Shown here: in pieces, positions 1 through 11,118 of the stretch
Position numbering within the stretch: position 1 is the first letter of the stretch
Layout of the letters: each line of letters starts with the position of its first letter
IMG/VR virus record: IMGVR_UViG_3300022821_000550
Coordinates: 1 to 11,118 of that record
Length of the DNA: 11,118 nucleotides
Reading direction: 5' to 3' (one strand)
From: a virus
The notes under the pieces: model-generated
The model's database searches: none
What the model was told of the DNA's origin: nothing
The model's input: only the letters and a program-made list of their open reading frames with translations
Program-made: the position numbers and the translations under genes

Positions 1-127
1 AATATATAATATAAGTGCTGTGTTTATTAATACTTCATTCATCATCTTAGTTACCCCACATTAGTGTGACTGGTATCATATCCATTGGTGATACCACATA
101 GTCTTGACGTGTTCCACGCTTAACTAT
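1..127. repeat. Left copy of an exact 127-nt terminal duplication, identical to 10992..11118
   Basis: Base-by-base comparison: positions 1..127 match 10992..11118 at an offset of 10991 with no mismatch. The unique length is therefore 10,991 bp. Confidence 0.95.
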
Positions 128-523
128 CTTTGCTGTTCCATCTTCTATCATTCTATTTAATATATCTCTTGTAGCCATTCCATCTACTGTCAATACTGTA
201 TCATCTTCATTAATCTGTGCGTGTATATAAATATCATGCTTTGGTTTCTGAAACCACATATCTTCTCCTTTAGTAGTCTTTAAGTCTATAGTCTTTTCAT
301 TAAATATAAAGTCTGGTTCATTCCAACCTTTACCTTCTTGTATAAACTGTATCCACTTGTGAGATATATTCTTTTCAGTTAAGTATCTATGTAGCACAAT
401 CTCTCCAAGTACACCAATATAATTGTTACTGCATTTAAACTTCTCATGCTTCTTAACACTATCAAGTTTATCTCTTAACTCTTTAGCTTCTTTTACTTCC
501 TCTTCTTTAATATATATATTCAT
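47..523 (-). CDS. PD-(D/E)XK superfamily nuclease-like protein (158 aa from the ATG at 523)
   Basis: The track ORF 47..538 starts at a TTG. The ATG at 521-523 is preceded by GGAGGAG about 7 nt upstream. The protein shows the motif order GEIVLHRYL (helix Glu), then EPDFIF (PD), then IDLKT (DxK), which is typical of the restriction-endonuclease-like fold. The specific family was not determined. Confidence 0.6.
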   Translation of the reverse strand: MNIYIKEEEVKEAKELRDKLDSVKKHEKFKCSNNYIGVLGEIVLHRYLTEKNISHKWIQFIQEGKGWNEPDFIFNEKTIDLKTTKGEDMWFQKPKHDIYIHAQINEDDTVLTVDGMATRDILNRMIEDGTAKIVKRGTRQDYVVSPMDMIPVTLMWGN

Positions 524-538
524 TGTTAACTCCTCCAA

Positions 539-892
539 GTTAGTTTTCTTTACTATACTATTATAATGTATGTTCTACTATATAAATGTTTCGCTTTTAG
601 TGTGGTTATTACCACAATAACAGTTATATATTTAACTACACGTTTATTATATTATCTAATAAACATCTGTATCAGCTGTTCCACCTGTCTTCTTTTTCTC
701 TTCTATATACTCTTATGACACTACGCGTTTATATACTTATGTATTTTAATGTAGTAATTACCACACTGACGCCACTTGCCATAGGAGCTCCATACAGTCC
801 ATCCTGTGGACGCATATTTCAGCCATACTAAGTGTTGTCTAATCAGAGAACGTCCACGTATGAGCTTGTATGGACGTCTCAGAGACACGTCA
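539..892 (-). promoter_or_regulatory. 354-nt non-coding region between the end of the structural operon and the nuclease gene; candidate promoter, origin or structured RNA
   Basis: No credible ORF is present. The left part (about 540-700) is very AT-rich, with a TATAAT on the minus strand at 565..560 and a 6-bp-arm hairpin TGTGGT-tatt-ACCACA at 601..616. The right part (about 720-890) is visibly more GC-rich and holds interlocking inverted repeats. Confidence 0.5.
789..877. repeat. Cluster of GTCCA/TGGAC inverted repeats with mutually exclusive pairings
   Basis: GTCCA (797-801) and TGGAC (807-811) form one inverted repeat with a 5-nt spacer. ACGTCCA (850-856) and TGGACGT (871-877) form a 7-bp stem with a 14-nt spacer. 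GTGGACG (806-812) is also the exact complement of CGTCCAC (851-857). TCCATAC (789-795) is complementary to GTATGGA (868-874). A nested imperfect stem GTTGTCT-aatc-AGAGAAC lies at 834-850. Confidence 0.7.
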
Positions 893-1447
893 CTAATTGA
901 ATTCAACCACTTGATAATTAAGAGTTATTGTATCATTACTTGCCTTTCTAATAGCAGTAACTGTTGTTGCATCTGTTAACTCAACATATGCTAATACGTC
1001 ATCACAAACATCAGTTGTACTATTTGCATAACCACTGTAGTTTCCAAGATAAGATATAATACTTTTAGTTGTATCTACTGAATCTATTGTATCTGTATTA
1101 CTTACACCAGTTGCTACTATTGTACCTGATTGGTTAGACTTAAGTACTCCACTATTAAATTCAATAACACAGAAAGCTATAAAACCATCATTACCATATG
1201 ATTCTTGTTTGCCTGTTATAGTAGTTGAATTAGTTAATTCTATTGTTGGTAAAATATTATCCCAATCACTACCACTGTCACCATTTGCTGTCCACCCTGT
1301 CATTAATAACAAAGTATCTGCTGTAGTTACTGAATCTATTGTTGCAGTGTATGAAACATCATTACCCATTGTAACTACTCCATGTTGTATATTCTTAATA
1401 GGGCTACCACCACCTGTTGCTTGTCCAAAAATAATTCCTTGTGCCAT
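893..1447 (-). CDS. Beta-rich virion protein with an internal tandem domain duplication (184 aa); possible fibre-tip or receptor-binding protein
   Basis: The ATG at 1447 is preceded by AAGGAGGT 7 nt upstream and lies 2 nt after the fibre gene stop. The two halves align: T.TIDSV.T ... ELT..TT.T ... V.EFN recurs at about aa 35-97 and aa 118-184, and both halves end in EFN. The function is inferred only from the position after the fibre gene. Confidence 0.75.
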   Translation of the reverse strand: MAQGIIFGQATGGGSPIKNIQHGVVTMGNDVSYTATIDSVTTADTLLLMTGWTANGDSGSDWDNILPTIELTNSTTITGKQESYGNDGFIAFCVIEFNSGVLKSNQSGTIVATGVSNTDTIDSVDTTKSIISYLGNYSGYANSTTDVCDDVLAYVELTDATTVTAIRKASNDTITLNYQVVEFN

Positions 1448-1449
1448 AT

Positions 1450-3348
1450 TTATACCTCCTTTGTGATGAAATAATCAAACGTTATGTCTGTTGATTCAGC
1501 ACTTGTACTTGTTATTGTAAAACTACCTGCTGCACTTACTACACTCCATGTACCAGCTGGGTCTGAGCCTGTTATACTAACTATAACTAAACTTGCTGCT
1601 GTACAAAATGCATCTGTAAATGTTTGAGCTGTGTCATTGTCTGTAAACGTACTATTACTTTGTTTGAATGATGCGTTACCAGAACCTTTAGCTGTGTTAG
1701 CTGTGATTGCACTAGCTTGTGCTCCACTAATTGTTGTTGGATTATTAATTAAATCACCATAGTCATAGTCCCAATCAAATGATACCTTACCATTGTTAGT
1801 AGATATATTAGATTCCATTGTATCTAAGTTAACTGCTTGAGTAACAGAGATATGTCCTACTTTAGTTGAACTTGTACTATCATAACTAATCTTATCTGTA
1901 TTTAAACCAACTGCTGTGACTAAAGTACTGTGGTCTGCACCAGATGCATCTCCTCTATGAGTTGTATTAAGTCCTATTGCTGTTGTGTTAGTACCTATAC
2001 CAGATATATCTTGGTCTCCTGTGTTAGAACCTGATGTGTCTGCTAGTCTTATTTCTTCTGCTGCAATATCAACACCATCAACTAAGCCTGTTACTGCTAA
2101 GTCACCTGTTACTGTTACTAATGGTGTTGCGCCATCAATAGATATTCTTTTAGTTTCTACTGTACCATCATTAACATAAAAGTCCATGTCACCATCTAAG
2201 AATTTGTTCTTAATGTCAGTGACACCAGAATTATTTTGTAATAATACTAACTTGTTTGCTTCTGTTGCATTAGCCATTACTGCAATGTCAGCATATTGTC
2301 CAGCTGGTGATTCAACGTGGAATCTCATTGATTGTCCTGCTGTCTTACCTGTTAAGTGACAGTGTATATTTGCATCTGATTCATCTATTCCAATGCATGC
2401 TTCATGTGCGGTGTTAGTTGTCTTAAAACATATCCCAGGGTTACTAGCATTAGCTGTCTCTATTTTTAATAGAGCATCATTCTTTGTTATATTAATATCA
2501 CTTGTTACTGGACTACCAAGAGTAGTATCACTACCAGCTGCGTGTAACGCTGCCTTCTCTACGTCTGTAACATAGTTATCATCATCAGTCTTAGCTGGTT
2601 CAAAACCTGTGTGTCCTGCACTAGCATAATCTAAATTTGAAAGTGCTGTGTGGTCAGTTACACCACTTGCTGTTGTGCCATAATATAAACCATCTACTCC
2701 ATTAGTTCTAACATAGTAGTCTGTTGTTCCATATCCACTTGGTGTATCAGTTAAGTCTTCAAATGTTGTTGGTGCTGCTGTACCTTGTATACCTTGTATA
2801 CCAGTGTCACCAGTTATACCTTGGATACCTTGAATACCCTGTTCACCAGTTATACCTTGGATACCTTGAATACCCTGTTCACCAGTTGCTCCAGCTGTAC
2901 CTTGTGGTCCTGGTACTGTACTATCTGCTCCAGTTGCTCCAGTGTCACCAGTTACTCCTATTTCACCTTGCGGTCCAGTGTCACCTGTTACACCAATAAC
3001 TCCTTGCGGTCCAGTGTCACCTGTTACACCAATAACTCCCTGTATACCTTGTATACCCTGTATACCTTGTTCACCAGTATCTCCTTGTGGTCCTGCTGTA
3101 CCTTGTGGACCTTGTATTCCATCTACTCCTGCTGTACCTTGTGGACCTGGTACTCCTGGCATTGAGTCAACATAAGCTTTATTAGTAATATCATTACCTT
3201 GAACTGGAACTTTTTCAATAGTTCCTTCTTGAGTGTTAAGTACTTTCTTAATAGCGTAGTCTTCTGTCTGTTCAATAGACTTACGCCCTTCTTGAAATGT
3301 ATATTTCTTTGTTGGTTGTACTTTAAATATTTTATTTACATTTGTCAT
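1450..3348 (-). CDS. Collagen-like tail fibre protein (632 aa)
   Basis: The ATG at 3348 is preceded by GGAGAGGT. Residues 65-142 form 26 uninterrupted GXY triplets, followed by an STVP break and then 15 more triplets (aa 147-191). The C-terminal 440 aa are Ser/Thr/Asn/Gly/Asp-rich with short internal repeats (IGTNTTAIGLNTTH, VGLNTDKISYDS), as in phage fibres. Collagen repeats in phage fibres are established knowledge. Confidence 0.85.
   Translation of the reverse strand: MTNVNKIFKVQPTKKYTFQEGRKSIEQTEDYAIKKVLNTQEGTIEKVPVQGNDITNKAYVDSMPGVPGPQGTAGVDGIQGPQGTAGPQGDTGEQGIQGIQGIQGVIGVTGDTGPQGVIGVTGDTGPQGEIGVTGDTGATGADSTVPGPQGTAGATGEQGIQGIQGITGEQGIQGIQGITGDTGIQGIQGTAAPTTFEDLTDTPSGYGTTDYYVRTNGVDGLYYGTTASGVTDHTALSNLDYASAGHTGFEPAKTDDDNYVTDVEKAALHAAGSDTTLGSPVTSDINITKNDALLKIETANASNPGICFKTTNTAHEACIGIDESDANIHCHLTGKTAGQSMRFHVESPAGQYADIAVMANATEANKLVLLQNNSGVTDIKNKFLDGDMDFYVNDGTVETKRISIDGATPLVTVTGDLAVTGLVDGVDIAAEEIRLADTSGSNTGDQDISGIGTNTTAIGLNTTHRGDASGADHSTLVTAVGLNTDKISYDSTSSTKVGHISVTQAVNLDTMESNISTNNGKVSFDWDYDYGDLINNPTTISGAQASAITANTAKGSGNASFKQSNSTFTDNDTAQTFTDAFCTAASLVIVSITGSDPAGTWSVVSAAGSFTITSTSAESTDITFDYFITKEV
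2776..3156 (-). repeat. Collagen GXY-coding repeat tract with exact 36-nt tandem duplications
   Basis: This tract encodes aa 65-191 of the fibre. An exact 36-nt unit repeats at 2808-2843 and 2844-2879, with 8 nt of a third copy to 2887 (ITGEQGIQGIQG). A second exact 36-nt unit repeats at 2966-3001 and 3002-3037 (GVIGVTGDTGPQ). Shorter 9-nt ccttgtata-type repeats occur near 2781-2800 and 3040-3070. Confidence 0.9.
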
Positions 3349-3374
3349 AGTTTTACCTCTCCATTGTTAAAATT

Positions 3375-3394
3375 AAAAAAAAGGGATTTCTCCC
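3375..3394 (-). terminator. Weak intrinsic terminator or attenuator between the capsid genes and the fibre gene
   Basis: The minus strand reads GGGA-GAAA-TCCC followed by TTTTTTTT. That is a 4-bp stem with a GNRA-type tetraloop and a T8 tract, placed 9 nt after the stop of the 61-aa ORF. The stem is short, so partial termination is more likely than full termination. Confidence 0.4.
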
Positions 3395-3402
3395 AAAATT
3401 AT

Positions 3403-3588
3403 TTAACTTTCTTCTACTGAAGTTATTGCTTCCCAAGATGCTGCTGCTGCTGCTTTAGCTTTACAAATTGATAACTTACCTAAGTCACTATCAAAAACAA
3501 TAGTGCCTACTTCTGCTATCATTGTATTCTTAACTGCTGTAGTAACAATAGGGATAATCAAAGCCTGTGGGTTTAATATATCTGCCAT
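3403..3588 (-). CDS. Hypothetical small protein (61 aa) downstream of the major capsid gene
   Basis: The ORF starts at an ATG 10 nt after the capsid gene stop. It shares the strand and packing of its neighbours and begins MAD, like several other genes here. No recognisable motif was found. Confidence 0.55.
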   Translation of the reverse strand: MADILNPQALIIPIVTTAVKNTMIAEVGTIVFDSDLGKLSICKAKAAAAASWEAITSVEES

Positions 3589-3597
3589 ATTAAATAC

Positions 3598-4470
3598 CTA
3601 CTTTCTTGTATTTGTAATTTTACAAATAGCGTTAGGGCTAGTTACTTGTACTTGTCCTAATTCAAATGCTCTAATTGTAGTTTTAATTCCAGGGTCATCA
3701 AGTTGTAATACTGTTAAAGGAGTTGCTTGTTTCCAAGTCATTGCTTCTTTAGCTACTACTACGTATGCTACATCAGGAACTGTTACTTCTAATGCTTCAG
3801 TTACCATAATCTTTAGTCCTGCAATTTGACCAACTACTCCGCTTGAAACAACATCTGCTGTTTTAAAACTAGGGTTGTTAGTTAACTTACTGTTAGCTAA
3901 AAGATTAGTATAATCTGTACCATTTAAACATAGATATCCTTGTCCGTTTAAAGCATTGATATTGTCTGCTCTAAGTAATTGGATAGCTTGTAAGATGTTT
4001 AAGATAGGGTCTCTGTTTGCTACAGTTGCACTGTCCCATTCATCTCCTGCTCCAATAACTACTGAGTTACCAGCGTTTGCTAGCATACTTGCTGAGATAG
4101 TATTATCTACTGATAATGCTACTGCTCTACCTAATCTTAGTAAAGTTCTTTGAATCATTGGTATGTTGTTAAGTCTTGCGTCTTCATATGAAATTACTCC
4201 TTCCATACCATACTTCTCATTCAATGAGCTTACTTTAGTCCAGCTTACTTCTCCATAAGGAAAGTTTGCTAGTCTTGGTATACCTTTAACTGCTGCTGTA
4301 GTACCACCTTCTAAATCAGTGTTAGTTTCTCTGTAATAAGTTTCAGTCCATGCGTTTGAACTATCTACTGTACATAGAGTTTTTAATTTATATTCCATTA
4401 GTGCAATTGCTTTAATTGCTCCGTCTATATATTCTTTTCTTAAATCTGCTTCTCCTGTTGTGTCTGCCAT
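3598..4470 (-). CDS. Major capsid protein, probably HK97-fold (290 aa)
   Basis: The size is typical of small HK97-like capsid proteins. The gene lies immediately downstream of a DUF2190-like decoration gene and downstream of the portal and a scaffold-like gene, with only 1 nt between the upstream stop and its ATG. The fold was not verified; the call rests on synteny and general sequence character. Confidence 0.7.
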   Translation of the reverse strand: MADTTGEADLRKEYIDGAIKAIALMEYKLKTLCTVDSSNAWTETYYRETNTDLEGGTTAAVKGIPRLANFPYGEVSWTKVSSLNEKYGMEGVISYEDARLNNIPMIQRTLLRLGRAVALSVDNTISASMLANAGNSVVIGAGDEWDSATVANRDPILNILQAIQLLRADNINALNGQGYLCLNGTDYTNLLANSKLTNNPSFKTADVVSSGVVGQIAGLKIMVTEALEVTVPDVAYVVVAKEAMTWKQATPLTVLQLDDPGIKTTIRAFELGQVQVTSPNAICKITNTRK

Positions 4471-4471
4471 T

Positions 4472-4879
4472 TTAAATCAATACCCTCACTGCAATAACTT
4501 CATCATTGCCTGCTGTCTCTAATGCTTTTCCAACTAGTTCAGCTATATCTTGTGCGCCTGCTTCATCTGCTGCTGCTATTAAATTTGCACCACCAAGTTT
4601 AACTACGTTACCTAATGTAACTGCTGCTGAAGTACATTTTAAGTCAAAGATACCATTAGTATAAACTGCTAGTTCTGTTTGACCATCATTAGCTACTTTC
4701 TCACTTGCTGCAATCCCACAAAAGAATTGTCCTTCTGCTGAGCTTACTGCCATTGTTCTTGGGTCTGCTGATAAATACATCAGAGTTCCCTTTGGTATTG
4801 CATTTGCGTCTGCAACTGTATACCTGATAGGGTCTCCCCTATTACCTAGTAATTCTATGATTACTGCTTCATTTGCCAT
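4472..4879 (-). CDS. DUF2190-like head decoration or capsid accessory protein (135 aa from the ATG at 4879)
   Basis: The track start at 4906 is a TTG. The ATG at 4877-4879 is preceded by AAGAGGT 8 nt upstream. The sequence pattern (G..L....., FCGIAA...., G.....V.T.GIFDLK, G..V......., VGKALE.A...E.I.VRV) matches my memory of the DUF2190 family, which commonly sits just upstream of phage capsid genes. Confidence 0.6.
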   Translation of the reverse strand: MANEAVIIELLGNRGDPIRYTVADANAIPKGTLMYLSADPRTMAVSSAEGQFFCGIAASEKVANDGQTELAVYTNGIFDLKCTSAAVTLGNVVKLGGANLIAAADEAGAQDIAELVGKALETAGNDEVIAVRVLI

Positions 4880-4880
4880 T

Positions 4881-5030
4881 TTATTTAACCTCTTTGTCTT
4901 TTTCAAGACTGTCTATTTTCTGTTGTATAGTATTAATATACAGTTCTGCTTGTTCCAAATCTATTGTTGCTTGTTCTTGTACTTTCTTCCAAGCTGCAAT
5001 ACCATCTTCCCATTGAGTTTTATTCATCAT
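4881..5030 (-). CDS. Small coiled-coil protein (49 aa), missing from the ORF track
   Basis: Hand translation gives MMNKTQWEDGIAAWKKVQEQATIDLEQAELYINTIQQKIDSLEKDKEVK. AAGGAG lies 9 nt upstream of the ATG. The start overlaps the stop of the 80-aa gene by 11 nt, and the stop lies 1 nt before the decoration-gene ATG, so it exactly fills an otherwise empty gap. Confidence 0.5.
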   Translation of the reverse strand: MMNKTQWEDGIAAWKKVQEQATIDLEQAELYINTIQQKIDSLEKDKEVK

Positions 5031-5262
5031 TGTTAAGTGCTCCTTCAATTGCTGTACCTTTAAAGTAGTTCTTCATATCCATCTTATCTTTTTCTTCTTT
5101 GGATAATACAACTTCAGGTGTTCCTGCTTCTGATTGACCGCCTAACAGACGTCTTGCTTCCATCTTCTCTAGTCTTTTGACCAGTTCTTCATTCACTTTG
5201 TTTGCGTGTTCTAATCTTTGAGCTGCTTTTTCTGCTTGCTCTATCATACTTTGTTCAGTCAT
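5020..5262 (-). CDS. Alpha-helical, charged protein (80 aa); possible scaffolding protein
   Basis: The ATG at 5262 is preceded by GAGGA. The sequence is rich in E, K, A, Q and L with heptad-like character (EQAEKAAQRLEHANKVNEELVKRLEKMEARR). The position upstream of the decoration and capsid genes fits a scaffold. Function is inferred from position and composition only. Confidence 0.6.
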   Translation of the reverse strand: MTEQSMIEQAEKAAQRLEHANKVNEELVKRLEKMEARRLLGGQSEAGTPEVVLSKEEKDKMDMKNYFKGTAIEGALNNDE

Positions 5263-5273
5263 TTTCTATTTCC

Positions 5274-5405
5274 TCATATTAGTGACATAGCTATACATGC
5301 TATTGTCATTATAAAACCATACGCACCATAAATTAGTTTTGTATGTGTCTTAACTGTTCCATTTGTGTAGTCTAACTTCTGACTAATAGATTCTAATTTT
5401 TCCAT
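5274..5405 (-). CDS. Small single-pass membrane protein (43 aa), missing from the ORF track
   Basis: Hand translation gives MEKLESISQKLDYTNGTVKTHTKLIYGAYGFIMTIACIAMSLI. AAGGA lies 6 nt upstream of the ATG. The C-terminal 20 residues are hydrophobic, the length of a transmembrane helix. The TGA stop sits inside the RBS region of the next gene. Confidence 0.5.
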   Translation of the reverse strand: MEKLESISQKLDYTNGTVKTHTKLIYGAYGFIMTIACIAMSLI

Positions 5406-5440
5406 TATATCCTTGTTAGTATATTCTACTATGAATTTAT

Positions 5441-7024
5441 TCATTGTAACGTTGCCTTCTGTACTTCAGTTAACTGTGCATATGGTACACCAAATGTTTC
5501 CATTGCTAAGTCTTCAAGACTTTGTTGTCCAGGTACTAATGGTTCTTCATCAGATTCTGTTACTGTTTCACCACCAGTTGACAATAAACCAAAGTTCAAT
5601 GTACTTGGTGCTTCTTGTTTGGTGTTTCCACCTTCTCCACTACCAAAGAAAGAACCTCTTCCAGTTGCTGCTATTGCTTCATTATAAAGCTTAGTCACTG
5701 CGCTGAACTGATTGTTAGGGTCTAAAGCAAAAGCTCTAATCTCTGCATCATTTAATAGTTCTTCAGCTGTAGGTCTTTCTCTTAATATTCTGTCTGCCAG
5801 TTCTTGTCCAAAAGCTAGTCTGTCAGTATCCACTGCGTTTTCTTGTGCATTCTGTAAGTCATCTTGTAATTGAAACTTGTCAGGATTCTCATCTTGATAC
5901 TCTTGAATCTCTTCAGGAGTTGCTGTTCCATCAACAATTCTTCTTTGCATCTCTAAAGTAATCTCTTGTTGAGTTGCTGCTTCTTCAGTTGCGTCAATTT
6001 CTTTATCAGTCTTATCAATGAAATGTTTAAATTCTAATGCTGTACTAGCAAAGTAGTTATAAACTGGTATCTTAGATTGAATACTTCCTTGAAACTCAAT
6101 CATTTCTCCCATCATTTCTCTAAGTTCTTTTGCACCTTCAATGTCTCCAAGTTGTAATAACTTAGATGCACCAATACTTAACTGTTGCAAGTCATCCTGA
6201 ATTGCGTTTTGTGTTCCACTGTATGAAAAGTAAGTTGCTAAACCAACACCAGTTACTGTTGAACCCCAACCAAGTAGACTTCTCCAATTGCTTGGACTGA
6301 TTGCTTGAGCTGTTTGAGTAAATATTTGTGATACTCTCTTAGCTTCTGCTGTATTCTTAAGTGCTTTACCACCATTGACTACTTTACCAACTTGAAATAA
6401 TTCAGTTCCACTTGCTATTGCTTGTCCTTTAGTTCCATACTTACCAGCTATTGCTGTTAACTTATTAACAATTGCTTGTGCTTTAGATAATAAATTTCCA
6501 GTTTTAAATGAATTAGCTGCTGCACCACCAGCACCACCAACTCCAAGTAAAGCCATATTACCAACATAGTTAGTAAGCCTTCCAAGTTGTGTAAGTGGTT
6601 CTTGTGTTGTTAAGTCTCTATTGCCAGGGTCTTCTTTGTTTAATAATCCAGTTGTAAACTCACCAACTGCTCTTTGAACTCTATTCTGTGGGTTTGGATT
6701 AGCTGTGAATGTTCCTTGTCCATCAGTATATTCAGATACTTGTGAATCTTGAAATGCTTTAATCTGTGCATCTGCTTCTGGACTTCCAACTCTTGTAAAA
6801 CCTCTTGAACTTCCACCTGAATTTCCAGTGCTTGTGCTTGGGTTTGGAGTACTTTGAGCAATTTCTCCACCAGTTGATGGAGAATTTCTTGGAGGTACTA
6901 CTACAGGGTCTACTGGTTTTCTTGAGTCTTTTACTTCACGTGGTGTTCTACCACCTGGTAAGTAACCACCAAGTTTATCATCAACCTTTTTGTATGTGTC
7001 TTTAATTCTGTCAAAAAATCCCAT
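5441..7024 (-). CDS. Large virion-associated protein (527 aa) with a disordered N-terminus, two Gly/Ala-rich hydrophobic segments and an acidic helical C-terminus; possible ejection, pilot or tape-measure-like protein
   Basis: The track start at 7048 is a TTG. The ATG at 7022-7024 has a perfect AAGGAGGT 7 nt upstream and follows the portal stop by 1 nt. Hydrophobic segments are YVGNMALLGVGGAGGAAANSF and SLLGWGSTVTGVGLATYFSY. No enzymatic motif was seen. The coding call is strong and the functional call is weak. Confidence 0.8.
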   Translation of the reverse strand: MGFFDRIKDTYKKVDDKLGGYLPGGRTPREVKDSRKPVDPVVVPPRNSPSTGGEIAQSTPNPSTSTGNSGGSSRGFTRVGSPEADAQIKAFQDSQVSEYTDGQGTFTANPNPQNRVQRAVGEFTTGLLNKEDPGNRDLTTQEPLTQLGRLTNYVGNMALLGVGGAGGAAANSFKTGNLLSKAQAIVNKLTAIAGKYGTKGQAIASGTELFQVGKVVNGGKALKNTAEAKRVSQIFTQTAQAISPSNWRSLLGWGSTVTGVGLATYFSYSGTQNAIQDDLQQLSIGASKLLQLGDIEGAKELREMMGEMIEFQGSIQSKIPVYNYFASTALEFKHFIDKTDKEIDATEEAATQQEITLEMQRRIVDGTATPEEIQEYQDENPDKFQLQDDLQNAQENAVDTDRLAFGQELADRILRERPTAEELLNDAEIRAFALDPNNQFSAVTKLYNEAIAATGRGSFFGSGEGGNTKQEAPSTLNFGLLSTGGETVTESDEEPLVPGQQSLEDLAMETFGVPYAQLTEVQKATLQ

Positions 7025-7025
7025 C

Positions 7026-8123
7026 TTAGATACCTCCTTCATTTGCAAAGCTTGGTACTAACTTGCTTGACTGGTTTAAGTCTTGCTCTTCACTACCATC
7101 TTTTCTATCATCACTTAACAAATTGTTTTGTAAGCTTGCAGGGAATTCTAAGTTAATCTCTAACTGAACTTGTGCTAGTATTTGTTCTTCAATGTATAGT
7201 TGTTCTTCTTCAATTGTCTGTTCAAAAGCTAGATATGATATCTGTGCTGCTGACTGAGTTAGTTCTTGTGAGCCACCAATGATTATTTGTGGTACACCAA
7301 CTGCTTGATAGAAGTATTGGTTAAGTAATTGAATCCAAGGCATTGGATTAAGACTTGAGTTACTTGGCACTGACGCCAGTTCAGTCTCTACTGAGCCTTT
7401 TGGAATAAATATATCTTCTCCTTCTCCTTTACTTGCTGCTACTTTAGCTTTGAAAGTATTAATCTTAGTTGGAACGTCTGTGTCTAGTTTCCAAATTCTT
7501 ACAGGATATATATTTCTATGTAAGAGCTTCTTATAATCAGCCATTGCTTCATTACGTGCTAAGATTATCCATTCTACTGATTCTATAATAGATACGCCAT
7601 GTATTTCATCAGCTATTCTATTTCTACAAAGATGTAAAATCTTCTCTGGATTGAATTTAATACTACCACTCTTTGCTTTTTGTTCATATCTCTTAATAAT
7701 ACCTTTGGAGTCTACTATAACTTTAATAGTACCAGGGTCTATTGGTTTGATATTAATCAGTGTTTCACCATCTTTTATGATTTCAGCAAAAGCGTCACCA
7801 TAAATATGATATTCTCTAATCAAGTTTTCTAAAATACTATTGAATGAATCTTTTCCAAAACCAGTCATAGTATCTATGGTTAAACCTGTAACCTCATCTG
7901 TTGAAATACCTTTACCAATTGTCCAAGTTGCTTTTGCATCTATAGCCATTTTAAGTTCAGGTACTGATTTGTAATATCCTAAGTACTGTGCTGCATTAGC
8001 GTTCTGATATTCTGTTTCTTTATCTCCAGTAGCTGCGTCAGTTGTCTGACTAGACACTGAGAAATCAGTAATAACAGATGCTTGTGCTCCAGTCTTTGTG
8101 GAATCTATTTCTGTGTATGCCAT
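7026..8123 (-). CDS. Portal protein (365 aa)
   Basis: AAGGAGA lies 9 nt upstream of the ATG. The sequence has HK97-type portal character: Y..S.....AI..KA....G.G, GDAFAEII, ILHLC..R.ADE.HG.S, an acidic helical C-terminal part, and GVPQII.GG. The position in the head module supports the call. Confidence 0.8.
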   Translation of the reverse strand: MAYTEIDSTKTGAQASVITDFSVSSQTTDAATGDKETEYQNANAAQYLGYYKSVPELKMAIDAKATWTIGKGISTDEVTGLTIDTMTGFGKDSFNSILENLIREYHIYGDAFAEIIKDGETLINIKPIDPGTIKVIVDSKGIIKRYEQKAKSGSIKFNPEKILHLCRNRIADEIHGVSIIESVEWIILARNEAMADYKKLLHRNIYPVRIWKLDTDVPTKINTFKAKVAASKGEGEDIFIPKGSVETELASVPSNSSLNPMPWIQLLNQYFYQAVGVPQIIIGGSQELTQSAAQISYLAFEQTIEEEQLYIEEQILAQVQLEINLEFPASLQNNLLSDDRKDGSEEQDLNQSSKLVPSFANEGGI

Positions 8124-8136
8124 TTTTTATTTCTCC

Positions 8137-8511
8137 TTATTCTTCCCAACCAATTATAGTTACATCATAATGAGCACCACTTGCTGGTGATAGGAAAATT
8201 CCTATATCAAACTGTAACGGTGTTGTAAAATTAACAATATTATTAATATCATCTGATGCTGAATTACCAATAAACTTGATTGTGCCTGCTGTACTTGTTC
8301 CATCATAGAACGTTTCAGTATTTGGTGAACCACCAAGACATGTATACATAATTGAAGTAACGTACAATGTTCTTCCAGTTGTAACTGTATATATTGAAAC
8401 AGCTTGAACATCACTAGCAGTAGTATCTACTTGAGTACTACCAGATTGTTGCCATCTTGGTTTCAAGCTATCTTCACTATCACCAAATATTGAATCTACA
8501 GTAAGTGCCAT
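8137..8511 (-). CDS. Hypothetical beta-rich structural protein (124 aa)
   Basis: The ATG directly abuts the TAG stop of the upstream gene, with GAGAGGT 7 nt upstream. The sequence is Ser/Thr/Gly-rich and probably all-beta. No motif was recognised. Confidence 0.65.
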   Translation of the reverse strand: MALTVDSIFGDSEDSLKPRWQQSGSTQVDTTASDVQAVSIYTVTTGRTLYVTSIMYTCLGGSPNTETFYDGTSTAGTIKFIGNSASDDINNIVNFTTPLQFDIGIFLSPASGAHYDVTIIGWEE

Positions 8512-8880
8512 CTAAGCAACCTCTCTAATAAAGTCTGAAACTTTCTTATCTCTAAGTATTTGTAAGTCTCTAAGATATGCATCTCTAAGAATGTTAATCA
8601 TATCTTCTGCTTCAATACGTGAAGTATAACCACTCATGTCATATTGAATAACATAAATTGCTGCTATACATGTTGCACATTCTTTTAATATGCCTTTTGT
8701 ATCATCATTAAGTGTTGAGTAAACATCACTAAAGTTAAATCTACATACTGAGTTAATATAACTCTCTGCCTCTGTCATGTATTGATTAACGTAAGCTTCT
8801 GCTTTACTTGTTGCGCTAGCTCCTGTGCCAGCTTTTCTTTCTACTTCTGCTGTTGTCGCAAAAATACCTGTATCTGCCAT
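8512..8880 (-). CDS. gp6-like head-tail connector (adaptor) protein (122 aa)
   Basis: The N-terminal region ATTAEVERKAG...SKAEAYVNQYMTEAESYINSVCRFNF and the helical remainder resemble HK97 gp6 / SPP1 gp15-type adaptors. A GAGGT RBS lies within the end of terL. Confidence 0.5.
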   Translation of the reverse strand: MADTGIFATTAEVERKAGTGASATSKAEAYVNQYMTEAESYINSVCRFNFSDVYSTLNDDTKGILKECATCIAAIYVIQYDMSGYTSRIEAEDMINILRDAYLRDLQILRDKKVSDFIREVA

Positions 8881-8882
8881 TT

Positions 8883-10202
8883 TTATTCTACCTCATAATA
8901 TAAGTTTAAACTCTTATCTCTAACACTCCACGCTGCACGGATAATTCCCTCAGCTATATGAGTATATCTACCATGAATTCTTACTTCATTAGTATTTCTG
9001 TTAGTTTCATATATAATAGACTTAAGACTAGCAAAAATATCAGTGTCTTTTAGAAACTGAATCTCTTTACGTTCCATCATTTTAAGTAAATTAATATATA
9101 AGTCTTCTTTTAAAAGCTTTCTTTTTCTGCTTGAGTCAACATCAATAGCCCTTCTTGCGTTATTGATGGCAACTACTTTTCTTTTAGTTTGTTCATGTAT
9201 AAGTAACTGGTCAAAGACTGCTACGCCTAAACCACCATCATCAATATACATCTTTTTGAAATCATACTCTAAATCTAATTCTAATATCTTATCAATTGTA
9301 TCAGTTGTTAACGTGTACTTGTGTACAATATTATCTCTTTGGAGATAATTATCTCCTTTTCTTTGAAATATCTCAAATGTAGTCTCATCACCACCCATTC
9401 TGGCAACGTCTACACCCAAATAATACTCTCCAGCTGGTGTGGAGGAAGAAACCCTCTGGAGAGTTTGGGATGATTCTATAAGCTCATCAGGAAATAGTTG
9501 TCCTAGTTCCTCTAAAAACTGTGCTAAATATTGTTGTGAATATTGAAATTCAGTCATACGTGTCTTCTCACGTGCTAGATGTTGCATCATCATAGCTCTC
9601 TGAGGCTCTGGTCTTTCTTCAGCAACCTGTTCAGAGTTCACATGAAACGTCTTAAAGCCCATACTTGTATCAGTATAAGCTTCATAGAAGTAACCTTGAG
9701 CTGCATTTGGTGTGCTTAATAACCATAGCTTACCACCAGTTGTTAATAACATTGGAGTAATACTTGACCAAATAGCCTCTGGAAGATATGCTGCTTCATC
9801 AGGGATAATAATATCCACTGTCATACCAAGAACTCCAAGACCATATTGACCTACTGCTTTAGTAACAATACTACTACCATTGTTAGTAAATACTTTATGT
9901 TTAGTTGGCTTCTTAAGCCCTTTCATAATATAAGATTTATAATTGTCAAATAAATATAACATAATCTTCTGCAACATTCTCTCTGCTTGGTCTTCTGTTA
10001 CAGAAATAATAAGAACGTGCTTGTTTTTGTTATTAATAATATACTCAGCAGCCTTAATAGCTACTATCTGACTCTTTCCTACCTGTCTACCAGAGCAAAT
10101 GCATAGATTACCCTCTGCTACCAGTACTTCTTTCTGCCATTTGTCCAGAGTGAAGCCATAGTTGGGTTCTTTGCTTGGTTGTTTAGTAGATTTTTTAGTC
10201 AT
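8883..10202 (-). CDS. terL: Terminase large subunit (439 aa)
   Basis: The ATPase domain shows Walker A SGRQVGKS (aa 37-44), Walker B VDIIIPDEAAY and the coupling motif LLSTP. The RNase H-like nuclease domain shows YLGVDVARMGGDETTF and YIDDGGLG. No Shine-Dalgarno sequence precedes the ATG (CACTCAAAAATTATAAAAA-ATG). Confidence 0.9.
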   Translation of the reverse strand: MTKKSTKQPSKEPNYGFTLDKWQKEVLVAEGNLCICSGRQVGKSQIVAIKAAEYIINNKNKHVLIISVTEDQAERMLQKIMLYLFDNYKSYIMKGLKKPTKHKVFTNNGSSIVTKAVGQYGLGVLGMTVDIIIPDEAAYLPEAIWSSITPMLLTTGGKLWLLSTPNAAQGYFYEAYTDTSMGFKTFHVNSEQVAEERPEPQRAMMMQHLAREKTRMTEFQYSQQYLAQFLEELGQLFPDELIESSQTLQRVSSSTPAGEYYLGVDVARMGGDETTFEIFQRKGDNYLQRDNIVHKYTLTTDTIDKILELDLEYDFKKMYIDDGGLGVAVFDQLLIHEQTKRKVVAINNARRAIDVDSSRKRKLLKEDLYINLLKMMERKEIQFLKDTDIFASLKSIIYETNRNTNEVRIHGRYTHIAEGIIRAAWSVRDKSLNLYYEVE

Positions 10203-10306
10203 TTTTTATAATTTTTGAGTGTAAGATGTTACTCATTATACTCTTAACTCTTCAAAAGCGCATCAACGCAGTTGTATTTGTTGTGTTACTACCACCCTAT
10301 CCACCT

Positions 10307-10338
10307 ATTGCATAGCTGGTACAGCCATTGCATAGCTG
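10307..10338. repeat. Two exact 12-nt direct repeats ATTGCATAGCTG spaced 20 bp start to start
   Basis: The copies are at 10307-10318 and 10327-10338, and each is preceded by CC(T). A TTGCAT half-copy recurs at 10376-10381. Confidence 0.85.
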
Positions 10339-10345
10339 TTGAGTA

Positions 10346-10373
10346 TGAGTAACAAGTAAATAAGTGTTACTCA
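10346..10373. repeat. Perfect 9-bp-arm inverted repeat TGAGTAACA / TGTTACTCA with a 10-nt spacer
   Basis: The arms are at 10346-10354 and 10365-10373. The same 9-mer TGTTACTCA also occurs at 10227-10235, giving three copies in total (two direct, one inverted). Confidence 0.85.
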
Positions 10374-10545
10374 GTTTGCATTCCATAAAGGGCATACATA
10401 TGATGTTACCAAGCGTGCAACTTTACTATGTAAAGTTGAATGTTTGTATGCATTTAAATAGTTATGTATTTTATGTGAATGACAAACCATTATCACCATT
10501 AACTTAATATATCTCTTAGTACTCTTATTAGTATGTGTGCGCTTT

Positions 10546-10725
10546 TTACTGCACATTCTCCTCTGACCACTCACCAGTCCATCTGTTCTTGTTCTTATAT
10601 GTGTCAAACTTCTTAGCATAGTTACCAGCTATCTTGTTATTCTTTGTTTGAAAACACTCTCTACAAGTATGACCACAGCAAGGTTCTTGACAAACCCTGC
10701 ATAATCTATCTTTTGGTCTACTCAT
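10546..10725 (-). CDS. Cys-rich zinc-ribbon-like small protein (59 aa), missing from the ORF track
   Basis: Hand translation gives MSRPKDRLCRVCQEPCCGHTCRECFQTKNNKIAGNYAKKFDTYKNKNRWTGEWSEENVQ. It has a CxxC-x3-CC-x-H-x-C-xx-C cluster followed by a basic tail. Its ATG overlaps the end of the upstream ORF (GATGAGTAG), and AGGAGTG lies upstream. Confidence 0.6.
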   Translation of the reverse strand: MSRPKDRLCRVCQEPCCGHTCRECFQTKNNKIAGNYAKKFDTYKNKNRWTGEWSEENVQ

Positions 10726-10864
10726 CTTCTAAGTCACTCCTATCATAGATTGGTATCAAGTTTACATATGTTCCAACTGCTAAGTTAGCGCCTTTTGGAA
10801 TTGTTATCAGTAAATTATCATCTCTATGTTTATTCTTCTGTAATCTTACTCTTGCTATAATCAT
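10718..10864 (-). CDS. AbrB/MazE/SpoVT-like swapped-hairpin DNA-binding protein (48 aa), missing from the ORF track
   Basis: Hand translation gives MIIARVRLQKNKHRDDNLLITIPKGANLAVGTYVNLIPIYDRSDLEDE. The ITIPK...VG..V.L pattern resembles the AbrB-type looped-hinge-helix fold. AGGAGGT lies 8 nt upstream of the ATG. The gene shares an ATGA start/stop overlap with the upstream micro-ORF. Confidence 0.55.
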   Translation of the reverse strand: MIIARVRLQKNKHRDDNLLITIPKGANLAVGTYVNLIPIYDRSDLEDE

Positions 10865-10956
10865 TTGTTCTTACCTCCTATCATTAATATAATCTCATCT
10901 AGTTTGTCACAAGTTCTTTGTATCTTCTTCTCCAACTCTATTAATTCTGCTTTCAT
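10861..10956 (-). CDS. Micro-ORF, 31 aa helical peptide (alternative in-frame ATG at 10980 gives 39 aa)
   Basis: Hand translation gives MKAELIELEKKIQRTCDKLDEIILMIGGKNK. GAGGAATAAA lies upstream of the ATG. Its TGA overlaps the ATG of the AbrB-like ORF. The ORF is short, so the coding status is uncertain. Confidence 0.4.
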   Translation of the reverse strand: MKAELIELEKKIQRTCDKLDEIILMIGGKNK

Positions 10957-11036
10957 TTTATTCCTCTTACTAGCTTCCATACTGTGCTTACAATATATAA
11001 TATAAGTGCTGTGTTTATTAATACTTCATTCATCAT
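10953..11036 (-). CDS. Possible 27-aa hydrophobic micro-protein spanning the circular junction
   Basis: Hand translation gives MMNEVLINTALILYIVSTVWKLVRGIK. The ATG follows the nuclease TAA by 1 nt, with GGGGT upstream. The TGA overlaps the ATG at 10956 in an ATGA arrangement. This ORF is mutually exclusive with the 39-aa extension of the next ORF. It is very short, so this is speculative. Confidence 0.25.
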   Translation of the reverse strand: MMNEVLINTALILYIVSTVWKLVRGIK

Positions 11037-11118
11037 CTTAGTTACCCCACATTAGTGTGACTGGTATCATATCCATTGGTGATACCACATAGTCTTGACG
11101 TGTTCCACGCTTAACTAT
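10992..11118. repeat. Right copy of the exact 127-nt terminal duplication (circular-closure overlap or direct terminal repeat)
   Basis: Identical to 1..127. It contains the 3' end of the nuclease gene and the start of the 27-aa micro-ORF, so the coding sequence continues across the junction. Confidence 0.95.
11038..11118 (-). CDS. 3' fragment of the PD-(D/E)XK nuclease gene (duplicate of 47..127 within the terminal overlap)
   Basis: It lies inside the exact 127-nt duplication. It is the same gene as 47..523 seen a second time, not an independent locus. Confidence 0.8.
   Translation of the reverse strand: MVKRGTRQDYVVSPMDMIPVTLMWGN

Follow-up and report, generated by a model that had tools for sequence, protein, structure and literature searches.

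The window, i.e., the whole 11,118-nt stretch analysed here, raises the question of how a genome of about 11 kb, below the 11.6 kb of the smallest tailed phages in culture, can carry the head and packaging genes of a tailed phage and no recognisable genes for replication or lysis. The initial annotation took it to be a complete, tiny tailed-phage-like genome, and the ends of the window bear on that claim:

1-127 and 10992-11118, no strand assigned: identical terminal overlap; joined there, the contig forms a unit of 10,991 bp.

The unit is circular or circularly permuted, and every credible ORF of the window lies on the minus strand. A second assembly (L001) independently yielded the same genome, with an overlap of 141 nt. 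The 127-nt overlap does have the length of a typical assembler k-mer, as it would if it were repeat-induced and the true genome larger. However, independent assemblies at other k give the same closed size, the relatives closing on themselves at k = 45, 87, 99, 123, 127 and 141. Further, wherever unit length was measurable among 52 IMG/VR and 330 metagenome relatives, it was 10.9-12.2 kb. Longer related contigs were wrap-around or chimeric concatemers, the wrap-arounds of an ~11.2-kb unit having overlaps of 3,710 and 2,290 nt, and no relative's contig carried flanking foreign genes. An artefact or a fragment is thus extremely improbable: the window is a complete genome, as claimed, and its relatives are units of the same kind rather than pieces of larger genomes. 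No integrated copy or integrase was found among the more than 380 related contigs. Counting these contigs and no fewer than 1,435 clusters of capsid proteins, the family to which the virus belongs is a very large, worldwide, uncultured one of minimal HK97-lineage viruses, which share capsid, portal and packaging motor with tailed phages and have archaeal-looking promoters. We found no description of this family in the literature.

The genes of the head, neck and fibre are as follows:

8883-10202, minus strand: TerL, with ATPase and RNase-H-like nuclease domains (PF03237, 6e-11; phrog_2, 6e-35).
8512-8880, minus strand: 122-aa protein, tentative head-tail adaptor, between TerL and portal and kept in 35 loci.
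8137-8511, minus strand: 124-aa beta-rich protein; M-A-L-x-V/F..F-G motif at the N-terminus, GWEE at the C-terminus.
7026-8123, minus strand: portal (Portal_Mu, 5e-9; phrog_9232, 2e-23).
5441-7024, minus strand: 527-aa post-portal protein, its position conserved in 35 or more loci.
5274-5444, minus strand: 56-aa protein whose C-terminus, from the sequence, carries a transmembrane helix.
5020-5262, minus strand: 80-aa charged helical protein, presumed scaffold, present in 50 loci.
4881-5048, minus strand: small protein of 48-55 aa, conserved in 7 loci.
4472-4879, minus strand: cement/decoration protein, 135 aa from MANEAV (PF09956, 3e-8).
3598-4470, minus strand: major capsid protein, HK97 fold of T7-like type (PF25209, 6e-8; phrog_1650, 2e-15).
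3403-3588, minus strand: 61-aa protein, its gene following that of the capsid protein and kept in 6 close relatives.
1450-3348, minus strand: collagen-like fibre, 632 aa (PF01391, 2e-19; tail-fibre PHROGs).
893-1447, minus strand: beta-rich protein of 184 aa, its gene lying next downstream from that of the fibre, within the variable fibre module.

Profile matches bear out the initial calls of TerL, portal, decoration protein, capsid protein and collagen-like fibre, whereas the adaptor and scaffold calls came through less well, being weak or position-based. The NCBIfam T7-type TerL model matched weakly, scoring 29.7 bits where the cutoff is 150, and over residues 32-80 only. Against the PDB, the family's capsid-protein profile matched the P-SCSP1u capsid protein at 7e-5, and the cement/decoration gene was found in 52 of 52 loci. 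For the 122-aa protein the sole family match was phrog_541 (E=0.016); a scan of all 35 orthologues and the PDB gave nothing, hhalign against the psiM100 connector gave a probability of 0.2, and we use "adaptor" tentatively. No family match was found for the 80-aa protein, presumed to be the scaffold from its position, composition and conservation. The 124-aa protein, which matched neither PDB nor family entries, is presumed to be a neck or spike protein; relatives have LamG, beta-helix and other spike-like proteins in its slot.

Spike and fibre genes are hypervariable in the family, with LamG, beta-helix, BclA_C, collagen and F5/8 domains. In the window's fibre the G-X-Y collagen-like region spans about residues 64-200, with 9-nt periodic repeats in the gene; the C-terminal part is unique, searches having turned up no relatives, and the length differs by sample (632 vs 620 aa). 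The 184-aa protein, restricted to the window genome and its twin, was empty in family searches and is presumed to be fibre- or adsorption-associated. The 527-aa protein has a basic disordered N-terminus, Gly/Ala-rich hydrophobic segments and long helices, and near its C-terminus a PS-x-LNFGLL motif seen in 40 distinct orthologues. Its AF2 model (pLDDT 42) is all-alpha with ~110 aa disordered, and neither a family match nor an enzyme-like fold was found; we propose that it is an internal, ejection or pilot-type virion protein. The 56-aa transmembrane protein is possibly holin-like or membrane-active in the virion, its analogues in relatives including one PHROG holin match and YvrJ matches.

Searches of the window proteins against Pfam, PHROGs and NCBIfam returned no polymerase, primase, helicase, Rep, integrase, endolysin, TerS, tube or tape measure protein, in agreement with the initial annotation, nor did any of these families turn up among 120 clusters of accessory proteins drawn from 52 related genomes. 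Neither a tRNA nor an Rfam family, pRNA included, was found in the window. Replicase, lysis and tail functions are just what a helper virus could supply, a counterpoint to reading the genome as autonomous. Three explanations had been offered: a reduced podovirus-like virus relying on host replication, a capsid-forming satellite, and novel replication functions in the unassigned proteins. The last was not borne out, as profile and structure searches revealed no replicase or lysin among the hypothetical ORFs, the 527-aa protein being disordered and helical and the 124-aa protein falling in a variable, spike-like set. The first is the best supported of the three, and the satellite, ranking below it, remains a live rival.

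The initial gene list had missed both a nuclease gene and the archaeal-type promoters:

47-523 (ATG at 523, 158 aa) or 47-538 (TTG, 163 aa), minus strand: PD-(D/E)xK nuclease, from motif and fold.

This ORF, preceded by a GGAGG SD, is a PD-(D/E)xK nuclease: its motif, E...PD...D-x-K, is invariant, and its AF2 model has a pLDDT of 87.6. In the PDB, Foldseek ranked the fusellovirus nuclease D212 (2w8m) first, with a probability of 0.97, ahead of Cas4 and lambda exonuclease. D212 shares the fold and is the best solved match, aligning over its full length, but identity is 10% and TM only about 0.38, and D212's own role is not established. The closest predicted structures are instead uncharacterised Caudovirales proteins, many of which matched in BFVD at TM about 0.7. 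We propose that the nuclease would process or resolve recombination and concatemer intermediates. Relatives encode, in its stead or in addition, an SNase-like nuclease, an 85-aa PD-(D/E)xK-type protein that by eye looks Hjc-like, or a 265-aa protein whose N-terminal region by eye looks winged-helix-like.

Upstream of the nuclease gene lies the window's clearest promoter, which fits the family consensus VRAAA-NN-TTTAWATA:

579-593, minus strand: BRE/TATA element of perfect archaeal type, CGAAACATTTATATA.

Across the family, 23 copies of TTTAWATA sit 25-48 nt ahead of a start codon, where shuffled sequences gave 1.5 +/- 1.2, and over 638 kb the BRE+TATA pattern numbers 109 on the coding strand and 4 on the opposite one. 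Two spacings to the start codon predominate, 25-34 nt (leaderless) and 42-48 nt (SD present). Orthologous genes share the sites, which precede the decoration gene 16 times, the adaptor gene 12 times and the nuclease gene 3 times; at least one strict site is present in 27 of 38 near-complete genomes and absent from the other 11. Since a staphylococcal phage of 30% GC shows the loose pattern by chance as well (4+2 times in 16.8 kb), the case for promoters is built on where the sites lie, on their strand and on their recurrence before orthologous genes rather than on their number. In the main operon of the window, the TATA-like elements are of the variant type only. The span initially annotated, 47-10202, had left out a regulatory region at 10203-10991, which comprises the second and third of the non-coding and small-ORF features below:

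539-892, minus strand: non-coding region, 354 nt, with 27-nt operator-like repeats at 595-621 and 744-770 and a variant TATA at 722-748.
10203-10545, minus strand: non-coding TerL-operon leader, 343 nt, with a variant TATA at 10447-10473.
10546-10996, minus strand: three small ORFs, of 59, 48 and 39 aa.

The 354-nt region (RNA fold z = -3.1) is a candidate regulatory or origin region, and a 61-aa ORF at 721-906 is probably spurious. The TerL leader (z = -2.6) has a 17-nt direct repeat with 20-nt spacing (10302-10338) and inverted copies of TGAGTAACA; it is likewise long in relatives, its sequence not being conserved, and is a candidate promoter, pac site or origin. Family searches gave no match for the three small ORFs, presumed to encode regulators or DNA-binding proteins: the 59-aa ORF has a CxxC...CxxC zinc ribbon, the 48-aa ORF looks AbrB-like by eye, and the 39-aa ORF has a coiled coil.

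Judged from its archaeal-looking promoters, the virus may infect archaea, possibly a DPANN archaeon; an archaeal host would make the missing endolysin and replication genes much less anomalous. One whole-contig relative was placed in a Pacearchaeota MAG, and the MAG labels of whole ~11-kb contigs conflict, NCBI MAGs assigning others to Parcubacteria and Bacteroidota, although assigning a viral contig of 11 kb to a MAG is unreliable both ways. These labels would suit a minimal bacteriophage of, e.g., CPR/Parcubacteria or Bacteroidota in which the BRE/TATA-like motifs are coincidental AT-rich elements. SD-type sites (GGAGG, GGTGA) are indeed common in the family, the nuclease's structural relatives are abundant in uncultured Caudovirales, and the distant TerL, portal and capsid-protein matches are to bacterial phages. 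Yet sigma-70 sites were not enriched (49 vs 43.8 expected), TTGACA is depleted in intergenic DNA, gene ends have no intrinsic terminators, and no endolysin was found among the window proteins or the 120 accessory clusters of the 52 related loci. Coincidence also fits poorly with the A-rich element, invariant 2-3 nt upstream of TTTAWATA, and with a spacing that suits leaderless archaeal transcripts. We consider a bacterial host improbable.

The explanation we favour, at about even chances, is an archaeal virus, podovirus-like but without a tube, that is autonomous and has its genome copied by the host replisome. The host's archaeal RNA polymerase would transcribe the single-strand gene array from the BRE/TATA promoters, and genome copying by the host replisome would start at an origin within either of the two long non-coding regions, the nuclease processing concatemeric or branched intermediates. 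TerL would then fill, probably by a headful mode, a small scaffold-assembled, cement-stabilised capsid via the portal. The virion would have no tail tube, its short neck of 122-aa and 124-aa proteins bearing the hypervariable spikes and fibres, and the helical, hydrophobic 527-aa protein would be internal and ejected to form a DNA conduit. An archaeal host would require no murein lysin for release, which the small transmembrane proteins may mediate.

A satellite of the MiniFlayer type would make its own capsid, packaging motor and fibres and take replication, lysis and possibly the tail from a larger co-infecting virus. Precisely those replication, lysis and tail-tube functions are missing from the window, whose size is within the P4/PICI range. 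There is also a precedent, since the Streptomyces satellite MiniFlayer has capsid, terminase, portal, adaptor and fibre genes and no integrase or recognisable primase/replicase (PMC10690885). The 122-aa protein, from its weak match, may even be a siphovirus-type connector able to accept a foreign tail. Against this, no helper is known, and neither a scan for the promoter element nor fibre searches, run on IMG/VR and cultured phages, found anything shared with larger viral contigs. With neither integrase nor integrated copy among the more than 380 contigs, such a satellite would have no means of awaiting a helper unless both entered together. Moreover, the family has its own highly diversified spike/fibre repertoire and its own host-type promoters, and recognisable replication genes are commonly missing from other small archaeal viruses (10.1101/2025.02.15.638363). 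We take the satellite explanation as the main rival, and as less likely than not.

MiniFlayer and MulchRoom (PMC10690885) resemble the window virus in small genome, TerL, portal, major capsid protein, scaffold, head-tail adaptor and short fibres, in lacking a recognisable primase or replicase and, for MiniFlayer, an integrase; their particles are podovirus-like, the form proposed for the window virus. MiniFlayer is unrelated in sequence: its genome is linear with direct terminal repeats and encodes TerS and HNH, its host is bacterial and its helper has been demonstrated; the window has no TerS, HNH or known helper, closes circularly and has archaeal-type promoters. The satellite arrangement would also be that of capsid-forming PICIs stripped of their integration and replication modules. 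These cf-PICIs, of ~10-15 kb, similarly carry capsid, portal, connector and terminase genes and no tail, but they are integrated islands with integrase, replication module, prohead protease, TerS and HNH, all absent from the window's family, in which no copy was found integrated.

Among the smallest cultured tailed phages, the Salmonella phage astrithr (11.6 kb), Mycoplasma P1 (11.66 kb) and the phi29-like Picovirinae are comparable or slightly larger, with a short tail tube or none. The records of P1, phi29 and 44AHJD all list a DNA polymerase, those of phi29 and P1 a terminal protein and terminal repeats, and those of phi29 and 44AHJD lysis genes, all absent from the window, which in contrast has a classical TerL with nuclease domain and circular closure. 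A phi29-type polymerase is also present in astrithr. Of the T7-like podovirus heads, that of cyanophage P-SCSP1u supplies, with its capsid protein, the best solved match of the capsid-protein profile; a prohead protease is absent from both, and scaffold-type assembly and an internal-protein ejection conduit are presumed. Unlike T7-like podoviruses, the window lacks RNA and DNA polymerases, a primase-helicase and any recognisable nozzle or adaptor, and its genome is ~4 times smaller. Finally, a "twilight zone" study of HK97-fold capsid proteins catalogued DTR-closed metagenomic contigs below 11.6 kb (10.1101/2025.06.18.659913), and the window's family probably falls inside that catalogue. The study's focus is an encapsulin-like, portal-less, temperate clade, whereas the family described here has no lysogeny genes and does have portal, TerL, fibres and archaeal-type promoters.

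The first 127 nt of the window are repeated exactly at its end, so the 11,118-nt sequence corresponds to a unit of 10,991 bp. Neither GC nor AT skew changes along the window, every credible gene lies on the minus strand, and the only junction-spanning ORF of at least 40 aa is an implausible one on the plus strand. On the coding strand, the genes and non-coding regions follow one another as listed here:

Minus strand: small ORFs of 39, 48 and 59 aa, the 59-aa ORF with a CxxC...CxxC zinc ribbon
10203-10545: non-coding leader of TerL, 343 nt, RNA fold z-score -2.6
Minus strand: TerL; 122-aa protein (8512-8880); 124-aa protein (8137-8511); portal; 527-aa protein (5441-7024)
Minus strand: 56-aa protein with a C-terminal TM helix; 80-aa charged helical protein; protein of ~50 aa; cement/decoration protein
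Minus strand: major capsid protein; 61-aa protein; collagen-like fibre, 632 aa; 184-aa protein
539-892: non-coding region, 354 nt
47-523(538), minus strand: 158/163-aa protein

Two further minus-strand ORFs, 721-906 (61 aa) and 10371-10619 (82 aa), lie within the non-coding regions. Their composition is odd, they have homologues in the twin genome described below only, and they run into promoter-like elements or into the 59-aa gene; neither is likely to be a gene.

The window genome was also assembled independently from an ENA sample (the twin, L001; L-numbers denote related loci), with a 141-nt overlap and 99.9-100% identity outside the fibre gene. Within the fibre, the collagen G-X-Y region (window 2763-3158) shows a repeat-length polymorphism, the protein having 632 aa in the window and 620 aa in L001. 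IMG/VR contains 52 relatives with capsid-protein identities of 49-82%, the longest at most 12.1 kb; seven of these and the ENA twin are self-closing, with overlaps of 45, 87, 123, 127 or 141 nt. Scanning metagenome contigs from JGI, TARA and ENA with a profile gave 330 relatives, and the 'long' contigs among the best 80 of these are wrap-arounds. A 14,923-nt contig has an end overlap of 3,710 nt and hence a unit of 11,213 nt; a 13,498-nt contig, with an overlap of 2,290 nt, has a unit of 11,208 nt; and contigs of 12,692 and 12,352 nt reduce to units of ~11,115 and ~12,151 nt, respectively. The 20.5-kb L136 (Ga0209434_1000427) is a head-to-tail chimera of two different family members, in which TerL and portal each occur twice, at ~67% DNA identity. 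The 16-kb L138 (ERZ27247128 k141_899099) has additional fibre-like genes that are in part duplicates, as well as two genes on the opposite strand; no replication gene was found in it. In a protein-database search, the capsid protein formed at least 1,435 clusters at 90% identity, whose longest contigs peak at 11-12 kb.

Host flanks were found on none of the more than 380 related contigs, and the sole match in 185,579 species genomes was a whole 10,241-nt contig in a Pacearchaeota MAG. The initial annotation had anticipated that relatives might turn out to be fragments of larger genomes; given the lack of host flanks and the wrap-around units of ~11-12 kb, they did not. The independent closures and the wrap-around nature of the 'long' contigs likewise led us to reject misassembly or a fragment as the explanation of the window itself.

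Pfam and PHROGs confirmed the TerL, portal, cement protein, HK97-type capsid protein and collagen-like fibre of the initial annotation. The capsid protein matched PF25209 and phrog_1650, which places it with the HK97-fold proteins of Caudoviricetes/Duplodnaviria, and the capsid family profile matched solved HK97-type capsid proteins, the best being that of the T7-like cyanophage P-SCSP1u (7e-5). With a TerL that has both ATPase and nuclease, and with a portal, the family has the HK97 capsid, portal and terminase characteristic of Duplodnaviria, but lacks a recognisable tail. Cultured phages gave remote matches only, to TerL, portal and MCP, at 24-30% identity. Two other labels fared less well. 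The adaptor label of the 122-aa protein had one weak PHROG match (E=0.016), which was not reproduced in a PHROG scan of 35 orthologues, in the PDB, or by hhalign against the psiM100 archaeal-phage connector; and the scaffold label agrees with gene position, its one basis.

The absences that had been noted were upheld: Pfam, PHROGs and NCBIfam gave no polymerase, primase, helicase, Rep, integrase, endolysin, TerS, tail tube or tape measure in the window, nor were tRNA or Rfam families found there. The accessory genes of all 52 IMG/VR loci were scanned as one representative for each of 120 clusters. Pfam matches were to fibre domains, SNase, zinc fingers and one DUF, and to nothing else; PHROG matches were to tail-fibre families, nucleases, one 'holin' and one 'protease', the last of which we suspect to be a fibre chaperone of some kind. 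No replicase, integrase, TerS or lysin was seen among the 120 clusters, and neither they nor the window contain a tail tube, sheath, tape measure or podovirus nozzle/knob family; the recognisable adsorption or tail-type proteins are fibres and spikes only, although neck proteins of an unfamiliar type may be present. PDB searches with family profiles of the nuclease described below, the relatives' ~265-aa protein, the 124-aa and the 122-aa protein gave no usable match.

All-against-all ORF clustering of the family loci defined a core of TerL, the 122-aa protein, one or more variable beta-rich proteins, the portal, a post-portal protein of 400-600 aa, small TM/zinc-ribbon proteins, scaffold-like, cement and capsid proteins, variable fibres, a variable 'end module', small DNA-binding-like ORFs and a long non-coding leader. 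Between the 122-aa and portal genes, 25 of the 52 IMG/VR loci have an SNase-like gene (PF00565) that the window lacks; this gene sits within the structural module (e.g. L009, L018, L025, L035, L048). In the slot of the window's 124-aa protein, relatives have LamG/ConA-like, right-handed beta-helix or other beta-rich proteins, and fibre domains across the family include collagen, BclA_C, F5/8 and PKD. The variable spike slot and varied fibre domains indicate that the family has its own fast-diversifying adsorption apparatus.

The end module takes three forms. In five loci it is the 158/163-aa protein; in seven (L009, L018, L020, L022, L025, L038, L039) it is a 56-aa plus ~265-aa pair; and in one genome it is an 85-aa PD-(D/E)xK-type protein, Hjc-like by eye. 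The ~265-aa protein has an N-terminal region that is winged-helix-like by eye and has no Pfam or PDB match; it could be a replication initiator or regulator. The pair is conserved and takes the place of the PD-(D/E)xK nuclease in another sub-lineage.

A word-index search found only five homologues of the 158/163-aa protein. The catalytic motif E...PD...(D/E)xK (E46, P75-D76, D85-L-K87) is invariant in five orthologues, and the AF2 model (pLDDT 87.6) has the alpha-beta-beta-beta-alpha-beta core of the PD-(D/E)xK superfamily. The best solved Foldseek match was the fusellovirus nuclease D212, aligned over its full length with probability 0.97, followed by Cas4 SSO0001, a restriction-enzyme nuclease domain and lambda exonuclease; in BFVD, dozens of uncharacterised Caudovirales proteins matched at TM ~0.7. 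Given the invariant motif, the confident model and the structural matches, the protein is a PD-(D/E)xK nuclease and not a replicase. Because relatives have another PD-(D/E)xK-type protein or the SNase-like nuclease, we infer that, ahead of packaging, it resolves or processes intermediates of replication and recombination.

The 527-aa protein had no family match, and a word-index search found only three homologues. In its AF2 model the N-terminal ~110 residues are disordered and long helices come after them; with a four-sequence alignment and a pLDDT of 42, the model is unusable for a fold search and tells only that the protein is disordered and helical. Orthologues retain the place directly after the portal gene and share a basic low-complexity N-terminus, Gly/Ala-rich hydrophobic segments and a coiled-coil region. 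The motif PS-x-L-x-F-G-L-L occurs in 40 distinct post-portal proteins, at the very C-terminus in most and 40-70 aa before it in the others; in the window's protein it lies at ~residues 473-481. These features suggest an internal or ejection (pilot/tape-measure-like) virion protein, not an enzyme. The window's 124-aa protein is one of the variable beta-rich proteins, of which at least 17 distinct members start with M-x-L-N/D-F-G..L-F. This N-terminal motif is strikingly like the C-terminal motif of the post-portal proteins, in many loci (e.g. L009, L018, L036, L045). Judged from sequence, a motif common to spike-like and post-portal proteins may be a docking or processing peptide.

Sigma-70-like sites and intrinsic terminators showed no enrichment. 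On the coding strand, the most enriched intergenic 8-mers of the family were oligo-T runs, TTTATATA, TTTAAATA and AAACATTT. TTTAWATA has an intergenic density 9-fold that of coding DNA and, in intergenic DNA, 3-fold that of its reverse complement. Its distances to the next start codon fall into two classes, one of 25-34 nt, the spacing we would expect of leaderless archaeal mRNAs, and one of 42-48 nt with an intervening GGTGA/GAGGT Shine-Dalgarno sequence. At 25-48 nt, 23 sites were found in 236 unique upstream windows, against 1.5 +/- 1.2 (maximum 6) in shuffles. Over 68 unique sites the flank is A/C at -7, G/A at -6 and A at -5 (69%), -4 (84%) and -3 (91%), giving the consensus VRAAA-NN-TTTAWATA, which is the known archaeal BRE/TATA arrangement. 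Over 638 kb, the coding strand has 109 matches to the combined pattern and the opposite strand 4; the sites repeatedly precede orthologous genes, namely the cement (16), 122-aa (12) and nuclease (3) genes, and 27 of the 38 near-complete genomes have at least one. The distances are those of archaeal promoters, with the proviso that the pattern alone is unspecific in a very AT-rich phage: the loose pattern occurred by chance in a 30%-GC staphylococcal phage, and the archaeal psiM2 and psiM100 have 2 and 0 occurrences. Because the loose pattern arises by chance in AT-rich DNA, the argument is one of position, strand and recurrence, and raw genome-wide counts were rejected as host evidence. The elements in the window are:

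579-593: perfect BRE/TATA site, CGAAACATTTATATA, upstream of the nuclease gene
722-748 and 10447-10473: two copies of a variant TATA element, the latter ~245 nt upstream of TerL
595-621 and 744-770: 27-nt operator-like repeats with the palindromic core GTGGTAATnAC

The two repeats lie directly upstream of the perfect site and of the variant copy at 722-748, respectively. The TerL leader contains a 17-nt direct repeat (10302-10318 and 10322-10338, 20 nt apart) and three TGAGTAACA/TGTTACTCA copies in inverted orientation; the frequency of the GTAACAC repeat across the window is not above chance. A long leader is found at this position in relatives too, although its DNA is not conserved among them. 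The leader is a candidate pac site, origin or operator.

Whole family contigs of ~10-12 kb have been deposited in Pacearchaeota, Parcubacteria and Bacteroidota MAGs (L055, which is NZCX01000037.1, and the contigs encoding proteins P0070 and P0111). They are probably mis-binned viral contigs, and we rejected the mutually inconsistent MAG labels as host evidence. The practical lesson is that whole viral contigs of this family end up mis-binned in CPR, DPANN and Bacteroidota MAGs. From the promoter sequences, an archaeal host seems quite probable; a DPANN host is only a lead. With an archaeal host, the missing murein endolysin and recognisable replication genes would be far less odd, and other small archaeal viruses likewise have no detectable replication proteins (10.1101/2025.02.15.638363).

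We see about an even chance that the window is an autonomous, tube-less, podovirus-like archaeal virus. Starting from the gene identities, the nuclease fold, the closed genome and the promoter motifs, we infer the other steps of such a life cycle as follows. Host RNA polymerase would read the BRE/TATA promoters, and the host replisome would copy the genome from an origin in the repeat-rich non-coding region 10203-10545 or 539-892. The nuclease would process concatemers, and TerL would fill a small scaffold-built, cement-stabilised capsid, probably by the headful, which would fit the wrap-around assemblies. Variable spikes and fibres would be borne on the neck, the post-portal protein would form the delivery conduit, and small TM proteins might help release. 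A satellite virus of the MiniFlayer type would also have capsid and packaging genes and no replicase or integrase, as the window does; MiniFlayer follows the same logic, with capsid, packaging, adaptor and fibre genes and no integrase or replicase (PMC10690885). We regard a satellite as the main rival but as less likely than an autonomous virus, since the family has its own diversified adsorption genes, no integrated copies were found, and a search for DNA or fibre sequences shared with larger viral contigs found none. The 27-nt promoter-like element had no match in an IMG/VR scan, nor had the C-terminal part of the fibre in IMG/VR or cultured phages, so these scans pointed neither to a helper nor to other viruses of the same host.

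Integrated satellites of the cf-PICI or P4-like kind were rejected. cf-PICIs integrate into the chromosome and have their own primase/rep module, TerS with HNH, and prohead protease, whereas here neither these genes nor an integrase were found, and the more than 380 related contigs have no host flanks. A GTA or encapsulin was also rejected; TerL, portal, fibres and a closed genome argue against either.

The smallest cultured tailed phages have genomes of 11.6 kb, and the smallest known archaeal tailed viruses of ~26 kb. Our tentative reading of the family as a whole is of self-sufficient ~11-kb archaeal viruses, possibly of ultra-small DPANN archaea, with an HK97 capsid, portal and terminase and without tail tube, replication, lysis or integration genes. 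If so, the family would be smaller than any cultured tailed phage and less than half the size of the smallest archaeal ones known. Such genomes bear on the lower size limit of tailed-phage-type viruses and on the 'missing' small HK97 capsids. This is a global family whose 10.9-12.2-kb genomes hold head, packaging and adsorption genes almost exclusively; such a module can evidently persist as a stand-alone replicon, or else the family is a new kind of satellite. With an archaeal host, the family would extend the known span of genome sizes in archaeal head-tailed viruses more than two-fold and would offer a simple system for how viruses recruit the archaeal replisome. HK97-encoding genomes below the 11.6-kb 'twilight' threshold have already been catalogued, in a study centred on a portal-less, encapsulin-like clade (10.1101/2025.06.18.659913). 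In the part of the literature that we covered, no description was found of this family with its portal and terminase, nor of promoters of the archaeal type in it.

Among small phages, the examples checked (Mycoplasma phage P1 and the larger phi29 and 44AHJD) have their own polymerase. A phi29-like (Picovirinae) protein-primed phage was rejected as an explanation of the window, as polymerase, ITRs and pRNA are missing: there is no polymerase match, and the one large unassigned protein, that of 527 aa, is predicted to be disordered and helical; direct overlaps and circular closure replace the linear genome with ITRs, except in L007; and no Rfam family corresponds to the packaging RNA. L007 (IMGVR_UViG_3300033121_000080), a gene-complete relative of 10,050 nt, ends in a perfect inverted terminal repeat of 77 nt and not in a direct overlap, which may reflect either a linear form or an error of assembly.

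Follow-up and report, generated by a model that had tools for sequence, protein, structure and literature searches.

Single-strand origins (sso) of rolling-circle plasmids and the minus-strand origin of M13/fd are long, orientation-specific imperfect palindromes whose stems carry promoter-like elements. A specific point of the hairpin has been proposed as the place where host RNA polymerase begins, and structure is better conserved than sequence. The non-coding region upstream of terL in the window, i.e. the whole 11,118-nt stretch of viral DNA analysed here, shares these traits. The known elements, however, are bacterial, with sigma-70-type promoters, and come from replicons that encode an HUH Rep and have their double-strand origin at a separate site, whereas the window has a TATA-box promoter with a predicted start at the hairpin tip, stems from a tailed dsDNA virus and yielded no Rep. 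In ColE1 (RNA II), T4 (oriF/ori(uvsY)) and T7 (primary origin), a promoter is followed by a non-coding element, again as in the window, and host or phage RNA polymerase makes a primer or R-loop with no dedicated initiator at the site. These origins are not known to have a perfect palindrome centred on the start site or an inverted repeat mirroring the promoter, while the window has both with regard to its predicted start.

The geminivirus common region and the pleolipovirus origin (PMC13107129) combine a TATA box, lineage-specific iterons in direct and inverted orientation and a conserved hairpin, as does the window, and their iteron sequences change between close relatives, as in the window's family. 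The conserved loop of these hairpins is nicked by an HUH or Rep_trans enzyme, whereas the window has a spacer of only 3 nt and a PD-(D/E)XK-like nuclease as its sole candidate enzyme. The hairpin origin of archaeal pleolipoviruses (Rep-Arvir) is a precedent in archaeal viruses (PMC13107129). The phi29 pRNA is similar in size to the ~175-nt RNA that P1 might yield and is likewise linked to packaging genes. The window differs in that Rfam gave no match and the fold is neither stable nor conserved; its ATPase is an ordinary terL product and not of the gp16 type, and a protein-primed polymerase was not found.

Archaeal repressor sites, such as those of TrmB/TGM, Phr and LrpA, are classically centred at the transcription start near the TATA box. 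The palindrome of such operators lies just downstream of the box and over the start, as does that of the window with its predicted start. They have a half-site consensus and a fixed length, whereas the window's family has unrelated arms of 7 to 14 bp and stem flanks of ~50 nt. The pac and cos sites of phages (lambda cosN-cosB, SPP1 pac, P1 pac) are usually found near the terminase genes and combine a symmetric core with short repeats, as does the window. They are not known to be tied to a TATA box at a set distance, whereas the window element is, and TerS was not found.

The viral genome and its non-coding region

The window represents a complete circular map of 10,991 bp with a terminal overlap of 127 nt, and its genes lie on one strand only (minus). 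They encode a terminase, a portal, an HK97-type capsid and a fibre protein. The packaging ATPase, a TerL of the Terminase_6N type, also gave a weak match to an RNaseH-like nuclease. At E <= 1e-20, 1,486 TerL homologues were found, many of them on contigs of 10–12 kb, and the family inhabits lakes, sediments, groundwater and oceans. No literature description of such a family of ~11-kb tailed viruses was found. The contig break points of relatives are scattered, three assemblies of one virus included.

In scans of the 12 window proteins with Pfam, PHROGs and NCBIfam HMMs, no replication protein was recognised, be it a polymerase, helicase, primase or Rep. A Rep-type domain, PolB and a terminal protein were likewise not found, and a rolling-circle scheme would have to proceed without its usual enzyme as no HUH or Rep_trans-type initiator was found. 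None of the three collections gave a TerS match, and only small unclassified proteins are encoded upstream of terL. ARAGORN predicted no tRNAs in the window or in relative L001 and only two in L061. GGAGG sites precede internal genes. The GC-skew profile was uninformative because all genes are on one strand.

The region between the gene of a four-cysteine protein and terL (Table 1) was originally predicted to lack a credible ORF within an otherwise gap-free genome. The former was borne out: the longest ORF (82 aa, 10371-10619, minus strand) overlaps the upstream gene and was rejected as coding, given that a stop breaks its frame in L003, and no protein-coding frame is conserved across the region in relatives. 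The 82-aa frame is open only because it runs through conserved promoter and palindrome DNA. The latter was wrong, as a second non-coding stretch exists elsewhere in the genome. Homologous non-coding stretches in closer relatives comprise 343–733 nt. The stretch, the layout of promoter P1 and palindrome, and the terL-proximal module are conserved down to 43% TerL identity. We read the gap as the non-coding control region that this large virus family has kept, and as the prime candidate for the signals by which such minimal viruses are replicated, packaged and timed.

Among relatives, a blastn search with the region retrieved L003 and L007 only, apart from a marginal match of 29 nt in L079 (E = 0.001); a search against 50,697 phage records retrieved nothing. 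Compared with the 76% relative, no sequence or structure was alignable beyond the block of promoter and palindrome. The GC content of the region (33–39%) equals that of the genome. The lack of AT-richness in the island counts against an origin.

Table 1. Coordinates of the features discussed, in window positions (WIN, window; L numbers, relatives)
Feature	Position	Strand	Remarks
158-aa protein, candidate enzyme on the hairpin	47-523	minus	conserved in WIN, L003, L004, L089, L096 (close relatives examined)
Second non-coding gap	539-892		~354 nt; from ORF lists
terL, large terminase subunit	8883-10202	minus	Pfam PF03237 (Terminase_6N) 5.9e-11; PHROG 2 5.9e-35
Non-coding region, Zn-ribbon gene to terL	10203-10545	genes minus	343 nt; from ORF lists, no conserved frame in relatives, homologous gap
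M2 CAAAAATT, conserved A-rich element	10210-10217	minus	immediately before predicted P2 start; terL ATG 7 nt later
9-mer TGTTACTCA	10227-10235, 10365-10373; inverted 10346-10354		exact copies
Third copy of the 9-mer	10227-10235	plus	on coding strand between P2 TATA box and CAAAAATT
TATAAT, probable archaeal-type TATA box of terL promoter P2	10235-10240	minus	
M1 GCGCTTTTGAAG	10250-10261	minus	family consensus GCGnATTT(AAA); downstream boundary of non-coding island
Looser 9-mer copy	10284-10289	plus	TGTTAC core
Two 12-nt direct repeats ATTGCATAGCTG	10307-10338 (starts 10307, 10327)	plus	exact; contain TTGCA core
9-bp inverted repeat TGAGTAACA / TGTTACTCA	10346-10373		perfect; 10-nt spacer
Imperfect inverted repeat, ~114 nt	10374-10487	plus (template, non-coding) folds better	perfect palindrome at tip
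Looser 9-mer copy	10404-10409	plus	TGTTAC core; within left arm of long inverted repeat
Perfect palindrome CAACTTTAC-ATA-GTAAAGTTG	10418-10438		9+3+9, 21 bp; centre exactly 22 nt after P1 TATA box
Predicted P1 transcription start	10427-10429	minus	within palindrome spacer; inferred
P1 promoter motif ATACATAACTATTTAAAT	10452-10469	minus	TATA box at 10452-10459, with TTTAAAT at 10458-10452
TGCGCTTTT	10538-10546		perfect 9-nt inverted partner of AAAAGCGCA (10254-10262, within M1)
59-aa four-cysteine (Zn-ribbon-like) protein, candidate trans factor	10546-10725	minus	CxxC...CxxC pattern; homologues adjoin the island in L003, L004, L007, L013, L018, L021, L024
48-aa small protein, candidate trans factor	10718-10864	minus	homologues in L003, L004, L007, L008, L020

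Promoter P1, the palindrome and the surrounding inverted repeat

In relatives, motifs of the P1 type (ACATAC[A/C]TTTAAAT) precede the ATG of many genes by 22–24 nt. Of 230 pairs of a TATA 7-mer and an ORF, 84 showed this distance on the coding strand, while the other strand was without a peak. In the window, the gene after terL is preceded by TTTAAAC, 23 nt upstream of its ATG. This spacing suggests, indirectly, archaeal TATA-box promoters with the box 22–30 nt before the start. As the geometry of P1 is identical to that of the family's leaderless genes, its start is placed in the palindrome spacer. A scan for sigma-70 promoters performed no better in the window than in shuffles (7 vs 5.4), and a plus-strand 'terminator' that it reported is the palindrome itself. 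The promoter geometry argues for an archaeal host, which we infer from it, although the two matches in metagenome bins obtained in a scan of genome collections conflict, one being labelled 'uncultured archaeon' and the other 'Saccharibacteria'.

The original prediction had missed the strongest feature of the region, namely the 21-bp palindrome with the long inverted repeat around it. A TATA box followed by a palindrome with unrelated arm sequences was found in 22 relatives, and the TATA distance peaks at 28–30 nt on the coding strand only (32 vs 2 matches). Of 45 non-redundant loci, 31 showed the P1 hairpin layout, which is invariably on the coding strand and is always followed by 107–480 nt that contain no conserved ORF. 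The distance of the element from terL grows to 0.7–1.4 kb in distant relatives, where other genes lie in between. The arms are 7 to 14 bp long across relatives, while the centre is fixed; the spacer has 3 nt, mostly RTA/TAY.

In the palindrome arms of 21 genomes, all four Watson-Crick pair types occurred at each of pairs 1–8, as counted by script in a centre-anchored register, pairs 1–7 being perfect partly by the selection criterion. Pairing is thus kept and sequence is not; the arms change compensatorily. MAFFT combined with RNAalifold returned 0 pairs on the hairpin, MAFFT having aligned the TATA boxes and broken the palindrome register. The arms of relatives are unrelated and have no common half-site consensus, and the site is not reused at other promoters. 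Within the window, the half-site was found 7 times with 5 expected, the only exact matches being the two arms.

Pairing extends ~50 nt to either side of the palindrome, and the inverted repeat includes the P1 promoter itself. On the plus strand of the window, the hairpin contains 43 Watson-Crick and 6 G-U pairs, and the P1 TATA box is only partly paired. Family-wide, the flanks showed 623 pairing matches, which was above all 200 shuffles (mean 486, maximum 554). Folded as RNA, the whole region gave z-scores of -5.05 (plus strand) and -2.59 (minus strand). Wobble mismatches favoured the template strand (76 vs 23), as they would if G-T pairs were tolerated only on a folding strand; after correction for base composition, this strand asymmetry is modest (observed 0.77 vs composition-matched null 0.66, p = 0.02). 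The element is sso-like in being a long imperfect palindrome of constant orientation relative to the genes, with structure conserved over sequence.

Repeats, the terL-proximal module and candidate binding proteins

The repeats listed in the original prediction were all located: three copies of a 9-mer, two of them forming a perfect palindrome, two looser copies (TGTTAC cores at 10284 and 10404) and two exact 12-nt direct repeats, spaced 20 nt from start to start. Three of the four exact 9-mer copies of the 11.1-kb window lie within these 343 nt, as do five of its 19 TGTTAC hexamers, in 3% of the window. Shared 8-mers and 9-mers were more frequent than in dinucleotide shuffles (P about 0.01–0.02); the enrichment above chance is real but moderate (P about 0.01–0.03 overall). 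The prediction was meant to fall if the repeats were not conserved, and they are missing even in the nearest relatives (TerL 76–83% identical), where other repeats occupy the same place. The 9-bp inverted repeat, which abuts the long one, is not conserved in L003, L002 and L007. The core TTGCA/TGCAA was found 4 times in the window (0.49 expected), 5 times in L003 (0.32 expected) and 5 times in L089 (0.49 expected). AGTAACA is repeated in the window and L021 only and was rejected as a family-wide motif, and GTATACTAGTATAC is repeated in L028 and L029.

Such lineage-varying arrays have the look of protein-binding sites (iterons, operators or pac repeats). The predicted binding-site array stands as far as a non-coding, cis-acting gap kept in relatives is concerned, but not for the specific 9-mers and 12-mers. 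An origin of the iteron type is not indicated: only the two 12-mers are regularly spaced, the 9-mers are irregular and of mixed orientation, and neither an AT-rich unwinding element nor an initiator was recognised in the window. The pair TGCGCTTTT/AAAAGCGCA brackets the region and is paired in the plus-strand fold.

The TATAAT predicted 33–38 nt before the terL ATG (10202) is present on the coding strand (10240-10235). It is part of a module with the order GCGnATTT, TATAAT, CAAAAATT and ATG that is conserved in relatives. M1 was found in at least 15 relatives at a fixed 42–44 nt before CAAAAATT, and M1-like ends occur in distant relatives too. Most close relatives carry AT-rich boxes at the TATAAT position. 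The point 22 nt downstream of TATAAT is the end of CAAAAATT, which in L012 is precisely where a small leaderless ORF begins. Plausibly, TATAAT is a genuine archaeal-type TATA box whose start, ~30 nt further on, would fall shortly ahead of the terL ATG. M1 itself is probably not a TATA box, as L013, L014, L018 and L024 carry TCGGATTT(G/T/A), which is mostly not TATA-like.

Two small proteins encoded upstream of the region are candidate trans factors. The 59-aa protein had no HMM match in Pfam, PHROGs or NCBIfam, and the label 'AbrB-like', given to the 48-aa protein in the original prediction, found no HMM support. The only sizeable non-structural protein is the 158-aa protein, a probable PD-(D/E)XK nuclease. 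Its invariant residues are E41, D71 and D80-x-K82. AF2 reached a pLDDT of 87.6 with an alignment of 5 sequences, compared to 38 with a single sequence. The best Foldseek match of the model was the SSV1 D212 nuclease (2w8m) with a probability of 0.96 and a TM-score of only 0.38, followed by Cas4 SSO0001, the N-terminal domain of Eco15I and lambda exonuclease. HMM searches with the protein against PDB sequences, Pfam and NCBIfam gave nothing. A weak match to Hjc (E = 0.019, residues 12–44), shown by an ORF of relative L042 whose C-terminal tail is uncertain, is given no weight here.

A proposed origin and control module and its alternatives

The core element of P1 and palindrome is new here, and any explanation must cover it. 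The preferred, still tentative explanation (probability roughly 0.4) is that the gap is a cis-acting origin and control module in which a hairpin promoter starts or primes replication, repeats serve as binding sites and a second promoter drives terL. As the genome has no recognisable replication enzymes, host enzymes would be recruited through DNA signals. Once TBP and TFB have bound the TATA box, host RNA polymerase would start at about 10429, in the 3-nt palindrome spacer at the tip of the hairpin that contains the promoter. A non-coding island from ~10428 to 10262 with the lineage-specific repeats TGAGTAACA, ATTGCATAGCTG and TTGCA cores would be transcribed, and P1 and the island together would act as replication origin or priming site. 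On duplex DNA, such a start might yield an R-loop or primer in the manner of ColE1 or T4 oriF; alternatively, it might take place on the folded template strand, as proposed for rolling-circle plasmids and M13 at their single-strand origins. The repeats may be bound by small DNA-binding proteins of the virus, by the conserved PD-(D/E)XK nuclease, or by both. P2 would consist of M1 (GCGCTTTT), TATAAT and CAAAAATT, so that the mRNA of terL and the structural genes would start a few nucleotides before the ATG; P1 transcription may also feed into or regulate this late operon. The only partly paired TATA box, the modest strand asymmetry, the missing initiator and the conflicting host matches weigh against this reading, and the second non-coding gap could be an alternative place for the origin.

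A more specific version is unlikely on present grounds, namely that the folded template strand, as a hairpin of ~115 nt, rebuilds the TATA-box promoter, on which host TBP, TFB and RNA polymerase prime complementary-strand synthesis, possibly with an initiating or resolving cut by the viral PD-(D/E)XK nuclease. If true, an 11-kb virus without replication genes could copy itself by means of a single-strand hairpin promoter. A hairpin serving as priming site for the archaeal transcription machinery would, if true, amount to a novel way in which archaeal viruses achieve origin function. The layout as such (TATA box, 22 nt, palindrome centre at the tip of the inverted repeat) offers a handle for mapping starts and origins, for host prediction, where the geometry argues for archaea, and for recognising the control region of this family in metagenomes.

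Archaeal repressor sites have exactly this appearance too, with a palindrome centred on the start site and a constant spacing to the TATA box, which counts against the origin reading. The region might accordingly be read as a pure transcriptional switch: P1 and P2 would be late promoters, the palindrome the operator of a dimeric AbrB-like or Zn-ribbon repressor, and the 9-mers and 12-mers extra operator or activator sites timing terL and the structural genes, with no role in replication or packaging. One 9-mer copy is indeed situated between the P2 TATA box and the P2 start, small genes of DNA-binding type lie directly upstream, and lineage-specific repeats fit regulator/operator pairs that co-evolve, as in heteroimmune phages. 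However, relatives have no half-site consensus although their small proteins are clearly homologous, and perfect pairing over 7 to 14 bp suggests selection for pairing and not for a fixed protein footprint. The paired flanks exceed any operator, the half-site does not recur at other promoters, and a switch does not need the 107–480-nt untranslated stretch after P1. Moreover, L089 has the hairpin and the TTGCA repeats without AbrB-like and Zn-ribbon genes in its early region. Overall, a switch of this kind is rather doubtful, though more probable than the alternatives below.

The RNA from P1 could itself be the functional product, e.g. a regulator or a cofactor of packaging or replication, with ~175 nt from 10429 to ~10254 and an end at GCGCUUUU of M1. 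P1 would serve it as a dedicated promoter, and the motif at its 3' boundary is conserved and finishes with a short run of T, albeit of just 3–4 nt. In distant relatives, the island is GC-rich (50–70% vs 36–42%) within an AT-rich genome, which is atypical for an unwinding element and rather typical of an RNA gene, and this also counts against the origin reading. Strong folding was observed for the island in some distant relatives (z -4.6 in L021, -5.0 in L089), and L001 carries a tRNA-like element at this site (fold z -4.8; Rfam tRNA score of 25.7 bits, below the threshold of 29). Yet these strong folds are strong on both strands, as given by DNA palindromes. In the window, the sense transcript is not unusually stable (z -1.2 for 227 nt, -0.3 for 167 nt), and outside the promoter block it could not be aligned with relatives, the 76% relative included. 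An E-value scan with Rfam 15 of the whole window gave nothing in 10203-10545, and scans of 15 relatives gave nothing relevant save the sub-threshold match in L001. The inverted repeat includes the promoter, which an RNA would not contain. A non-coding RNA gene is therefore unlikely, and the pRNA-like RNA considered in the original prediction finds no backing, with no Rfam match, a sense transcript that folds no better than shuffles and an ordinary terL that is not of the phi29 type.

Improbable as well is a packaging site of the pac/cos type, where the repeats would bind a protein like the small terminase and TerL would cut near the palindrome to start headful packaging. The position immediately upstream of terL, a two-fold symmetric site flanked by direct and inverted repeats and small genes of DNA-binding type at the terS position are consistent with it, and permuted DNA from headful packaging would fit the circular assemblies and their scattered break points. 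A recognisable TerS was not found, though, the fixed 22-nt coupling to the TATA box has no role in packaging, and the element of distant relatives is separated from terL by genes. Lastly, chance repeats in an ordinary spacer whose only function is the terL promoter would agree with the limited enrichment in the window (P about 0.01–0.03) and the missing conservation of the listed repeats, but this very improbable explanation is already contradicted by the comparative data, i.e. the recurrence of the P1 hairpin layout, its arms changing in full compensation, at 31 of 45 loci, flank pairing above all shuffles and the fixed spacing of M1 and M2 in at least 15 relatives.

Repeats and genome context of the terL-upstream region

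The 343 nt upstream of terL are non-coding. Their conserved content consists of a predicted archaeal-type promoter with its start at the tip of a hairpin (P1), a predicted transcribed stretch behind it (the island) and a module in which the TATA box of the predicted terL promoter (P2) is flanked by the motifs M1 and M2. The original prediction had described a repeat array, and all of its repeats as well as the TATAAT upstream of terL were found at the positions given for them. Three of the four exact copies of TGTTACTCA and 5 of the 19 TGTTAC hexamers of the window lie within the 343 nt, and shared 8-mers and 9-mers were more frequent than in dinucleotide shuffles (P approx. 0.01–0.02). One 9-mer copy is located between the P2 TATA box and M2. 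The repeats are real yet lineage-specific. Conservation in relatives, which had been proposed as a check, was not observed for the 9-mers and 12-mers: they are missing from the loci L002 and L003 (terL 83% and 76%), where the same place is taken by other repeats (ACTGCAAC/GTTGCAGT, CAACTG/CAGTTG). TTGCA cores are present in the window, L003 and L089, AGTAACA in the window and L021, and GTATACTAGTATAC arrays in L028 and L029. The strongest feature, the perfect palindrome CAACTTTAC-ATA-GTAAAGTTG, had been overlooked.

It also held true that the region contains no credible ORF. An 82-aa frame, broken in L003 and in overlap with the upstream gene, was rejected as a gene. The genome had been called otherwise gap-free, which is wrong because of a second gap. 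All credible genes are carried by the minus strand (see table). The fibre gene owes its very large number of direct repeats and a local GC maximum of 48% to its collagen-like G-x-x repeats (GIQGIQG, GVTGDTGPQG).

Features of the window, genes listed in coding order
Feature	Position	Strand	Remark
Terminal overlap	1-127 = 10992-11118		exact, 127 nt
31-aa ORF	10860-10955	minus	coiled-coil-like, MKAELIELEKKIQ...; ATGA overlap with start of 48-aa gene
48-aa protein	10864-10718	minus	
59-aa protein	10725-10546	minus	four cysteines, Zn-ribbon-like
Gap under study	10203-10545		343 nt
Imperfect inverted repeat	10374-10487		~114 nt
P1 TATA box	10458-10452		TTTAAAT
Perfect palindrome	10418-10438		3-nt spacer
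TATAAT (P2)	10240-10235	coding	
terL	10202-8883	minus	Pfam, PHROGs
TATA-like GTTTAAAC before 122-aa gene	8881-8925	minus	within terL 3' end
Two small proteins, portal, 535-aa protein, three small proteins		minus	portal: Pfam, PHROGs
Cement/decoration protein, HK97-type capsid protein		minus	Pfam, PHROGs
Collagen-like fibre (632 aa)	1450-3348	minus	long G-x-x repeats at 2615-3300
184-aa protein		minus	
Second gap	892-539	minus	~354 nt
158/163-aa protein	523/538-47	minus	

Owing to the exact terminal overlap, the window maps as one complete circle of 10,991 bp. As 127 is a common assembler k-mer size, the overlap is uninformative on physical termini. Contigs break at scattered points, and this holds even for three assemblies of a single virus; the maps are therefore circular or permuted. 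Weak matches to the Rfam 'S-element' (43-109 and 11034-11100) are one sequence counted twice through the overlap.

Homologues of terL numbered 1,486 at E ≤ 1e-20, many of them on 10–12-kb contigs, and about 100 loci were retrieved for comparison. These minimal tailed viruses stem from lakes, sediments, groundwater and oceans; no published description of the family was found in the literature, and no replication genes were recognisable in it. A non-coding stretch upstream of terL is retained in L003 (357 nt), L004 (733 nt), L089 (433 nt) and L096 (606 nt). At the DNA level, the gap matched L003 (88% over 82 nt) and L007 (76% over 58 nt), in both cases across the promoter-plus-palindrome block; a third match was marginal (L079, 29 nt, E = 0.001) and no further relatives matched. 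L002 and L003 are 95–98% identical over the first ~600 nt of terL and the 180 nt preceding it, and only 70–75% over the remaining terL, which points to a recombination break within terL, so that the control region would travel with the 5' part of the gene. In L021, the Zn-ribbon gene lies downstream of P1 between island and M1 (9463-9950); the cassette can thus shift relative to the small genes, while its orientation and its place upstream of terL are kept.

Promoter geometry, hairpin and terL-proximal module

The motif ACATAC(A/C)TTTAAAT recurs family-wide on the coding strand. Measured from the motif's end, the ATG of ORFs with 40 aa or more shows a sharp peak at 22–24 nt (84 of 230), with most other distances seen 1–8 times (18 nt: 17); no such peak was detected on the opposite strand. 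GGAGG-type sites are found at internal genes. A spacing of 22–24 nt is typical of archaeal promoters in which a TATA box precedes a leaderless first gene and not of a bacterial -10 element, and the predicted promoters are of this archaeal type in their geometry. Apart from that, the host assignment is weak, with one archaeal and one Saccharibacteria bin among the MAGs carrying relatives.

In the window, exactly 22 nt separate the P1 TATA box from the palindrome spacer, and the predicted start (about 10429) therefore coincides with the palindrome centre. For P1 and P2 alike, we infer the start sites from geometry. The 22 relatives inspected for it share the P1 layout, though their arms are unrelated in sequence, for example CTTTTCTAGTA-GTA-TACTAGAAAAG, TAAATTTCAC-ATA-GTGAAATTTA, GGCAGGCCATCCCT-CAG-AGGGATGGCCTGCC and TTGGTAAACAGC-ATA-GCTGTTTACCAA. 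Among 44 unique perfect palindromes in 526 kb (arms ≥ 8 bp, spacer 3 nt), a TATA hexamer starting 27–31 nt ahead of the spacer was counted 32 times on the coding strand and twice in the other orientation. Each of the pairs 1–8 shows all four Watson-Crick pair types, perfect pairing at positions 1–7 being partly a selection criterion. In a relaxed scan, 31 of 45 non-redundant loci had the P1 element; of the 17 among them that share 62% or more terL identity and reach far enough upstream, 16 had it. The window shows no reuse of the half-site at other positions.

The palindrome forms the tip of the imperfect inverted repeat, which includes the promoter. The RNA fold of the whole region gave z = -5.05 for the plus and -2.59 for the coding strand, and the DNA fold of the central 141 nt z = -2.9. 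In the 50-nt flanks of 21 relatives, 623 positions are complementary compared to a mean of 486 and a maximum of 554 in 200 shuffles. Read as G-T, transition mismatches amount to 76 on the template (non-coding) strand and 23 on the coding strand. As base composition alone predicts a template share of 66%, the observed 77% (p = 0.02; reached by 0/200 shuffles) is only suggestive of a strand asymmetry.

M2, CAAAAA(A)TT, follows M1 at a fixed distance of 42–44 nt in 15 or more relatives. The sequence in between is variable and usually contains an AT-rich box, in the window the TATAAT. Counting 22 nt from this box leads to the end of M2, exactly where a small ORF starts leaderless in L012; in the window, the terL ATG follows M2 after 7 nt. 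In L013, L014, L018 and L024, M1 mostly lacks TATA character, and it is therefore probably an upstream element or boundary mark in its own right. A further predicted leaderless promoter sits within the terL coding sequence, with its TATA-like box 23 nt before the ATG of the 122-aa gene; relatives have ACATACATTTAAAT, 22 nt and then ATG at the homologous spot.

The island and possible functions

P1 is followed in every relative by 107–480 nt with no conserved ORF. M1 (GCGnATTT) closes the island. With a probability of roughly 40%, P1 and the island would serve as an origin or priming site coupled to late transcription. This is favoured because the element is single per genome and widely conserved in the family, its structure being conserved and its sequence not, and because it is followed by a non-coding island that carries iteron-like repeats and has no other explanation. 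It would also suit a genome without replication genes: nothing similar to polymerase, helicase, primase or Rep was found among the window proteins (Pfam, PHROGs, further HMM searches). On the other hand, the GC-rich islands of distant relatives (see below), the missing Rep and the modest strand asymmetry argue against an origin here, and the second gap could equally hold it instead. A pure operator switch is somewhat less probable, as the element reaches far past operator size.

A non-coding RNA gene is clearly less probable still. It gains from distant relatives, whose islands are GC-rich (50–70% vs 36–42%) with C- and G-strings and look more RNA-gene-like than origin-like; in the window itself, no unusual degree of structure was seen for the sense transcript (z -0.3 and -1.2). 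In L042, L044, L061, L074, L078, L085 and L086, the GC-rich block (350–420 nt after the P1 elements) contains repeats such as CTCGCTCTGCTCGCT and ends in GTTTG-type repeats followed by CCAGCCCCCGnGGCAAATT. Its G-strings bring archaeal origin recognition boxes to mind. The island of L001 (395-600), a 50%-identity relative, contains a tRNA-like element with acceptor stem and GGTTCGAATCC T-arm (fold z -4.8), which scored 25.7 bits against the Rfam tRNA model (threshold 29) and was not called by ARAGORN. It lies between two copies of the hairpin GTCCCCA...GAAGGGGACTTCATA.

A pac site, among the functions originally proposed for the repeats, is the least probable of these readings. The operator, RNA and pac readings are compatible with promoter function. 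A pRNA-like packaging RNA is unsupported given the unremarkable sense-strand structure and no Rfam match. Origins with hairpins, operators at start sites and pac sites with repeats are all known kinds of element. The specific arrangement, a TATA box with fixed spacing to the tip of a long inverted repeat mirroring the promoter, had no match in Rfam, the phage collection or the literature searched; its carriers are a vast family of tailed viruses with genomes of ~11 kb.

Candidate trans factors and the second gap

The 48-aa, 59-aa and 158-aa proteins are candidate trans factors. Homologues of the first two adjoin the island in many relatives; HMM searches gave no support for them. The early region of L089 lacks both, yet hairpin and TTGCA repeats are kept. 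In L003 and L007, a segment comparable to the 31-aa ORF is fused N-terminally to the 48-aa homologue, resulting in 67-aa proteins.

The 158-aa protein, the only sizeable non-structural one, is conserved in the window, L003, L004, L089 and L096 with invariant E41, D71 and D80-x-K82. Its AF2 model (pLDDT 87.6) resembles PD-(D/E)XK nucleases and is closest to the D212 nuclease of fusellovirus SSV1, also to Cas4 and lambda exonuclease, with low TM-scores of 0.3–0.38. In the second gap, located ahead of this gene, ~130 nt following the 184-aa gene are GC-richer and contain an imperfect hairpin (GACGTGTCTC/GAGACGTC); further on come a promoter-like ACATAAGTATATAAAC and two more TATA-like boxes.

Follow-up and report, generated by a model that had tools for sequence, protein, structure and literature searches.

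The last two genes of the only non-structural operon of this tailed virus, encoding proteins of 48 and 59 aa (o48 and o59), form a conserved, overlapping gene pair. Each of the two belongs to a protein family not described before and recognisable by a clear signature. The pair probably binds nucleic acid, as its conserved residues suggest, and it is not a recognisable small terminase (TerS). Our leading, though tentative, reading (probability about 0.4) is that o48 and o59 bind non-coding elements ahead of the large terminase gene, terL, and control the start of the late transcription unit. Since this 11-kb virus carries no replication genes and very few non-structural genes, those of the cassette among them, the role of the cassette (late-operon regulation, nuclease guidance or DNA marking for packaging) would be central to a minimal virus's cycle.

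Four small genes at the end of the non-structural operon

The window, i.e., the whole 11,118-nt stretch of DNA analysed, represents a circular genome of 10,991 bp (labelled WIN) with a 127-nt assembly overlap (1-127 = 10992-11118). The features considered here, with the evidence for each in parentheses, are as follows:

47..523, minus strand: 158-aa PD-(D/E)XK-like protein, first gene of the operon (GGAGG 8 nt before the ATG at 523; motif residues)
722..748, minus strand: promoter-like motif, second copy, ~200 nt ahead of the nuclease gene (repeat)
8883..10202, minus strand: terL, first gene of the structural/packaging operon (Pfam Terminase_6N, E = 5.9e-11; phrog_2, E = 5.9e-35)
10203..10545, minus strand: non-coding region from o59 to terL (motif, palindrome, repeats, conserved block)
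10418-10438: 9-bp palindrome/hairpin within the o59-terL region
10447-10473: promoter-like motif within the o59-terL region
10546..10725, minus strand: o59, 59-aa candidate zinc-knuckle protein (HMMER homologues, alignment)
10718..10864, minus strand: o48, 48-aa predicted beta-strand protein with an acidic tail (homologues, alignment, AF2)
10861..10956, minus strand: o31, 31-aa charged, predicted helical micro-ORF, MKAELIELEKKIQRTCDKLDEIILMIGGKNK (ATGA overlap, AGAGGA motif, codon score)
10953..11036, minus strand: o27, 27-aa hydrophobic micro-ORF, MMNEVLINTALILYIVSTVWKLVRGIK (ORF scan, codon score)

All four small ORFs lie on the minus strand at 10546-11036, where the first-pass annotation had placed them, and are joined by the stop/start overlaps that it described (ATGA for o27/o31 and o31/o48, ATGAGTAG for o48/o59). 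Its statement that the chain directly follows the nuclease gene is true across the circular junction only: the stop codon of the gene at 47..523 is also found at 11038-11040, a single base from the ATG of o27, and the chain stands directly behind the nuclease gene because the window is circular. Shine-Dalgarno sites had been reported for most of the ORFs, and purine-rich motifs like those ahead of the confident genes do precede three of the four (AGAGGA for o31, GGAGGT for o48 and AGGAG for o59, the last with a long spacer of 11 nt); the motif ahead of o27, GGGGT, is weak.

Four ATG-initiated ORFs cover 100% of these 491 nt. In 5000 dinucleotide-preserving shuffles, ORF coverage averaged 14% and did not exceed 84% (0/5000 reached 90%), and since the observed coverage surpasses the shuffle maximum, the arrangement is beyond chance. 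Scored with codon log-odds learnt from the 12 larger genes, o27, o31 and o48 reached 0.46, 0.54 and 0.51 bits per codon, respectively, compared to 0.35-0.48 for the nuclease and TerL, and all other frames were negative. The score of o59 was merely 0.04, yet it was the highest of the six frames. No other part of the genome has a strand composition as coding-like as that of the cassette (GC skew -0.35). The four micro-ORFs thus look like genuine small genes, probably translated by coupling via their stop/start overlaps, and they constitute the distal genes of the virus's sole non-structural operon, behind the PD-(D/E)XK-like nuclease. An overlapping 82-aa ORF (10371..10619) had a negative codon score and is probably spurious, and a programmed frameshift fusing o31 to o48 was dropped for want of a slippery site. 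Gene callers were inconsistent in this region: of four identical contigs, three had the 59-aa gene called and one did not. Micro-ORFs of 38-74 aa that are treated so unevenly can nevertheless be genuine, conserved and under selection.

The two proximal ORFs are the less conserved members of the cassette. o27 has one predicted membrane-spanning stretch (maximum 17-residue Kyte-Doolittle mean of 1.64, residues 4-20) and a basic C-terminus, and searches found no sequence homologue; hydrophobic micro-ORFs of ~30-43 aa occupy other cassette positions in the related lineages L088, L098, L090, and L094. For o31, an alternative upstream ATG at 10980 would yield a 39-aa form, which was called by one pipeline. 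In relatives, the predicted helical peptide is a separate 39-aa ORF (L094), extends the o48 homologue in frame at its N-terminus (L088, L090, L097), or is missing (L089/L093, L098, L101); conservation of o31 is positional and not sequence-level. The "o31-o48 fusion" is weaker than first thought, as L088 retains an internal GAGGAGG and an ATG at the o48 start, and both long and short forms of o48 may be made there. In short, conservation of the chain held for o48 and o59, whose frames are kept intact, and did not extend to the sequences of o27 and o31.

Two undescribed protein families

Homologues of o48 and o59 were reached via the neighbouring nuclease and by one exhaustive HMMER search. Neither protein had a hit in Pfam, PHROGs, NCBIfam or PDB sequences, and GenBank phages gave chance-level matches at most. 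A word-seeded search of a 5.8-billion-protein set returned only the queries themselves, a misleading result since homologues exist and were found later. A genome-collection scan turned up nothing but a knuckle of 16 residues, C-terminal in an unrelated Methanosarcinales MAG protein, and PDB searches gave nothing with single sequences and only sub-threshold matches with profiles. For o59, the exhaustive HMMER search recovered 11 further proteins at E < 1e-3; the homologues in L088 and L089/L093 come on top of these. One of the 11 (P0016), a 288-aa zinc-knuckle repeat protein, is a spurious match.

The o59 family comprises at least 14 sequence types with the signature R..CRVCG.PC.G..CR.C..TKNNKIAGRY, including four invariant cysteines. 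Its layout is a basic N-terminus, C9-x2-C12-x8-C21-x2-C24, a conserved TKNNKIAG.Y motif and a variable tail. Across 13 aligned sequences (alignment A7), C9, V11, C12, C21, C24 and N30 are invariant, and C16 and H19 are not conserved. Cysteine makes up six of the 59 residues of o59 as opposed to 0.64% of the remaining proteome (binomial P = 2e-6). The two CxxC pairs are conserved across the family and flanked by basic residues, as expected of a zinc knuckle. The earlier description of o59 as Cys-rich and zinc-ribbon-like stands with respect to the invariant cysteines in two CxxC pairs, but not with respect to known families or a confident fold: curated zinc-ribbon and zinc-finger profiles in Pfam and NCBIfam gave no match, and the AF2 single-sequence model, a knuckle plus one helix, had a pLDDT of 57. 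Among the PDB profile matches, all sub-threshold at E >= 0.17, the best were two knuckles, the one with which ribosomal protein uS14 binds rRNA and the one at the C-terminus of a tRNA thiolase. The zinc form of uS14 and the TtuA/Ncs6-type tRNA thiolases share with o59 a local R-x-C-R-V-C ... G ... C-R-x-C-F followed by basic/polar residues, and their knuckles bind RNA or sit at nucleic-acid interfaces. However, E-values were 0.2-0.6 over 16-30 matching residues and the spacer is 8 residues in o59 versus 11-12 in theirs; the likeness is one of motif, not homology.

The o48 family has the core MII.KV...TIP....G.YV.I (M-I-I-x-K/R-V ... T-I/V-P ... G-x-Y-V-x-I; "GD-box"-like), with homologues in about nine lineages (L087/88, L089/93, L090/91, L094, L097, L098, L099, L101/102) and residues A9, T21, P23, G31 and V34 invariant in an eight-sequence alignment (A9). 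The AF2 single-sequence monomer (pLDDT 70) contains three strands (2-8, 17-22, 34-39) and no helix. The first-pass annotation had called this protein AbrB/MazE-like, an assignment that profile, profile-profile and Foldseek comparisons did not support. Proteins with that swapped-hairpin domain have a beta-beta-alpha-beta-beta topology and form interleaved homodimeric barrels. Pfam MazE_antitoxin (PF04014) did not match o48 itself at E <= 10 and matched one of eight relatives below threshold (the 60-aa L094 protein; E = 0.068, 13.6 bits against a cut-off of 24.7). Aligning the eight o48 relatives to AbrB, Abh, SpoVT, MazE and 7d2n (alignment A10; sequences verified against PDB) with hhalign gave a probability of 1.7% over 23 columns, and Foldseek with the o48 model found nothing in PDB (best E of 4). 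There is a likeness to AbrB/MazE/SpoVT and other "cradle-loop" barrels with a GD-box in size (about 45 aa) and in the succession of a strand, "TIP", a short connector and a "G-D/T-Y-V-x-I" strand, exactly the register chosen by hhalign, and the best matches of o48, weak and below significance, were MazE_antitoxin and designed double-psi barrel halves. However, the helix between IP and GD would be about four residues shorter in o48 and is not predicted, the fourth strand is missing, and every score is below significance. A resemblance of the o48 tail to a 40-aa "LKLIPN..LEDLEEIF" peptide was dropped, as the HMM of that family does not match the window.

These results bear on the proposal that the pair is a type II toxin-antitoxin system, in which a MazE-like o48 antitoxin and a novel o59 toxin would stabilise a plasmid-like carrier state. 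Two small overlapping genes with the putative DNA-binding partner first are the arrangement that such a system would have, and the sub-threshold MazE_antitoxin match of the L094 protein points the same way. Against this, o48 had no significant match to AbrB/MazE, o59 is like no toxin family and is most conserved in its candidate zinc knuckle, o59 has been lost with o48 kept in L090 and L094, and scans including Pfam and PHROGs showed no integrase or partition genes in the genome. We consider a toxin-antitoxin role highly improbable.

Contigs L002-L004 and L085 carry the ORFs in a region of 100% identity and are thus uninformative about their evolution. In relatives differing by 30-45% at the nucleotide level, the frames of both o48 and o59 are intact. 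The dN/dS of o59 is 0.22-0.35 versus 0.16-0.31 for the nuclease, i.e., o59 is under purifying selection comparable to the nuclease. For o48 the ratio is fairly high (0.5-0.7); its 3' end is constrained by the o59 overlap. Where both homologues are present they always overlap, by 1, 4, 8, 8, 17 or 20 nt.

The neighbouring nuclease and the early module in related loci

The gene preceding the cassette, where visible, is a nuclease in all lineages but one. A PD-(D/E)XK-like gene is found there in WIN, L086-88, L089/93, L090/91, L094, L097, and L098, and a Pfam HNH endonuclease (E = 2.4e-11) occupies the slot in L101/102. In L100 alone, the o59 homologue is preceded by a protein of 122 aa with no family matches. 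Residues E41, D71, D80 and K82 are invariant in five homologues of the 158-aa protein, consistent with a PD-(D/E)XK enzyme; these five members had no match in Pfam, NCBIfam, PHROGs or PDB, and the assignment as a putative nuclease is one of motif.

This association raises the possibility that o48 and o59 are accessory subunits that target or regulate the adjacent PD-(D/E)XK or HNH nuclease, acting on replication/recombination intermediates, in host DNA degradation or in helping TerL cut concatemers, the last resembling the HNH proteins that assist terminases in cos phages. Besides its near-constant position, the nuclease gene runs into the following ORF or ends right before it: the two share ATGA in L098 and 10 nt in L088, and are 1 nt apart in WIN. 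In other branches of the virus family an Hjc resolvase (Pfam PF01870, 31 bits) or HNH gene lies directly before terL. In addition, since the genome lacks replication genes, a minimal protein set must suffice for DNA processing. However, the nuclease type is swapped (HNH for PD-(D/E)XK) with o48/o59 unchanged, which counts against a specific protein-protein partnership; in L095 the nuclease domain sits in very different surroundings that include neither o48 nor o59; and the 158-aa protein is assigned from its motif, with no profile match. Taken together, we consider an accessory-subunit role unlikely.

Beyond the subclade, the early module is replaced. In L033, L006, L001 and most of 80 TerL-related loci, the whole module consists of unrelated small genes, and HMMs of the recurrent early genes of the 80 loci (RHH, HTH, Hjc, wHTH, 40-aa peptide) had no match in the window. 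Such turnover, together with the lack of sequence conservation of o27 and o31 and the shuffled order of components between lineages, would fit a cassette of anti-defence or host-takeover proteins, fast-evolving products of small early genes that inhibit host immunity or turn the host's machinery to other ends. In verdandiviruses, similar runs of short genes with little conservation were taken as likely anti-defence genes (10.1101/2021.07.29.453957). These viruses of Asgard archaea, from similar sediment samples, also have small tailed genomes without replication genes, a cement-protein gene before the capsid gene as here, and arrays of small genes including zinc-binding and HTH proteins (10.1101/2021.07.29.453957). 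However, their genomes are 15-20 kb, as compared to about 11-12 kb here with no tape-measure gene recognised, and their arrays are poorly conserved, whereas o48 and o59 are conserved under purifying selection within the subclade and are not free-floating ORFans. Since purifying selection on o59 is on a par with that on the nuclease, and its most conserved part is a basic, putative zinc knuckle of a kind commoner in nucleic-acid binders than in known inhibitors, we regard an anti-defence function as rather unlikely.

The region before terL and control of the late unit

The 343-nt gap between o59 and terL contains a promoter-like motif, a palindrome, two 13-nt direct repeats and a block ending in TATAAT ~30 nt before terL; an Rfam scan produced only a chance-level S-element match. 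A ~60-nt block is nearly identical in WIN, L088 and L093, as compared to only ~56-74% identity in coding DNA. In WIN and L088, each of the two transcription units has the motif AATACATAA[CG]TAT[AT]TAAA ahead of it; L086, L087, L093 and L046 have one copy each. We call it promoter-like as a provisional label, for a virus whose host could be bacterial or archaeal. A palindrome follows the motif only upstream of terL, not at the nuclease-side copy. Palindromes of 9-11 bp precede terL in 8/8 lineages examined, with a TTTAC...GTAAA core common to four. An identical motif and hairpin are present in WIN, L088 and L093, all with o59, and L090 and L094 are without both o59 and the block, a co-occurrence drawn from very few independent lineages.

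The first-pass annotation had proposed that the micro-ORFs, the only candidate DNA-binding proteins that it saw, might replace TerS. Pfam and PHROGs indeed revealed no other DNA-binding domain in the genome and no canonical TerS elsewhere in it. As a TerS replacement, o48 and/or o59 would recognise a pac or cos site within 10203-10545 and pass the DNA on to TerL. The cassette is the genome's only TerS candidate and, like terS, lies upstream of terL beside a non-coding region with a conserved palindrome and direct repeats. Further, the nuclease slot of L101/102 holds an HNH endonuclease, a class that cooperates with terminases. However, the comparison with TerS, as defined by a size of 15-21 kDa, an N-terminal HTH and a helical oligomerisation core (PMC9611059), was unfavourable on each count. 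The products here are 27-59 aa (3-7 kDa), no HTH was detected with Pfam, PHROGs or NCBIfam, and the AF2 models have no helical-hairpin core. A PHROG scan of eight o48 and 13 o59 relatives gave a single TerS match (an o59 relative to phrog_1595, E = 0.077). The distribution is patchy relative to TerL: o59 is missing and o48 kept in L090 and L094, although their TerL proteins are 75% and 68% identical, respectively, and both families are absent from L033 (TerL 69%), L006 (62%) and 80 other TerL-family loci searched with tblastn, phmmer and family HMMs. Therefore, inheritance of o48 and o59 does not follow that of TerL. In the wider family, moreover, the position directly ahead of terL is taken by very different genes (HTH, RHH, zinc ribbon, HNH, Hjc, PAPS reductase), and here the 343-nt gap with its promoter-like block separates o59 from terL. 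Replacement of TerS thus seems distinctly unlikely.

We favour, as stated above, control of late transcription, the early/late switch among the options of the first-pass annotation. From the promoter-like motif, the operon would run through the nuclease, o27, o31 and o48 to o59. We infer that o48 dimerises, probably into a little barrel, and that o59, with its basic N-terminus and conserved KNNKIAGRY motif, binds metal through a zinc knuckle of four cysteines. The two proteins would then bind DNA in the non-coding region just downstream, with the duplicated promoter-like motif and the palindrome before terL as predicted targets, and the bound pair would control the start of the late (terL-to-tail) unit. 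o27, a putative membrane micro-peptide, and the helical o31 would be looser accessories. Other phages offer a parallel in late-gene activators whose genes close the early region. RinA-type activators reportedly bind a promoter upstream of terS and are needed for late-operon transcription (PMC3152322). The RinA family consists of small proteins encoded immediately upstream of the terminase/late operon with the regulated promoter between, and both this position and the proposed logic match the cassette. In sequence and fold, however, the two are unrelated: proteins of the RinA type are larger, helical and sigma-like, whereas binding and activation are predicted here for two micro-proteins, one of beta strands and one with a zinc knuckle.

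Several results argue against late control. The AF2 models, built from single sequences, are weak (pLDDT 70 and 57), and Foldseek found nothing; o59 is dispensable in two lineages; and the dN/dS of o48 is fairly high. Since the constant partner of the pair is a nuclease, a DNA-processing role fits at least as well as a transcriptional one. A broader version of such a role, in which the nuclease, beta mini-protein, zinc knuckle and membrane micro-peptide would together form a minimal DNA-processing/packaging-initiation device standing in for TerS and replication proteins, strikes us as very doubtful. The conserved palindrome upstream of terL would serve as its recognition site, and its bearers, ~11-kb, circularly assembling viruses without a polymerase, possibly of archaeal hosts, may be the smallest tailed viruses known. 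With the motif and palindrome adjacent to their genes, o48 and o59 make up a small, directly testable protein-DNA system.

Genome organization and the micro-ORF chain

Bases 1-127 of the window are identical to bases 10992-11118; the window is therefore a complete, circularly assembled genome of 10,991 bp, and its credible genes all lie on the minus strand in the order listed here.

Gene order along the minus strand
892..539: non-coding region
523..47 (-): PD-(D/E)XK-like protein, 158 aa (the nuclease)
11036..10953 (-): o27, hydrophobic (TM) micro-peptide
10956..10861 (-): o31, helix micro-peptide; an alternative ATG at 10980 gives 39 aa
10864..10718 (-): o48, 48-aa protein
10725..10546 (-): o59, 59-aa Cys-rich protein
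10545..10203: second non-coding region, between the micro-ORFs and TerL
10202..8883 (-): TerL (Pfam Terminase_6N 5.9e-11, phrog_2 5.9e-35)
next (-): two conserved proteins of ~120 aa each
next (-): portal, then a 535-aa protein
next (-): cement/decoration protein, then HK97-type capsid protein
last (-): collagen-like fibre, then a 184-aa protein

Searches of this genome detected neither a polymerase, primase, helicase or integrase nor a TerS or helix-turn-helix protein.

The first-pass annotation had described four overlapping micro-ORFs directly after the nuclease gene, and all four are present with the sizes and overlaps it gave. The nuclease stop and the o27 start are one base apart, the o27/o31 and o31/o48 junctions are both ATGA, and the o48/o59 junction is ATGAGTAG. 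Shine-Dalgarno (SD) sites had been claimed for most of the chain; judged by the motif typical of confident genes (GAGG or GGAG, 7-10 nt upstream), o31 and o48 have one, that of o59 stands at a longer spacing and that of o27 is weak. The chain is beyond a chance arrangement: coverage by ATG ORFs reached at least 90% in 0 of 5000 dinucleotide-preserving shuffles of the 491 nt, averaging 14% with a maximum of 84%. In a codon log-odds model trained on the window's larger genes, o27, o31 and o48 scored 0.46-0.54 bits per codon, within the range of the nuclease and TerL, and all of their alternative frames were negative. The score of o59 was neutral (0.04), still the top of its six frames and above that of an overlapping 82-aa ORF, and its six cysteines are a 2e-6 event given the Cys content of the proteome. 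The 82-aa ORF (10371-10619, minus strand) overlaps the 3' end of o59 and the non-coding region; since its coding score is negative and its product basic and of low complexity, it is probably spurious. Gene callers were inconsistent, calling o59 on three short contigs, missing it on the full-length L085, and calling o27 on no contig at all. The cassette, i.e., the micro-ORF cluster between nuclease and terL, is the distal part of the sole non-structural operon, its ORFs probably translated by coupling.

The o48 and o59 families

None of the four products matched Pfam, PHROGs or NCBIfam, and neither o48 nor o59 matched a PDB sequence. Searches of GenBank phages with o59 and with the o48 homologue of the related contig L094 gave no significant match, word-seeded searches of 5.8 billion proteins with o59 and o48 returned only the queries themselves, and other contigs with these ORFs were 100% identical to the window across the region. 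For the nuclease there are four homologues (47-69% identity), and the cassette is present on the contigs of three of these as well as at three IMG/VR loci. A further 11 proteins (E < 1e-3), ten of them of 51-74 aa, came from an exhaustive HMMER search that started from o59, and genomic contexts were retrieved for several. The eleventh, P0016, is a spurious match, a 288-aa zinc-knuckle repeat protein. Among cellular genomes, the o59 signature was matched only by a knuckle of 16 residues, CRVCGEPCTGGLCQAC, with which an unrelated protein of a Methanosarcinales archaeon (UBA203 MAG; L096 247-294) ends at its C-terminus; it resembles a sub-threshold PDB match, a tRNA thiolase, and as a mere sharing of a motif it carries no information on the host.

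The o48 core reads M-I-I-x-K/R-V-(W/R), a short loop, hydrophobic-x-T-I/V-P, 5-6 residues and G-(D/T/S)-Y-V-x-I, usually with an acidic tail on its C-terminal side; T21, P23, G31 and V34 are invariant in an alignment of 8 sequences. The o59 signature has basic residues, then C-R-V-C-G-x-P-C-x-G-x-x-C-R-x-C-x-x-T-K-N-N-K-I-A-G-R-Y and a variable tail. C9, V11, C12, C21, C24 and N30 do not vary and G18, K28, G34 and Y36 hardly do; the window protein's C16 and H19 show no such conservation. Pairwise dN/dS was 0.22-0.35 for o59, 0.16-0.31 for the nuclease and 0.5-0.7 for o48 (~40 codons, some overlapping o59), and both o48 and o59 are therefore genuine protein-coding genes under purifying selection. 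Conservation of each micro-ORF, proposed in the first-pass annotation as a check on the chain, thus holds for these two; o27 and o31 are without sequence homologues.

The AbrB/MazE-like label earlier given to o48 is not supported. Only one of eight relatives touched Pfam MazE_antitoxin (E = 0.068; 13.6 bits vs a cut-off of 24.7), and hhalign of the family against an alignment of AbrB, Abh, SpoVT and MazE (sequences verified) gave a probability of 1.7%, in the register expected from the TIP...GD pattern and with a four-residue gap in place of the helix. Of the associated suggestion of a MazE-like antitoxin with a toxin, the gene arrangement alone fits, and a toxin-antitoxin role for o48 and o59 is highly improbable. 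A single-sequence AF2 model of o48 (pLDDT 70) has three strands and no helix; Foldseek found nothing with it. The best PDB profile matches (E ~0.1) were designed double-psi-barrel halves and the GatD N-terminus, the latter running through the G-D-Y-V motif. We read o48 as a small beta protein of GD-box type, probably dependent on oligomerisation, that cannot be placed under AbrB/MazE. Both families are undescribed, and a coupled beta-protein/zinc-knuckle pair beside a nuclease is without a named counterpart.

Cassette layout in the window and in related contigs (L-numbers)
Window: nuclease, TM peptide, helix peptide, o48, o59, non-coding region, TerL
L087/88: nuclease, 67-aa protein (helical extension + o48 core), 63-aa o59, 41-aa TM peptide
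L089/L093 (TerL 81% identical): 38-aa helix peptide, nuclease, 44-aa o48, 66-aa o59, non-coding region, TerL
L097: nuclease, 49-aa o48, 74-aa o59
L098: nuclease, 38-aa o48, TM peptide of ~30 aa, 54-aa o59
L099: 49-aa o48, 63-aa o59
L101/102 (TerL 77%): HNH endonuclease, 42-aa o48, 70-aa o59, non-coding region, TerL
L094 (TerL 68%): nuclease, 39-aa helix peptide, 60-aa o48, 33-aa TM peptide, TerL; o59 absent
L090/91 (TerL 75%, visible part): nuclease, 70-aa helix + o48 protein, non-coding region, 43-aa TM peptide, TerL; o59 absent
L100: 62-aa o59 homologue after a 122-aa protein without family matches; no adjacent nuclease or o48 seen

The o48 and o59 genes overlap at every junction, by 1 to 20 nt. 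A nuclease is the cassette's usual neighbour, even where its type changes from PD-(D/E)XK to HNH; o48 and o59 might be accessory subunits of that enzyme, a role we consider unlikely. The HNH endonuclease (L101 121-543, L102 1-204; Pfam HNH 2.4e-11), in the PD-(D/E)XK-like slot directly before o48-o59, is a non-homologous replacement of one type of nuclease with another. In a different virus-like contig, L095 (2222-3076), the nuclease domain forms the C-terminal half of a 284-aa protein and is followed by a protein of >329 aa; o48 and o59 are absent there.

Hydrophobic and helical peptides recur in most lineages at varying positions. The helical peptide may stand alone, be joined in frame to o48, or precede the nuclease; in L088 the apparent fusion still has, internally, a GAGGAGG and an ATG where o48 would begin, and so may encode long and short o48 forms. 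The relatives' hydrophobic micro-ORFs (~30-43 aa; L090 1740-1871, L094 1307-1408, L088 1104-1229, L098 about 298-390) are found inside the cassette or just ahead of terL, even to the point of overlapping its start, and might encode lysis, membrane-anchoring or exclusion peptides.

Conserved DNA upstream of terL and a proposed role

Conserved non-coding elements
Window 10447-10473 and 722-748: 18-nt core AATACATAA[CG]TAT[AT]TAAA, one per non-coding region
Window 10418-10438: 9-bp palindrome/hairpin CAACTTTAC-ATA-GTAAAGTTG, 13 nt after the core, upstream of terL
L088 1295-1315, L093 2604-2624, L097 5598-5623, L102 674-694: pre-terL palindromes of relatives
~50 nt before terL: second conserved block GCGCTTTT(G/A)A(A/T)GAG(T/A)TAA, with TATAAT next in the window
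Window 10202-10260: perfect TATAAT ~30 nt upstream of terL, inside block GCGCTTTTGAAGAGTTAAGAG

The core stands upstream of both transcription units of the window and is conserved across lineages, occurring in both L088 regions (123 and 1266) and as single copies in L086, L087, L093 and L046. It is promoter-like (TATA-like) and could belong to a bacterial promoter, as its -10 region, or to an archaeal one, as its BRE/TATA element. Motif and hairpin form a block of ~60 nt that is almost invariant in the window, L088 and L093, where coding DNA is only ~56-74% identical; the TATAAT-bearing block is likewise conserved in L088 and L093. In L097 the motif is followed, in the same place, by another hairpin of 11 bp, the L102 inverted repeat is TAAATTTAC-N3-GTAAATTTA, and every pre-terL region examined held a perfect inverted repeat of 9-11 bp. 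An operator, a 5'-leader structure, a small RNA and a packaging signal are all possible identities of this palindrome. The gene terL differs from nearly all the others in lacking an SD motif.

The motif, palindrome and pre-terL block are obvious candidate targets of the small putative DNA-binding proteins encoded just upstream. What the analysis establishes is the genes, their conservation, signatures and coupled arrangement, and the conserved DNA elements. Of the functional readings, the one we find likeliest (probability about 0.4) makes o48 and o59 a pair that would bind nucleic acid at the motif and palindrome before terL and thereby control the late operon. Of the alternatives, accessory subunits of the nuclease rank first, ahead of anti-defence or host-takeover proteins, a TerS surrogate and, last, a toxin-antitoxin pair. 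Small DNA-binding early proteins are familiar in phages, and in other phages activators whose genes close the early region fill the proposed role; RinA, for example, is described as an activator that binds a promoter upstream of terS (PMC3152322).

The conserved pre-terL elements could also be packaging or replication signals, and the first-pass annotation had suggested that the chain replaces TerS. Phage TerS has a protomer of 15-21 kDa, an N-terminal HTH and a helical oligomerisation core (PMC9611059), none of which is found here, and there was no consistent match to any PHROG TerS profile. Moreover, o59 is lost in two lineages that retain TerL, and in L033 (TerL 69%) and L006 (62%) the early genes are unrelated and run in the opposite orientation; relative to TerL the module can therefore be exchanged, unlike a cognate TerS, and a TerS surrogate is quite improbable.

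The wider virus family

A TerL-based scan recovered a related family of 80 metagenome loci and one IMG/VR genome, in which tblastn, phmmer and family HMMs found no homologue of the micro-ORFs or the nuclease. The virus family, with at least 80 metagenomic relatives, encodes TerL, portal, cement protein, HK97-type capsid protein and fibre; its circular members (L001, L012, L036; 10.76, 10.95 and 12.3 kb) share the structural gene order of the window, and its genomes hold no recognisable replication gene. A 2024 review names phi29-like phages as the smallest known tailed viruses (PMC11476376), and this tailed family, at ~11-12 kb, is smaller. Tailed genomes of that size without replication genes are perhaps more remarkable than the cassette itself.

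Upstream of terL, the family carries a hypervariable set of small genes: RHH proteins (CcdA-like Pfam match), a recurrent HTH protein of ~70 aa, winged-helix proteins with TrmB- or HVO-type matches, Hjc resolvase (PF01870), HNH endonucleases, zinc-ribbon proteins and a PAPS-reductase-like protein. For similar small-gene arrays in verdandiviruses, an anti-defence or host-takeover role has been proposed (10.1101/2021.07.29.453957); extending it to o48 and o59 seems rather unlikely. Genes of ~85-90 aa upstream of terL in L030, L052, L078, L025, L037 and L047, and L001 10311-10565, encode Hjc-type Holliday-junction resolvases (Pfam PF01870, above threshold) and winged-helix proteins whose top matches are TrmB-, HVO_A0261- and ArnR1-type families. 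The relatives' samples are mostly from anoxic sediments or meromictic lakes and, together with the resolvases and winged-helix matches, hint at archaeal hosts.

Assemblies of different samples, otherwise identical, differ solely in the collagen-like fibre gene (window 1450-3348, 632 aa, vs L085 4468-6330, 620 aa; 97.3% identity, 21 gaps), owing either to polymorphism in repeat number or to slippage of the assembly within the Gly-X-Y repeats.
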